Shown: positions 1 through 64,000 of the stretch, one piece after another
Numbering within the stretch: the stretch's first letter is position 1
How the letters are laid out: the number at the start of each line of letters is the position of its first letter
Assembly: GCA_965112155.1 (NCBI GenBank)
Contig: OZ218112.1
Source of the DNA: Podarcis liolepis
Taxonomy: Eukaryota
Length of the DNA stretch: 64,000 nucleotides
Direction: 5' to 3' (one strand)
Notes under the pieces: model-generated
Told to the model about the DNA's origin: nothing
Seen by the model: only the letters and a program-made list of their open reading frames with translations
Databases searched by the model: none
Position numbers and translations under genes: made by a program

Positions 1-929
1 AAAAATAAAGAATAATACATCTAATGCACAAAGAAAAAGGTGATGTGAACTCTTTACCACTTAGATGAGTTCTACAATCAGCATAATATATAGTTGTAGA
101 AAAATTGTCACCTGCAAATTGAGTAGATTTGCAGGTTTGATATTATATTCATTACATAATTTATTCTAGTTTGACCTGTTAAGGAAGCAGCATGATACTA
201 TTCCGGAACCTTGTGTCAAGACCTACTGAGCATCTTAATCAGCTGCTCCCCTGACTGTTTTGGTAGGCATTGCCTACACCTCCACACCCCCCGCCATGCA
301 AATCCTTTAAACTACTGGGGGCTAGAAACCTATTTCTTCTCAAACAAACAACAGCAGAGATTCCGAGGCAGCTGCTTTCTGGACCCAGTAATGTGGTTCT
401 GTTCTACCACAGACTTCCTCAGCTCAACATTACACACTGTGTTCTAGTCAGAGTCGACCCATGGAAATTAATGCATATTTATGACCATCAGTTTCAGTTT
501 CCCCTTGAAACCTTGCATCGGGCAGGACATGCGCAAGGCATGGAGGTTTCACGAGGTGGCACTGTGCAGGGGGAAGCCCAGCCGGCCAATGTGGCCCTTG
601 GCATGTGACCCCCCCCCCCAATGAGGGGGCTAGAGATGTGGCAGTGAGGCCAGGCCAGGCTCTGAGGCCCAGAGTTTCCGGGTGACAGGCAGGGGGGACA
701 GGGATTCCTGTGTGGAGGCACCTGTTTTACACCCCCTCAAAATTGTGCACCTGGGGCTATGGCTTCCCTGCCTCCCCCCTTTGCCCCTGCTACCAGCTTT
801 CTCCAACCTGATGCCCTCCAGATGTTTTTTGCCACAGGTCCCATTGGCCTCAACCAGCCCCAAGCCACATATTAACTGCAGTCTGCCTTTTTGTACTGCA
901 GTTGATGAAAATACTTTCAGTGCAATCCT

Positions 930-1106
930 TGTTGTTGTTTAGTTGTTTAGTTGTGTCCGACTCTTTGTGACCCCATGGACCAGAGCACGCCAGGCACTCC
1001 TGTCTTCCACTGCCTCCTGCAGTTTGGTCAAACTCATGCTGGTAGCTTCGAGAACACTGTCCAACCATATCGTCCTCTGCCGTCCCCTTCTCCTTGTGCC
1101 CTCCTT
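930..1106 (-). mobile_element. Bov-B (RTE LINE) 5'-truncated 3' end
   Basis: Reverse complement reads ...CCATGGGGTCACAAAGAGTCGGACACAACTAAACAAC(AAC)n; 10-bp TSD gtgcaatcct at 920-929 and 1107-1116. Confidence 0.85.
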
Positions 1107-1177
1107 GTGCAATCCTACTTGTGTTTATTTGGAAATAAGAGTCATTGTGTTTAAGGTGGCTTACTGCCTAGCAAGTC

Positions 1178-1822
1178 ATTACTGGCCCCAACAACATCAC
1201 ACATACCATCTCGGGACTATTTAATTGCTCATCGTCTAACATTGTGTATGCCATCAAATGCCAACAGTGTCCTTCAGCTCTCTATATTGGACAAACAGGC
1301 CAAACCTTACGCCAAAGAATAAACGGACATAAATCTGACATCAAGAATCACAGAACAGAGAAACCAGTAGGAGAACACTTCAATCTCCCAGGACATTCTA
1401 TACAAGATCTCAAAGTAGCTGTTTTACTACAAAGGAATTTCAGAAACAGACTGGAAAGAGAAGCTGCTGAATTACAACTCATTACCAAACTTAAAACCAT
1501 GAAAAGACCTGGGCTTAACAAAGACATTGGATTCTTATCTCACTATACATAACTAAACCATTTCTCACCTTCTCACCCCTTGCCTTTTCCTGTAAGACCT
1601 ATTACAGTCGTTAAGAGTCGTCAATAGGCTCTCCCAGCTATCTGCCTATCTCCCATTCCCACCATCCTTCTGAGTAACACCCCTCCCCACCTTCTCACTA
1701 TATAGAAGGATCTGGCAACTTCTATTTCAGTGTATCTGAAGAAGTGTGCATGCACACGAAAGCTCATACCAAGAACTAACTTAGTTGGTCTTTAAGGTGC
1801 TACTGGAAGGAATTTTTTATTT
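1178..1822 (+). mobile_element. Penelope-like retroelement, 5'-truncated: GIY-YIG endonuclease region plus 3' UTR
   Basis: ORF 1244..1552 (YAIKCQQC..LYIGQTGQTLRQRINGHKSDIK...E.QLI...GLN) is a PLE-type GIY-YIG domain; 13-bp TSD tgcctagcaagtc at 1165-1177 and 1823-1835. Confidence 0.9.
1732..1769 (+). ncRNA. Minimal type I hammerhead ribozyme motif in the Penelope-like element
   Basis: gtat-CTGAAGA-a-gtgtgcatgcacac (stem II)-GAAA-gc-TC-atac: conserved CUGANGA/GAAA core, stem I gtat/atac, predicted cleavage after C1765. Confidence 0.8.
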
Positions 1823-4167
1823 TGCCTAGCAAGTCTGTTAGGGATTGTGGTCCTACTCATATAGATACTGTACCTTCCATTCTAGTTCTGTCCTAAGGAC
1901 TGATGTTTTCTTTTAAAATTCCTGTTAGCCAGAGAAGTGAGAACTTCAGGATGAAGATTATAGCCAATCAATGTGGCAATTTTTTTGCAGTTGCTGCAAG
2001 AAATAAGAAAACCAAGAGAGGATTTCCTAAAGCTGAATGCAGTTCAGTGGGCCCTCTGAATTGCATATCTTACAACTACCACGTTGTATGTCTTTTGAAT
2101 TCTGCTTTTGAGGTGCATGGTTGACCTATGTTTAGCACTCCTTGTTAAGATTAGAATCTTAACATCATTAAGGTGGGGCTGACATCTTATTTGGTACCAT
2201 AGAACTGGAAGAGGGTCTTGTTTGATGCAATAAATGATGGCTATGCTCTGCCTGCACAGTCGGAAGCAGCAATACTGAATACCAGTTGCTGGAAACCACA
2301 GGGCAGGAGAGTGCTCTTGTGTTCGAATCCTGCGTGTGGGTTTCCTACAGGCATCTGGTTCGCCACTGTGAGAACTGGATGCTGGACTAGATGGGCCACT
2401 GGCCTGATCCAGCAAGCTCTTCTTCGGTTGTCAAGTTATGAAGGGAGGCACAAAGGGTGGGGAAGCCTCCAACTCAGGGATCACATAACTCAGGGGTCCC
2501 CAGCCTTTTGGGGGCCTGTTGGCACAATTGGAAAGTTTTATGTGGGTGTCAATCACAAATGGGTGTTGTGGGGTGTGTGGCATAACACAAAATGGCAGCT
2601 GTGGGGGTATTATTATTTATTCATTATTACTATTGTGGTATGTTATTGCCATAAAAAGTTACTAATATTCAATAAGTGTGCCTGATTCCATTTCTCCTTA
2701 TACTGTGACTGTGAGTTCCACAGTTAAACCCTAGATTAAATGGAAAGTAGTAATAATGTGGCTTGTTTGTTTGCAATTAAACATAAGCCTGTTTTCAACC
2801 CATCATGAATGCTCTCTTGTACCATGACACCCAAGAACAGGTTATTTTCTTAATTGTGTCACTTCTGAAGGTTGTTAATGTTGTTGGAGTTCAACTCCCA
2901 TCAGCCTGGAATGATGGAAGTCATAGCTTAAAACATCTGAAGCCAGAGTTTCCCCCACTTATGTCATGTTCTTAAGAGTTACTGAGAACTGATTTTTGTA
3001 TGTCAATTCTCAGTGACAGTTGAATATAGAGAAAACTGAAAAGTGGGGTGGGGTATGCAGTGGTACTTGACATATTGGGAAATGTGGAAAATCAGCATCT
3101 GGAGGGAGACTTTTTACCACATGTGAGAGATGTGTAGAAACAAGAAAGAAGTTACCGGTTATAGGAAGATAGTGGTAGAAGTAACTGTAGAAATGTTCCA
3201 ATCTAAACTATCCAGTGGCGTGCTTGCAGAATTATGAGCGTCAGGAGAAAAGCTAGTGGATAAAAATGTGTGCTGAGAAGAAAGTGGAGAGATTTCTTCT
3301 TCCTAGCCCATAATACTAGAACTCTGGGACATCCAATGAAGCTGACTATGGGAAGGACACAGGAGGACACACTTCTTCACACAGTGGGGAACCTCAGGCT
3401 GGAGTGTGGGGGGGTGTCAAATGTGGCCCTCCAGGCCTGTCTGGCCCTTGGAACATTCCCCAGGCCACACCTTTACAGCGTTGAGTGCTTTTGCATGGTT
3501 GGAATGTGTCCTTAAGCACCTGCTAATACTGTCTGGAAGGAAGATCATGAATGCTCTCTTGTACCATGACACCCAAGAACAGGTTATGTGTGTGTGTGCA
3601 CGTGCACAAGTGTGCAGAAACCAGCCTACTATACTAAAGGTGACAGCTGCATTTGTTTCTCTGCATGTTTTTATCTCTGGATCTGCTCACCACTGGGATG
3701 TGTCCCTCAGAACGTTGCCTAGAATATAATGCAGCCCTCAAGCTGAAAAGGGTTCCTCTCACCTCTGGCCTAAACAGTGCAAAATGCAAGAATCTGCCTT
3801 ATTCCGAGTCAGACTAATGGTCCAACTAGTTGGGGGTTTACACCAACTGGCAGACGTTCTTCCCAGAGTATCAGGTAGGGGACACCTCCAGGCCTACCTG
3901 GAGATGCCACCTTTTGCAGTGTAGAGCAAATACTCTATACTGAACAGGTGGTCTCATACTGTCAGCCAGGGGGTGGTGGCCCGCCAAACACATTGCCTTT
4001 ATGCTGGTAAATAATGCTTGACTCTGGAACAGATTTATTTATTTATTGATTTATTTATTTCATTCAATTTATGTCCTTCCGAAGGAGCTTAGGGTGGCAT
4101 GTACAATACTGTGTGGCATTCCTGTCTTGCTTGTTGGCTTCCCATTGGGGCATCTGGTTGGCCACTG

Positions 4168-4517
4168 GTTAAGTCCAGTCAAAGGTGACTATAGGGTTGC
4201 AGTGCTCATCTCGCTCTTTAGGCCAAGAGAGCTGGCGTTTGTTCAGACAGCTTCATGCGTCATGTGGCCAACATGACTAAAATGCGACTGGTGCATGGAG
4301 GACCGTGACGAGTGCCAGAGTGCATGGAAATGCCGTTTACCTTCCCGCCGGAGCGGTACCTATTTATCTACTTGCACTTTGACGTGCTTTCGAACTGCTA
4401 GGTTGGCAGGAGCTGGGACAGAGCAATGGGAGCTCACTTCATTGCGCGGATTTGAACTGCTGATCTTCCGACTGGCAAGCCCAAGAGGCTCAGTGGTTTA
4501 GACCACAGCGCTCACCC
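4168..4517 (-). mobile_element. Sauria SINE
   Basis: Homologous to the other about 350-bp copies (shared core ggtacctatttatctacttgcac). Confidence 0.8.
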
Positions 4518-6395
4518 ACGGTGAGAATGGGATGTTGGACTAGATGGGCCTTTGGCTTTATTGCAAGTAACTGTCCCTTCAGCACTGTGGTGCTTTATTA
4601 TTTAGTCTTTCTTTTGCTTTCTAACTTTTTTAAATTTTATTTTAAGGAAATCTTGTACTTGATCTGGGGTGGGGGAGACGGGGATCAGAAAAACTTCTAT
4701 CCAAATCTGATGTAAGTTGGTGGTGGTGGGTCATTAGATATTTATGCTTTGCATGCTTGCTCTACACTTCCTCCTGGGATCCCAATAGCCTAGGAAACAC
4801 AAACTGAGACTAGTATGCTATGCTTCTCTGCCTTGCACAGCACCTTACTTTGCAGAAATTCTCAGATGATGCTCTACACAGTATGGTAGTATACATTATC
4901 AGCTGCTAGTGAGAGAAGCTGCGTCACAGATGCCCAAGAAGTACAAATGCATTCATTTCCAAAAACTTCACATTGGGACAATAATTAAAACAGGCAGATA
5001 TTTTTTTAATTAAAATTGATGTGTAAACTTTTATAGCACGTGCTGGAAGACTTACCACCTCTGCCCCAGCTCCCTTCCGAGAAGCACAGGAAGATGGGAA
5101 GACCATCACCACATCCCTGCTGCATACCCTTACCTCCACTTTCAAAGTTCCAAACTCAGTTCAGCTATGTTTTGCAATGGATTTGTAAGGGTCTGGAGCA
5201 AACTCAGTTTTGCCCTTTAAGTGTGGGTAACATGTTGTCCATAAAACGATTAAAAGAATGACAGCTTTTAAAATGAGTCATCATTGAAAAAGAAGCCTCA
5301 GAATGCCTGTGGAGGTAGCTGCCTCTGATGAGCACTGCAGGCACACACTGCTATAAAACTTCCTTCCAATCTTTCCCCACTCTCTTCTTGAGGAAAGTGT
5401 GGCTGTGCCTGCTGTTCCAATCTACTCACTGGCCTTGTTAACACCCTTGCTTTTTCTCACTAGAAGCAAGGGCTTCAAGAGCTCTTTAAAAAGAGGGTTA
5501 AAAAGAGGTATACCAGCTGCTTGAACCTCTAATGACATGAGCTGTCCTTTGATCAGAAGCTCATCAGCCTGCACAATTCAATTTATCCCTGACCTAAGAA
5601 TTTGCCTTATGAGACAAAGCATCCCTCCTAAGGCAGCCATTTGGCTATTGATCTTGCCAGCTCGTTTCTATAATATCAAGGGTGGAGTTCAGGTTTGCGA
5701 GTTTCTCCACACCACCATCACAGTCCCAAGTGCCACACACAGGTTCAATACCCACATTCATACACTTGTAAGTTCTCCAGGCTCAAGTGTTCATCCCTTC
5801 CATGCATGGCAAATAAAAAAGTAACACCGGCCCTAAAGAAATTAATTGACCAGCGTGGTCCCCTTTTTCAGAGCCATCAGATCTTTCACACTGGCTGTGA
5901 ATAAGATGTGTGTGTGTGTGATTAACATCCTCATTTCTTTTTCTTCCTCTCATAAAGAAATATGGGTGTGGGAAGGAGAGGTGTCTAATATCCTTTCTTA
6001 TGAATACATTTCCAACCCGCTTCTGCCTCCACCCCCTCTCCCAAAAAAAAAGGGGGGGGGTTGGAGGAGAAGGAAAGTAAAATCATAGTTAAGAATGTGC
6101 TCAAATGTATGAGAATACATGAGCCAGAGGTGGGGGGGATAGTCGCATGCTGTATGATGCATTATGCTTAAACAAAGTGAAAACAAACACCCCCTCTTCT
6201 CTGCAACTGGTTGCGACTCCCCTGCCTATTGAAAATGACAGAGAGGAAAAAAATGAAGGCAAAATGATTGTGCATTGCATGATGATATCTGTTAAGGTGA
6301 GCTGCTTTGGTTCATGCACAGTCTCCTCTGGCTGGCTCATCGCTGGCTGGCCCAATTGTGTGGTTTTGTTCGTCACGTAGTCCTGCTGGTTTGCT

Positions 6396-6684
6396 TCAGC
6401 CATGCTCCTTCCACAAAACCAGGTGAATACTGTGGTCTGGCATGCTGGTGGCAAAGACCAGGCCCATGTCATTTTGACCATCCAAACCGTCCAGCCAATC
6501 CATTTCCCCGGCCAGGAAGCTCGAGCCCCTCTTTGACTTTCTGTATTCCGGCAGTGGCCAGCGGCTGATCAGTTTCTCTGTCCTCAAGTCCATTATGTAC
6601 AGGTAGTGGTTATCAAACAGGAGGGCAAAAATGTCGCCGAAGCCCAGCAAGGACAAGTTCGCAAATTCAGGAGGTTTGATAACC
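6396..6684 (-). CDS. FBXW2: FBXW2 last coding exon (to stop TGA)
   Basis: ORF 6396..6656 extended to the acceptor gcag| at 6684; ends HLVLWKEHG*. Confidence 0.96.
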
Positions 6685-9600
6685 CTGCAAGGGAAGAGAA
6701 GAAACAGACCACCACAAATATCAGAAGAAAATGATGCATAGAATGGAGAGGTGATCTTTTAAATGATTTTTTTAATGGTGTTGATATGATCTAGATTGCA
6801 GTCTGCCGCTACTTAACCAACCTGGCATCCCGGTGTCTTGCAAGTGACATGTTGCCATGTAAATGCAAGATACCAAAGGAATCCCATCTGGAATGGCACC
6901 AGTCATTCAAAACCTGACTCTTACAAGTTATCACTGAGATTGCCAGGGTATTTGGCTTAGCTTGCCCACTTTAGACCTCTTGGCCAGACCTCCACAGCAC
7001 ACTCCGGGAACATGACTCAGGAAGCATCAACACTTAAGTTTCCTCTATTAAGAAAAGTGTTTACTGGGTTAATTCCACATGAGTTGGAAATAGTGGCTCA
7101 TGCCTCACAATGCACCTGGCTGAATGTGGTAACCTTCTTATCTATGTCACTGGGCAAATTTGGCAAGCAACTTTGTGTACACAGTAAAAGGGTTCACTTT
7201 ACAGTATAAAGTGTGGATCGTGATAGGAGATTGCAGGAATTGTTGAACGCCATCTGTTGAACTATGGATTTGTGTGAAGAGTTTTTGAAAAAAATAATCT
7301 GAAAAGGAGAACTGCCAGACTACGGAACTCGGAGAACTCAGTCAGTTGCAGGATTCTGAGCAACCAGAGTTAGAACTTGCTAATGGACTTTGTTTCAGCA
7401 AGGACTTTGAAGTACAGAACCCTCTCTGGGACCAGAGAGAAAGAAGCTTTTCTATATATAGTGTGTGTAAATGGAGTGTGTGTTTTGCGTCTGCCAACTA
7501 GAACAGCTCTGCTAAAAACAACTGTTTCATATTGGTGTGTTTAATTGCTTTACTGAAGCTTCTGTGGCACATACACAGAGAACAAGAATATACATACATA
7601 TGCGTGTATATGTATATGTGTGTGTGAGAGAGAGAGAGAGAAAGAGAGAGAGAGAAGAAAAAGAAGAGGAGGAGGAGGAGAAATACAGATCCCAACAACC
7701 TCTGCATATGTTGGCCTCAAATCCAGACTGTTTACCTGTGGATATCGTAGCTGGCGAAGTCCCACTGATACAACCCGATAGCTGAACTGCAGACAATGTA
7801 TTTGCCATCGAAATGAAGCCGAGGCTGGAGAGAGATGCTGCGGTCTTCTGAGACGGTAAGGGTTTTTAAGCACTTGCAGTTGATCTCTCTCCCAATGGGC
7901 CAGATCTGTAACAATACAATCAACCAATGATTGTGACAACAGGGAAGGATAAAGGGGGTACACTTTGCTAACATGGTGAAGTCTCCCTTGCAGGCCTTCA
8001 AGCCAAGAACTCCCTCCCAGAACCCTGCCTCTCTCTTGAAGGAAAGCTCTCCCACTTCAACATCTGCAAAGCCTCATGGGTGCAGCTCTTTTTAACCCAC
8101 AGTTGTGATGGGAAAAGTTTGTGTAACTGCCTTTCAGCCTTGCAATTCAGCCCTTTCCTCCCCGTCTAGTTTATAAATTTCTTAGGGCAGAGACCTGTAC
8201 TTTTATTTTTTGCTTATGTTACACTGCAAAGTACCATGCACACTAATGATGATGATAAAACTGGACTGTATCCCGTGCTGGTTCTACCCAGAATAGGCCC
8301 ATTGAAAATAATGGGTGTGATTATTTTAGATCCATTAATTTCAATAGGTCTACTGTTAGAAGAACTTAGTTTGAGATAACCCATTATTACTATTGGGTTG
8401 TATGCAACAACATTCTACTTGGAGTAGACCCACTGAAATTAACGTACCCACGTTAGTCATGCTAAGTAGGTGCTTTTACGCTGGCCTATGGCTGCAATAA
8501 ATATTCTTTACTTTCTTCTGCTACTGAAGGGAAGCCTCGTCGTCTAAAACCTGCCTCTTGACATGCTTATGAAAAAGCCTTCTAACTACCAAGCAGCTGG
8601 CAGACAATGGGCAGAATAATTCACCCCTTAGGATCCATTAGGGCGAAGGATCACAGAGCATGTGCTTTGCAGGCAGAAGTTCTCATGTTCAATCCTCTGG
8701 CATCCCTAGGTAGGGCTAGTAATGTCCCCTACCTGAAACCCTGGAGAACTGCTGCTGCCAGTCAGTGTGGACAATACTGATAGCCAGCTGAATACTGAAG
8801 CCAGCCAACGAATACTGATAGCCAGCCAATACTGAAGGCACCTTCCTAGTCAGATTCAGATTTGTACAGATCTAGTCTAATCCAGCAAAGGCTTGTGACT
8901 TTCCAGAATTTATTTACACCTGCAATTCCCCCTGATTTCTGGAGCTCCATGAAGCTGAGACCATACATACCTTGATTTCGTATTTGTCTGCGCTTAACAA
9001 AATGTAATCCCCAGGGCTGTGCATGAGAGATTTGACTTTGCACTTCTGCAAGACCACCTGCAGTAGGAACAAAGTGTGTCTAAGGCTTGAGGCAAAATGT
9101 CAGACAGGTCACTAAAAAAAGCACTGCAATGTTTGTTCAGATACATTTATGTCCCGGGAGGTAAAAATCTTAACTCACAATAAGAAATGCCAGATGCTGC
9201 TCTATTATGTCCGAGAAAGAGAAGCCACAATGGAGGCTGTGCACTGTCTCCAACTAACCCACTGTGCAGCTGGATTTTGTTGTTCTTACTTCAGTACAGT
9301 ACGTTCAGTACGTTCTGTACAGAAAGATTTTGTTCTTACTTCAGAATGATCTCTGTTGTTACACATTCTTACACAAAATGATTTCTGCTGTATTGAAACC
9401 CACTTTTTCCCATTAAGCTTATGGCACAACCACCTGGGTCTCATGCCCTGCTTTAAGGCTGTGTAACTGAAACAACCACACACTGCTTCAATGTTAACCC
9501 CTGTTTCCATCTCCTCCTTTTTCCTTGTTTCCCTATGTTGAATTTTTGTAAGCTTCTTAAGAGCAGGGATTGATCCTCTTGTGCTCTATAAAGCATCATG

Positions 9601-12600
9601 TGCACTAATGGTATTACAAAAAGAAAAAAATATAGAATGCTGCACGCGCATCATGGTTTCCTCCACATGTTGGGAACCAGCAACTGTAGCTCTGAGTACT
9701 TTCTTTGCATGCAGAATGTCCCAAGTTCAATCCCTGCCATCTCCAGGTAGGCCTGGGAGAGACGCAAGGTCTGAAACCCTGGTGAGCCACTGCCTGTCAG
9801 TGTAGGCAAACTAGATGGACCTAGTGGTCTGACTCAGCGAAAAGCGATTGCCTATATTCCTCCATGTGGTAACCTTGCCCTCTAGCACCAGATATGCAAA
9901 ACTGGCAAATAACCTTTGGCCTCAAATGGTTTGTAGTTAAATTTTAGCCACTGGGGTGTAGCAGTTAGAGCACTGGACCTGGGAAACTAGAATTCAAATC
10001 CCCGCTCAGCCACAAAGATGACCTTGGGCCAACTGCTATCTTACAACCTAACCTACCTACCTACCTACCTCACAGGGTTGTTATGAGGGTAAAATTGGAC
10101 AAAAGGAGAGAACCACGTATGCCACCTTGAGCGTTTTGAGGAAAGGTGGGATATAAATGCAACTATTAATAAATGACACCCAGTGCAAACTTTAAACAGG
10201 AAGGGAGCTAACCCAGCCTACCTTTGTGACCCATTCCGTGTGCCCTGTTAGTGTATTGAGACACACTCCCGTTGATAAGGCCCAGACCTTCACAGTGAAA
10301 TCCGCTGAGCCACTGACCAGGATGTCGAGCTCGTCATTGTAATCAACACTGAAAACTACAAAAGCCAAAAAAGAAAAGGGAACTTTAAAAGAGATTGGCC
10401 ATGCTGATCTCTATACCAAGTCAGATCAAAGTAATCATGCAGTTATTTTGGGATGTGCGTGTGTGCAATTGTGAGTCACACTGCAGTTATACTGATTTGG
10501 CTTCCTTGAAATTTAGAGTTTTCCCTTCCATGTAATAGACGTGTAGAATTTACAAGTTTGGAAGGATAGCCAGGTAAACATACTTAGGTAATGCCTACCC
10601 AATGATTAGAGCTAGAGAACTGCAGCCAGGGGAGGGGGTTCCCTTGCCTAGAAAGCTGTCTTATTCTGGGCCAGGCTATTGGTTCATGTAGCTCAGGACT
10701 ATCTGCATGAGTTGGCAGCGGCTCTCGAGGGTTTCAAACAGGGAGTTTCTCCCAGCCATATCTGGCATGTGTGACAGAGACTTGGTTAGATGAGGCAGAT
10801 GGGCCTGTTCTTGTCGCTGCTTGTCCACCAGGTTTCTCTTATACACAGCAACCCATGTCATATGGGTGGGGTTGCAGTGAATTTTAGGAAACCATTAGCT
10901 TACATCAGGCGTCCTGTTGGGAAAACCCAGTTTTCTGAGTGCATGTTCTGGAAGTTGGGCAATACAGGCAGTACAGGATTCCTTTTGGAGTACCGACCTC
11001 TCCACTGCACCAAGATTCCCTGCCTGAGCTGCCTCAGGTCATGGTGGATGTTCTCCTGGAGTCTACCTCTTTCCAAATCTGAGTGACTTTATCTGCAAAA
11101 ACAGCTTTGCAAACTCATTGCAGGAGACCTTTTTGCAGATAAAGTCACTCAGATTTGGAAAGAGGTAGAGTCCACCATGGGAGCAGGGCCGGGAGAGTGC
11201 TAGAGTCCTTTCTGGTCAAGTTGCATGGGATCAATTCCAATCTGTTACCTCCAAGGATGTGGACAGGCTGCTTGGACAAGTGAAACCAACCACCTGTCCC
11301 CTTGCCGATCCTGGCTAATAACAGTGAGCTGGGAAGGGCTGGCTGATGGGCTCTGGGGGCTGGTGAGTGCTTCCCAGATCCGCTGAAAGAGTGGCCGCTG
11401 AGACCATATAACACTGGTCCTGAAAGACCTACATTGGCTCCCAGTATGTATCCAAGCACAATTCAAAGTGTTGGTGCTGACCTTTAAAGCCCTAAATGGC
11501 CTAGGCCCAGTATCCCTGAAGAAGCATCTCCATTCCCTTTGCTCAGCCCGGACACTGATGTCCAACTCCTAGGTGGTTCCCTCCCTGCAAGAAGTGAGAT
11601 TACAGGGAACCAGGCAGTAGTGGCGCCCGCCCTGTGGAACGCTCTCCCAGCAGATGTCAAGGAAATAAACAACTACAGTGGTGCTTCGCAAAACGAAAAG
11701 AATCCGTTCTGTGATTCTCTTCGTCTAGCGGTTTTTTCGTCTTGCGAAGCAAGCCCATTGACGGATTAGCGCTATTAGCGGCTTATCTGCTGATCGGATC
11801 AGCTGATCAGCGGCTTAGAAAAAGGGAGGAGGGGAAAAAACCCGCAGGAACTCACAAGGCATTGTCGCCTTGCGAAGCAAGCCCATAGGAAATTCATTTT
11901 GCAAAGCACCTCCAAAACGGAAAACTCTTTTGTCTAGCGAGTTTTCCGCCTTGCAAGGCATTCGTCTTGCGGGGCACCACTGTATCTGACTTCTGGAAGA
12001 CATCTGAAGGTAGCCCTGTTTAGGGAAGTTTTAAATGTTTTATGTTTGGTTGTGTTTTTAATGTTCTGTGGGAGCCGCCTAGAGTGTCTGGGGAAACCCA
12101 GCCAGGTGGGTGGGGTATAATTAATTAATTAATTAATTAATATTATTATTACTATCTAGCAATGCCAGGAACTGAACCAGAGACCTTCTACATGTAAAGC
12201 CCATGCTAGAGTCAGTCCCAAGCAACATGGAACGGTGTAGAGTTCTGGTTGCTTCATCTCAGAAAGGATTTTATACAGTTGGAAAAGTTTCAGAAAAGGA
12301 CAACTAAAATGATCAAGGGGATGGAGCAACTCCCATGAGGAAAGGCTGCAACATTTGGAACATTTTAGTTTAGAGAAAAGGCAGGTAAGACCTTATAGAA
12401 GTTTACGAAACTATGCATGGGGTGGACAAAGTAGATAGAGAAGTTTTTCTCCCTCTCTCGTATCAGGAAGTTGCACCTGCTGTGGACAGTGATGGCCACC
12501 AATTTAGATGGCTTTGAAAGAGGATTCGACAAATTCATGGAGGAAAATGCTCCAAATTCATGGAGGAAAAAGTCCTGTTTGGCCACTGTGAGAACAATAT

Positions 12601-15600
12601 GCTGGACTAGATGGGCAACTAGCCTGATCCAACATGGAGAGTGAGTAGGGTAGCTGCCAAACTAGGGGAGATGTCTAGCAAGGCTAGATTGCAGACAGAT
12701 GTTGCTTGAAATGGCCTAAAGGGCTTCAGGCATTCCTGAGGACACCAACACACCTGCCCCCGTGTGGCCTCTGAAGTGCTGGGTCTTAGTTCCTGAGCTC
12801 CACTCCCAGCAGGCTACCGTGTTGTCAAAGGAGCCTGTGACCAGCTTTTGTTCATCAAACTTCACTGCTGCACAGGTGTGGGTCTGGATCCCATAGATGC
12901 ATTGCCCTGTGCTCACATCCCATAGCTTTGCAGACAAGTCATCTGAACCTGCGGCCGCAAAGGAAGAAATGAAGTGTGGTTTAGTGGCTGAGAAGTCAGA
13001 AGGTATCCAACATGACCCACAAAACAATGGCATCCAACCAGGACCTGGGAGAATTGAGTTCAGATCAGCCATAGTTTCACTACTTGGCCAGCCACTACTT
13101 AAGCTTCTCAGTGACCCATCTAGAAAGAGCCACTGGTTAGAGTCTGTCTCATTGTTTCCCAAACATCTGATCAAAATTTGGAGGCCTATTTTTTTAACAC
13201 CTGAAACTGTTTTACTTTCATAACAAATGAAAAGAAAAATAACCCATTCAAAAAGGAGTGTGTCCTCAGTGTTTCTGTATTAGTACTCGTTCCACTCTGA
13301 TCCCAAGGCATGCCTAGACCAATGGCTCATACATAAATGCAACAGGGCAAATTGGGTGGAGAGGGCAAGTCTGCCACAAAAGAGTGCCTTGAATAATCTG
13401 ATCATCCCTAAAACCACAGTGCATAATTACCTACCCAGGGGCTGAATGGAAGGAGGGAAAGTTGAGCACTCAATCGCACACAGAGACACAAAGGGCAGTC
13501 TTCTATTCAGGCAAGTTATTGGGCACATGGGAATTGGCACTTTAGCTGTTCTTCTATAACTTGGAAATTATTGGCACAAGAAAGCATTAAAGTTGTGATG
13601 TCAAACTTTCTTAAAAAGGTATCTGAGATCCCCCCCACCCCAATTTTACAATGAAAAAGTAAACCCTGCTGACAGCTCTCTGCTCCCAAAAGTACCCCGC
13701 CATGATATTATTCTGCTGAAAATTTTCTGTGATCTCCCCCAAGTTCCCTCAAAATTGATCTATTATTTCTGTGCCACGCTCACTTTGATAAGTGGCCCCT
13801 GGAGGATTGCACATAGGTCAATGCAGCCCTTGGCCCAAAAAAGGAAAGACATTCCTGCTTTAAAACTATTTTGAATATCTTGGGGGGGGGGGATATCTGC
13901 TTGGCATTTAAAAATAAAACAAGCTTCTAGTTCTTATGCATGCAGGAGAAAACTCAGAAATATATCCATGCCTTTCCTGTCATTGACAAGGATTTCCAAG
14001 CCTGAGTTTATGATGCAGAACAAGTGAGCGCAATTAAGCAAACAAGAATGCAGATACACTTGTGGCACATAATTGATTCCAACTCAATCATTTTGATTTG
14101 GGAAGAGAAGTGATTGGTGCAGAACAGAAAGTCCTAGTCATGCAAAATCATTAGCCTCCAATAGTGGAAGATGAAGGTTTTGGTCACACGTTATAGGATC
14201 TGTGACAATTAACTCTCGCTAGTAGGAAGTCTCAAAGGATTAAAAACTTTGGCTTGCAAATAAATCCTTCACTTTTCCAGACAGAAATGATTGTTTATAT
14301 TAGGTCAGCTGCTTTTTGTATAAACAAATCAATGCTGCCTGTCCCATTGCGGCCCTTTCATTAATGGATAATTTGAGCATTTGGTTTTAAGCCCCACCCT
14401 ACCACCAAAAAGCCACCCTCACAGGGAGATCCACACTCCACAGCAGATCCATGGTAGGGGAATTTGTAGGGAAGACTGGTGTGAAGCCAAAGGAGCAGCC
14501 TCCTCCTCAGAATGTATTGTAGGTTTTAGAATGCTGAAGAGGCCTTTCTTTAATATTAGCACACATTGGCTGTGTTCAAACATCACAATAAACTATGGTT
14601 AACACAATAGCAACAAGATTAGCCTACTCCTAGGCTCATATGCTCTGCACTCTGGTGCAAGGAAACTGGAAATTTTTGCTGCTTATTAGCCAGAGTTTAG
14701 CATGACACATGAACTCTAAAGTGCGGCTACACATAATTTCTGTGGAAACATGCCAACTTTATAAACAGTGGTCTGATGCTGGTTTGTTGCAACATAGTAA
14801 AAATGAATCACAGTGTATTGGGTTTCTACAAGATGGCAAGCTGCAGTTAAATAGAAGCAAAAGCTTTGAAGCTTGTCCTTGAATCTGTCAGTGGAGACCA
14901 GGCAAGCTTGGGGAGGGGCACCAGGCTTGTTCCTATCACAACAAACCATAGCTTATTGTAGTGTAGCATACAGACACTGCATGCTTTTATGAAATACATT
15001 TCTACAATGTTAGTGAAAGCTTGTGGCTAGAACAAGGTCTGGGATCCGTGGGGCCTGATCATGGCCTATGGTGAGCTGTGAATGACCAAATCTCCTATTC
15101 AGATCTTGGTCTTGCTATAACGTCACTAAGCAGCTTTAGACAAGCCTTCCAGCCTCAGCCCACTCCATGAAGCTGAATATTGGAAGAACCAGGACAAATA
15201 AAAAAAAGTACTATTTCATGTGGTGAATAGTTGAACTATGGCACTTGCTGCCACAGGAGGCAGTGGTGGTCACCAACTTGGGATGCTTTCAAAAGAGTAG
15301 ACAAATTCATGGAGGAAAAGGTTCAAAATAGCTATGTTCTGCCTCCACAGTTGAAAGCAATAAAGCATCAGGATACCAGCTGCTGGAAACCTCAGGAGAG
15401 GAGAGCGCTCTTGTGCTTGAATCCTGTCCATGTGTATCCTGCAAGCATCTGGTTGGCCACTGTGAGAAGATGGACTAGATGGGCCATAGGCCTGTTCCAG
15501 CAGGGCTCTTCTTATATATATGCCACCTCCCAGTAATATTACTTACTCTGGCAATTTATATACAGGCAACTTCCCAAGTGTGTGGGGGTTGCATTCCGGG

Positions 15601-18600
15601 TCATCATGTGTGTCGGCAGGGCACGCATAAGCCCTCCCTCCCACTTCTGGGGCTGAAAACTGTGCATGCATCAGTGGTCATGTGTTCCTTGAACGCGCAC
15701 AAAATGGGAGTTGCTTGTACCAATTAATTATGATAGTCCCTGAGTGGTGTGCAAACAACTCCACAATAAAGATAAAAATCAGTTAAAACTATAAAATCAG
15801 AATTCAGTTAAAACACCTGCTGAAATATTTAAAATGTCTTCTGTAGGTGCTGGAATTTCAATATGTAGGGTGCCCTGACCTCCAATGAAAGGGAGTTCCA
15901 TAGTATTTGGACTACCATGACAAAACATTTCTAAGGACACCTTAAATGTCTAATGAACAAAACAATCTACAAAGTAGTAGGAACCCAATGATAACATTAT
16001 GTAAGAATAAAAACAGTAGATAAAATCAACATGTAAAACAGTCTAATGTGGATTTAACGGCCTGAGGAAATGTAGGAATACTTCTCCTGGTACTAGAGAT
16101 AGTAAATATATGCCTTCTTCAGGAATGAGATCTAAAGGCAGGTGCCACCATTAAGAAGACTCTCTCCTCAGTTGGAAACCACTTCACCCAGAAGGTAGGG
16201 TCTTTGAAGATTATCTCAGCACATATGCCATCTCGGGTTGAGTTCCTGAAGGATCACCTCCTCCAGGTCCAAGACATGTACAGCTTTGAAGGGAAAGCAG
16301 TGCACAACCTGGTGATTACAGAATAAATGATGCAAGGAGGGAGTTGCAGCCTAATATAGGGAAAGAGATAGTAAGGGAACATCTAGCTACTTTAAATGAA
16401 TTCAAATCTCCAGGGCCTGTTGAGCTGCACCCAAGGGTACTAAAGGATCTTGCAGATGTAATCTCAGAACCTCTGTCTATAATCTTTGAGAATTCTTGGT
16501 GAATAGGGGAAGTCCCTGTGGACTGGAGATGGGGAAATGTTCTCCCCATCTTCAAAAGGTGTGGGGGGAGGGGAAGCCCAGGTAACTACCTACTGGTGAG
16601 CTTGACATCAGTAGAAGGAATGGTCCCAGATAACTAAACAGTTGGTGAGCAATTAGAAAAAGATGCTGTGATTACTACAACCCAGCATGGGTTTCTCAAA
16701 AACAAGTCATGCCAGATGAATCTCATGTTTTTGATGAAGTTCCCAACAGCCAGAAAGCTGTTAAAATGTCAAAAAACGAAAAAGCCACACAAACAAAAAC
16801 GCCAATTTTTTAAAGCAAAAACAAAAGCTCCAAATATCACCTCTGTGTTGCATGGGTGCTTGGGACTCAGCAGGAAGCCTCTGATTAGCAGCAGGGGACT
16901 CAATTTACAAATGGAACACACTCAACAGGAAGCAGAACATGTTCCGCTTCCAAGGCAAAATTCACAAACCAGAACACCTACTTCTGAGTTTGCAGCATTC
17001 TATTTCCAAGTTGTTCATAAACTAAGCTGTTCTAAAACCAAGGTACCACTGTATATGAAACTCCTGGGGATGGTTATTGGGAGTTACGGGTTGAGGTGCA
17101 GGCCTCGGCGATGTATTTACCTCGCCCGGTCCGGTCCCGTGTGAGAGACAGACCACAACAGCAACTTCACCCAGAGTTATGTCAAACATCTCCTTCTGAT
17201 ACCTCTTGAGTAACATGTTGCCTGGGAAAAACAGATCTTCCTTCCTTCCAGACAACTGATGTACATTCCTTCCTAATATGGCCTTGAACATTGTTGTCTG
17301 ACATCTGGCCCCAGTAATCAACAACTCAGCCTCACTGGTGTGAAGTGCAGAGGGTGAATATGAAGCCCCTGGAATTTTTTAAATTTTTTTTTTTGGTATA
17401 AATATATAATATACATTCCCCACCTCTAAGACTGCCAATCTTCCAAATGTCATCCACCCTTCACATTTCACATTTGATCCCCAATTTTACATACAACCAC
17501 ATCATAAATAAATAAACACAACCCATCTCTCTTCTTTTCTGTCTGAAAGTTTCAGAAGCCATCAAGATGGTATATACTATGGTCCATCCTGTCCCTTTCA
17601 CTGTTCTTTTTCCAACTTTAACCTTCAAGGGGGTGGGCCAATGTAATCTCAACAAAATCTGTATCTCCTCTCCATCCTCCCCACTAAACAAATAAATCTT
17701 CCTGGAGTCCATCTTGCCAGTCCTCTGTTCCATTACCTCCAACTCCAGTCAGTTTTCTCTCTCTTCCGAGTGCTTAACAGACAGTCAATCCAGTTGTTAC
17801 CAATCTTTTCTTCTTTACTATTTTAATTTCATAATACAAAGTTCCAAGGAGTGGTCAAAATCCCTCAAAAGTCTTGAGGGTAGTGATTTTAAGTTTAGTC
17901 TGCCATGCACAAAGAAGGGTTAGGATTTGTGGACTAAAATAGAATGTAATTTATATCCTATCAAATTAATTTTGTAACAAGTCCACGTTTCTTGTAGTAA
18001 AATAACATCAAAAGATTTAATAAAACTAATAAATTCAGGGTCATTGGCCTTTTTCCTCAAACCCACAATGTTCCAGGAAAGGATCTGAAACCTAGGGTCA
18101 CTTGGCAGTCATTTGATTTCAATTAAGTGATCCCATCAGTTACCATTCCCCCTGCCCTTTTAACTATTCCAAGGAATCAACACCCTAACATCTTCACTAC
18201 AGCAAATGGTTAATTGCCTGTCCTTGCTGGGCTTGCACTCTCCCTTACGGAGCAGGTTCACTGTTTGGGAGTGCTTCTGGATCCAGCTCTGTCACTGGAG
18301 GCTCAGGTATATACAGTGGTTGGAAGTGCCTTTTACCAACTGTGACTGGTTTAACAGCTATAGACATTCCTGAACTGGGAAAGTCTGGCCACAGTAGATC
18401 ATGAATTGGTTACTTCAAGATTGCAATATGCTCTATGGGGGGCTTCCCTTGCACTTGATCCGGAAGCTGAAATTAGTGCAGAATGCTGCAGCACAATTGC
18501 TGACAGGAGTGAGGCCTTGTCAGCATATAGTGCCTGTTCAGTGATCTGCACTGGTTACCAATTTGTTACCAGGCCAAGTTCAAGGTGTTACTATCAGTAT

Positions 18601-19665
18601 ATAATGGCCATAATAACTTGGGGCCAGTTTACCTAAGAGATCAGCTTACCCAACGTGTGCCCACTTGACCGCTTCAATCAGCGGAAGTGGTACTACCATA
18701 AGTGCCATATAATACCCATTCTGCATTTGTAAGAACTCAATCATTTACTGTGGCAGCACTTACACTTTGGAACTCCCTGCCTATTAATAGCAAGCAGCTG
18801 CCTTCACTGGATTCTTTTAGGTGCCTGCTAAATATATTCTTGTTTAGACAAGCCTACCCAGATGCTTAGAAAGTTGATGTGAGTTTTAACTTGTTTTAGC
18901 ATTTCAAAGTTTTGTGTGTTTTAAAATACAGGCACCACCCCTTACACGTATTCGACTCATGTGCAACCGTATACACGCACCGGGAAATTAAAAATAATTC
19001 TATTCAAACCTGGAAATGGCAGGAGAGTCCCCGTGGCTTGCAAGGAGACCCTCCCTGGAAAACGATTTTTTCTATAGATTATGAAGGCTTGAAAAAGGCG
19101 CACGGGGGCCCTGCTGCTGCTGCTGCACCATCATGCTCACCAGGTGAGAACTGGGAAAGCCACTTCGCAAGTCCTGTCTGTGCGGCTTTCCCAGCCTCTC
19201 TGGTGAGGAGTGGGGGCTCCCCTGGAAACAATCCCTTCCATATCCACCTAATGAAGAACAAAAGCTTTAAAATGTGTCAACAGGGCTGCAGGTTCCAAAT
19301 TCATGTGTGGGAAGCTGAAAGGCAGGAAGCTGTTCCTTGCAGCGGGCTCAGCTGCGCGGCTTCCCTATCCTTCCTGCCAAGATTGAAGGTGAAGAGGGGA
19401 GGAAGGGAGTCTTCGTTACCCTTTAGATTAGAAGGGAAGGAGCAGAACAAGGGCAAACAAAAGTGGATGGGGGGGGGGAGAGAACAAAAAACAAAGCCAC
19501 TCAAGCTCCCCACTTACGCACATTTCATTTATGTTTTTTTTGGGGGGGGAACGTAACCCCCACGTAAGTGGAAAGTTGCCTGTATTATTGTACGTGTTTC
19601 TAGGTATAATTTTATTGTTTTATCTTTTGATGTATTTTGAAAAACCAAGTGTATACATTTTGTGA

Positions 19666-19698
<33 letters not shown>

Positions 19699-20277
19699 GT
19701 GACTTCCTGGCTCGCAGCCCTCTCACACACATACACAACACTAATTCTCATTGCACCACTACACCCAAGCCATTTGGGCCATCCTACCTGTACAAAGAAG
19801 TCCATCTTTATAGTAAAGTGCGTACACTCTGGCACTGTGTCCAATCAGTGAGGAGGTCTCAAAGGCTTTGTGGTCCTCTAGTTGCTTCATCCTTAAGATG
19901 GCCTTTAAGTACACCTTCTTCCAGTGCAAAGCATCTTGGACAGAGTCATCAATCTGCCAGCCCAGTTTCCTACAGGCAGTCTGCCACACCTCCATACAGG
20001 CACTTATGACCTTGTTCCATTGCTTAGAGACGAGGCAGCACGTGAGTAAGGTCTGAGGGTCAAGCCATTTTAACAAATAAAAACTGAGTTCCAACGGGAG
20101 GAGTTTGAGGAAGTCCCGTTTGAGGAGGGTCTCTAGGTTATTGGAGAGGTGCCTGAGCTGGATAGCCCCACTCAAGCTAATCAGGTGATCCAACGACTCA
20201 TTTTTCTGCAAGTCCGTCAGAGAGAGAAACGTAACAGAAATATTATCAAGCCATGCTTCAAAGTCCTTTCTCTCCAT
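6396..20277 (-). CDS. FBXW2: F-box/WD repeat-containing protein 2 (whole spliced CDS, 6 coding exons, 454 aa)
   Basis: join(complement 19788-20277, 12754-12948, 10222-10355, 8971-9057, 7736-7905, 6396-6684) = 1365 nt. All introns are GT-AG with consistent phases. N-terminus [15 protein letters not shown]-box ([28 protein letters not shown]), WD40 repeats, C-terminus LVLWKEHG match vertebrate FBXW2. Confidence 0.97.
7590..7680. repeat. Compound microsatellite (TA/TG)(GA)n(GAG)n
   Basis: Direct reading. Confidence 0.85.
7736..7905 (-). CDS. FBXW2: FBXW2 coding exon 5 ([16 protein letters not shown]...[10 protein letters not shown])
   Basis: Within ORF 7732..8055; tacag| acceptor, AG|gtaaac donor; 170 nt. 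Confidence 0.95.
8971..9057 (-). CDS. FBXW2: FBXW2 coding exon 4 ([29 protein letters not shown])
   Basis: Manual translation; cag| acceptor, AAG|gtatgt donor; 87 nt. Confidence 0.95.
10222..10355 (-). CDS. FBXW2: FBXW2 coding exon 3 ([25 protein letters not shown]...GHTEWVTK)
   Basis: Manual translation (absent from ORF track); tgtag| acceptor, AAG|gtaggc donor; 134 nt. Confidence 0.95.
10770..12120 (+). mobile_element. Internally deleted L2 (CR1 clade) LINE
   Basis: Endonuclease remnant (GGVAVNFRK...LLEYRP), RT C-terminal remnant (LHWLPV..QAQFKVL), L2-like 3' end with AT microsatellite tail. Confidence 0.7.
11676..11982. mobile_element. Tigger-like MITE nested in an L2 3' end
   Basis: TA-CAGTGGTGC...GCACCACTG-TA; L2 sequence resumes on both sides. 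Confidence 0.82.
12754..12948 (-). CDS. FBXW2: FBXW2 coding exon 2 (WD40: [12 protein letters not shown]...FRGHTGA)
   Basis: Within ORF 12716..13174; gcag| acceptor, G|gtgtgt donor; 195 nt, phase 1/1. Confidence 0.96.
15563..15717. mobile_element. Short Tc1/mariner-type MITE
   Basis: TA-CAGGCAACTTCCCA...TGGGAGTTGCTTG-TA. Confidence 0.65.
16320..16735 (+). mobile_element. CR1 LINE RT fragment
   Basis: [32 protein letters not shown]...[11 protein letters not shown], with stops. Confidence 0.85.
17420..18090 (-). mobile_element. Decayed non-LTR retrotransposon fragment (APE endonuclease N-terminus)
   Basis: Minus strand reads [12 protein letters not shown]...[10 protein letters not shown]; clade not assignable by eye. 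Confidence 0.55.
18225..18900 (+). mobile_element. Decayed L2 3' fragment
   Basis: [15 protein letters not shown] and LHWLP-like remnants with frameshifts. Confidence 0.7.
18929..19582. mobile_element. Tc1/mariner-type non-autonomous element nested in L2
   Basis: TA-CAGGCA...TGCCTG-TA with imperfect TIRs; accounts for spurious ORF 18912..19556. Confidence 0.65.
19667..19696. repeat. (AATC)n microsatellite
   Basis: Direct reading. Confidence 0.9.
19788..20277 (-). CDS. FBXW2: FBXW2 coding exon 1 (start codon, F-box); exon begins at 20297
   Basis: ORF 19759..20277; acceptor cccacag|GTAAAT at 20297; donor ACAG|gtagga at 19788. Confidence 0.96.
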
Positions 20278-21199
20278 AAGGTTATGGAAACATTTACCTG
20301 TGGGACATCAAAATACAGTATTAGTTCTGCTCAAAAACCAAATATGAACATCTTAAATAAAAAAATAAAAAACGACACACACTGCCTCAGATGCACTTCA
20401 AACAACAACATGGCACAGGGCGGTTAATATAGAAAAATCAGCAATGTACAATGTGAAGGAGAACTCCCCTTTAAACTGAATGTGCTGAGCACAACATGCA
20501 AAAACTGTGGGATTTTTGTCTGTCCAGTGCAAAATATAGTAGTGCCTTTGAAAGCCTATGATTTTCAGCTGCTAGTCTTTATGTTTGGTTTCACATTGCA
20601 TGATCAAAGGAAAACAAGGGACCCAATATCAATGTGACATCAGGTGCCTGACAGGTAGGTGTCTCAGATCTCCTCTCAGACTTGGTCCAAAAGGTTTGGG
20701 GGAAGGCAAGACTCTGGACTGCTAGCCCCATCCAGGTCCCAACTCCTGGTTTAGATTTATCAGAGGACCTGTCCAAAGACAATTGCTGAATGGATAGCCG
20801 AGCAGCAAGGAGTTGGATCACAATGCATATTGGTTCCACCCAACTTTCTTCCCTACCTAGCATTTTATCCTACCTAGCATTTCAATGGGAAAGAGGGCGT
20901 ATTTACCTTAAGTAGTTGTCTGTATTATCAGATAGTTGCTTAGCAGGTAGCTGCCAATTGTCTTCTTGCTCCTCAGAACCCGACAGGGATTGGGATTCCT
21001 CTGGGGCCATTTCTTCTGTAGGTGTAACAAGAACCATATAAGTCACTGAGGCCAGATTTTCTCCTCCTCTCCAGTCACTGCATAGTGCTCTAATGATTCC
21101 CAAACCCACTACTGTTACCACTCACTTTTGACCACACCTTAACTTTCCAACCTAATTCATCTGATCAAGGGATATTTCTTTATAATGACTAGGATTCTA

Positions 21200-22990
21200 C
21201 GTTTGCTGTCTTGGGAGTAAATCCCATTGAAGCCAACTGGATTTGCACCAAAGAATGTGTTAAGGAGTTCTGTAGTTCAATAAAGGTTCTTGCAAAGTAT
21301 GTGTTAAGTTCCAGGTGTTAATACTTGTTTTGCGAAAGACTAGGTAAAATTTGTCAAAGTGGGATAAGACAATAATCCCAAGTAGTAGAGGGGAGAAAGG
21401 TGAAGTTTATAAAAGCTTAAAAGATATTAATGATTATTTTTAAAAAAATGTTATTTGGAATTATATAATAAACTAAAAGTCATAGCTTATGAGGGTGTAG
21501 AAGCTTTTAAAAATAAAATAAAATTACCTTATTTAGATTATTGACAAATGCAAATGTTATTTTTCACCAATATCAGAAGCAGAAATCAAGCAAACTATTC
21601 TTAAAATGACAACTGGTAAAACACCACAATTTCCTATTGAATAATATAAGACATATTGATCTACTAGTACCAAAACCTCATCAACTGTATGAAGAGATGT
21701 CTGACAAAGGTATTTTATCAATGGCATTTAATCAAGCTTATATTACAGCTATACCAAATCAGACAAACTGAGTAAAGTTGATACAAAGATTTTAACAACG
21801 ACCCAAGCAAATAGAATTCAGCAAGTAATAGTGGTGCTTACGGAGAATGACCAGACTGGCTTTATAAAAATGAGGCAGCAAAAAATCTTAGATTAGTGGT
21901 GAATTTGTAAGATTTAAATAAAAATAAAGACAATTTTTAATTATATCACTATGCAATGAAATGGTTTTCAACAATATTTATGTATATAAAGGTAAAGGTA
22001 AAGGGACCCCTGACCACAGTCGTGGACGACTCTGGGGTTGCAGCGCTCATCTCAATTTGGTGGCCAAGGGAGCTGGCGTACAGCTTCCGGGTCATGTGGC
22101 CAGCATGACTAAGCCACTTCTGGCGAACCAGGGCAGCGCACGGAAACGCTGTTTACCTTCCCACTGGTGCGGTACCTATTTATCTACTTGCACTTTGACA
22201 TGCTTTCGAACTGCTAGGTTGGCAGGAGCAGGGACCGAGCAATGGGAGCTCACTCCATCGCGGGGATTCGAACTGCCAACCTTCTGATCGGCAAGTCCTA
22301 GGCTCTGTGGTTTAACCCACAGCGCCACCCGCATCCCTGTATATAGAGGTAGCTTTAACTAAATTGGTTTTCCCTTTATTTTTTATAAAATGGATTAAAG
22401 TAGTGTATGATTCACCTAAATCTAAAGTGAATGGTATCATGTCCACCACCTTTTCACTGTCTTGAGGAACTAGACAAGGATGTTCACTTTCATGTTTGCT
22501 TTTTAAATAATTGTTTAGAACCCCCTAGCTTGCGCTATTAGACAACATTGTGAGATTCACAGAGCGGTTCATAATTCAGTTGAATATAAATTGGTTTTAT
22601 TTTCAGGTGGTACCAAACTAGTATTCCTATATTGATGCAAACAATAAAAGCTTTTGGTAAAATATCAGGATACTTTATTAACTGGTCCAAAAGGAATTGA
22701 TGCCAATATGTGAAAAATTGATTATTCTTTCAGTTAAGGAATTATCAATTCCGGATTTGCTCCAAATCTATTATATAACTAGGTTTAATGCCGAGAGACA
22801 TAACTCGATTAGTTACAATTCATATAAACAAAATAATAAAAGAGGCTTCTTTAGTTATTGATAGATGGGAGTCATTAAACCTTAACCTTAGGGGAAGGTT
22901 GAATCCTTTCAAAATGAACATTATTCCCAGATTTATCCTTATACCACTTGATTGTAAAAAAGCCAAACCCTTCAAAAAACCCTTTCCCTT
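21200..22990 (+). mobile_element. Decayed L1-like LINE ORF2 remnant
   Basis: AT-rich; remnants DQTGFIK, GTRQGCSLS, L.LRGRLN.FKMNIIPRF; interrupted by a Sauria SINE. Confidence 0.7.
21988..22338 (-). mobile_element. Sauria SINE inserted in a decayed L1-like LINE
   Basis: (ACCTTT)n tail in reverse, tRNA-like head; flanked by tgtatata repeats. Confidence 0.85.
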
Positions 22991-23619
22991 ATGTATGTGA
23001 CTGAAGCTTTAAACTGCCTTAAAGTGCCTTTTGGTGAGTATTTTTTAAACACTTAAGAATTATTATTATTCTAAATATAGGGTGGAGGGGAGGGCAGCAT
23101 TTAACAAATAAATGGGAGAGATGATGTTAGTGGGGGTGAGGTATAAAGTAGATAGCATGCCTCATGGGTATTTTTTTCTTTCAAGTTGGGTCTTGATGTG
23201 GAATCAGAAAAGTGGATTGCTTTTATAATCTTTGGCCACAATACAACAAAGAGTTGAGCACACCTAAATTTGCACTGAACTATTGCCATTTATTTCAAAG
23301 GACTGGGTCTGTACAACTGTGCATTAGTGCATTAAGATCAAAATGTAATAATAATAATACGTCTCCCATAAAAGAGCACACACACAAGTGGCATGGAAAA
23401 CACTCTTTATCAGCCTATGCTCTTAGGTTTCTGGATCTGATTCTGGAGACGAAGGATGGGGGAAGGGACATAGCTCAGTAGTAGAGCATCTACTTTGCAT
23501 GCAGATGATCCCAGGGGACCTGCCCATCTTGAGTTAGGGCTGGGACTGTCCCATGCCTGAAGCCCTGGATAAGTGTAGTTGGTGTGGCAATACTGAGCTG
23601 GATGGACTAATGGTTTGGG

Positions 23620-23951
23620 CAGGGGTCTGCAACCTTTAAGACAAAAAGAGCCACTTGGACCCGTTTTCAAAGAAAAAAAAACCTGGGAGCCGCAAAACCA
23701 TTGCGACATTTAAAACAAATATATCTCCGGAGCCGCGATCTGACAGCAGGCGGGAAGGTGACGTCGGGACGGTGCGTGACTAACGCACGCACCGCCCCCA
23801 TGCGACATCACAGCCAGTACAGCGCCCGTCACAGTGGGGAGTGTCGGGGCGCACAATGCGCCTCCTCCCCTCGCTAGTATCCGCCCCAGAGCCGCGGCAA
23901 AGGTGTAAAAGAGCCACATGCGGCTCCGGAGCCGCGGGTTGCAGACCCCTG
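23620..23951. mobile_element. hAT-type MITE nested in a tRNA-derived SINE
   Basis: 15-bp perfect TIR CAGGGGTCTGCAACC; 8-bp TSD ggtttggg at 23612-23619 and 23952-23959; CpG-rich. Confidence 0.9.
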
Positions 23952-24041
23952 GGTTTGGGCATAAAGCAGCATCTTATGTTCCTACTGTTGTCTGGGAAGC
24001 AATCCATGCATTTGATGTTTTTATAGAGCTAGATTTTAACA

Positions 24042-24112
24042 AGTGCCTGGCGTGCTCTGGTCCATGGGGTCACGAAGAGTCGGACACGACTAAACGACTG
24101 AACAACAACAAC
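24042..24112 (+). mobile_element. Bov-B (RTE) short 3' tail insertion
   Basis: CCATGGGGTCACGAAGAGTCGGACACGACTAAACGACTGAAC(AAC)n; 11-bp TSD agattttaaca at 24031-24041 and 24113-24123. Confidence 0.85.
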
Positions 24113-24281
24113 AGATTTTAACAGGTCAGACTATTTCTCTAGCCCAGTCTATGCTGACTGGTGGTAGCTCCCTAGAAAGGAAGACCCCTTCCACCACCTG
24201 ATATATGATTTGTTTTTCTTTTAAGGTAATTATGACAGCATTCAACCTGTCTAGAACATTCTACATCCAAAGCATATAGTA

Positions 24282-24460
24282 GATAGGTAGCCGTGTTGGT
24301 CTGCCATAGTCAAAATAAAAAATTCCTTCCAGTAGCACCTTAAAGACCAACTAAGTTAGTTCTTGGTATGAGCTTTCGTGTGCATGCACACGAAAGCTCA
24401 TACCAAGAACTAACTTAGTTGGTCTTTAAGGTGCTACTGGAAGGAATTTTTTATTTTGAC
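24282..24460. mobile_element. Fold-back (palindromic) Penelope-like 3'-end insertion
   Basis: 24378-24458 is identical to 1744-1824; perfect inverted repeat 24309-24460; direct repeat ccaaagcatatagta at 24267-24281 and 24460-24474. Confidence 0.88.
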
Positions 24461-24749
24461 CAAAGCATATAGTACAACTACATTTGATGCTGGCCAAGGG
24501 ATCCCGCTTCAGGACACACCTGTGACCGGATAGTGTTCACACGTGAAATTTGCCTCTGAAAAGCCTGGGGTGGGGAAAACCCCCATGCTAACTAGTTCAA
24601 TATCGGAGAACAAGAACAGCCATATGCGACATGCAGAGTCTTGTGGCATCAGCTGGGCGGTCTTCCAGGTGTTACTAGACTACAATTCCCCTCATCCCTA
24701 GCTAGCAGGACCATCCAGCGACACCTGGGGAGGGACCTGAGGTTGGGAA

Positions 24750-25870
24750 AGGCTGAGCTAGAGTGTCGCACCCGTGCCCGCGAGACCAGGATTCAAACAA
24801 CCATTTGCACATGAAGCCAGCTGCCCAGTGGGGATAAAACGGGGAAGGGGAGAATACGCTGATCTCCCGGGAATAAAGGAAGGGTGTAAATAGGATAATA
24901 CATAATAGCTAAGAATCAAAACACGACGCCGATCCATCATTCTGCACCCCCTTACCCCCTTCTCAATCCCGGGCCCTCCCGCAACCTCTTTTGCACCTAC
25001 CTCAACGGAGACCTCTCCTCAACTTCACCCCAAAGGGCGCAAGTCTCCCCTTCCACCCGCCCCGCCCCCTCAGCCCCCCTCCCCACTGCAGGCGGTCTCT
25101 ATGACAACCCACCTGAGCCCCGCCCCCTTCCGCCGCTCTCCTCAGCCGCGCTCCCTCCTCCCACCGCACTGTCCCTCTTTTCTTCCCGCCCCCTCCCGCC
25201 CACTTTATTTTTCGGGGGCGGGGGGTCCAACCTTTCGCCGCCGGGTCCCAGCAAACACTCTACCACAGGCACTTCCGGCGTGAGCACCTGACGTCATCTT
25301 CCTCGCGCCTCTTTCCCGCCCCGGATTTTAGAGTCACTTCCGTCCGGAAACGGAAACTTTTTTAAAAGTCTAACTTAATGTACCCATAGAGATAGAAAAG
25401 TAGAGCATTTTCTGAACCACCGATATAAAATGTGAACGGTGACACCATTGGACATGATTCTCTTGCACTGCTACAAAGTCTCTCGAAATTCTCTCTAGAG
25501 ACCGACGGCCCTCCAATGCTCTGTACAGCATTGGAAAACCAGTTGAAATTGAGAACGGGAGTTGCCATTGTGTATTGTTGACGATGTGTGGCTCTTCATT
25601 TTCCTATATCTTTGTTTTTTTCCCTTTCTCCTTCCAGGGCACAAGAGAGGCTGAGCCGGAAGTACAATCACATGGGGGAAAGGATTTAATCGTCTGAGTT
25701 TCTGGTCCGTTGTTATTTTCCTCTCTACACTGAAAACGTGGTCCCAACTGTTTAGTTCCGCCTTGCATTTGATTCTCAAGATTGTAGTTGCCAGCTTTAA
25801 TTTGGAGGTGAAGTGGGATGCTTTAGTCCTTGGACGGAAAGGGAAGGTGAGTTTGCGCCGCCCAAAGCCT
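24750..25870. promoter_or_regulatory. CpG island / probable bidirectional promoter of FBXW2 and SLC2A8
   Basis: High CpG density; ETS/GABP-type motifs ACTTCCGG 25271-25278, ACTTCCG 25336-25342, CCGGAA 25344-25349, CCGGAAGT 25656-25663; full CRE TGACGTCA 25289-25296; GC boxes. Confidence 0.75.
25001..25280 (-). other. FBXW2: Probable non-coding first exon(s) of FBXW2
   Basis: GC-rich region with minus-strand donors GAG|gtaggt (exon end 25001) and CAG|gtgggt (exon end 25113), just downstream of ETS/CRE motifs; TSS position is approximate. Confidence 0.6.
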
Positions 25871-27288
25871 CCCCCAATATTTTTTCCTTACATTATCCCG
25901 CTTCCACCCTCCTTCAACTAGATTTTAATTCATTCTCTCTCCTAAGTTCCCTAATTTTGCACGCTTTCTGCCAAGCTCTCCGGTCCGAGGCTATTTCTAG
26001 CGTCGCATTCTGTACTTCCACAGGGGTCTTGGGGAGGGGTTTTCCCAGGCCTGCTACTAAAGTTGGAGGCTGATCCTGGGACATGACCCACGACTTCTCT
26101 GGTGAAACAAGTTTTGTGCGTTGGGGGTGTTGGATTGTGAGATGACACCCAAGAAGAGCACTAAAGATATGGTTAATAGCGCCTATGTGGTGCCAGAGAG
26201 AAATAATGCCTTGTCCCTTGTGTGCCAGTGAGGGACGTGTGTCTTCCTTTGTGGGGTTCTCTGACTGTGGGGTTCCTGATGTTCCGTCTCCCTCAGCAAA
26301 TGCCCGCTTTGTGTTTTACTAGCCCTTTGGAATTGCAGTACTTTTCAGGCTGGCTGCCTGTTTACTCATTCCATCCCTCTTGCCTAACAATAGAGGGCAG
26401 AAGAGCATGGGCGTAGTCAGGGCTTTTGTTGGGGCGGGGGCAGAACCGACGTGATTCGTCAGTTATTTCCAATGTTTTACTTGATGTAGGGACGGGCAGC
26501 TGCCCCTCCTGGCGCCCCCCCCCCGCTTTGCTACACCCATGCAGAAGAGTGGTGGTCAGCAAAGATCAGGAGTTGAGTCATAGCTTGTCACGAGAGGGAG
26601 CGACCCCAACTGCCTTGAAGATGGTGGTTGTGAGGCCACTCCCAAATAAATTTCCCCAGATCTTGAAATTGTTCCAGCTTCAGGGCCAGTTGCAAGTGTT
26701 ACCATTTGGAGCAAGGTGTTCAGGAAGGTGGTTGGCTGTCCAGTTGTTCTTGGATGACCCAGATTAGAGGGAGACTGGCACAAAGTGATCCCCATTATGT
26801 TTGCTGGCAGAACATGGATTTGCTCCTAGATTTCTCTAGCTCAAATCTGATGCTCCACGGGAAATCATGTGATTGACTGAACAAATACAGAGTGCCTTTT
26901 CTATGATACCATCACACCTAGTCTCCTTTCCCAACCTTTCTGGATTGCTTGATACTCTTCAATAACCTTTTTGAGATGGGGCAGCTGGAACTGTACCAAG
27001 TATTCTCATTATGGGCCCCCTCTAGATGTCCTTTTTATCCTGCATTCCTGGTGATTTGTACTCATGATGGTATCAGGGCAGTTATACATGATCCTGTTTC
27101 CCATATTGTTTTGCGCATGTGCATGCCCTGCTAGCTTCCTGCTGAAATATGAATTTTTTTCATGCCACAAACGTTCAGGAGGAGAGGGGCTTTGTTGTAG
27201 TAGCTGTTATTGTGCTGAAGTTCCCCTATAGATGGCAGTAAAGTAACAGTGAAAAAGTATTGCAGAAAAGTAATGAAATGCACTGGTA

Positions 27289-27530
27289 CAGTGGTACCTC
27301 AGGGTAAGTACTTAATTCGTTCTGGAGGTCTGTACTTAACCTGAAACTGTTCTTAACCTGAAGCACCACTTTAGCTAATGAGGCCTCCCACTGCCGCCGC
27401 GCCGCCGGAGCACGATTTCTGTTCTCATCCTGAAGCAAAGTTCTTAACCTGAAGCACTATTTCTGGGTTAGTGGAGTCTGTAGCCTGAAGCATATGTAAC
27501 CTGAAGCATATGTAACCCAAGGTGCCACTG
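27289..27530. mobile_element. Tc1/mariner (Tigger-like) MITE
   Basis: TIR CAGTGGTACC, TA target duplication; homologous to 33102-33327 and 37642-37859. Confidence 0.85.
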
Positions 27531-28845
27531 TATGTGGATAATCTAGTATGAATCCAGCACTAATGCTCTGTTCAATGACATGTTGCAGAGTACACCCACC
27601 TACCGCAAAAAAAGCACCAGTCTGGAGAGGATGTCATGAGACCTGCAGTCCTATTGGGATTCGGTTGGCATGCTCTGATGAAGTAGGAATAAATGGGGGA
27701 GGGGGCTGAAGTGGGATAATCTGGGTTGGAGGAGGATTAGGGGTACGTCCCCTCTCCACCCCAAGTCCAGTTGCTTTGGAAGGGGAAGCAGCTGTGCCAG
27801 CTCTTTCCTCCAACCTTGCTGCAGAGCAGGAAGCGTCAGTAAAAGCTAGGAAGGCTGAACAAGAGGTGGCAGCAACTGAACAAGGCCCTGAGCAGGAGGG
27901 TGCTGCCTTGCCCTCTAGGATCAGGATCTGCCTTCACAAATGGTAACAGATCCACATACCCCAACAGAATGCACATTTGCAGTTCCAACATCGCCACAAG
28001 GCAAGACAGTGAGGGCACTATGTTTTAACAGGCAGAGTGTAGAAACTTGTTGGAACATTTTTGGTGCTTCCATCCAGTTCTGAATAACTTGCTCTTCTCC
28101 TGAACTTCCCAAGTTTTGGGTCTGCTGCTGAGCCTGTACTTCCAAGTAAGAGCTTCTGCTTGCATGTGTTGGATGGGAGTCAGGACAGTGCCCTACAATC
28201 CTGCCCAGCAACTGTGTCCTATACTTTTTGCTTTACACCCAGCCTGATGAAAGCCTTTCCTGGCTTCTTTGAGACCTTTCCTTTGGGTATATTAACAGTA
28301 GTTTCCCACTGTTATTTTTGGATCATTGAGGGTTATGGTGTTCTCAGTTCTCAGAGTGCCAGTCCTTACATTGCCAAAAGGGTACCATGCACTCATACAA
28401 GAGGGAGGTATCTGTAGGCTCTGAGGAACCCCCTGACCTCCCTGTAACAAAACCTAGCCCACTGAAGTCTTGAACATGCTCAGGATCCATAGAATGCTGA
28501 GTGTGTTGAGATGGAAAACATGGGAATGAGAGGGAATGAAATGGAGTGCCCTGGAAGAGGGCATGGCTGGCTAGCTGGAACCCTGAACAAGAGCAGTTCA
28601 TGCTACAAAGTTTTGTTTCAGTTCCCCCTTCTGGCCAGCTGCAGTTTTGTCTCATTTTCAAAAATGAAGGCAGCAATGTATGGCTGAGGAAGCAAAATAG
28701 GTCACAAGACTTTCATTTGCTACTTCTTGCTTATGATCTTCATCTCCCCCCTTCTCTATTTTTGGTTCTATTTTAAAGTCTTCAGGGCTAAGAAACAGAC
28801 ATCATTTGCTGGGCAGAATTGCATTCTCTGCCACCAATGGGAGAT

Positions 28846-28931
28846 ATGGCATCTGAGGAAACCAGACCCCTTTTGAGTACTGAGACAGAACTGCCTGCTC
28901 AAAGACCCTCTCCGCTGGAGATCTATCTGAG
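28846..28931 (+). CDS. SLC2A8: SLC2A8 coding exon 1 ([28 protein letters not shown])
   Basis: [DE]xxxLL sorting motif as in GLUT8; donor AG|gtgtgt in phase 2 matches the next exon; absent from ORF track. Confidence 0.88.
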
Positions 28932-31900
28932 GTGTGTGTATTTATCTGGCTTTTGCTTTTGGAAAACCGTCAAAACGCAGTTGTTCTAGTTATGCCCTGC
29001 TGGCCAGGAATATAAGGCTTTGCCAAATATGGACTGAGGGACAAAGAGGACAAGGTCCTAATGTTGGTTATCTACAAGTTCAGTAGTCAGCCTCTGTCCC
29101 TCTGCCCCTTTGCCCTCACTCTGTATCAGCTGTTTGTAATGGAGTTTAATGAATGACATCTCTGCTTGCCAGATTCTGAATTGTTGGCTCAACAGAATCA
29201 CCCTGAGAGGTTTTCCAAATCTGATTGAGAATCTTGGAACAAGAGAGCTTTTCTTCTAAATGCATAATCTGAGCTATTTCTGATGTTCAGGCATGCCAAT
29301 CCCAAATGGCACAATTTGTACACAATATAACAGCAGGCTTGGAGGGGGAGTGTTTAGTGGCGGGGTCCCAAGGGAGGGAAACTCTTTCAAAAGCAGGCCA
29401 GTGACGTTGACTGTGGAACGTTGACTGCTGGGAGAGAGATTCAGAAGGTGAGGAAATGGAATGGATAATCCATGAAAAGGGCATGTCTGGCTAGAACACT
29501 CCATTCTGCAACATTTGGTTGCTGTTTTTCTTTTTTGGTGTTTTCATTGAGTTTTCTACCACAATCCCAAGATGCTGGTCAGTCATCTCTATTTGAAGAC
29601 CCTATCATTGTTTTGTGTGATAGCTGGATGTGAGTGTAGAAGCAACTCTCCCCTCCTGCAGTTTCCAGCACCTTGTATTCAGAAGCAGACTGCCTCTGAC
29701 AGTGGAGGCAGAACATTGTCATTTTGGCTAGTAGCCATTTATTGGCTTGTGAATTTGCCTAATCTTTAAAAGCCATTTACTGAACCAGCTTTACAAATGG
29801 GACCTATTGGGTGACAGTAAAAGGTAAAGGACCTCTGGATGGTTAAGTCCAGTCAAAGGCGACTATGGCGTGCAGTGCTCATCTTGCTTTTCAGGCTGAG
29901 GGGGCCAGCATTTGTCCACAGACAGCTTTCCGGGTCATGTGGCCAGCATGACTAAACTGCTACTGGCGCATGGAGGACCATGATGAGTGCCAGAGCACAC
30001 GGAAACACTGTTTACCTTCCCGCCACAGTGGTAACTTTTTATTTGCTTGGAGACAGTATCACCCATAGAGAAGATGTTATCAGTTATCCCTAATCACATC
30101 TTGTTGCCACAGCCGTGCCTTCATAATTGAGTGGGAGCTACACAGCACATCCCTTCCTATTGTCTTACACCAGGGGTGGGGAATGTGGCCTCTTCATTTG
30201 ACCCTTGGAACTATTCTGGAACTATTCTCTGGTCCTGTGTCTCCCACTCCTCCCGGCCCTGTTTCGCATCCATAATATTTTTGCCTGGCAGGAATTAGTC
30301 CTTTAGCTTTGACAATGCCCCTTGGTGTAACTGGGAAGTATCCCCCATCTCAATCCCTGGAGGCCAGCTGCCAATCAATGTAATGGACTGACTTGGTATA
30401 AGGCAGTTTCCTGCATGCTTAAATATTTGTGTGTTTGGGTGCTGAACTAAATAGATGTAGTGATGGCCACCAACTTGGATGGCTTCAGAAGAGGATCAGA
30501 CAAATTCATGAAGGGTGTGGCTATCTGTGGCTACTAGCTGCAGTGGCTATGCGTTCTTCCTCCACTGTCACACACCTCTGAATGCCAGTTTCTAGGAATC
30601 ACAGCTAGGGAGAACACTGTGGTGCTCAGGTCTTGCTTGTGGGCTTCCCAAGACATCTAATTGGTCACTGTGAGAACAGGATGCTGGAACAGGTGGACCA
30701 TTGGCTTGATCCAGCAGATTGTTCTTATGAACAGTTTCTTTCAAAAGAAAGAGTCAGCGGAAGCACTAATACATCTGCATCTGCAACTGAAAGATCTGAA
30801 ACAAAAGCGTGTGATCTTTTCAGGTGTCTGCTGAGCTGCAAGGTCTGCAAAAAAAAAAAGGCAGCTGTTTGTGTGTCTCTCCCCCACCCCCATATTTTTC
30901 ATTTTCACTTCTTGTGCAGCAAGGTCCAAAATCAGAATCTCTTCCTGGCTACGTTTGCTGCTGTGCTGGGACCACTAAGCTTTGGATTTGTCCTTGGCTA
31001 CAGTTCGCCGGCTATTCCGAGCCTAAAGAAAGTTAGCAACCCGGAATTAAGGTTGGAAGACATTCAAGCATCTTGGTTTGGGGTAAGTCTTCTGCTCCAT
31101 AAGCAAAGGAAAGGCAGTACTTCAGTGGCAGAGCATCTCCTTTGCGTGCAGAAGATCCTAGGTTCATTCTCCAGCATCTTCAAGGTGGGGCTGGAATTGT
31201 CCCTTCCTAATACCCTGGAGACCTGCAGCACGGCAGTGTTGATAGCACTTCACTAGATGAACCCCTGTGAAATGACGTTATATAAGGCAGCTTCCTGTGT
31301 TCTTCTGTTGGTTTGATAATATGGGGTGGAAAATAAATGCTTATTGACTTGTGCCAGAGTATAGAGACATATGGAACTCAGGTGGCGCTGTGGGTTAAAC
31401 CACAGAGCCTAGGACATGCCGATCAGAAGGTCAGCGGTTCGAATCCCCGTGATGGGGTGAGCTCCCGTTGCTCGGTCCCTGCTCCTGCCAACCTAGCAGT
31501 CCGAAAGCACGTTAAAATGCAAGTAGATAAATAGGTACCTCTCCGGCGGGAAGGTAAACGGCGTTTCCATGCACTGCTCTGCATGCTGGCCACATGACCC
31601 GGAAGCTGTATGCCGGCTCCCTCGGCCTATAGAGCGAGATGAGCGCGCAACCCCAGAGTCGGGCACGACTGGACCTAATGGTCAGGGGTCCCTTTACCTT
31701 GTATAGAGACATAGGAAGGTTTATTGAGTCAGATCATTCTTCCATCTAGTCCAGCACTCTTGATTGTCAGCAGCTCTCCAGAGTCTCTGTCTACCTTCTA
31801 CCAAACCAGTACATCGGCTCATCTAGCTTAGTACTGTCTACACTGACTGTCAGCAGCTCTCCAGGGTTTTAGGCAGAGATTCCCTCACAGTCCAACTTGA

Positions 31901-34900
31901 AGATGCCGGTGATTGAACCTGGGACCATAAGCATGCAGAGCTGATGTCCCACGATAGAGCTAGGGCCCCCTCCCTTAAAAGTAAAGTAGGATTCTAGTCC
32001 TCAATAGTCTTGCTGAATCAAACAGGAACATAGGAAGTCACCTTGTACAGAGCAGGGGAGAGGTGTGTATGTCGCCTCCGAACACCTTGCAGGATAGGTC
32101 AGATATAAATGTCATTTATACTGTGCCATCATTGCGTACACCAAATCTTGGGTTAGTTAATGTGATCGAAAGGGGCAGGAATCTACAATCAGAAACTGTT
32201 CAGTTGTGAGAGTCAGTTCCTTTTTTCTTTTTCTTTTGCAGTCTATCGTAACGCTGGGTGCTGCTGCAGGCGGGATTCTGGGGGGATATGTCGTGGATAA
32301 ATTTGGCCGGAAGCTTACCCTGATGCTGTGTGCCATCCCATTCGTTTTTGGCTTCACAATCATAATCTCAGCTCAGAATGTCTGGATGCTTTATGTGGGC
32401 CGGCTACTGAATGGCTTGGCCAGTGGGGTAACATCCTTGGTGGTCCCGGTAAGAGATGGTCTGCCCTGTCCTTTCTCATTGCAGTTTTGTGGAAAGAGAG
32501 CCATCTGCTGAATGCCAGAATCTGCATTTTACTGATTTGGAGACCATTGACCCATCTAGCTCAGTATTATCTATTAAGGGGATGGGGAATTTCAGGCCCA
32601 GAGGCCTAATTGCACTGTTAATTAGGGAATTTCAGTACTTGATTCTGATTTTGTCACCTGTATCTACATACACCTGTCTCTGATTGCCTTGATTCTATAA
32701 GAAAAACAGGGATACACTACTGACCTGCCCTCTCTTTTTTCTTGTTGTATTGAAAAAAAATGCAAAATTCTGCAAATGCAAAAACAAATAAAATATATCC
32801 TTTTCTCTGTATGACTTGAACAAGACTCCCTTCCCCTTTTGTCCATGCTGTAGGTATATATTTCTGAAATAGCCCACTCCAAAGTTCGAGGGATGCTAGG
32901 ATCGTGCGTTCAGCTGATGGTGGTGACTGGCATCTTGGGAGCTTATATAGCAGGTACACCCATGAGGCTCTGTTGTGTTCTTGGGTTTGCACATTTTCTC
33001 TTGCACACATCATCGTGGGATACAAGTACACCAACCAACATCTGTGGATGGAGTTGCCACAGAATGTTGTGGGAAACTGAGTGGGAAGAGGGAGTGGAGT
33101 ACAGTGGTACCTCAGGTTAAGAACTTAATTCGTTCTGGAGGTCCATTCTTAACCTGAAACTGTTCTTAACCTGAGGTACCACTTTAGCTAATGGGGCCTC
33201 CTGCTGCTGCCACACTGCCACCACGCAATTTCTGTTCTCATCCTGAAGCAAAGTTCTTAACCCAAGGTACTATTTCTGGGTTAGCGGAGTCTGTAACCTG
33301 AAGCGTCTGTAACCCGAGGTACCACTGTACCTTGAAAGGAGAGGGTATGACTGCCTGCTTTCATACCTTTGAGAATTTCTGCTTGGGTGGAAAGTGTCCT
33401 TGAATTCTGATCATGCCTCTTGCTTGCCTGAATGATTGGTAGAGAGTTGGTGTGTGAGAATGTGTGCAGATACTAGCCTACTGTACAAAGGCAATATCTG
33501 CATTCCTTTCTCATGTTTGCCTCTAGCCTTACCCACCACGGGCACCAACAGGCACTCTGTCTTAACGGAATACATCACTTGAATGCTGGGGGAGCTGTTT
33601 GCAGCTATAACGTGCACCAGCTTGCATTTAGCCCTCTGGGCATGACAAAAGCTGCCAAGTGTCCTTTATTCCTTGCCCCTAAGAACGGCTCTTCTTCTTT
33701 TGGGTCTCCTCCCTCAGGCACAGGGCTGGACTGGCGCTGGCTGGCCGTACTGTGTTCCGTCCCACCATGTTTTATGCTTGTACTTGTGGCTTTCATGCCC
33801 GAAACGCCTCGCTTCCTGCTGAGCCGGAATCAGCGGCCAGAGGCCATTGCTGCTCTGCAGTTCCTGCGGGGGCCCCTGGTGGACCATGAGTGGGAATGCA
33901 GGGAGATTGAAGTGAATGCCGAAGGACAGGTAAGTGGAGCCGGAACTATACTGAAACCGGACACGTTCTTGGGTTGCAAGGGTGGGAAAGGTGGCAGGAG
34001 AATAGATCTGCCTCTTCCCCCTGCTAGCTCAGCTCTCTCCAGCTTTAGGCTTTTCAGGGGAGGAGGGTGTAAGTCTGAAGTATTTGCCATCTGCTCCTCC
34101 TGGTATAGGGATGCAGGTGGCGCTGTGGTCTAAACCACAGCCTAGGGCTTGCCAATCAGAAGGTCGGCGGCTCGAATCCCCACAACAGGATGAGCTCCTG
34201 TTGCTCGATCCCAGCTCCTGCCAACCTAGCAATTCAAAAGCATGTCAAAGTGCAAGTAGATAAATAGGTACCACTCCGGCAGGAAGGTAAACGGCGTTTC
34301 CGTGCGCTGCTCTGGTTTGCCAGAAGCGGCTTAGTCATGCTGACCTGGAAGCTGTATGCCGGCTTCCTTGACCAGTAAAGCAAGATGAACACTGCAACCC
34401 AAGAGTCGCCCACAACTGGACCTAACGGTCAGGGGTCCCTTTACCTTTTACCTCCTGGTATAATCTCGCAGATGCTAACTGCCCCCTGACATTCTTTTCC
34501 TCTGCTGCTGAACTGCTCAGTAGTCAACCCCTTGCTGGAACTGCACAGGAATCAGCAGCAGTTTTGCAAACGGAACAGGGGGTGGCCTGGTACAGCCACT
34601 TACAGTCATGTCCACCCTGTTACAGCTGACCTGCAGGGGGGCTGGGGTGAGGTCTGCTTTGCCACTTTGCATTCCCTGTGGCCAGCCAGCAGGATTGAAC
34701 TTGCTGCTCGGCAGCTGATGAGTGGGGAAGGTTCAACCCTTCCCTTTGTAGGGGTCTGCATTGTCATCGTGTTTCTCCCTGCAGGGAACATAGTGGCGAA
34801 GCAGCAACTGGCAGCGCTGAACTCTCTGCTCCCCAGCTGATGAGTGAAGGGTGCAATCCTCCACTCTGCAGGGGTTTGTTTTGCTCACGTTTCCCTGCAG

Positions 34901-37900
34901 GGAACGTGCTGGCAAAACAGTACCCAGCAGGATTGACATCAGCTGATGGGCAGGTGGGCATGGTTTTGGTGAAATGGCCCAGCTGGCCAAATTGGTTGTC
35001 CTCATGGACCAAGATTCCTAGTTCAGTCCCTGACATCTGCAGCCAGGGTGCTGGGATCTCTACCTCAGACCCCAGAGGGGTACAGTTGCCCCTCAACACT
35101 GAAACACTGGCTACGTCTTCCTTTGCAGGAGGAGCTGAGTCTGGCCGAGTTTAAGAATCCAGCCATTTACAAGCCATTCTTCATTGGTATCGCCATGATG
35201 TTCTTCCAGCAAGTGTCGGGGATCAATGCCATCATGTTTTATGCAGAAACCATCTTTGAAGAAGCCAAATTCAAGGTGGGGGGCTCCTCTGTCCTCTTGA
35301 AACCTTGGATGCAGCCATTCTCATTCATATCTTGGTGAGATGCCCAGAATTGGACACAGTATTCCAAGTGTGGTCTGACTAAGGCACAATAGAGTGGTAC
35401 TATTACTTCCCTTGATCTTCTGTTGATGCAGCCTAGAATAGCATTAGCTTTTCTTTGCTGCTGCATCACACATTTTCAAATATTTGAAGATTTGAGAATA
35501 TTTGAGATTTTTATTTACTTCTTGCTGTTCTGTGTTTTCAGGAGAGTGGTGCTGCTTCCATCATTGTGGGATCCATCCAAGTCTTTTTCACTGCTGTGGC
35601 TGCTCTTATTATTGATAGAAAAGGTCGAAAAGTCCTTCTGGTCGTATCAGGTATTGCAGAAAAGCTACCCTTCCAGTGTGAAGTGTAGGATTCTGTGCCT
35701 TTGCAAGTTAATTTAATGAGGAACACCATGAACAGCTGGATAAAATTTTCTGGAGGTGGATGTCCAGCAAGGCAAGCTTTTATGTGCTTGAAACAACTAG
35801 CTTTAGGGCCTTAGGTCAGTGGATGGACATAATCACCGGCAGGACACACTCTCTCTCTCTCTCTCTTTGTGCTTGTGTGTGTGTGGGGGGGGGGAGGCTA
35901 AGGATGCTCTGATCCAGCACTGCTCTTGTTACATGCACTCTTGTTCCCAAACAGTATAACTAGGTGTTCTGTTAACTATTTATCTCATCTTTCCCAGGGT
36001 TCATTATGGCTATCAGTGCTGCCATCTTCGCGGTCTATTGCAAAATGGCTCTCCCAGTCCCCATCAACTCCTCCCATGCCAACCCACCAAGCTCCATTCT
36101 GAGTGCTGCTGTTGTGGAAGAAGAGCACCACCTTGCGTGGCTGGCGGTGTTGAGCCTGGGCCTCTTCGTCATGGGTTAGTGGGCACTTTTGCTGTGGTTG
36201 CTGTACCCACAAAAGCTAGTCTATATAGATCCATCCACCTAGGGAATTCTGGGTCTTTTGGAGCCTTGAGGAGTTTCCCAGCCACATAGTAAAGGTTGAT
36301 TATGCTTTGACTACGTGGATGCTTCCCACACCAGAATGCCCTCTCTGCTGCTGCAGCAGCAGCAGGTGATGCAGACAGAGGAAATACACATGTCGGAAGA
36401 GTCCTGTTTGATCATGACAAAGCCCTTGATTCCTCCTCCTTCGCTGGAGTCCAGCTTTTTTGAGGTCAGATTAATGACCTGCTTATTGGTAGCCTAGTGC
36501 TTGTGGAGCATAGACCTTAGGGGTAGGGAAACGTTCTTCAGCCAGAGGGTCCCATTTGGGGGGGGGCAGTGTTTTGCAAGGGTCATGTGCTGGTGGTGGG
36601 TAGGGCCAGAGCAACACATGTTCAGCTTTACAATAGGCTGGTTTCTACACACATATTCAGACACCCCTCTCTATCCTCCATCCATGCAAGCAAGTGGCAT
36701 GATCTGAGTTCAATGACACATTCCGGCCAGGCAAAAGTGTGCAAGGAGGGTGTGGGTCCTGGGGTCTTGAAAGCTAGGTGGAGGGGCCTGACGGGGGCTC
36801 TTTTGAAGATGCTGTTGAGGGAGCCTCCCCCTGGGTTGCACAACCTCCTCCACATTGCTGTTGCTGCTGGCTGTTCGCTTGCATTGAGCTGCGCTACTGC
36901 TCAGAAAGAGACAACATATTGTGTGAGTGGTGGCGGATACCTCTCCTCCTTACCATCACTGCTTGCTGACTTGGAGAAGGGCAGGCAAACAGGAAGAGGC
37001 AACGAAGAAGGAGAGCAGCAAGGTTGGGTGGCTATGGGGGTTGTTGTGTACCTGCTGGGGTGTGGTCTTAGATTCTTGCCAAGCAATGGCTACCCCCTGG
37101 TGCCAGTCCTGGGAATAGAACTCCCGCCTCACTCAAGTCGACCTCTTAAACATAACCTTGCATTATTATTTTCAAGTGTGTTTACCCTGCTCTTCATCCA
37201 AAAGCCTCCCAGGGCAGCTTATGAAAATTGATAATACAGTCCCTGCAGTCTTACACACTGCATGGCATGTCATGAAAGGAAAGGAAAAGAATTGGGAAAG
37301 GAGCAGGGGGAAGCAAACTTGGCACTATTTCTTTCTTATAATGGCAGCTATGATGTGAAGAGTTCAGCTGAGCAGCCAAAAGTTGCTCCTCTTTAAGCTG
37401 AGCTGATAGAGTGGCACTGCTTCTCTTCTCCTCCTTTAGCCTAATGAAATGGCTGCTATCAAGTGACTGTTGATGGAGAGAAGAGCCCAATGGACGCTGG
37501 CTTCCAAGCTGGACTGATGAGGTGGCTCTGCTTCCCTTCTCTCCTTCAGCTACAGCGTGTTGCTAGATAACATGTGAGGAAGAGGGGAAGCCTTGACTAG
37601 TTGTATCTTTCTGGTTTCTAATCAGGGTTGCCTGTTCATTACAGTGGTACCTCGGGTTAAGAACTTAATTCGTTCCGGAGGTCCGTTCTTAACCTGAAAC
37701 TGTTCTTAACCTGAAGCACCACTCTAGCTAATGGGGCCTCCTGCTGCCGCCATGTAATTTCTGTTCTCATCCTGAAGCAAAGTTCTTAACCTGAGGTTAA
37801 CAGAGTCTGTAGCCTGAAGCATCTGTAACCTGAAGCGTCTGTAACCCGAGGTACCACTGTACTGACCTTGCTCAGTTCAGGGAAACATCTACTAACTCTG

Positions 37901-38765
37901 CTGTCAATGAGTTCACTTTCTCCTTCCTCTGCAACCTACAGGCTTTGCCTTGGGCTGGGGCCCGATCCCATGGCTGTTGATGTCTGAAATATTCCCTCTC
38001 CGAGCTCGAGGCGTAGCCAGTGGTGCCTGCGTCTTAACAAATTGGCTCATGGCTTTTCTGATCACCAAGGAGTTCCATGACCTCATGGTAAGCAAGGATC
38101 ACAGCAGAACAGTTTACAGCAGGAGTGGGAGCAGTGGCCCCCATTTTCTTTTCAGCAACCTTCTGGGGGCCACATGCCAGTGGCAAAAATGGGTTGTTGT
38201 TCTTTTTGCCTACCATATGCAAGGATCCTGCTAGGGTGAAAAGCGGTAACCACGTTGTGACGTAGCCAGTGGAAGGACTAGGAGTCTCGGCTGCTTTTGC
38301 GACAGAGTTCTCATGCTTACTGAGAGCATCAGCCTGTGTCTGCAGTTACTACAGACATGCTAGGTTTCTGCATGCAGGGATATTCTGGATGAGAAAACAT
38401 TCTCTTATGTTGGGCATGGGGAACCTTTGGCCCTCTGGATGTTGCTGAAGTACACCTCCCATGAGCCCTAGCAAGTGTGGCTGATAGCCAGGGATAATGT
38501 AAGTTGTCATTCATCTACACTTAGAAGGTCAAAGGTTCCCCATTTGCCATCTCAAGAGTACAGCTCAACCACCTTGGTACTGCTTCTGGTTCTTAATCAG
38601 ACATCTCTTTCTCTTCTGCCCCAGGTTTTCCTGACGCCTCATGGTACTTTCTGGTTGTTTTGTGCCATGTGTTTCTCCAACGTGCTCTTTACCATACTCT
38701 TCGTTCCTGAAACCAGAGGGAAAAGCCTAGAAGAGATAGAGGCCTACTTCCAAAGATCACATTAG
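28846..38765 (+). CDS. SLC2A8: Solute carrier family 2 member 8 (GLUT8), whole spliced CDS, 10 coding exons, about 495 aa
   Basis: join(28846-28931, 30920-31082, 32242-32448, 32854-32953, 33718-33929, 35129-35275, 35542-35650, 35998-36174, 37942-38087, 38625-38765) = 1488 nt. Sugar-porter motifs DKFGRK, YISEIA, PETPR, QQxSGIN, GWGPIPW, PETRG; N-terminal dileucine ETRPLL and loop-9 NSS sequon typical of class III GLUT8. An in-frame upstream ATG at 28837 would add MGD. Confidence 0.95.
29817..30045 (-). mobile_element. Sauria SINE, 3' half
   Basis: Reverse (ACCTTT) tail and body homologous to the other copies. Confidence 0.75.
30920..31082 (+). CDS. SLC2A8: SLC2A8 coding exon 2 (TM1)
   Basis: [33 protein letters not shown]...ASWFG; tgcag| and GGG|gtaagt; 163 nt. 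Confidence 0.95.
31372..31700 (+). mobile_element. Sauria SINE
   Basis: Full length; 13-bp TSD gtatagagacata at 31359-31371 and 31701-31713. Confidence 0.88.
32242..32448 (+). CDS. SLC2A8: SLC2A8 coding exon 3
   Basis: [11 protein letters not shown]...DKFGRK...SLVVP; 207 nt, GT-AG. Confidence 0.96.
32854..32953 (+). CDS. SLC2A8: SLC2A8 coding exon 4
   Basis: [33 protein letters not shown]; 100 nt. Confidence 0.96.
33102..33327. mobile_element. Tc1/mariner (Tigger-like) MITE
   Basis: TA-CAGTGGTACCTC...GAGGTACCACTG-TA. Confidence 0.88.
33718..33929 (+). CDS. SLC2A8: SLC2A8 coding exon 5
   Basis: [12 protein letters not shown]...MPETPRFLL...NAEGQ; CAG|gtaagt donor; 212 nt. Confidence 0.95.
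34108..34450 (+). mobile_element. Sauria SINE
   Basis: Full length; 12-bp TSD cctcctggtata at 34096-34107 and 34451-34462. Confidence 0.88.
35129..35275 (+). CDS. SLC2A8: SLC2A8 coding exon 6
   Basis: [20 protein letters not shown]...[23 protein letters not shown]; 147 nt. Confidence 0.95.
35542..35650 (+). CDS. SLC2A8: SLC2A8 coding exon 7
   Basis: [36 protein letters not shown]; 109 nt; manual translation. Confidence 0.95.
35998..36174 (+). CDS. SLC2A8: SLC2A8 coding exon 8
   Basis: [27 protein letters not shown]...[14 protein letters not shown]; NSS sequon at 36066-36074; 177 nt. Confidence 0.93.
37642..37859. mobile_element. Tc1/mariner (Tigger-like) MITE
   Basis: TA-CAGTGGTACCTCGGGTTA...TAACCCGAGGTACCACTG-TA. 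Confidence 0.88.
37942..38087 (+). CDS. SLC2A8: SLC2A8 coding exon 9
   Basis: [48 protein letters not shown]; 146 nt. Confidence 0.96.
38625..38765 (+). CDS. SLC2A8: SLC2A8 last coding exon
   Basis: [12 protein letters not shown]...[20 protein letters not shown]. Confidence 0.96.
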
Positions 38766-39903
38766 CTGTTTGCAATCTTAGTGGGAGAACTTTTCCCCTT
38801 GGTCTTGGACTTAAGGTGTGGGTGGTGGTGGCTGGTGGGACCCAACCCTTCTTCAGAGATTTGCACGAATGTAAAGTCTTCACCGGGTTCAACTGGGTCC
38901 AGAGAACTGTCTGGGGTGTAGGTGTGGTCAAGATGAAAGGCAGGTTCATTTTGTGTGGGGCAATGACCTACCACTTTTCAGTATTACAGCACCACATACA
39001 GTATTACAGAATGGCAGGCATTGTTCAGTTTTCTGACATCTAGAACAAGGCGATTAAGAATTGGTTTCGAACAAAACATTGCTTTTCTCTGTTCGTTGGC
39101 CATGTTCTGTGTGGCCAGCCTTTTCTTCTTCTGCTGAGGACTGTATTCCTCGGGAGGGGGGGACCTGATGGGAGGGTCATCCTGGTAGTAGGTGGGGCTA
39201 GAGCCAAAAGTGGGTGCCCTCTCCCCTGGGCTCAACCTCTTCCTCTTTCTGCCATGACTACCTCTCTCTGCTGTCACTTCCTTTCTCTCTGTGTTTAGAA
39301 AGCTCTCACGAACTACCTTCTAATTCTGTGTAACCTGGGCCTACTCTATAGGTGTAGAGGAGTGAGGCAAAGAGTCCTGAAAAGGCACATTGAGCATTGC
39401 ACACAACGCGCACAAAAAACCTAGCAAAAGAGGGAAACAGGGTCTGACTTAGCCAACGTCACCAGACTATTTTGCACCCCAAGGTTTCTCACACAAACAG
39501 CAGCATTTTAAAATGAGATGCACCCATGCTGTCTGAAGTGGTATGCTACCAGTTCTTTCCATGGTATGTGTAGATTTTAAAGCGGCCAAAGGTTTGTTCT
39601 GATTTGCACACGGAACGTTGAACCTGGGCAATCACGTGGGATGATTTTTTAAAACTGAATGGGTTTCGACATACTGCTGCCCACTATTCCCCCCCCCCCC
39701 CGGTTCTTGAGTCCTGTTCAGGAGGTCAGTAGTGCTGTAACTGGGAAATGATAAAGCTCATTCCCATGATTGCATTTCTTGTCAATCTCTGCCCCAAGGT
39801 GACTCCATCTAAAATCATGTGATGGGGTGGATAGGGATTGGACCCAGTTCTGCTAGTAAGGTTCCAAAGTCTTTGTTTCCAGACTTCTAATCTTGTTTTG
39901 TGG

Positions 39904-39940
39904 AATAAAAGTTCAAGGATATGGTGCTACGTGGAATAAA
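39904..39940 (+). terminator. Probable SLC2A8 polyadenylation signals
   Basis: AATAAA at 39904-39909 and 39935-39940, followed by a U/GU-rich tract; about 1.15 kb after the stop codon. Confidence 0.65.
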
Positions 39941-40651
39941 CCAATATATTGAATTCCATCTGATGCTTTGGGCAAATCATCTTTGTTTTATTAATGTTCA
40001 GTTAATATTGAGTGCCATAAATAACACCGAGGGACAAACTAGGGAGGTCTACTGTCCCATTTTTTGACCAGAACATAAACTTCTGCTCATCAACTAGTTT
40101 TCCAGGATGTTGAGTTTATGGGGGGGGGGGGAGGGAGGGAGCTTCCAGGTCAGGAGTGGGGATTCATGCACATTCCCCTCTCCCAGTTAGAATTCATTAC
40201 AATTTCTACTTTCAAATCTATTCTTAAATTTCCTCCTAGACACATTTTTCACTTGGGTCTCCTGCACTGAGTCGGTCATCCTTAATCTGAAAGGTGTAGA
40301 ATGGAGTATAAGAACGTGTGTGCCGTTTTTGTGGGCTTGTGGTAGAAAAAAACACACTGGAGGATTTCTCCCACCCAGTATCTAGTAACTGAAATATTGG
40401 GCACAATCTAACCAATTCATTAGTGAAATTGTTAACCAGAATATGTTATTACGTATTTTATTATGAATTGCCTTTTTAATAATGCTTATTTTTTTACATT
40501 TCTTTTAAAACAGAGTAGAGATGGCTTGGGGTTTTATTTTTAAGGTGCACTTTAGAAAATGGTTTTGAGGTTTAGATGTTTCTACTGAGTAAGAAATCTT
40601 TGATGGCAAAGGATTTCCCCCAAAAATATACCGTTTACCAAAAGAAGCTAG

Positions 40652-40701
40652 CCTTCCTTCCTTCCTTCCTTCCTTCCTTCCTTCCTTCCTTCCTTCCTTC
40701 C
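40652..40701. repeat. (CCTT)n microsatellite
   Basis: Direct reading. Confidence 0.92.
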
Positions 40702-42397
40702 TGCTTTCCGTCAAGTGGGGGGAATTTTTGACCTTTCAGATGCTGCTGAACTGCAGCTTGCATTGTTAGTGAGCAACACCTAGCAGACACATGCCTGGTG
40801 CATGTTTTAAGTCTTTCTGCCTGATCCTGTGAATGTCTCCTCAAATGCAAGTCCCACACAATTCAATGAGACTTGCAGGTGTGTACAAGATTGCTTTCTC
40901 CACCCCCGCCCCCCCCCAAATATCAGTGTCAAGGAGTGTGACCAACATGAGTGATAATCTATGGTGTTGTCTATCTTATGTTTGTCTCATTTGTTACAAA
41001 TGTGCACCCCAAGGGGGCAGAAGAAGAGACCAAATGTCATAAATATTTATTACATATCAAGGAAGTAAAGTAAAGAAAAGAAAAACCCTACAGTTCATTT
41101 TACAGCTGTGGTCTATGGAACTTTTAGAACAGATTTCTGCCATTATATTTGTATTGTGATTCTCTTTCTTTACAGGCTACATTTGAAAACACAAAAGAGG
41201 GAAAACAATAATAAAAATAATAACAATACATTATTACTTTAGCATTTAAAAACAATGGCAATACAATCGAGTTTAAGACACTTGGTGGTAATTTAAACTT
41301 TGAGACTCACAAGAGGGGAAGCCACAGCCCAACAGTACATAATCGGTGAAAAGTACAAAACCCCACTAGATAACAGTCAAGGGACAGGATCCAGCAAAAG
41401 TTTGGTGCGACGAAAGCAGCAGCCTTATGGATGATGACCTAAGGACTAAGCTTGATGGAACACATTTGCACCTGTTTCCAAGTAAACATGCAGAGGATGG
41501 GAAAGGGCTGTAGCTCAGGGTCAGAGCTAGGCTCAAGCCCTGGAATCTCCAGGTAGTGCTTGGAAGGCAACCTGTCCAGAATCTTGGGCTGCTGTTGCCA
41601 GTAAATGCAGACACTACTGAGCTAGGTAGACCTAATGGTCTGACCCAGCACAAGGCAGCTTCCTATGACTATTGCAAGGCGGGGTTCATGAAACGCACTT
41701 TCCAGGGAACAAGGCCTGATTCCCCTGAGACTTAGTTCTGAGGAAACTTGCATAGGCCTCAGATCTGCCCAATTTCACTGAATTCAGACGGACTTAATTG
41801 TGCCTACACAGGTTGACTCGGCACTAAAGCCCAGTCACTGCTAGAATAGAGGAGTAGGGAGCCTAATGAAATCCTCAAGCTCCACCGAACTCCCCCAATT
41901 TCAGGCAAATCACCCCCTCCTACACACAAGAGTGTCTCCTAACAGCAGGGGTTAAGGAAACCCATCATAAAAAGGAAGCCCCCCAACAACTTGATAGGGG
42001 GTCCCATGACTGCAGCTTTACTCGGAAGTCAGTTCCCTTGCCAAAGAAGGCTGTTTGTCGCCAACCATGAGTTGTGCTGGATTCTGCTTGAGGGCTTTTT
42101 ATAAGGAAGGGTGGGGGGGACAAGCAACCAGGGTAGACAACAAATTTGTTTTATACAAACGTTAGCATTTGTGAGTGCTTTCCTTCTGGCAAGAGAAATA
42201 CATAATAAATATTAGGAAGTCCAAACCTGCAGAAAACACCCCACCCACCCCTTTTTTAAAAAAAGAAAGAAAGATAAAATCCTGCTCACTTGGACACACA
42301 AGAATGCCACTGGGTTGTGGTGGGGGAAGGACATGTGGACCTTCGGGTTCATCAAGTGTCAAATGGCACATACAGGACAGACATGCAAAGGTAGGGG

Positions 42398-42398
<1 letters not shown>

Positions 42399-42450
<52 letters not shown>
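42399..42450. repeat. (GT)n(GA)n microsatellite
   Basis: Direct reading. Confidence 0.9.
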
Positions 42451-44423
42451 TTAATGCTACAATCACGGCAAGGACCTTTAGTGCCACAAGGACTGGGTTG
42501 TAAGAGGCAAACTTTGCCAACTATTCTGGCAAATGATGTTCCTTGCTTTGAGATCTATTAGATCACAGACTTTTTTTATTTGGCAACAGTGGATGGTCTG
42601 GGGGCAGCAAACGCTGTTGCATCACCTGGGCACCTACTGTAATCAGCCTTTTTTTTTTTTTTTGAGGCAGCTCTTTCGGAGGAAGACCGGATAGAAAAGT
42701 ATAGATCATCTGCACTAGTAATGTTTGAGAACAAGCCTGAATGCTGGCTTTGTCCTCCAGAGCTGCCTTTGCAAACACAAAGATATAGTCAGAAAAAATG
42801 AGATGTATTGGATCTATTGGACTGGCTGGTGACAGAGCAGATGTGGGAGACCTGCACATATAACACCCCCTTAGGAACAGCTGGAACTTCTTGCGAGCTG
42901 GAAGTAGGGGCTGTTGTGACAGCAGCAAGCGGACTAATCTTCTCCCCTCAGCCTTATAAGCATGATCGAACACTTCAAGCACAAATGGATAAACAAAGAG
43001 ACAAATCCAATTCTCAAATGTTCCCAACTGATAGGAAGGGCAAGGGGAACGTGCTTACTATTCAAAAGTAAGCTGTAGACAGGGGACGATGCCACTGCAG
43101 TTATTATTACCATTAGGCTGGTTGTACATGTTCTTACAACCTCATCCCTATAGCAGAACACTCATTTAAGAGGCACAGTCACTCACCTAAGGCTACCTTG
43201 TGAGTCAGTGCTGCAACCAGAGAGGGAGAGAGGTCCTTGTGAGAACTGACTCTTGGGGGGGGGAGCAGTGGGAAGAGAAGCGCAGATTGTATTGAGGCCA
43301 GTGTTTAGAGGAGGCTGGTGACCTTCCATTAAAAGCTGCCGTGCCCCCCAAAATGTCTCCATCTCCAGGTACCGTATAGATAACTATATAGTTATTGTCA
43401 CGGAAAGAGAAAATGCAAGGTATCAGCAGGTCCAGAAAGCCAAAAAGAGGATTCATCAGCAACATTCTAGCATTAGCACTCCCTAGTTACCAAACAAATG
43501 AAAAAGCAATAGATGCTAAACAAATAGCTACATCAAGACAAAGAAGGAAATGCCAGATGTTCAGTTATGGAATATCTCAGAGGAGTGGGGTGTGCAGGAG
43601 GAGCTTTAATCCTCCCTCCCCCGAGCCAAACTATTTCAAGCCAAGTCTCAAAGGGACATAATCACTCAGTGGTAGAGAATCTGCTTGACACACAGGTTGA
43701 ATCCCCAATGGAATCTCCAGGCAGGCCTGGTAAGGACACCTTCCTGAAAGCCACTGCCAGTCAGTGTAGACAACAGTGGGCTAGATAGACCAGTGGGCTG
43801 ACTGGGGATAAGGCAGCTTCCAATGTTCTTATTTAATTCAGCCCTTTGTTCAGAATGATGAGGACTAGAATCTTACTTTGCTTTTAAGGGGCTAGAGCTC
43901 TGTTGTTAGAACACACACTTTGTATGTAGAATGTTCACAGTTCAAACCCTAGCATCTCAAGAATGTCTGCAGCTGGGAATGTCATTGCCTGCAACCCTCA
44001 TAGACTGCTGCTATTCAGTGTAGATAATACTGAACTAGAGGGAACGATGGACTAGTTCGGTATAAGACAGCCTTCTAGGTGCCAAGCTGTTGCAGCTGCC
44101 CATAGGACTGGCCTACATCTTACACACTGACCCCACCCAAGCAGTTTTCTCATAGGGAGCTTCTACCTCCTAGGGGAACACGTACCTGATGTAGTGCCTT
44201 CCTACCATGCTCTGATCCGTAACAAATGCTGCTGTTGGGATAAAATCCACTCTGCAGTGAGGACATTCCCTGTGGCACGTTTTCAAGCAGGGCTTGCACT
44301 AGAGAGATCAGAATTGCCAGTGGGAAGATGAATGAGGGTGCTGGAAAGGGATGATGCCGCTTAGATGTTGACATGAACCTACTTGATGTGGTGTAACTCC
44401 CAAATTAGAATTTCTTGTGCAGG

Positions 44424-44472
44424 AGCAAGCAAGCAAGCAAGCAAACAAACAAACAAACAAACAAACAAACAA
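44424..44472. repeat. (GCAA)n(ACAA)n microsatellite
   Basis: Direct reading. Confidence 0.9.
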
Positions 44473-47351
44473 AAATGGCCTACAATGGCGAAGGAGGGAA
44501 ATAGGGGGAAATGATTTCATTTAAGCAGAGGCATCAAGCCAGAGTCTCAGTTCCTCCATCAAGGGCCCAACAAGGTCTAAGGTAGGTGGTGGGAATTTCT
44601 GGCCCTCCGGCTGTTGATGGACTGTAACTCCCATCATCCCTGACGACTGGCCACACTGGCTGGGGCTGATGAGAGCTGTAGTTCAAAGACATCTAGAGGG
44701 CCAAAGGTTCCCCAACACTAAAAACCTCCCGGTGCTTTTTGTTTTTATTTAAGAAAAGCTGGGTGCTTTCGCATGCAAAGTTATGTGCTCTAACTACTTA
44801 GATGTACAGCACTTCTGTTGGTAGGGATTCTACAAATCTGGAAAAGGCTCTGCCTAACTCTCCTCCCATGTATGTGTGGAGGGAGGCGTCATCCACATGT
44901 CAGCTCAAGTTAAGAGCTTCTAGGTAAGAGAGTAAAAGGTGTGGCTTCTTCACTCACACAGTTCTTAAGCCATCATTAGTTTCCTACTGTGAGTGATTGA
45001 GCTGAATCTGGGACTCAGTAGGCCTGTTAATCAGGCTCAGACAGGTGACCAATCTCACTTGCTACTGGCAATGCCAACTGGCTGTCAAGATGGCAACATC
45101 ACAAAGCACTATGATGTACACACATGACATTGCATTCCTTTTCCCTATGCAAAGAGGAGGCCTGAGTTTGTCAGACTTGAGATCCCGCCCACCCCATCTC
45201 ACCTGAACAGCAACTGCAAGCTTTTCCGTTGCTAAGGGTTCAGTCCACTTGCATCAAGTTGGAAATTTAAGTCATGCAGCTTCTGCACATACTTGAGCAG
45301 GCTACATGCAACAAGCTAACCTGTACAGCTATGTTGTCACCTTTAGCAGATGCCATGGCTCCTGTATCTAATGGGCACAATGTTGAACTGTTTTAAATTG
45401 CTACAAGCATCTCACCAAGGATGGATTAAGTGCTCTGTTCTACTGGCAAATGTAAGGCAATTGTGTAATAGAGGGGACAGAGGGGCTGGACTCATGGAAT
45501 ATTGGTGGGCAAAGGAGGTAGGAGAAGGGAAGCTGCAACTTCGAAATCTGTAAGCAGGAACCAAGCGGAATTTCACACTTCTGCCCTGCTAGGATCCCTT
45601 TCCAGACCCACCCACTTCCAGTCCCAAAGCAGACACATGCCTTTGCCATTAAAAAAAAAATACCCTGCAATAAACCTGTTTTTCTTTAAAAATGAAAAGT
45701 TAACCATTCTATCACACGGCAAGCTGAAATCTCTCTCATCTATTGCTATGCCATAAAAGCCCTGCTTTGTGGCAAAGGCAGGCCGTTCTGTCCTTTTTCT
45801 AAGCACATCGTTAATTAAAAGTATTGCTTCGTTTATTGATCAGTTGCTTTAAGAGCAGGAAAATAAATAAATACATACATACATAAGAAAGACTCCGTTC
45901 CCTCACCCCCCATGGAAGCAAGATGGGATCCCTCACAGGACAGGTAGTTTAAGTTGATCTGTGTGAAGTTGTATAAATCAGTGTCTGCAACTTTATAAAA
46001 AGAAGAAGAAGGAAATGAATCAAGAGAAGGTAAGTGGGGAGCAAAGGCCTTTGGGGTTCAACACCTCCCATGTGGCAGGAGCATATATTCTGCAGACGGA
46101 GAACTATCATCAAATGGTATTTTCCATGCTGCACCAGCTTTCCATATCCAACTTCCATTTTCTTCTCAGAAAAGAGCAGTATGTGGACAGCTAAGGGCAA
46201 TGTGAGAGGGAAGACAGGTTGTTGTCTTTGAGATTTCTGAAAGGGGGGGAGGGAGGGAGGGGGGAGAGCGAGAGCGAGAAGAGATTTCCCTTCCCATGCA
46301 GCATGCACATCTCTTCCCTGTTAAAGAGGTTTGGCAGGTTTTGGAAATACAAATGCCCCCCAAAGTCTGTTCAGCAGAAGCAAGAGGAGTGTAAATGCCC
46401 TGGAGCAGTGTTTCCTCTTCAATGCACCCCCCACACCCCAGGAATGCAGCTCTTACCTGGTGTCTGTGGATAATCATTTTAGCTAATCAGCAAATGTGCC
46501 AATAGTCCTGAGACCAGGATGAGGGTTGCCTGCTCACTCAAAACATTTATACTTTTGGAGGGCACAGAATTTATTTGTAGTCTGATCATCCCAACCTTTT
46601 TTTTTTTGCTGTGAATGTGAGGAAGAGTTTCGCCATTCACGTCTGCATCAGCTACTCCAAATAAAGTATCCAGATTGCCAAGTGAGTGCGGGGAAGGAAC
46701 TGGGGCAAATTAATGGTTTAAGACGTTACTTAAAACACTACAACCTTCCCTGGCTACCTGCTATGCTAGTCTGAAGAGATAAGGACCGCTGTTTAATCAC
46801 AGTAGATTAAACTGATTAAAAAGTCTTTCTAATCAGGTAACATAGATTTTATTTTTTGTTAAATCAATAATTTTTAATTTAAGCACGTCTTAAAAATTGC
46901 AGTTGGTCATAGAAGGGTCATCCCCTTCACAAGGCCTATTCTGAGATGGTGCGTCCTGTGACATATGGATGCACCATTCAGAAATGAAGGAATGATGCTG
47001 TTTGTGAGTCTTCCTGGGCAGCATGATGAAAGAAGAGGAAGGGCGCAGAGCTTCTCTTTGGCAAAAAGAGGAGCTTGGGAAGATGGGGAGCCTGGAAGCT
47101 AAATCCTGCTTTGGGTTAGTGGGATGTACAGCACCCAACTTTCCCTCTTCCTCATTCCTAGCCCTTTAGCAATGTAAGAGAGAGAGAGTGGAGCTTTTCC
47201 CTCCTCGGCCATCTCCCTCCCACTTATAAAGTTGTTGCAACAAACCGAGCAAGGGAAATGTCACCCTCTCTCCTCTTGCAGGAGATATGGGTCCTCCTCC
47301 GAGGCCACTTGTGCCCCCAGCCAAAGTTCCTATTGCAGCACAGCCTGCTGG

Positions 47352-47550
47352 CTTAGGGAAGGGCCCTAGCTCAGTGGTGGAGAATCTGCTTTGCCTGCAG
47401 AAGGCTCCAGGTCTAATCCCTGGCATCTCCAGGTAGGATTTGGGATGACCATAGTCTGAAACCCTGGAGAGTTGCTGCTATTCAGTGCAGACGATACTGA
47501 GTTAGATGGACCAATGGTTTGACTGGTATACAGCGGCTCCCTATGTTCCT
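47352..47550 (+). mobile_element. tRNA-derived squamate SINE (representative of at least 10 decayed copies)
   Basis: A/B boxes (tagctcagtgg...ggtctaatccc) and shared body; other copies near 8640, 9685, 23465, 31115, 41505, 43655, 43890 (+) and 3800, 31800, 59830 (-). Confidence 0.7.
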
Positions 47551-47981
47551 ACAAAATGTGTTTGGGGGGGGGCTTAGGAGGATCTCCCAGCTTTGTGTCA
47601 CTGTGGAGTTTATAACAAGTTCTCCGATTCCCCCAAATGTGGACAGCCTTTTTAAACTGAAAACTAATGTTTAAGTCATATACGCTTTAATCAATTAACT
47701 GATTAAAACTCGTCTGCTCCACCAGCTGAGATTCCTGTGATGGGGTGAGTGCCCTAATATTCAACCAAGGAGAATAAAATATGCCACGTCCCACCTGCCC
47801 TTTCCATCTGAATAAGCTGGAAATACTGGGCATTCTGGATCTTGATTGCCTATGTATATATTCTGTACTCCAGAATTATCAGGAAATGTAGTGTGATGTT
47901 TCTATACTGTTTAGAGAGTCATAACAAATGGGGGGGTGGGGGGGTCTGGGAAGGTGTGCAAGTGCTGTGTCCAGATTGTCT

Positions 47982-48135
47982 TCACTTCAAGTCAATGGTG
48001 TCTTCATCAAAGGAAGCCCCAAGCTGAAAGAGGCTGCTGGACTGGGGGCTCTCGTCCCGTGTAGTGGTGTCGGGGTCTGAACTGGTGGAGAAGTGGCGCT
48101 CTTCAGAAGTGCTTTCGAAAGAGCATGCAACGAGC
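47982..48135 (-). CDS. GARNL3: GARNL3 last coding exon (...FQLGASFDEDTIDLK*)
   Basis: Within ORF 47982..48221; cacag| acceptor. Confidence 0.94.
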
Positions 48136-51100
48136 CTGTGGAGAGGAAGGCAGAAATCAAGAAAGGAAAATTCTAGCACCCCTCCCCTCCGCCACAAAAA
48201 AGATCCATAACCTGTGATCACGGCAGATCAAATGTTTATTCTCTCTTACCATGTACAGCTCCTTCCATTTGCTAGACCAGGGCAGTTCAACATTTGACAC
48301 CTCCCACAGCCCTTATGTTGCCTTCCCAAAGCCAGGGAAGGATGACAGATCTGACAGGATCCTAGAGTGCTCTCACCTCCATCTCAAAGCCTAATTAGCA
48401 CCTTCCCAGCTGGGTATGTGTCAGGTTTTGGCCTTGCTCACCTCCCCCCACGACAAGCAGTGTGTGGCCTATGGGTTCCATGTTAAAGTACTCATGGTCC
48501 ACTTGCTATTAAAAGTTGGACCACCCTGTGCGGCCTAGGACCCACAAACCTATGGGACCACCTCTTTTGGTATGCCCCGCAGAGGACCTTAAGGTCCACA
48601 AATAACAACACTTTGGAGGTGATGGCTTCAGACAGAGGAGGGCTAACATAGCCATTGCGGCTAGTAGCCATTGATAGGCTTATCCTCCATGAATTTGCCT
48701 AATCCTCTTGGTTGGTGGGACGCGGGTGCCACCGTGGGTTAAACCACAGAGCCTAGGACCTGCCGATCAGAAGGTCGGTGGTTCGAATCCCCCTGATGGG
48801 GTGAGCTCCCGTTGCTCGGTCCCTGCTCCTGTCAACCTAGCAATTTGAAAGCACCTCAAAGTGCAAGTAGATAAATAGGTACTGCTCCAGCGGGAAGGTA
48901 AACGGTGTTTCCGTGCGCTGCTCTGGTTCGCCAGAAGCGGCTTAGTCATGACCCGGAAGCTGTACGCCGGCTCCCTCAGCCAATAAAGCGAGATGAGCGC
49001 CGCAACCCCAGAGTCATCCGCGACACGACCTAGTGGTCAGGGGTCCCTTTACCTTTACTTGGTGGTCTTAACTACATTTTGTAGCACATGTACCTTACAT
49101 GTAAGGTAAGAAGAGCCCTGCTTGAATAAGGCCAAAGGACCACCTAGTCTAGCATCCTGTTCTCACAATGGCCTACCAGATGTCCTAATGAGAAGCCTGC
49201 AGGTGGGACCAGAAGAAGAACAGCACTCTCCACCAATTACAATTCCCAGCAACTTGTGTCCACAAGCATACTGCTTCAAGCAGCTGGAGAGTTCTCCTTT
49301 ATGCAGCTCTAGCTATGTGTGATTTGGATCAAGACCTTGGATGGGGGCGGTGGTGGTTAGAAGCCTCCCACCCCTTGCTGCTGGCAGGTTTTACAAAGAA
49401 TTAAAGGAAGGCATTCAATTGGGAGTATGCAACATGATTCTGACCTAATAGGCAGTTTAGGGGCTGCAGATGCAATGAGAATATGGACTCTTGTTCAGAG
49501 CGCTGCTTCTGCCCCTCAAAGAATTGCACCTTTCTATATGTTACCTGTCACTACTTGTTGACCGTACTGTTCCTGGCTTGGGGTCTGACTGTTTCTGGGG
49601 GGTTTTCTTCTGCTTCTGTCCTCCCTCCGACTTGGGACCTTGGCCGTCTAGAAGACCTGGATGAAGAAGAAAGGAATGCTTCTGAATTCTCAGAGTAAAG
49701 GAAATGGAATTGTTTCATTTGTCAATGACTAATTCCACCTGGCTGTTCCCCAAAGGGGCCTCCGAGGTGATCACTGGTAAGTGTAATACAACAACAGACG
49801 GGGGAAGCTATAAATCGTCTTGCTGTCCTCACTGTAGTGAGCCTTTTGCTGCCTTTGGCAAAGGGTGATGAGAAGTCTCTTGGCTTTCCTCTCCAGCTTG
49901 GACCACTGCCATAGTGCTGAGCTTTGCTGGTCAATGACAGGGGAGATCACTGCCCTCCTCTCCAGATCCAAGCTGGCGAGAGAGGCTGGGATTCGTTATT
50001 TGGGGTGCCAAGGGGTCTAAGGCTCTTCAAGTGCCTCGGCAACTTAGTTACAAATCACAAGCTCCAAATTTGGAGCTGGAATGGTGGCAGAGCAACAATC
50101 CCCACCAAAATGGAGCAGATTGTCCTTGATCTCACAATGCAGGGGCACACAGTTTGAGGTCAGATTCCTGACAACCACAGGGCTTGGGGAGGGCTTGGCT
50201 ACCATATTCTGCTGAAATCTGCAAGCCCCTGAACAGACAAGCAGACTAGCCCATGCCACAGTCAAGAGATTCAAGCGAGCCTGAGTGAGGGATCAGTACC
50301 TGCAGTGTCAGTCAATAGCATCTTGACTTCATGCTTAAAGAGTAAGAAAGCAGGAGGAAAGGGGGCAAGCAATGTTCCTAATACAATGAACTCCAGCACC
50401 AGGGTGTTGCATTTTCACCCAACATAGATCATGGCTACATCCAAATATCTCAATGTGCCTGGCAGTGCTGCCGCCAGGATCCCTTGCTGCCTATGCCCCT
50501 GGATGGCCCTATTACTTTACCAAGTAATTCTTTGCGTGTCCGGGTTGCGATTTCTTTGATCTCTATGCGCGACAAAGAGAGGGAAGGAGCGACAGGGATG
50601 GAGGCGCTGCTGGCCGACGTCGGGGTGGTGATGACTTTGGGGACCAGGGGGGACTTGAGTGGGCGTTCGATGCTCCTGCCGACCAGGTTGCTCAGGGGGA
50701 TCTTGTAGATGTTTTTGCACAGAGCTTCACCTGAAGTGACAAGGAGGAGGAGGGTCGTGGAGCAGGAGTTGACTATAAGCAGGCTTGCGGGTGAGTTGGC
50801 GGTCCACAAAAAAACTCTTTTACCCTCCTTATGATAATAATAACAATCATTTATTATTTATATGCTGCTCATCTGACTGGGTTGCCCCAGCCACTCTGGG
50901 TGGCTTCCAGCAAATTATAAAACCACAGTAAAACATTGCACATTAAAAACTTCCCTATTTGGGATGCCTTCAGGTGTCTTCCAAAAGTCAGATAATTGTT
51001 TGTTTCCTTGCCATCTGGTGGGAGGGTGTTCCAAGGGAGGGTGCGACTACCGAGAAGGCCATACCCGTGTGCTCTGGTTCCCTGTAACCTCACTTCTCAC

Positions 51101-54100
51101 AATGAGGGAACCGCCAGAAGGCCCTCGGAGAAGGATCTCAGTGTCCGGGCTGAACGATGGGGGCGGAGATGCTCCTTCAAGTATACAGGACCAAAGCTAT
51201 TTAGGGATTTAAAGGTCAGCAACAAAACTTTGAATTGTGCTAGGAAATGTACTGGGAGCCAATGTAGATCTTTTAGGACCAGTGTTATATGGTCCCGGTG
51301 GCAGCTCCCAGTAACCAGTCTGGCAGCCGCATTCTGGATTAATTGTAGTTTCTGAATCACCTTCAAAGGTAGCTCCACATACAGCACATTGCAGTAGTCC
51401 AAGCGGGAGATAACCAGAGTATGTACCAATCTGGCAAGACAGTGTGCGGGCAGGTAGGGTCCAAGCTGGTGTACTAGATGGAGCTGGTAGACAGCTGCCC
51501 TGGACACTGGTGCCCTTGGCTTGTGCCTCCATGGACAGCTGTGAGTCCTTTAGGGCCACAGTTACTCCATTCAGGACCAGGGAGTCCCCCCACCTGCCCG
51601 CCCCCTGTCCCCCAGAAACAGTACTTCTGTTTTGTCGGGATTCAACCTCAATCTGTTGACTGCCATCTACCCCTCCCCCCAACCGCCTACAGACACCCAC
51701 ACAGGATGTTCACTGCCTTCACTGGTTCTGAATTAAAAGAAAGGTAGAGCTGGGTATAATTCGCTTACTGGTGAACACCCAGCCCAAACCCAGCGGTTTC
51801 ATATAGATGTTAAAAAGAATGGGGGAGAGTTTGGAGCCCTGGGGCACCCCACAAGTGAGCGCCATGGGGTTTGAACATTAATCCCCCACCACTACTTTCT
51901 AGACACAATCTAGGAGGAAGGAGCAAAACCATTGCCCCCAGCCCTCCTAGTTGGCCCTGGAGGATACTGTGGTTGACAGTATCAAAAGCTGCTGAGAGAT
52001 CCAGCAGAACCAGGAAACAGCTTTCATCTCTGTCCCTAGCCCATCAGAGATCATCAACCAGCATGTCCAAGGCAGTTTCAGTCGCATGGTGGAGCCTAAA
52101 ACCCGACTGGAAGGGGTTTAAATAGTCCACATCCTCCAGGTGTGCCTTATTGATTTATTATTTTTATTATTTTTCTAATTTGTTATTTTTTTCCTTACCA
52201 CACTGTATTACAAAAGTAATATTGACTGAAGCATAAACATAAATTAAACCCTTCCCCCCCTTGAATAGTATTTCAAATTACATTCCTTGAACAGTATTTC
52301 AAATTACATTTCTTAAAGTATTCTACAAAAAGGATTAAGAATCTTCTATGTAACGTAATATTTGATCTACTATAATATATAACACTATTTTTTCCTTTAT
52401 AGTGTTCATTGTTTTCTATAACCTATAAGTAAAACAAATGACTCCATTAATTAGATCCACATTTCATTTTTCTTAATTCACCTAATCCTTCTTCAACTGA
52501 TCCTATACTCCCTTAAAAAGACCAAACGATTTTATATGAAGTTAGCACTCTTCTGCCAGATTTATTTATTTATTTATTTAACAAAATTTATATACCACTT
52601 GAATGCAAAACAAAGCAAAACCTCTAAGCAGTTTGCAAAAATTTAAAATAAAACATTAAGATTATCCATTTAAAAACTAGTTTAAAAAATAGGTATTTAC
52701 AATATGGTTAAAAACAGCAATAGCTAAAAAGAAATAAAACAAAAGAAATAAAACATGTAACATCTATGCATCTGAATTGGCTTAGCTAAAAAACCACAAC
52801 ATTTTACACATTTAATTGGTGAATCACACAAATCAGTTAATTTCACTGCAGATGATAGCAAGGCAAATAACTCCAGTTTTGGTGGAAGATGACAGCAGTG
52901 GAACAGAAGCAGCACTGCATGCAATGAACACAGAATGGAAAAATATGCCTTCCTATCTCCCTAAGTCCGACATTGTGCAGATTTGGGATAAAAGGACAGT
53001 TTCAAGCCCAAAAAGTTTGAAGACTGATGCTTTAGCTCAGCCTTTTTCAACCTGTGGGTCCCCAGATGTTGTTGAACTACAACTCCCATCACCCCTAGCT
53101 AGCAAGGCCAGAGCTCAGGGATGATGAGAATTGTAGTTCAACAACATCTGGGGACCCACAGATTGAGAACCACTGCTTTAGCTGAACATACTACAGAAGC
53201 AACAAATTCCCAGTTGGCCTCAGCCCCTTCCTTACCTTCTGTTGCGGAAGGAGAGAAAACAGGGATTTCATTGACTGATGGTGTCTGAGGGGTAGTAGGT
53301 GAATTAGTCTCCTTGGAACTGCCGTTGGATGGCTCGCTCACTGCCGTTACGGCTCTGAAGTAGATATCTGACTGGAAGGAGAAAGAGGCTGTGTTAGCAA
53401 AGTGGACTTATCTGAAGCTATGGGTTGTCACTGTGGTACCCGTGTGCCCACAAACATCTCCAATGGCACCAACAAAAAGGAAACCCCAAGGTTTGTATAA
53501 GTACCAAAATGTTTGTCCAGGGAGGGATACCTTGGGCAGCAATGAGGGCAAAATAGGTCAGTGGGGACAGAGGATACTCAGTGAGCACAGAATGCTGTCT
53601 GGCAGTTATGGAGAAAACCCAGAAAAGTGAGTTGAAGTGGGAATGGAATATCATGGGAAAGAGCATGGCCAGCTGGCCGGCAGCTTGAACAGGAATATCA
53701 CACAGCAAAGTTTTGTTGCATGTCCCGCTTGTTTAGTGGGCTTATGGGTTAAATGATGCAGTCTTAATATGAAACACAGGGTCCCTTCCAACTCTACAAT
53801 TCTATGGTTCTGCCTTTGTAGTGCTAGAAGAGGCATGTCTAGAAGAAGAGGAATTTTGCACAGGAAACCAGACTTCTTATCTCACTGCCTTACCCTTGAT
53901 GCCACCAGCTCAAGCGCAGGGACCACAGCTGTGTGGACGAGGTTCCCATTCACCACTAATCTGATCTCAATGGAATCGGTGGTGAAGGCCAAAATATAGG
54001 GGAAAGCGCAAACTGTAGGAGACAAAAGCATTTAATGAAGAAATAAATGCAACATGGTATATGATGGGCTTCTCTGCACATGTTGTCAGTCCTAAGCATC

Positions 54101-57100
54101 ATGAAGCTCTGAAGTTTTCCTGATCTACAATAAGCCTTTACCATGTTATTACTGACTTACATAGCACCATCAAAGTCCAACAACATCAAAAACAGATTCC
54201 TGCCCCTAAAATTTAACTAAGAGGAGGAAGACAGAGGCAATGGAGAGGGGAAGAAGACTCTTCAGGTCTGCTCAGTTGCACATACTAAAGCTCTGTTTTT
54301 AGGAGGGGGTGAAGCTGATGGGGTTGTGCCAAAGGCTTCCCAGAAAATGTGGGTTTTGAGGACAGAGAGATTTGAAGGGAGAGAGGAAGGTATTGTGCAG
54401 GTGCTTCAGGCAGAAGAAGTAGCAGAAAGAGAGGAAAAGGTGGAGCAAGAGAGCTTTGGACAGTTGAGGGTAGTGGAGCAAAGGGCAGGGATATAAGGGA
54501 GGAGAGACAGGTCAGGGCAATGGCAGGCTCTGAAGTCAGGAGGAGGCATTTATGTACTGGATCCAGGAGCAGACAGGAAACTGATGGGTGTCTCTGTGTT
54601 ACACAGGGGCATAATGTGATCAAAACAATTAAGGCAGGCTAAGGATGGGCGCGGGTGACGCTGAGGGTTAAACCACAGAGCCTAGGACTTGCCGATTAGA
54701 AGGTTGGCGGTTCGAATCCCCACGACGGGGTGAGCTCCTGTTGATCGGTCCCTGCTCCTGCCCACCTAGCAGTTCGAAAGCACGTCAAAGTGCAAGTAGA
54801 TAACTAGGTACCGCTCCGGCAGGAAGGTAAACAGTGTTTCCATGCGCTGCTCTAGTTTGCCAGAAGTGACTTGGTCATGCTGGCCACATGACCCAGAAGC
54901 TGTACGCCGGCTCCCTTGGCCAGTAAAGCGAGATGAGCGCCGCAACCCCAGAGTTGGTCACGACTGGACCTAACGGTCAGGGGTCCCTTTACCTTTTAAG
55001 GATGGACAACCTTTTTCTGTTTAGGGCCGCACTCCTTGCTGACTACCACCCCCTTTTCTCTTTTCCTGCCACCGCATTGTCCTCCTCCCTCCCTCTGCCT
55101 GCCCATAGAGGCTGTCCCTCCACATTACAATGGCTTCACACAGCAGCAGAGACTTATTGGAAAGGGGGAGGCAATTGGTTCTTCTTACCAATGGCATAAG
55201 GAACCTGGTTCCAGCTGAAGTGGAAGTCAGATGCTGATGGCTGGACCAAAGGGGAGCCCCCATTGAAGGGGCACACTTTGCGGTAATAGCAGACATCTGT
55301 AACAAGAGACCCCTGTTAACTTCAAGCAAATAAAGAAACATAGACCTTGACACTAAATGTAGAAAAACAAGGCAGCCAAGCAATGTCACTGGCTCTGCTC
55401 CCGTGACAACAGCCAGGAACACAGAAATTAGAAGGAGTGAAGCTTTCTCCTGTTGCAGCCTCACCATTTCGCTGGGAAAGGCCTCAGCTACTCTATGCTC
55501 AAGCATCTGGTCAATGCCAAAGCCACAGGTAGTCACCAGTGGAATTGGCAACCTTCAACATCGGAGAGAGGAGAGCTGTTTTCAAATACATAGAAGCAGT
55601 GCTTGTTTTTCCTTAAAAAACGTTTAGGAGTACTCTCATTTTCCTACTCATATTGAAATACTGCCCCTCAATGAGGCCATACTTAGATTCTCAAAATGTT
55701 TAGGGGTAGCGTACCCCTGTGTACTCCCAGAAAAAAAGCACTGCATAGAAGACAGAAATGGCAGGAAAGCAGATTTTGGCTAAATGTGAGGAGAATCTTC
55801 CTAAAGGTAACAGCTGTTTCACTGTGGAACAGTCTGCCCGAGCAGGAGGTGGTGGGCTCTCCCTTGCTGGAGGTATTTTAAGCAGAGGCTGGATGGCCCA
55901 TCTGCCAGAGATGCTGCTGCTGCACCCTGCATTGCACAGCCCGTAACATACCAGGAGGCTCCCTTTCGACTCTACAGTTCTATGAAATGGAAGTTTGGTG
56001 CTTGCTTTCTCCTTGCTCTTCTGCTTTGTCCACATGTGCGAGGGCTTTTGCTCATCCAGGTTCCTAGCTTTGCTTTGCCAATAAGATATACTGACAAGAA
56101 ACTGAGATTTTTGCTCAAGTCAGCTTCACCTAGAATCAGAGGACTGGCAAGTGGGGTGATGGCTGAGGTGGCCAGAAGGCAGAAACTTTTCCAGATTCCT
56201 CGTCTTTCTGCCTTCAAGTCAAGCTGCATAGACTAATTTCACCACTACCACTAGGTGTGGGCTCATTTGCCTATTCTAGTGGAAAAGGGAGGGCAAGACT
56301 TGGGGGTTGGCCATCTACTGCATTCTACCATCAACCCACTTGAGCCCCTCCTTGTTTTGGATAAGGATAATGGAGAAGAGAAGGCTTAGTGGCTGCCCAA
56401 TGCATCAGTCCAGGCTCACTTCGACTTCTGGCAGCTGTTTTGATGCACCTGTCAGCTGCCCACCCACCACCATGTGCTGCTTATGCAAAGAACACATGCA
56501 ACCAGCAGGAAAGCAAGTCCGTCTTTCTCTTCTCTTACTTCTGCCCCTTTCCAAACAGTTTACTATTATCCTTATTCTATTTAAATTGTATAACTGTTTT
56601 ATTATAATCTTATACTATACTATATTATATTATTTATCAATCATTAATGTGCAGTGGACATATATTGCGGGGCATATGTGCAAGAGAAGAAATGCTTTTC
56701 ATGCCTATGGGGGCAGTCCTATGGCAAGATGGCCACCTGTCATGGATGCTTTAGCTGAGATTCCTGCATTGCAGGGGGTTGGGATAGATGACCCCTGGGG
56801 TCCCTTCCAACTCTAAGATTCTGTAATTCTCTGAAATATGATGAAGATGATGATTGGGCTATATCCAATAACATAATTAAGGTACTCTTAGTAGAACTAT
56901 TATTACCACTTTATAAATGATAGTGAGATTAATAATGTCACTTATAAAAATAAAATATGATAATATCATTTATAAAGCACCTAACGTTTTCCAACTGTTT
57001 TATGTTTTGCATCAAAGATGAGAGAATCCCTGCCTGCAGGTTCATAATCCAACAGACATTATGCAAAAGGAAAAAAAGTAATGGGAGGAAAGTAAGCAAA

Positions 57101-59607
57101 TTCTTGAAGTTACATCATCTCAATAACATCCTCCGATTTCCACAGGTAGGCCTCCCTGCTTTCAAGTGCACACCAAGCACATGCACACAAACACCCCAAC
57201 CACCATTGCTTTCCTGACGGCCAGCAGAGGGTGTTTCTCTTCAGCTCTAGCAATCCCTATTCTACCTTACTGCCTCTCCTGTGCGAAGCAAGTCTTATTC
57301 CTTAAATGCCCATTCTGCACTGATGCAAGACGGAACCATAGACAGACCCCAGACCGTCTCCCTGGACAGAGCGAGTTAACAGTACTTACAGTTATAACAC
57401 AAGAGCAGGCCAGCTTCTCCATCTTCATACACATCAATAGCTGCAACAAAATTAACCTGCAATGATAACGGGCAAGGGTAGTGGGCAGGCTGGAGGCTGA
57501 GCTTCCTACGAACTCTTTGAGAACAATTCAGCGGTTTTGTATCAGGAGAAAAAGGAGAAGTCCCACCCCCTACCCCCCGCTTTCCATCCCGATCCCACCA
57601 AACGTTTCTAAATTCTGGCACCTGCATCTAGTCTGTAATTTAATCTAATTGTTTTACGTACACTTCTAATTCAAAGCCTAAGTAAACAACTGCAGAAGTG
57701 CTGCTTCTGTTATTATACATTTTGGTTTTCTGGCACAGGGGGCATGACCCAGCCCAAGTTAAGCATGTTTAGAAATCCCAGTGATCTTGATGGTAAAAAA
57801 AAAATCACAGGAAGTAACAGGACAAAAGTATTTCATTTTGACTGATTCATCACCTAGGATTGCCTTTTTAATCAACTGAATCAGGTTGACAGTAGACATC
57901 AGGTGTAGTGCAGGAGATGGCCCTGATCCTGAGATCAACTGCATTTTTGCTCGGGCAGCCTTGGGGGTGGGGAGGCTGAGACCCTTTCGAAGGAAACGAG
58001 GGACAGCAGCTTCAGCAAACTGCTGTGACACCCAATGAACTTACCCTGCTCGAGTCGACATGGTGCAATCTGTAGGATTCGCCCGTGCTCTCATTGATCA
58101 AGTCGAACTGGTGCCGGTAGGCGACGCAAATCAGGTTGTCATTTTCCCCCGTGGGCCCGTCCACCAATGTCATGACAACAGGGGGGTCAGACAAGCAGAT
58201 CTCCTGCAATCCCCAAACAATGCTACATTAAAGGTATTGTGTGTGCGCATGAACAGAGATGCAGGACACCAAATTCAGACTTCTTGAGGATCTCAGGTAC
58301 AGAAAAGGGTAACCAATACAACAACAGAGATTGCAGAACCTCCCACAATAAATCATTTGCATTTTAAACATTTTAGTTAATAAAAAGGTATCTAAAGTTA
58401 TAAGAGCATGATAAAGGCTGATATGCATACACAGATCAGGCATGGAGGCTTTGCCCACAGACCCGCTATGAAGATCCATCAAGCTGATAGGCCCTAGAAA
58501 TGAGGCCTCTGTGCCCTGTCAGTGTGCCCTGTCCATGTGGAACTCCTTCTTGCTGGATGTGTGTCTGGTGCCCTCTCTGGTTAGGGTCAAATGAAGACTT
58601 GGCTATTCCAAGCTGCTCTGAACTGAAGGAGGTTTGTTGGTCTAGAACACAGGTTGCCAATGCAGCACCCATGGAGGCCAGTTTGCCCATCCTATCAGGA
58701 CCCTCTCTGGTGTCTGTGAGAGGTCTTGGTAAATATTCCCTCAAAAATCTGCAATAGATGAAGGGCTGCTTGCTCTCCCTACTCAGTCTCTGTTTGCATT
58801 GGCTTGGCCTCTCCTACACTGAACAACCCCCCTAAAACCGGAGCTGAGGTGTGAAAAACTTCTCTCTCTGTGAGTGAGCATGGTGGCGGCTGATGTAGGT
58901 GCCTTTTCCCATTGATGGGATGGCTGAATAGTGTGTGTGTGCCTGAACCATTTTATGGTCCTCCTTTTCTGCATTTTTTGTAAAGATATGGAAGCCCTTA
59001 TGCAACCCGTTTAGTGACTGTCGCCCAAAGAACTTTCTCAGCATTCCAAATGCATCCATTGGCTCAAAAGGCTTGATGACACCTTCCTCCCACTGGCCTA
59101 TCATTTTAAGCTGTGGCTGCTTTTACGGCAGGGGTGGGGAAATCTGTGGCCCTCCAGGCGCTAATGGGCTGGCCAGTGTGCTCAGGGATGGTGGGAGTTG
59201 GAAGTCCCAATAACACTGGGAAGGCCAAAGTTTCCCCTCTTGATCGTGGGCCCCATGGCCTCTCTGAAGGATTTTTAAAGATCAGGAAGACTGGATCAGC
59301 TCCTAGGATTAAAAGGGCAGCTTACCGTTTTCCGCCAGGCACCCAAGGAGGAGGAGGCATGTGTGGACGGTGGTAGTTTGCCAGTGCTTTACCTCAAACC
59401 TACCCGGATGTACTGGAATTCTTCAACTGGGGACTCTGACTGAGGCGACAACGAGAGGCCACTGTTCAGACCCTCCCACTGCTTGAACTTCCTGGTGATG
59501 AGAAGCAGCTTGTTCCGGATGGATGCGACGATCCGCAGCTCGTTGCTGTGGTGGGTGTTGATGGCATACAGATGGCAGCCTGGGCAACAAAGGTTCAGTT
59601 GAGGGTG

Positions 59608-59649
<42 letters not shown>

Positions 59650-62485
59650 AAGCACAGCTCTGAGAAATGTCCCAAAGGAAAGCCTGGCTCAGAGGGATGG
59701 GAGAGGAGAGCTGCAAACTGACCACAGTGGATCATGCTCTGGGTCACAGGAGAAATGTTTGAGCACCACCACATCTAGCTGTTTCTTGCAAAGGAACAGA
59801 AGGCATCACTGCCCAGCTGCATTGAAGTAGGAACCTGCCTTATACTGAGTCAGACTATTGGATCATTTAGACCAGCACTGTCTTTGCTGACTAGCAGCTG
59901 TGGTCCAGGATTTCAGAAAAGGGCCTCTTCCAGCCCTACTGGAGTTGCCGGGGTTTGAACCTGGGACATTCTTCATACAGAACAAACGCTGCACCACTGA
60001 CCTATGACCCTTCCCCAGAGACTCAGTGCTATGCTGTGGTCCGTGTGGGACTTGAGCTTGACTAGAGACTGAGGAGGGGGAAGAAATTCAGTTTTGTAGT
60101 TTCCACTCATTCACCTACCCAAAACTATTGGCTTAAGCTGTGCTGCTGTCCCCTGACACCTGAAATCAGCCTGCTTTAATGCAGGGGTGTTCTTACAGGA
60201 AAACTCTAATGCAAGGACAGGCACCTTGGTCAATGATAAGAGCATATACTCCGCCTACAGACAACAGACTCCCAGGTTCAAACCCCCAGATTCCCTGTAT
60301 AAAGAGGACGTCAAGGATGGGGAAGCCACCGACACTAGAAAGCCGCCAACAATAGTAGGCCAGATGACTCCAAGATAAGGCAGTTTCACATGTTCACAAC
60401 CTTGTGATCCCTTAAAGCATCGTTCAGCTGGTTGGTTGGTTGGTTGGTTGGCTGAGACCCACTGCCTGATCTCAGCACTACCGTCATACTCTACCCAGGT
60501 CACCCCCCTCTCCAGCGCTGCTTCTTACCCTCAATGAATGTTTTTATTAGGTCGGAACGTGTCCCTGAACTCAAACTCCTCGGCTGTGTGGAGAATAGAA
60601 TGGTGTGTGGGTGGGTGGGTGTGTGCATGAAGAAACTAGCCTACTGTGCAAAGGCAAAGTGCATATTTGTTGCCCCACCTCCTTTTGCCCAGGAGGTTAC
60701 CCAAAGGGAAGGCAGCCCCTAGGCTGGAAAAGCTCCCCCACCCCTGCCATAAGCACCTTTCGTTTTCTCCAGTTTGTTCTCTCGGCAGTCACACTTGCTT
60801 CTGGCTTGCTTGGATTCCATGCCTTTCTGCACGGCACTCAGCCGGAAGACGAGGAGGCGAGCGTCCTTCCCTGTCAGGTGGGAGACACACAAATAGACAT
60901 GTTACAGGGAGAGCTAAAAGGAGGGAGGCTGTGGGTTGTTTCTGAAGTGTCATGCACCAAAGGCAGCCATGGTTTGTTTTGTTGTCTACTGCAGGCCACA
61001 GTCCCAGGCAATCCAGGACATTCCATCCAGCTTTCTCTCTTCAACAAATCCCAGCATCGAGATTGGACACAAGACATAGTTTTGCATTCAAAGGGCTTAC
61101 AGAAGGTTAAAACAGTAGACACACTATCATACAAAATAAATGCAGGATCCTGGAAGACCCAACCTAAGCTAAAATACCTCCAGCGAAGCAGTTATGCTTC
61201 TACCACAAGCTTGCCCAGGGAAATGACATTTCCTCCCAGACAGGCTTACGTGCCTTACCTTTGTCCGCTCTAGTAATGAGAAGGTCCAGAGTTTCCAATA
61301 CATGCATCTGTTTGATCTGTAAAGTTTTATCAAACACTGGGATGGGAGGCTGCCCATCTGGAAGGAAAAATTCAAGAGACTCTGTGTCAAGGCTCAGATC
61401 AAAACATCAATGGGGAAATCCATATATATTGGCTGGTTACAATAATATTCAGATTTCAAAGGCCTTTCTAAATAGCACCATTGTACGTGCCATCTAAAAG
61501 GAGGCAGAGATTATTCCTACTAAACCTCTACTGGCAGGCTGCTCCACAGGGCAGGGCCTGCCAAACCTAAAGGCTCAATGCTCAGCAAGGGCAAACCGAG
61601 TGTCAGGCATGTGGAGAACCACCAGAAGTGCCTCATCAGAAGATCTTAGTGATGGAGGTGGAGTATAAGGGATCAGATGGTCATTAATACTTTGGGCCAA
61701 AGTGATTAAGGGCTCTGTGAATTAACCCAAGTACCTAGAACCTGGCTTGGTGGCAAATTGACAACCAGTGCAACCCTCTCAGCAGAGTGGTAACATATAA
61801 CCAGCAACCTGCTCCGTGAGGAGTCTGGCCTCACTAGCAGCTTTCAGGCCAGATATGAAGCAAGCCCCACATAAGCTACATTACAGAAATCAATTGGGGG
61901 TAGGGGAATGTAAGGGTCATCCACCAACCATCTAAGAGGAGGACACCAACATCTGTAGAGACGAGCAGTGACTGGCCCCAGGAATCTGCGCAGAAAACAT
62001 CATGAGGGAAATTGCTGCAGAAGCACTGAGACTCCCAGGGCTGTGGAACAAGAGAACCGTGAACTGGTGAGCATAACAGGGAAGGGTGCTAAGCACTAGA
62101 GTCACAACATACTGATCTGCAGAGGTGAGCTCAAGAGGTTGCTTTGCATCCCTTGGGGAAGCAGAAATCCCTCAGTTAGCTGAGGATAAAAAAAAACGCC
62201 AAAGCTAATAATAAAAATGAAAATAAAATGTAACTTATGTGACCTGTCTAAATCATGCATATTTACATATTTTTAAAACCTCTATTTTGCACTGTGGTTT
62301 GCTTCTAAGCACAAACCTATTATCCACAGCAATCAGAAACTATACCAGGCTCTTGAGCCAACTCACCTCCTATCCTCCCCCGAAGATTTACCTGTTAACC
62401 ATTCACTCACCTCCTTTTTACAGAGGCTCGTGGAAGCCAGAATAGCTGGGGCATCGCCTCTCACAATGGTTTTGAGTTTGAGTGC
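47982..62485 (-). CDS. GARNL3: GTPase-activating Rap/RanGAP domain-like 3, 3' portion (13 exons, CNH domain and C-terminus; 5' exons outside window)
   Basis: 13 GT-AG exons in consistent phase, 1641 nt; sequences such as GCHLYAINTHH, VNFVAAIDVYEDGEAGLLLCYN, YKIPLxNLVGRSIERPLKSPL and the terminal DEDTIDLK* match GARNL3. Confidence 0.95.
48717..49058 (+). mobile_element. Sauria SINE
   Basis: gggacgcgggtg...ccctttaccttta, CpG-rich young copy. Confidence 0.85.
49545..49656 (-). CDS. GARNL3: GARNL3 penultimate exon (LLDGQGPKSEGG...VRSTSSD)
   Basis: Manual translation; phases 1/2 fit the neighbouring exons; 112 nt. Confidence 0.9.
50521..50730 (-). CDS. GARNL3: GARNL3 exon (EALCKNIYKIPLSNLVGRSIERPLKSPL...RTRKELL)
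   Basis: Within ORF 50450..50809; 210 nt. Confidence 0.95.
50845..52145 (-). mobile_element. L2 LINE 3' fragment (RT domain remnant)
   Basis: ORF 51097..51507: HTLVISRLDYCN..LQLIQNAAARLVTG..LHWLPV; upstream LLDLSAAFDTV and GVPQGS motifs. Confidence 0.88.
53038..53175. mobile_element. Palindromic hAT-type MITE
   Basis: Long internal inverted repeat; 8-bp TSD ctttagct at 53030-53037 and 53176-53183; related decayed copies near 24650, 38415, 44590. Confidence 0.82.
53236..53371 (-). CDS. GARNL3: GARNL3 exon (SDIYFRAVTAVSEPS...SATE)
   Basis: Overlaps ORF 53138..53341; 136 nt. Confidence 0.92.
53894..54012 (-). CDS. GARNL3: GARNL3 exon (CAFPYILAFTTDSIEIRLVVNGNLVHTAVVPALELVASR)
   Basis: Manual translation; 119 nt. 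Confidence 0.95.
54649..54996 (+). mobile_element. Sauria SINE
   Basis: Full length; TSD taaggatgg at 54640-54648 and 54997-55005. Confidence 0.85.
55189..55296 (-). CDS. GARNL3: GARNL3 exon (VCYYRKVCPFNGGSPLVQPSASDFHFSWNQVPYAI)
   Basis: Manual translation; 108 nt. Confidence 0.94.
55597..55743. mobile_element. hAT-type MITE nested in a CR1 3' fragment
   Basis: TIR CAGTGCT...AGCACTG; 8-bp TSD catagaag at 55589-55596 and 55744-55751. Confidence 0.85.
57390..57456 (-). CDS. GARNL3: GARNL3 exon (VNFVAAIDVYEDGEAGLLLCYN)
   Basis: Within ORF 57376..57627; 67 nt. Confidence 0.95.
58045..58203 (-). CDS. GARNL3: GARNL3 exon (EICLSDPP...HHVDSSR)
   Basis: Within ORF 58012..58209; 159 nt. Confidence 0.95.
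59404..59579 (-). CDS. GARNL3: GARNL3 exon (CHLYAINTHH...EEFQYIR)
   Basis: Within ORF 59389..59655; 176 nt. Confidence 0.95.
59612..59648. repeat. (GT)n microsatellite
   Basis: Direct reading. Confidence 0.92.
60757..60870 (-). CDS. GARNL3: GARNL3 exon (KDARLLVFRLSAVQKG...RENKLEKTK)
   Basis: Manual translation; 114 nt. Confidence 0.93.
61259..61357 (-). CDS. GARNL3: GARNL3 exon (GQPPIPVFDKTLQIKQMHVLETLDLLITRADK)
   Basis: Manual translation; 99 nt. Confidence 0.93.
61929..62040 (-). CDS. GARNL3: GARNL3 exon (PWESQCFCSNFPHDVFCADSWGQSLLVSTDVGVLLLD)
   Basis: Manual translation; 112 nt. Confidence 0.93.
62411..62485 (-). CDS. GARNL3: GARNL3 exon (ALKLKTIVRGDAPAILASTSLCKKE)
   Basis: Poly-T aag| acceptor, GAG|gtgagt donor; 75 nt. 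Confidence 0.92.
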
Positions 62486-64000
62486 CTTAAAAAAAAAAAA
62501 AAGACACACACACAAGAGAGAGAGAGAGAGAATATGAAGTCAGTCTTATATGGAGTCAGTCTTGACAGCAGCTCTCATGGGTCTCAGGTGATTCCCTGAC
62601 TCTACTGCCTTTCTACTGCAGATCCCATTAACTAGAATGCCAGAGACTTATTTTGCTTTCACCAAGTGAGCCATGACCCCTTCCTTTATAAAGTTTGTGG
62701 TGGTGAGAGGGCGTGAGACTGTAAAGACTGATTTACTTACATGCCGGCCTCCATATGGAGTGCCTGTTTCACATGTGTTATCTGCATGGTACAGTGAAGA
62801 AACCTTCCACTGCACAAGGATGGCCATAAGGAACATCTAGGCTGGGTTGTCCCCCCTCTGACAGGTGTATTCAACAACATGTCAATTATGTAATGATAAT
62901 ACATTAATCACAGGTTTATACTGGACCATCCACACGGCATTCTGCTTTATTGGCTATAGCGCAATGCTTCCCCAATGTTACCACATTATTGCTATCTAGA
63001 GAGGCTCTCCTGCCCTATGGCACAATGAAAGGAGGGCAAAAAATAAACCAAAATATTTGTGGTATTAAAAGATGTATGATTACAGCAGAAAGTTATAGGA
63101 CATGCACTGACTGAAAACAAAGCAGTATGTCCCCCCTTCCCAATCAAGACTCTGATATTGATCAGAGTCTTTGATCAAAGTGGGCTGGGCCTGACAATTT
63201 ACCTGTTTTCATGGTGCGTTGGGGACATCTCCATTTTTGGATGTTTTGTTTTGATGCCCTCTACAAGTATGAAGGCAACAACTCTCCCTTTCTGCATATC
63301 CCTAGTTTCTGGTATTCAAAGACAGCCTGCCTCTGACCACAGATGCTCAATCTTGCCATCATGGCTAACAGCCATCATCAAAATTATCCACAATTTGCTT
63401 GAAGCTATCAAAGCCAGTGGCCACCAGCACACCTCATGGAGGCAAATCCCATGAATTAATTATACTTATTGTGTCAAATACATCTCATGCTGTCCTGGGC
63501 ACAAAGTCCCACCAGACCACCATGGCAACCATCTCAGCATGTAAAAGGTACAGCGGTTCTGGGAAGAACACAATGATACACTTCACGAAATGACATATTT
63601 GGGAAATCTGCTAAGAGGGTACTTGACTGCTCCACGAGAAACACTATAATCTTTCTTATCAAAGTCAGGGCCTCATTATCTGTTGAAGGGCCTCTCCTGA
63701 TACTGTGAACTTGCAAGCTGCTTCCTTTCATGCTGTAAAGAAGGCTACCAAACTGCGGCCACAAAGGGCTACCCAAATCCAGATCTTTTTTTGACCCACT
63801 TTCTACTTGATCTGCAGACACTATGTTTTCTCCTTCCCTCTGCAAAGGAGAAGCCAGTGAGCTCTCAGAGCCTGCTAATTCCTTCCTGTTTCAACCTGGT
63901 TTTCTTTACAACTGATCCCCTGTTAATTGCCCTTGCTTGCAATTTGGACTTGATGCTGCTGCCTTTGTTGAACAGGATTTTGCTCTCATTTCTATTGGTA

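Follow-up and report, generated by a model that had tools for sequence, protein, structure and literature searches.

At positions 1732–1769 (plus strand) of a 64,000-nucleotide stretch of Podarcis liolepis DNA (the window, hereafter) lie 38 nucleotides with the letters of a minimal hammerhead ribozyme. The locus raises the questions of whether this motif is a genuine ribozyme fold, whether the copy found here would cut, and what role such a ribozyme might have in the element that carries it. An earlier note on this DNA had described the motif as a minimal hammerhead about 180 nt after the stop of a GIY-YIG open reading frame (ORF), and the sequence agrees with that description letter for letter and in its spacing. 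Stem I consists of 4 bp between 1732–1735 (GTAT) and 1766–1769 (ATAC). The core sequence CTGAAGA (1736–1742) is followed by an extra nucleotide, A1743, between positions 9 and 10.1, and then by stem II (1744–1748/1753–1757), whose 5 bp and 4-nt loop form a 14-nt palindrome (1744–1757) and include the G10.1-C11.1 pair (G1744-C1757). Next come GAAA (1758–1761), GC, T1764 and C1765. Stem III is absent, and positions 15.2–16.2 form an AGCT palindrome (1761–1764). The core is complete (C3 U4 G5 A6 N7 G8 A9 / G12 A13 A14 A15.1 / U16.1 H17), and the predicted cut falls after C1765, which is position 17 of the hammerhead and the site that had been proposed. All of these parts lie on the plus strand.

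Taken alone, the motif is not beyond chance. A loose hammerhead pattern has one match in the 64-kb window against 0.68 expected by chance, and the isolated 38-mer forms stems I and II at −6.8 kcal/mol, yet does not stand above shuffled sequences (z −0.44). An Rfam covariance-model scan, which had been suggested as a check, gave no support: hammerhead matches were absent at E-values up to 10, as might be expected with helix III missing. All three results would suit a hammerhead look-alike that arose by chance, but this explanation is extremely improbable. The motif occupies a characteristic position in the pLTR of its element; its extra nucleotide before stem II, its G10.1-C11.1 pair and its palindrome match the published consensus; and covariation across families, presented below, refutes a chance fold. 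The count of genome copies, another check that had been proposed, gave 9,879 exact copies of the 38-mer and 0 matches to a control. We thus take the motif to be real because of its pLTR position, its exact copies and its stem covariation across families.

The motif resides in a 5′-truncated, solitary copy of a putative Neptune-type Penelope-like element (PLE), 645 bp long (1178–1822, plus strand). All 645 of its 645 nt are identical to a full-length unit in locus L031, so the insertion is very recent, in agreement with the earlier claim. Identical 13-bp target site duplications flank it at 1165–1177 and 1823–1835 (plus strand). The match to the full-length unit starts at 1177/1178, and the first 2 nt of the 3′ duplication match the element too. 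No tandem or inverted partner was found at this insertion site. Positions 1178–1552 (plus strand) hold the last 124 codons and the stop of a 910-aa RT/GIY-YIG ORF (Pfam GIY-YIG, E 1.2e-6), with the RT absent; the stop at 1550–1552 is 180 nt upstream of the motif, and 270 nt of element follow the ORF. An uninterrupted ORF of 102 aa had been reported here. The frame is indeed open, but its size and status were misjudged: it runs for 126 codons from stop to stop, 124 of them within the element, reaches 102 aa only if counted from a GTG, and is a C-terminal remnant of the 910-aa ORF, not a gene. The copy closes with a T-rich 3′ end (1810–1822, plus strand), which is the shorter of two end sites used in the family and stops 6 nt short of the position of the next unit's ATG.

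Full-length relatives elsewhere in the genome are arranged head to tail as units of 3,008 bp, whose ORF of 910 aa is open. In these relatives, as opposed to the stub, the ORF includes RVT_1 and GIY-YIG domains, a CX4CxxC linker at residues 770–778 (C770-X4-C775-XX-C778) before the endonuclease, and internal cysteines (CQQC) at 814–817. The hammerhead lies in the pLTR, where it follows the stop of one unit and precedes the ATG of the next by 62 nt. The family has the hallmarks of EN+ PLEs, with a single ORF that joins RT to a C-terminal GIY-YIG domain, tandem or inverted pLTRs and an optional 30–40-nt tail. A CX2-5CxxC linker is described as a mark of the Neptune and Nematis clades in the account of bioRxiv 2021.04.23.441226, and the linker, a trait shared with Nematis, suggests that the element is of Neptune type. 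Unrelated long open frames occur beside full-length or long family copies at L038:462-1859 (466 codons) and L036:6982-8001 (at least 340 codons). The window also holds a second family insertion at 24277–24461, a fold-back stub with the stem II palindrome at its centre, whose arms end at the two 3′ end sites, one each; direct repeats of about 13 bp flank it, and the CUGA half of the core is absent.

The family is both large and young. Beyond the exact copies, the genome contains 14,517 matches to a relaxed core and 19,019 matches to a 26-nt anchor downstream of it. The 99 sampled copies diverge from the reference unit by a median of 1.7%, and 29 of them match it exactly. The window copy agrees with the full-length unit even where almost every sampled copy departs from it (24/24 at position 1665, for instance), which places it in the youngest subfamily. 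With about 10^4 identical copies, the intactness of the motif is inherited; it shows youth, and not selection at this locus.

Evidence on selection instead comes from older relatives, by the stem covariation that had been recommended as a further check. The alignment joined the window motif to 29 older matches (15 of one 30-locus set and 14 of another), leaving out members of the young family, L158 and L174, which have another length, and two matches without a locus. Over nine stem pairs, 74.8% of cells are paired, compared with 56.6 ± 2.1% in shuffles and 18–47% in slid controls, and two-sided changes occur in eight of the nine pairs, including all four in stem I. The search patterns themselves prescribed the core, the G10.1-C11.1 pair and position 1.1, and independent covariation events are few because the aligned rows represent no more than three or four families. 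The hammerhead fold is real, since in older families stems I and II have been preserved by two-sided changes. Within the young family, the core differs at 7/860 positions, versus 37/1,035 at +5 to +15 and 54/2,679 at +42 to +90; this contrast is weak evidence, because the flank differences are mostly subfamily sites that reflect common descent. At loci L044-L073 and L151-L180, at least two much older hammerhead-bearing families persist in decayed form, as rare stubs whose stems differ.

The motif is therefore a minimal type I hammerhead, of a kind already described for animal PLEs, and the earlier identification is borne out by architecture, pLTR position and covariation. Its architecture matches the minimal hammerheads as set out in PMC4209133, with which it shares the type I topology, a 4-bp helix I, the extra nucleotide that separates position 9 from position 10.1, the G10.1-C11.1 pair, a palindrome at 15.2–16.2 and the absence of helix III. 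Thousands of mostly solitary copies and tandems of about 3 kb are likewise common to both, and such hammerheads have already been reported in Neptune PLEs and in turtle and snakes. Helix II has 5 bp and a 4-nt loop here, as a perfect 14-nt palindrome, compared with 7–8 bp in the Schistosoma families. The near-invariance of the present family (its thousands of identical copies) resembles the exception seen in D. virilis, unlike the usual variable sets.

We mapped the ends of the first 100 anchor matches on contig C1 (its first 3.9 Mb) relative to C17. The 5′ ends fall at −41 or further upstream in 32 copies, at −40 to −30 in 38, at −29 to 0 in 21, at +1 in none and at +2 to +16 in nine; 91 of the 100 copies thus cross the cut site intact. 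The peak corresponds to window positions 1725–1735, with its mode at −35 (G1730), and the 11-nt bins on either side of it hold 9 and 3 ends; inside the motif, ends occur throughout at a uniformly low rate. An inverted partner stands at the 5′ junction of 56 of the 100 copies, and the other 44 contribute 13 ends to the peak; the remaining 25 of the 38 peak copies have such a partner, and microhomology there blurs the end position. The 3′ ends form two groups, 57 at +42 to +65 and 43 at +86 to +104, which corresponds to the known 30–40-nt tail. In two older families (17 and 11 copies, in a rough, ungapped comparison), identity between copies fades about 5–10 nt upstream of the core.

Genome-wide junction patterns number 1,325 at −35, 43 at −4, 50 at +1, 4 at +4 and 17 at +8, and among the first 100 listed matches at −35, 28 are GT stutters and perhaps not junctions. 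Once fold-backs and one repeated variant are removed, +1 keeps 32 and −4 keeps 10 (4 at +4 and 17 at +8). Ends at the cut site amount to at most 50 of about 19,000 anchored copies, a small excess (about 0.2–0.3% of copies) that may reflect rare cut templates or microhomology of ATA with AT-rich targets. An extra G, the footprint of a cap, is not enriched at 5′ junctions among the first 100 listed matches at −35, counted by eye. Because 38 of the 100 copies start 30–40 nt upstream of the cut and none at the cut, the RNA that is copied likely starts just before the ribozyme and is mostly uncut.

Sequence features directly upstream agree with such a start. A predicted TATA-like box, TATATAGA (1699–1706, plus strand), stands 30 nt before A1729 of an initiator-like TCAGT (1727–1731, plus strand), with the start predicted at A1729/G1730, within the peak of copy starts. 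A box-to-start distance of 30 nt is the spacing of TATA/initiator promoters. In an older subfamily the box reads TATATAAG in place of TATATAGA, at unchanged spacing. Further upstream, at window position 1647 and some 80 nt from the predicted start, the youngest subfamily has CCTAT in the place of the CCAAT found in 21 of 23 sampled copies, and CACCC-rich boxes lie between there and the predicted start (1640–1692); these are possible promoter elements.

The same pile-up of 5′ ends could also mark the 3′ end of a 5′-UTR intron with a splice acceptor at TTTCAG (1725–1730), as in D. virilis Penelope. A pyrimidine tract and CAG do stand directly before stem I, the mode of the ends is at G1730, and there is precedent in the accounts of PMC4209133 and PMC2377424. 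However, intron-like forward joints were absent among those listed in four RNA runs, where upstream depth was about 20–100; peak copies join unrelated flank or an inverted element, not a common upstream exon; and the TATA-like box is exactly 30 nt before TCAGT in two subfamilies. We therefore think an intron improbable here. In another reading, which we find very improbable, the ends do not mark an RNA 5′ end but reflect RNA structure, with the RT halting or changing template when it meets the folded hammerhead or a long helix predicted to mask it. That predicted helix starts at 1729, the position of the peak, and 56 of the 100 copies have an inverted junction. An RT moving 3′ to 5′, however, would run into the 3′ side of these helices (about +4 or +39) and not into the 5′ edge, and the low, even rate of ends inside the motif argues against stalling there.

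RNA data came from the reads of four runs, added by species label. The two strands are about equally represented at the motif, 83–97% of reads continue into unrelated flank, and ORF depth is 0–17; as mostly passive read-through, the reads are uninformative on cleavage or start, and in these four runs they pile up neither at 1729 nor at the cut site. Read joints in two single-cell RNA runs return to L032 3892–3895 (equivalent to window 1729–1732) in 7 and 12 reads, and in run X15, 9 of the 12 contig joints shown return to the same equivalent positions. Joints at 1729–1732 are as expected if the RT jumps after running off the 5′ end of the RNA. Some read joints, at L032:3895-3957 and 3892-4083, make 63- and 192-nt tandems from the 5′ edge of the motif; such joints, of genomic or circular origin, would set two hammerheads in cis, as in retrozymes.

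We then asked whether the window copy would cut. Folding predictions give stem I a probability of about 0.6, which falls to 0.02 or less once downstream RNA is included, because the 5′ arm of stem I and the CUGAAGA core are predicted to pair with positions 1789–1804 (plus strand). With one hammerhead, no stem III and a stem I predicted to be masked, the window copy probably cuts little. We rejected a conserved switch built on the masking helix, which is predicted in the young family and inconsistent in older, decayed copies. An active dimer likewise found no support by folding, where two RNAs paired through the stem II palindrome, not through stem III. Overall, we consider it likely that a very young, high-copy Neptune-type PLE carries the 38-mer in its pLTR as a minimal type I hammerhead, and that this solitary copy is a passenger that cuts little, if at all, on its own.

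Hammerhead activity at this locus is unlikely to matter. Exons of an F-box/WD40 gene, presumably FBXW2, are the nearest host coding sequence (window 6396–20307, minus strand), and the coding region ends at 6396. As the gene is on the minus strand, a host transcript over the window copy would carry the antisense strand and thus no ribozyme. On the minus strand, the T-rich end of the element contains AATAAA at about 1821, a potential poly(A) signal that would end a long 3′ UTR.

For the family as a whole, the hammerhead could instead cut efficiently in vivo, as a tandem dimer or with the element protein, and be required by the life cycle, for example to release or circularise unit-length RNA, with cut RNA being a poor template for insertion. 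The fold is kept across families, the core has fewer differences than the sequence just downstream (7/860 against 37/1,035), tandem units exist, ends show a small excess at +1, and protein-assisted cleavage is reported for a lizard element in PMC11167929. Efficient cutting nonetheless seems unlikely, though a reading to be taken seriously: at most 50 of about 19,000 anchored copies end at the cut site, and 91 of 100 span it intact. According to the accounts concerned, hammerhead mutants left in vitro insertion unaffected (PMC11167929), and Naiad PLEs thrive without hammerheads (bioRxiv 2021.04.23.441226).

A life cycle with a mostly uncut template would likely run as follows. In tandem arrays, the end of one unit would supply the TATA/initiator promoter for the next, and RNA would start about 3 nt before stem I, making the hammerhead the first ~40 nt of a leader of ~100 nt. 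The element's RT would start at one of two internal sites, at about +58 or about +90, and would copy mostly uncut RNA, often off its 5′ end, leaving thousands of stubs of ~95–130 nt; longer copies, such as the one in the window, would stem from RNA whose start lay in a unit further upstream. For a cut after C1765, a second hammerhead would be needed, with the AGCU palindrome as a shared stem III, or the element's protein, or both. Such a cut would strip the capped 5′ ~37 nt, most likely from a minority of transcripts and outside the main path of insertion. In its most specific form, which we put forward tentatively and think unlikely, the vertebrate Neptune hammerhead would be the capped 5′ end of an mRNA, located 3 nt past a TATA/initiator start and kept in check by a helix further downstream. 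It would act as a decapping switch triggered by protein or dimer formation and not as a processor of insertion templates; the ~19,000 stubs would represent cases in which the RT ran off at the cap, and rare cut templates would account for the ~0.2% that end at C17.

Parts of this scheme have parallels in known systems. A single minimal hammerhead is described as inactive and dimers as weak in PMC4209133. One comparison is with Poseidon PAc of Anolis carolinensis (Frangieh et al. 2024, PMC11167929), for which the published account gives two internal RT starts, uncut RNA as the main insertion substrate, hammerhead cleavage only with protein, and no reads at the cut site. PAc and the present family are both reptile PLEs with a hammerhead, adjacent internal RT starts that give the 'tail', an uncut template and no RNA reads at the cut site, the reads here being mostly passive read-through. 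They differ in that the PAc ORF starts inside the hammerhead (the cut lies 26 nt past the start codon), whereas here the ATG follows 62 nt after the cut, and in the CX4CxxC linker of Neptune and Nematis, present here and absent, as described, in Penelope and Poseidon. In Pen2a of Adineta vaga (PMC3846280), the pLTR carries a predicted TATA box with an Inr-like sequence after it, and inverted pLTRs and an optional tail of ~31 bp occur as well; the passages of that account on its TATA/Inr do not connect them with a hammerhead or with a clustering of copy ends. In D. virilis Penelope, too, the start is inside the pLTR and the hammerhead in the leader, but according to PMC2377424 its internal promoter lacks a TATA box, and an intron of 75 bp ends at helix I; no intron was seen here in the RNA reads. 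Non-LTR retrozymes, as characterized in bioRxiv 2026.07.22.740005, share a PLE-derived type I hammerhead; they are short tandem arrays with a hammerhead per unit and no ORF, whereas the window copy is a solitary, truncated stub with an ORF remnant.

The ribozyme itself is ordinary for PLEs. The family offers a handle on the role of the hammerhead in EN+ PLEs, which is called unclear in bioRxiv 2021.04.23.441226: the genome combines open, full-length tandem units with about 10^4 copies that are nearly identical and allow their ends to be placed at single-base precision. These ends suggest that the start lies immediately ahead of the ribozyme and that the template is mostly uncut, which agrees with the in vitro findings reported for the lizard element. 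A literature search did not find copy 5′ ends tied to a start site before the hammerhead; supplements and Repbase notes may cover such a link.

Elsewhere in the window, exons of a sugar transporter gene (Pfam Sugar_tr) lie at 32161–35338 (plus strand), and a perfect 44-nt direct repeat occurs at 2802–2845 and 3544–3587, 742 nt apart.

What the first reader, a model, noticed from the sequence alone, without database searches (positions are those of the whole stretch)
24267..24474. Perfect spacer-less 152-bp palindrome formed by a Penelope element folding back at its ribozyme stem II, in FBXW2 intron 1
Seen: 24309-24460 is a perfect palindrome (76-bp arms, no spacer) centred in GTGTGCA|TGCACAC, the hammerhead stem II of the element at 1.7 kb. 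The right portion is identical to 1744-1824. The left arm carries a further 27 nt (24282-24308), probably more element tail. The unit is flanked by a 14-15-bp direct repeat (ccaaagcatatagta). The CUGAAGA half of the core is absent, so this copy should be catalytically dead. Inference: the nascent cDNA snapped back or switched template at the ribozyme palindrome, suggesting the hammerhead hairpin seeds the inverted structures known in PLE insertions. It lies about 550 bp inside FBXW2 intron 1 next to the CpG island, so it could form a DNA cruciform and a 76-bp perfect dsRNA hairpin in pre-mRNA (potential ADAR/Dicer substrate).
Basis: partly seen in the sequence, partly recalled or inferred. Interest (0 to 1): 0.8.

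Follow-up and report, generated by a model that had tools for sequence, protein, structure and literature searches.

The report
Abortive head-to-head Penelope retroelement insertion
A very young 178-bp stump of a Penelope-like jumping gene, made of two mirror-image copies of the element's end joined exactly at a self-complementary ribozyme stem, sits in an intron of an F-box/WD40 gene of a lizard; this layout is already known for these elements, so it is a neat but ordinary case.

Summary
24309-24460 is a perfect, spacer-less 152-bp palindrome. Its centre lies inside GTGTGCA|TGCACAC, which is helix II of a Penelope-like element's minimal hammerhead. It is flanked by a 15-bp target-site duplication, and one arm carries 27 extra bases.

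Contigs from four other sequenced individuals (four studies) all show the exact empty site with a single copy of the duplicated 15-mer. So this is a real, recent insertion that is private or polymorphic. No read of the filled allele was available.

The copy at 1178-1822 is a 5'-truncated Penelope-like element. It has a GIY-YIG endonuclease ORF end, a complete minimal hammerhead and its own 13-bp duplication.

Head-to-head inverted copies, a 30-40-nt tail at one end only, and palindromes at the inverted junction are all already published for this class. The two outer ends lie 110 and 82-83 nt after the start of helix II. That matches the two internal reverse-transcription start sites mapped in the Anolis element PAc.

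I therefore favour target-primed cDNAs from both DNA strands annealing at the 14-nt palindrome.

The scan has noted at least four, possibly five, similar helix-II-centred palindromes elsewhere in this genome; I did not check them. The ADAR/Dicer and cruciform ideas remain untested. The gene name FBXW2 is plausible but not proven by a tool.

The parts
24267..24281 (.). Left copy of the 15-bp target-site duplication CCAAAGCATATAGTA
   Evidence: Exact direct repeat. The contigs of four other runs hold a single copy and no insert (table 8, records 3, 12, 17, 23).
24282..24308 (-). 27-nt optional 'tail' of the Penelope-like element, AC-rich (read on the minus strand: ...UAUGGCAGACCAACACGGCUACCUAUC). 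It is present on the left arm only.
   Evidence: It lies beyond the perfect palindrome. In run X12, 12 contigs with unlike, AT-rich flanks break off exactly at 24281/24282 (table 7), so this is a regular terminus of the family. A tail of 30-40 nt at one end only is described in PMC8557442. It lies between the two RT start sites in PMC11167929.
24309..24384 (-). Left arm. Minus-strand copy of the element from the middle of helix II to the tail-less boundary (76 nt).
   Evidence: Perfect reverse complement of 24385-24460.
24378..24391 (.). Junction. A single copy of the 14-nt self-complementary hammerhead helix II, GTGTGCATGCACAC, shared by both arms.
   Evidence: It is the longest perfect palindrome in the 645-nt sister copy. 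As DNA, the hairpin scores -2.4 kcal/mol and the homodimer -18.9 kcal/mol.
24385..24460 (+). Right arm. Plus-strand copy of the element from the middle of helix II to the tail-less boundary. The last base is shared with the duplication.
   Evidence: Identical to 1751-1824 of the sister copy. It ends 82-83 nt after the start of helix II, against 79-81 nt for the sister copy.
24460..24474 (.). Right copy of the 15-bp target-site duplication
1178..1822 (+). Sister copy. A 5'-truncated Penelope-like element made of the GIY-YIG endonuclease ORF end (1244-1552), the untranslated pseudo-LTR part, a complete minimal hammerhead (about 1732-1769) and a tail-less end. It is flanked by the 13-bp duplication TGCCTAGCAAGTC (1165-1177 and 1823-1835).
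   Evidence: Duplication. ORF. Pfam GIY-YIG PF01541, E 5.9e-06, 26.9 bits against a cut-off of 22.6. Core motifs read.
19786..20277 (-). First coding exon of the host gene (F-box), which places the insert upstream of it on the transcribed strand
   Evidence: Pfam F-box-like, E 1.3e-08. PDB relatives are FBXW7, FBXW1A and FBXW8. Splice acceptor cccacag just before it. The Atlas lead 'F-box/WD repeat-containing protein 2-like' scores 0.87.

Best explanation
This is a dead-on-arrival mini-insertion of a very abundant, recently active Penelope-like retroelement.

Proposed steps at integration:
1. The element's endonuclease cut both strands of the target about 15 bp apart.
2. Each free 3' end primed reverse transcription on element RNA at one of the element's two internal start sites. 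The top strand used the site after the 27-nt tail. The bottom strand used the tail-less site.
3. Both cDNAs ran back through hammerhead helix II.
4. Two cDNAs of the same polarity can pair with each other only at a self-complementary stretch. They annealed in register at the 14-nt helix II palindrome.
5. Each cDNA was then filled in on the other.

The product is a spacer-less head-to-head palindrome with one copy of helix II at its centre, a tail at one end only, and a 15-bp duplication.

Shown here: the structure, the duplication, the empty allele, the identity of the element, and the positions of the ends. Inferred: priming on both strands, annealing of the two cDNAs, and the order of events.

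The insert has no working ribozyme and most likely no function. As RNA it would form a 76-bp perfect hairpin.
For: - **Structure and duplication:**
- **Empty site:** an exact empty site with a single 15-mer in four runs of four studies.
- **Element identity:**
- **Outer ends:** they lie 110 nt and 82-83 nt after the start of helix II. The independent copy at 1178-1822 ends at 79-81 nt. In PAc of Anolis the ORF starts at helix II, the tail spans about nt 85-119, and RT starts at 111-118.
- **Both-strand activity:** PAc protein cleaves and extends both strands, with the same start sites on both.
- **Tail:** a tail at one end only is the usual layout.
- **Palindrome:** helix II is the longest perfect palindrome of the 645-nt copy. 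A 14-bp duplex between two cDNA ends scores -18.9 kcal/mol, against -2.4 for the hairpin.
- **Abundance:** depth over the insert is 3-13e5 against about 10-20 in the flanks, so the family is hugely abundant.
Against: - No read of the filled allele was seen. The individual that was assembled is apparently not among the runs, and the flanks differ by about 1.3-1.6%.
- Priming on both strands is shown only in vitro, and for a different Penelope family whose sequence is not alignable to this one.
- Nothing here shows why both cDNAs should reach helix II and go no further; flap trimming or pausing has to be assumed.
- The tail boundary has also been ascribed to endonuclease resolution of an intermediate. 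That could give the same short arm after a snap-back.
- The end-position argument rests on one sister copy plus positional analogy with PAc.
Confidence: 0.5

Rival explanations
1. Snap-back self-priming. A single target-primed cDNA started after the tail and copied the RNA through helix II. Its 3' end folded into the GTGTG-CATG-CACAC hairpin and copied itself for 76 nt. It was then joined to the other target end.
For: - Palindromes at inverted junctions of these elements were read as self-priming in PMC3846280.
- The hairpin is possible at -2.4 kcal/mol and is intramolecular.
- The product at the centre is identical to what is seen.
- The right junction has at most 1 nt of overlap, compatible with end joining.
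Against: - The self-copy must stop 27 nt short of its template's end. It must stop just where an independent copy of the element ends and where PAc has its second RT start site. That is roughly a 7-in-103 coincidence if the stop is random.
- The hairpin is weak.
- The hairpin must be opened again for second-strand synthesis.
Confidence: 0.3
2. Retro-copy of an existing palindromic source. A genomic head-to-head copy was transcribed through, and the hairpin RNA itself was reverse transcribed. The several 140-156-bp palindromes in this genome would then be one small non-autonomous family.
For: The scan notes list at least four, possibly five, further loci with very similar palindromes. The arms are identical to each other and to the sister copy.
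Against: - The 5' end of such an RNA would have to fall exactly on the complement of the canonical tail terminus.
- The reported lengths differ (140, 146, 148, 148, 152, 156 bp).
- PAc needs about 172 nt of the ORF start for activity in vitro, and only 83-110 nt are present here.
- RT would have to melt a 76-bp perfect RNA duplex of -141.6 kcal/mol.
Confidence: 0.08
3. Not made at integration. Either an assembly fold-back artefact, or a later DNA-level fold-back duplication (a replication template switch at the 14-nt palindrome) of an ordinary truncated insertion.
For: No read of the filled allele was available. Perfect palindromes are hard to assemble, and PMC8557442 notes assembly problems with these structures.
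Against: - An artefact does not create a 15-bp duplication of unique target DNA around a repeat fragment whose two outer ends are regular element termini.
- The empty site is exactly as the duplication predicts.
- A later duplication would have had to replace the original right end and still abut the duplication precisely.
Confidence: 0.05

Closest known systems
[quoted passage not shown] 2021, PMC8557442)
   Same: Inverted 5'-truncated copies abutting head to head. A tail at one end only. A variable target-site duplication. A hammerhead in the pseudo-LTR region. A GIY-YIG endonuclease in the parent element.
   Different: Here both copies are truncated to 76-103 nt, so nothing but the palindrome is left. 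The tail is 27-31 nt, slightly below the quoted range.
Palindromes at the inverted junction of rotifer Penelope elements, interpreted as self-priming (Arkhipova et al. 2013, PMC3846280)
   Same: A short natural palindrome of the element sits exactly at the inversion point.
   Different: In that paper the palindromes (18 bp, 38 bp) are at pseudo-LTR 5' ends and are not linked to the ribozyme. Here the palindrome is hammerhead helix II. I found no paper that makes that link, though the held library is incomplete.
PAc (Poseidon of Anolis carolinensis) in-vitro integration (PMC11167929)
   Same: The architecture matches: helix II at the start of the unit, two internal RT start sites about 30 nt apart bounding the tail, an AC-rich last segment, and cleavage and extension of both target strands.
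   Different: It is a different family with no alignable sequence. In this family the ATG inside helix II opens only 9 codons. That paper did not report head-to-head products.
Twin priming of L1 (Ostertag and Kazazian 2001; cited from my own knowledge)
   Same: Both free 3' ends of a staggered target cut prime reverse transcription. The two cDNAs are joined at complementary bases, giving an inversion flanked by a duplication.
   Different: In L1 the second primer anneals further 5' on the RNA, so the two parts are different segments. Here both arms are the same segment, so the product is a true palindrome.
Minimal dimeric hammerhead of Penelope-like elements (Cervera and de la Pena 2014, PMC4209133)
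   Same: The sister copy fits the description. Helix I is 4 bp, there is an unpaired base before helix II, a G10.1-C11.1 pair, no helix III, and palindromic positions 15.2-16.2.
   Different: The palindromic insert has helix II, GAAA and the cleavage-site side on both strands, but no CUGANGA box. It is not a ribozyme.

Membership tests
Penelope-like element insertion | GIY-YIG endonuclease at the C-terminus of the element's ORF | tested here: met
   In the sister copy, 1244-1549 matches PF01541 at E 5.9e-06, 26.9 bits, above the cut-off of 22.6. The palindromic insert itself is too short to carry it. The link is 81 of 81 identical bases.
Penelope-like element insertion | Telomerase-like reverse transcriptase domain | not tested
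   Both copies in the window are 5'-truncated downstream of it, and no full-length copy could be fetched.
Penelope-like element insertion | Hammerhead motif in the pseudo-LTR region, next to the start of the unit | tested here: met
   GTAT-CTGAAGA-A-GTGTGCATGCACAC-GAAA-GC-TC|ATAC at 1732-1769, fitting the published min-HHR features. Rfam does not score it.
Penelope-like element insertion | Inverted 5'-truncated copy head to head, with the optional tail at one end only | tested here: met
   Arms of 103 and 76 nt; a 27-nt extension on the left arm only. Compared with PMC8557442 fig. 2 legend.
Penelope-like element insertion | Target-site duplication and a matching empty site | tested here: met
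   15-bp duplication. Contigs of X1, X3, X12 and X8 run from 24266/7 straight on to 24460/1.
Active hammerhead ribozyme (the palindromic insert) | Both conserved core boxes: CUGANGA, and GAAA with the cleavage-site UH | tested here: not met
   No CTGANGA on either strand of 24267-24474. GAAA and GCTC|A are present on both strands.
Active hammerhead ribozyme (sister copy at 1.7 kb) | Self-cleavage | not testable with these tools
   Sequence features are complete, but published motifs of this minimal type cleave only as dimers and weakly. In PAc, cleavage needs the protein.
L1-type twin-priming inversion | The inverted part is a different, more 5' segment of the same RNA | tested here: not met
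   Both arms are the same 76 nt.
Penelope inverted junction with a palindrome (self-priming class of PMC3846280) | A natural palindrome of the element lies at the inversion point | tested here: met
   The centre at 24384|24385 is the centre of the 14-nt helix II, which the uninverted copy also has at 1744-1757.
FBXW2 intron 1 (host context) | The insert lies between a non-coding exon 1 and the first coding exon of an orthologue of FBXW2 | tested here: inconclusive
   F-box and WD40 exons on the minus strand. An acceptor before the ATG exon. A CpG island at 24950-25350. An Atlas lead to an FBXW2-like cluster at 0.87, below its own 0.9 level. Exon 1 was not mapped. I did not run the large protein search for a side issue.

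The most novel reading that the evidence does not exclude
The unusually long, perfectly self-complementary helix II of Penelope hammerheads may be kept for a role as DNA as well as in the ribozyme. It would be the docking site where the two cDNAs primed from the two target strands anneal to close an integration. That would make it the preferred inversion point of the class. It would also help explain why ribozyme cleavage is dispensable for insertion in vitro.
Probability: 0.1. Interest if true: 0.7.

Novelty: new member of a known kind. Interest (0 to 1): 0.3.

Why it matters
On its own this is one more abortive insertion of an abundant retroelement in an intron.

Its value is as a clean, minimal specimen: two arms, both outer ends at regular reverse-transcription start boundaries, one tail, an exact empty allele, and the junction at the only long palindrome of the region.

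If a genome-wide count confirms that such junctions pile up at helix II and that tail and no-tail ends combine freely, it would give in-vivo support for priming on both target strands by Penelope-like elements. So far that has been seen only in vitro. It would also give a simple rule for where their puzzling inverted structures form.

For genome annotation, perfect palindromes of this size are likely to be unstable and hard to assemble. They deserve a flag.

Tried and rejected
- **Rfam:** nothing for any hammerhead model, either at gathering threshold on the whole window or at E up to 10 on 1600-1900. The motif has no helix III, so this is uninformative.
- **Other copies in the window:** BLAST of the element against the window and a scan for inverted repeats found no further Penelope copies. 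Junction statistics could not be made here.
- **Metagenome scan:** the diagnostic 22-mer TTTCGTGTGCATGCACACGAAA gave one hit, a GC-rich bacterial contig with an unrelated 32-nt palindrome. It is a chance match.
- **Scan index by sequence:** blank, which means nothing according to the operators. A search with too many words was also blank.
- **Tail RNA fold:** the fold of 24282-24369 (minus strand) is not better than shuffles, z -0.94. I make no claim about a start-site stem-loop in this family.
- **Gene name:** PDB and Atlas searches reach only the family level.
- **Rejected readings:** an assembly artefact, a later DNA-level duplication, and a working or switchable ribozyme in the insert. Reasons are given under the rival explanations and the membership test.
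- **Reads:** the one read-laying run returned contigs only, so it cannot show RNA ends, editing or small RNAs.

Full report
**The observation**

24309-24384 and 24385-24460 are perfectly complementary 76-nt arms without a spacer; the first mismatch comes at arm position 77. The centre falls in GTGTGCA|TGCACAC (24378-24391). That 14-mer occurs only here and at 1744-1757 in the window. From the start of that 14-mer, the right side equals 1744-1824 for 81 of 81 bases. CCAAAGCATATAGTA flanks the unit at 24267-24281 and 24460-24474. The left arm runs 27 nt further, to 24282. No other perfect palindrome in the 64 kb exceeds 22 nt, and those are simple repeats.

**What the element is**

The copy at 1.7 kb can be delimited by a 13-bp duplication, TGCCTAGCAAGTC, at 1165-1177 and 1823-1835. 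It spans 1178-1822.

- Its 5' part is the end of an ORF (1244-1552) that matches the GIY-YIG catalytic domain above Pfam's cut-off (E 5.9e-06).
- An untranslated stretch follows, then GTAT-CTGAAGA-A-GTGTGCATGCACAC-GAAA-GC-TC|ATAC.
- This fits the minimal hammerhead of Penelope-like elements described in PMC4209133. That description has a short helix I, an unpaired base before helix II, a G10.1-C11.1 pair, no helix III, and palindromic positions 15.2-16.2.
- Rfam's hammerhead models do not score it, which is expected without helix III.

So the name 'Penelope-like' and the label 'stem II' both hold. The insert at 24.3 kb has no CUGANGA box on either strand and cannot be a ribozyme.

**Is the insertion real?**

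I laid Logan contigs of four DNA runs from four studies on 23300-25500. One run carries species label A and three carry label B. In each run, one contig lies on 24072/24086-24266/7 and continues directly at 24460/1 (table 8, records 3, 12, 17, 23).

- The insert is therefore a true insertion. It is younger than the split between the assembled individual and these four, or still polymorphic.
- The flanks differ from the window by about 1.3-1.6% (tables 3 and 8). The runs may be another population or a sister taxon.
- I saw no read of the filled allele.
- An assembly artefact is still unlikely. It would not duplicate 15 bp of unique target around a repeat fragment whose outer ends are regular element termini.
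- Depth over the insert is 3-13e5 against 10-20 in the flanks, so the family is extremely abundant.
- Loose ends at 24378 and 24391 read on into AGTGTATCTGAAGAA, so ordinary copies carry the whole core (table 7).

**What is already known**

- PMC8557442 describes the standard layout. It consists of strong 5' truncation, partial tandems, and an inverted 5'-truncated copy head to head. A 30-40-bp tail is often present at one end only.
- PMC11167929 shows several things for PAc of Anolis:
  - The protein cleaves and extends both target strands.
  - Reverse transcription starts internally at two sites.
  - The tail is the stretch between those sites (about nt 85-119, counted from the ORF start at helix II).
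  - Ribozyme cleavage is not needed for insertion.
- I found no paper that ties the inversion point to hammerhead helix II. The library is incomplete.

**Mechanism**

Counted from the start of helix II, the left arm ends at nt 110 and the right arm at nt 82-83. The independent copy at 1.7 kb ends at nt 79-81. In run X12, 12 contigs with unlike AT-rich flanks break off at 24281/2 (table 7). So both outer ends of the palindrome are regular termini, and they correspond in position to the two start sites of PAc.

- The top-strand 3' end at 24281 would prime the left arm's cDNA. The bottom-strand 3' end at 24460 would prime the right arm's.
- Two cDNAs of the same polarity can pair only at a self-complementary stretch. 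The 14-nt helix II is the longest one in the 645-nt copy; the next is CTATATAG.
- As DNA it gives a 14-bp duplex of -18.9 kcal/mol between two ends, against -2.4 for the hairpin.
- Annealing in register and mutual fill-in gives exactly the observed product.

I put this at about 0.5.

But it needs the self-copy to stop 27 nt early at the tail-less boundary, then an end-joining step with at most 1 nt of overlap. I put it at about 0.3. It is not excluded, because the tail boundary has also been ascribed to endonuclease resolution. A retro-copied hairpin RNA gets about 0.08, and a later DNA-level event or an artefact about 0.05.

**Recurrence**

The scan's own notes list further spacer-less palindromes 'centred on' or 'folded at' helix II in other pieces of this genome. 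They measure 148, 148, 140 and 146 bp, and one of 156 bp has no stated centre. Other Penelope palindromes there have their centres elsewhere, at sizes of 89, 96, 192, about 760 and 3356 bp.

These are unchecked first-reader notes. If they are right, the short arms (70-78 nt) cluster at the tail-less boundary, which fits the model. Earlier follow-ups of related loci judged them ordinary head-to-head insertions, and I agree for this one.

**Host context**

- F-box (E 1.3e-08) and WD40 exons lie on the minus strand at 19786-20277, 12740-12955 and 10216-10350.
- The ATG exon is preceded by a splice acceptor.
- A CpG island (observed/expected 0.87, GC 0.65) lies at about 24950-25350.

But exon 1 was not mapped. 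The name FBXW2 rests on an Atlas lead at 0.87 and on my memory of the human protein. I ran no further search on this side issue.

As RNA, the insert folds into a 76-bp perfect hairpin at -141.6 kcal/mol. Whether it is edited, diced or extruded as a cruciform is untested. All four other individuals examined lack it.

**Verdict**

This is a known kind of structure and a neat minimal example, with a modest mechanistic hint that a genome-wide count could test.

Noticed in passing
window 23612-23959: A 332-bp element (23620-23951) has 15-nt terminal inverted repeats, CAGGGGTCTGCAACC / GGTTGCAGACCCCTG, and an 8-bp duplication GGTTTGGG. The interior is CpG-rich (observed/expected 0.98). It is very high-copy, and all four other runs skip it exactly (23611 to 23952). 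It looks like a second young, hAT-type miniature DNA transposon only 330 bp from the Penelope insert. Part of what looks like a CpG island here is this element.
   Followed up: partly
window 24040-24113: This stretch has the highest depth of the laid region, 2.7-8.4 million. It ends in (AAC)n, and many contigs break off on both sides. From memory it resembles the 3' end of BovB/RTE-type LINEs of squamates. The ORF at 939-1112 (minus strand) looks like the same kind of element.
   Followed up: no
window 23300-25500: The unique flanks differ from the contigs of all four runs by about 1.3-1.6%, plus several small indels, under both species labels. The assembled individual seems to belong to a lineage not represented among the served runs.
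   Followed up: no
window 1750-1779: In this family the ATG inside helix II opens only nine codons before TAA. In PAc of Anolis the long ORF starts at helix II. Either the ORF starts elsewhere in this family, or the abundant copies belong to a non-autonomous derivative.
   Followed up: no
window 53044-53169, 38416-38543, 11057-11174: Three other short inverted-repeat units with arms of 45-57 nt and spacers of 14-28 nt. They are probably miniature DNA transposons unrelated to the Penelope family.
   Followed up: no
L001 7017-7048: A bacterial-looking GC-rich metagenome contig carries a perfect 32-nt palindrome, GGGCATTTCGTGTGCA|TGCACACGAAATGCCC. By chance it contains the 22-mer I searched for. 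It is unrelated to the finding.
   Followed up: partly
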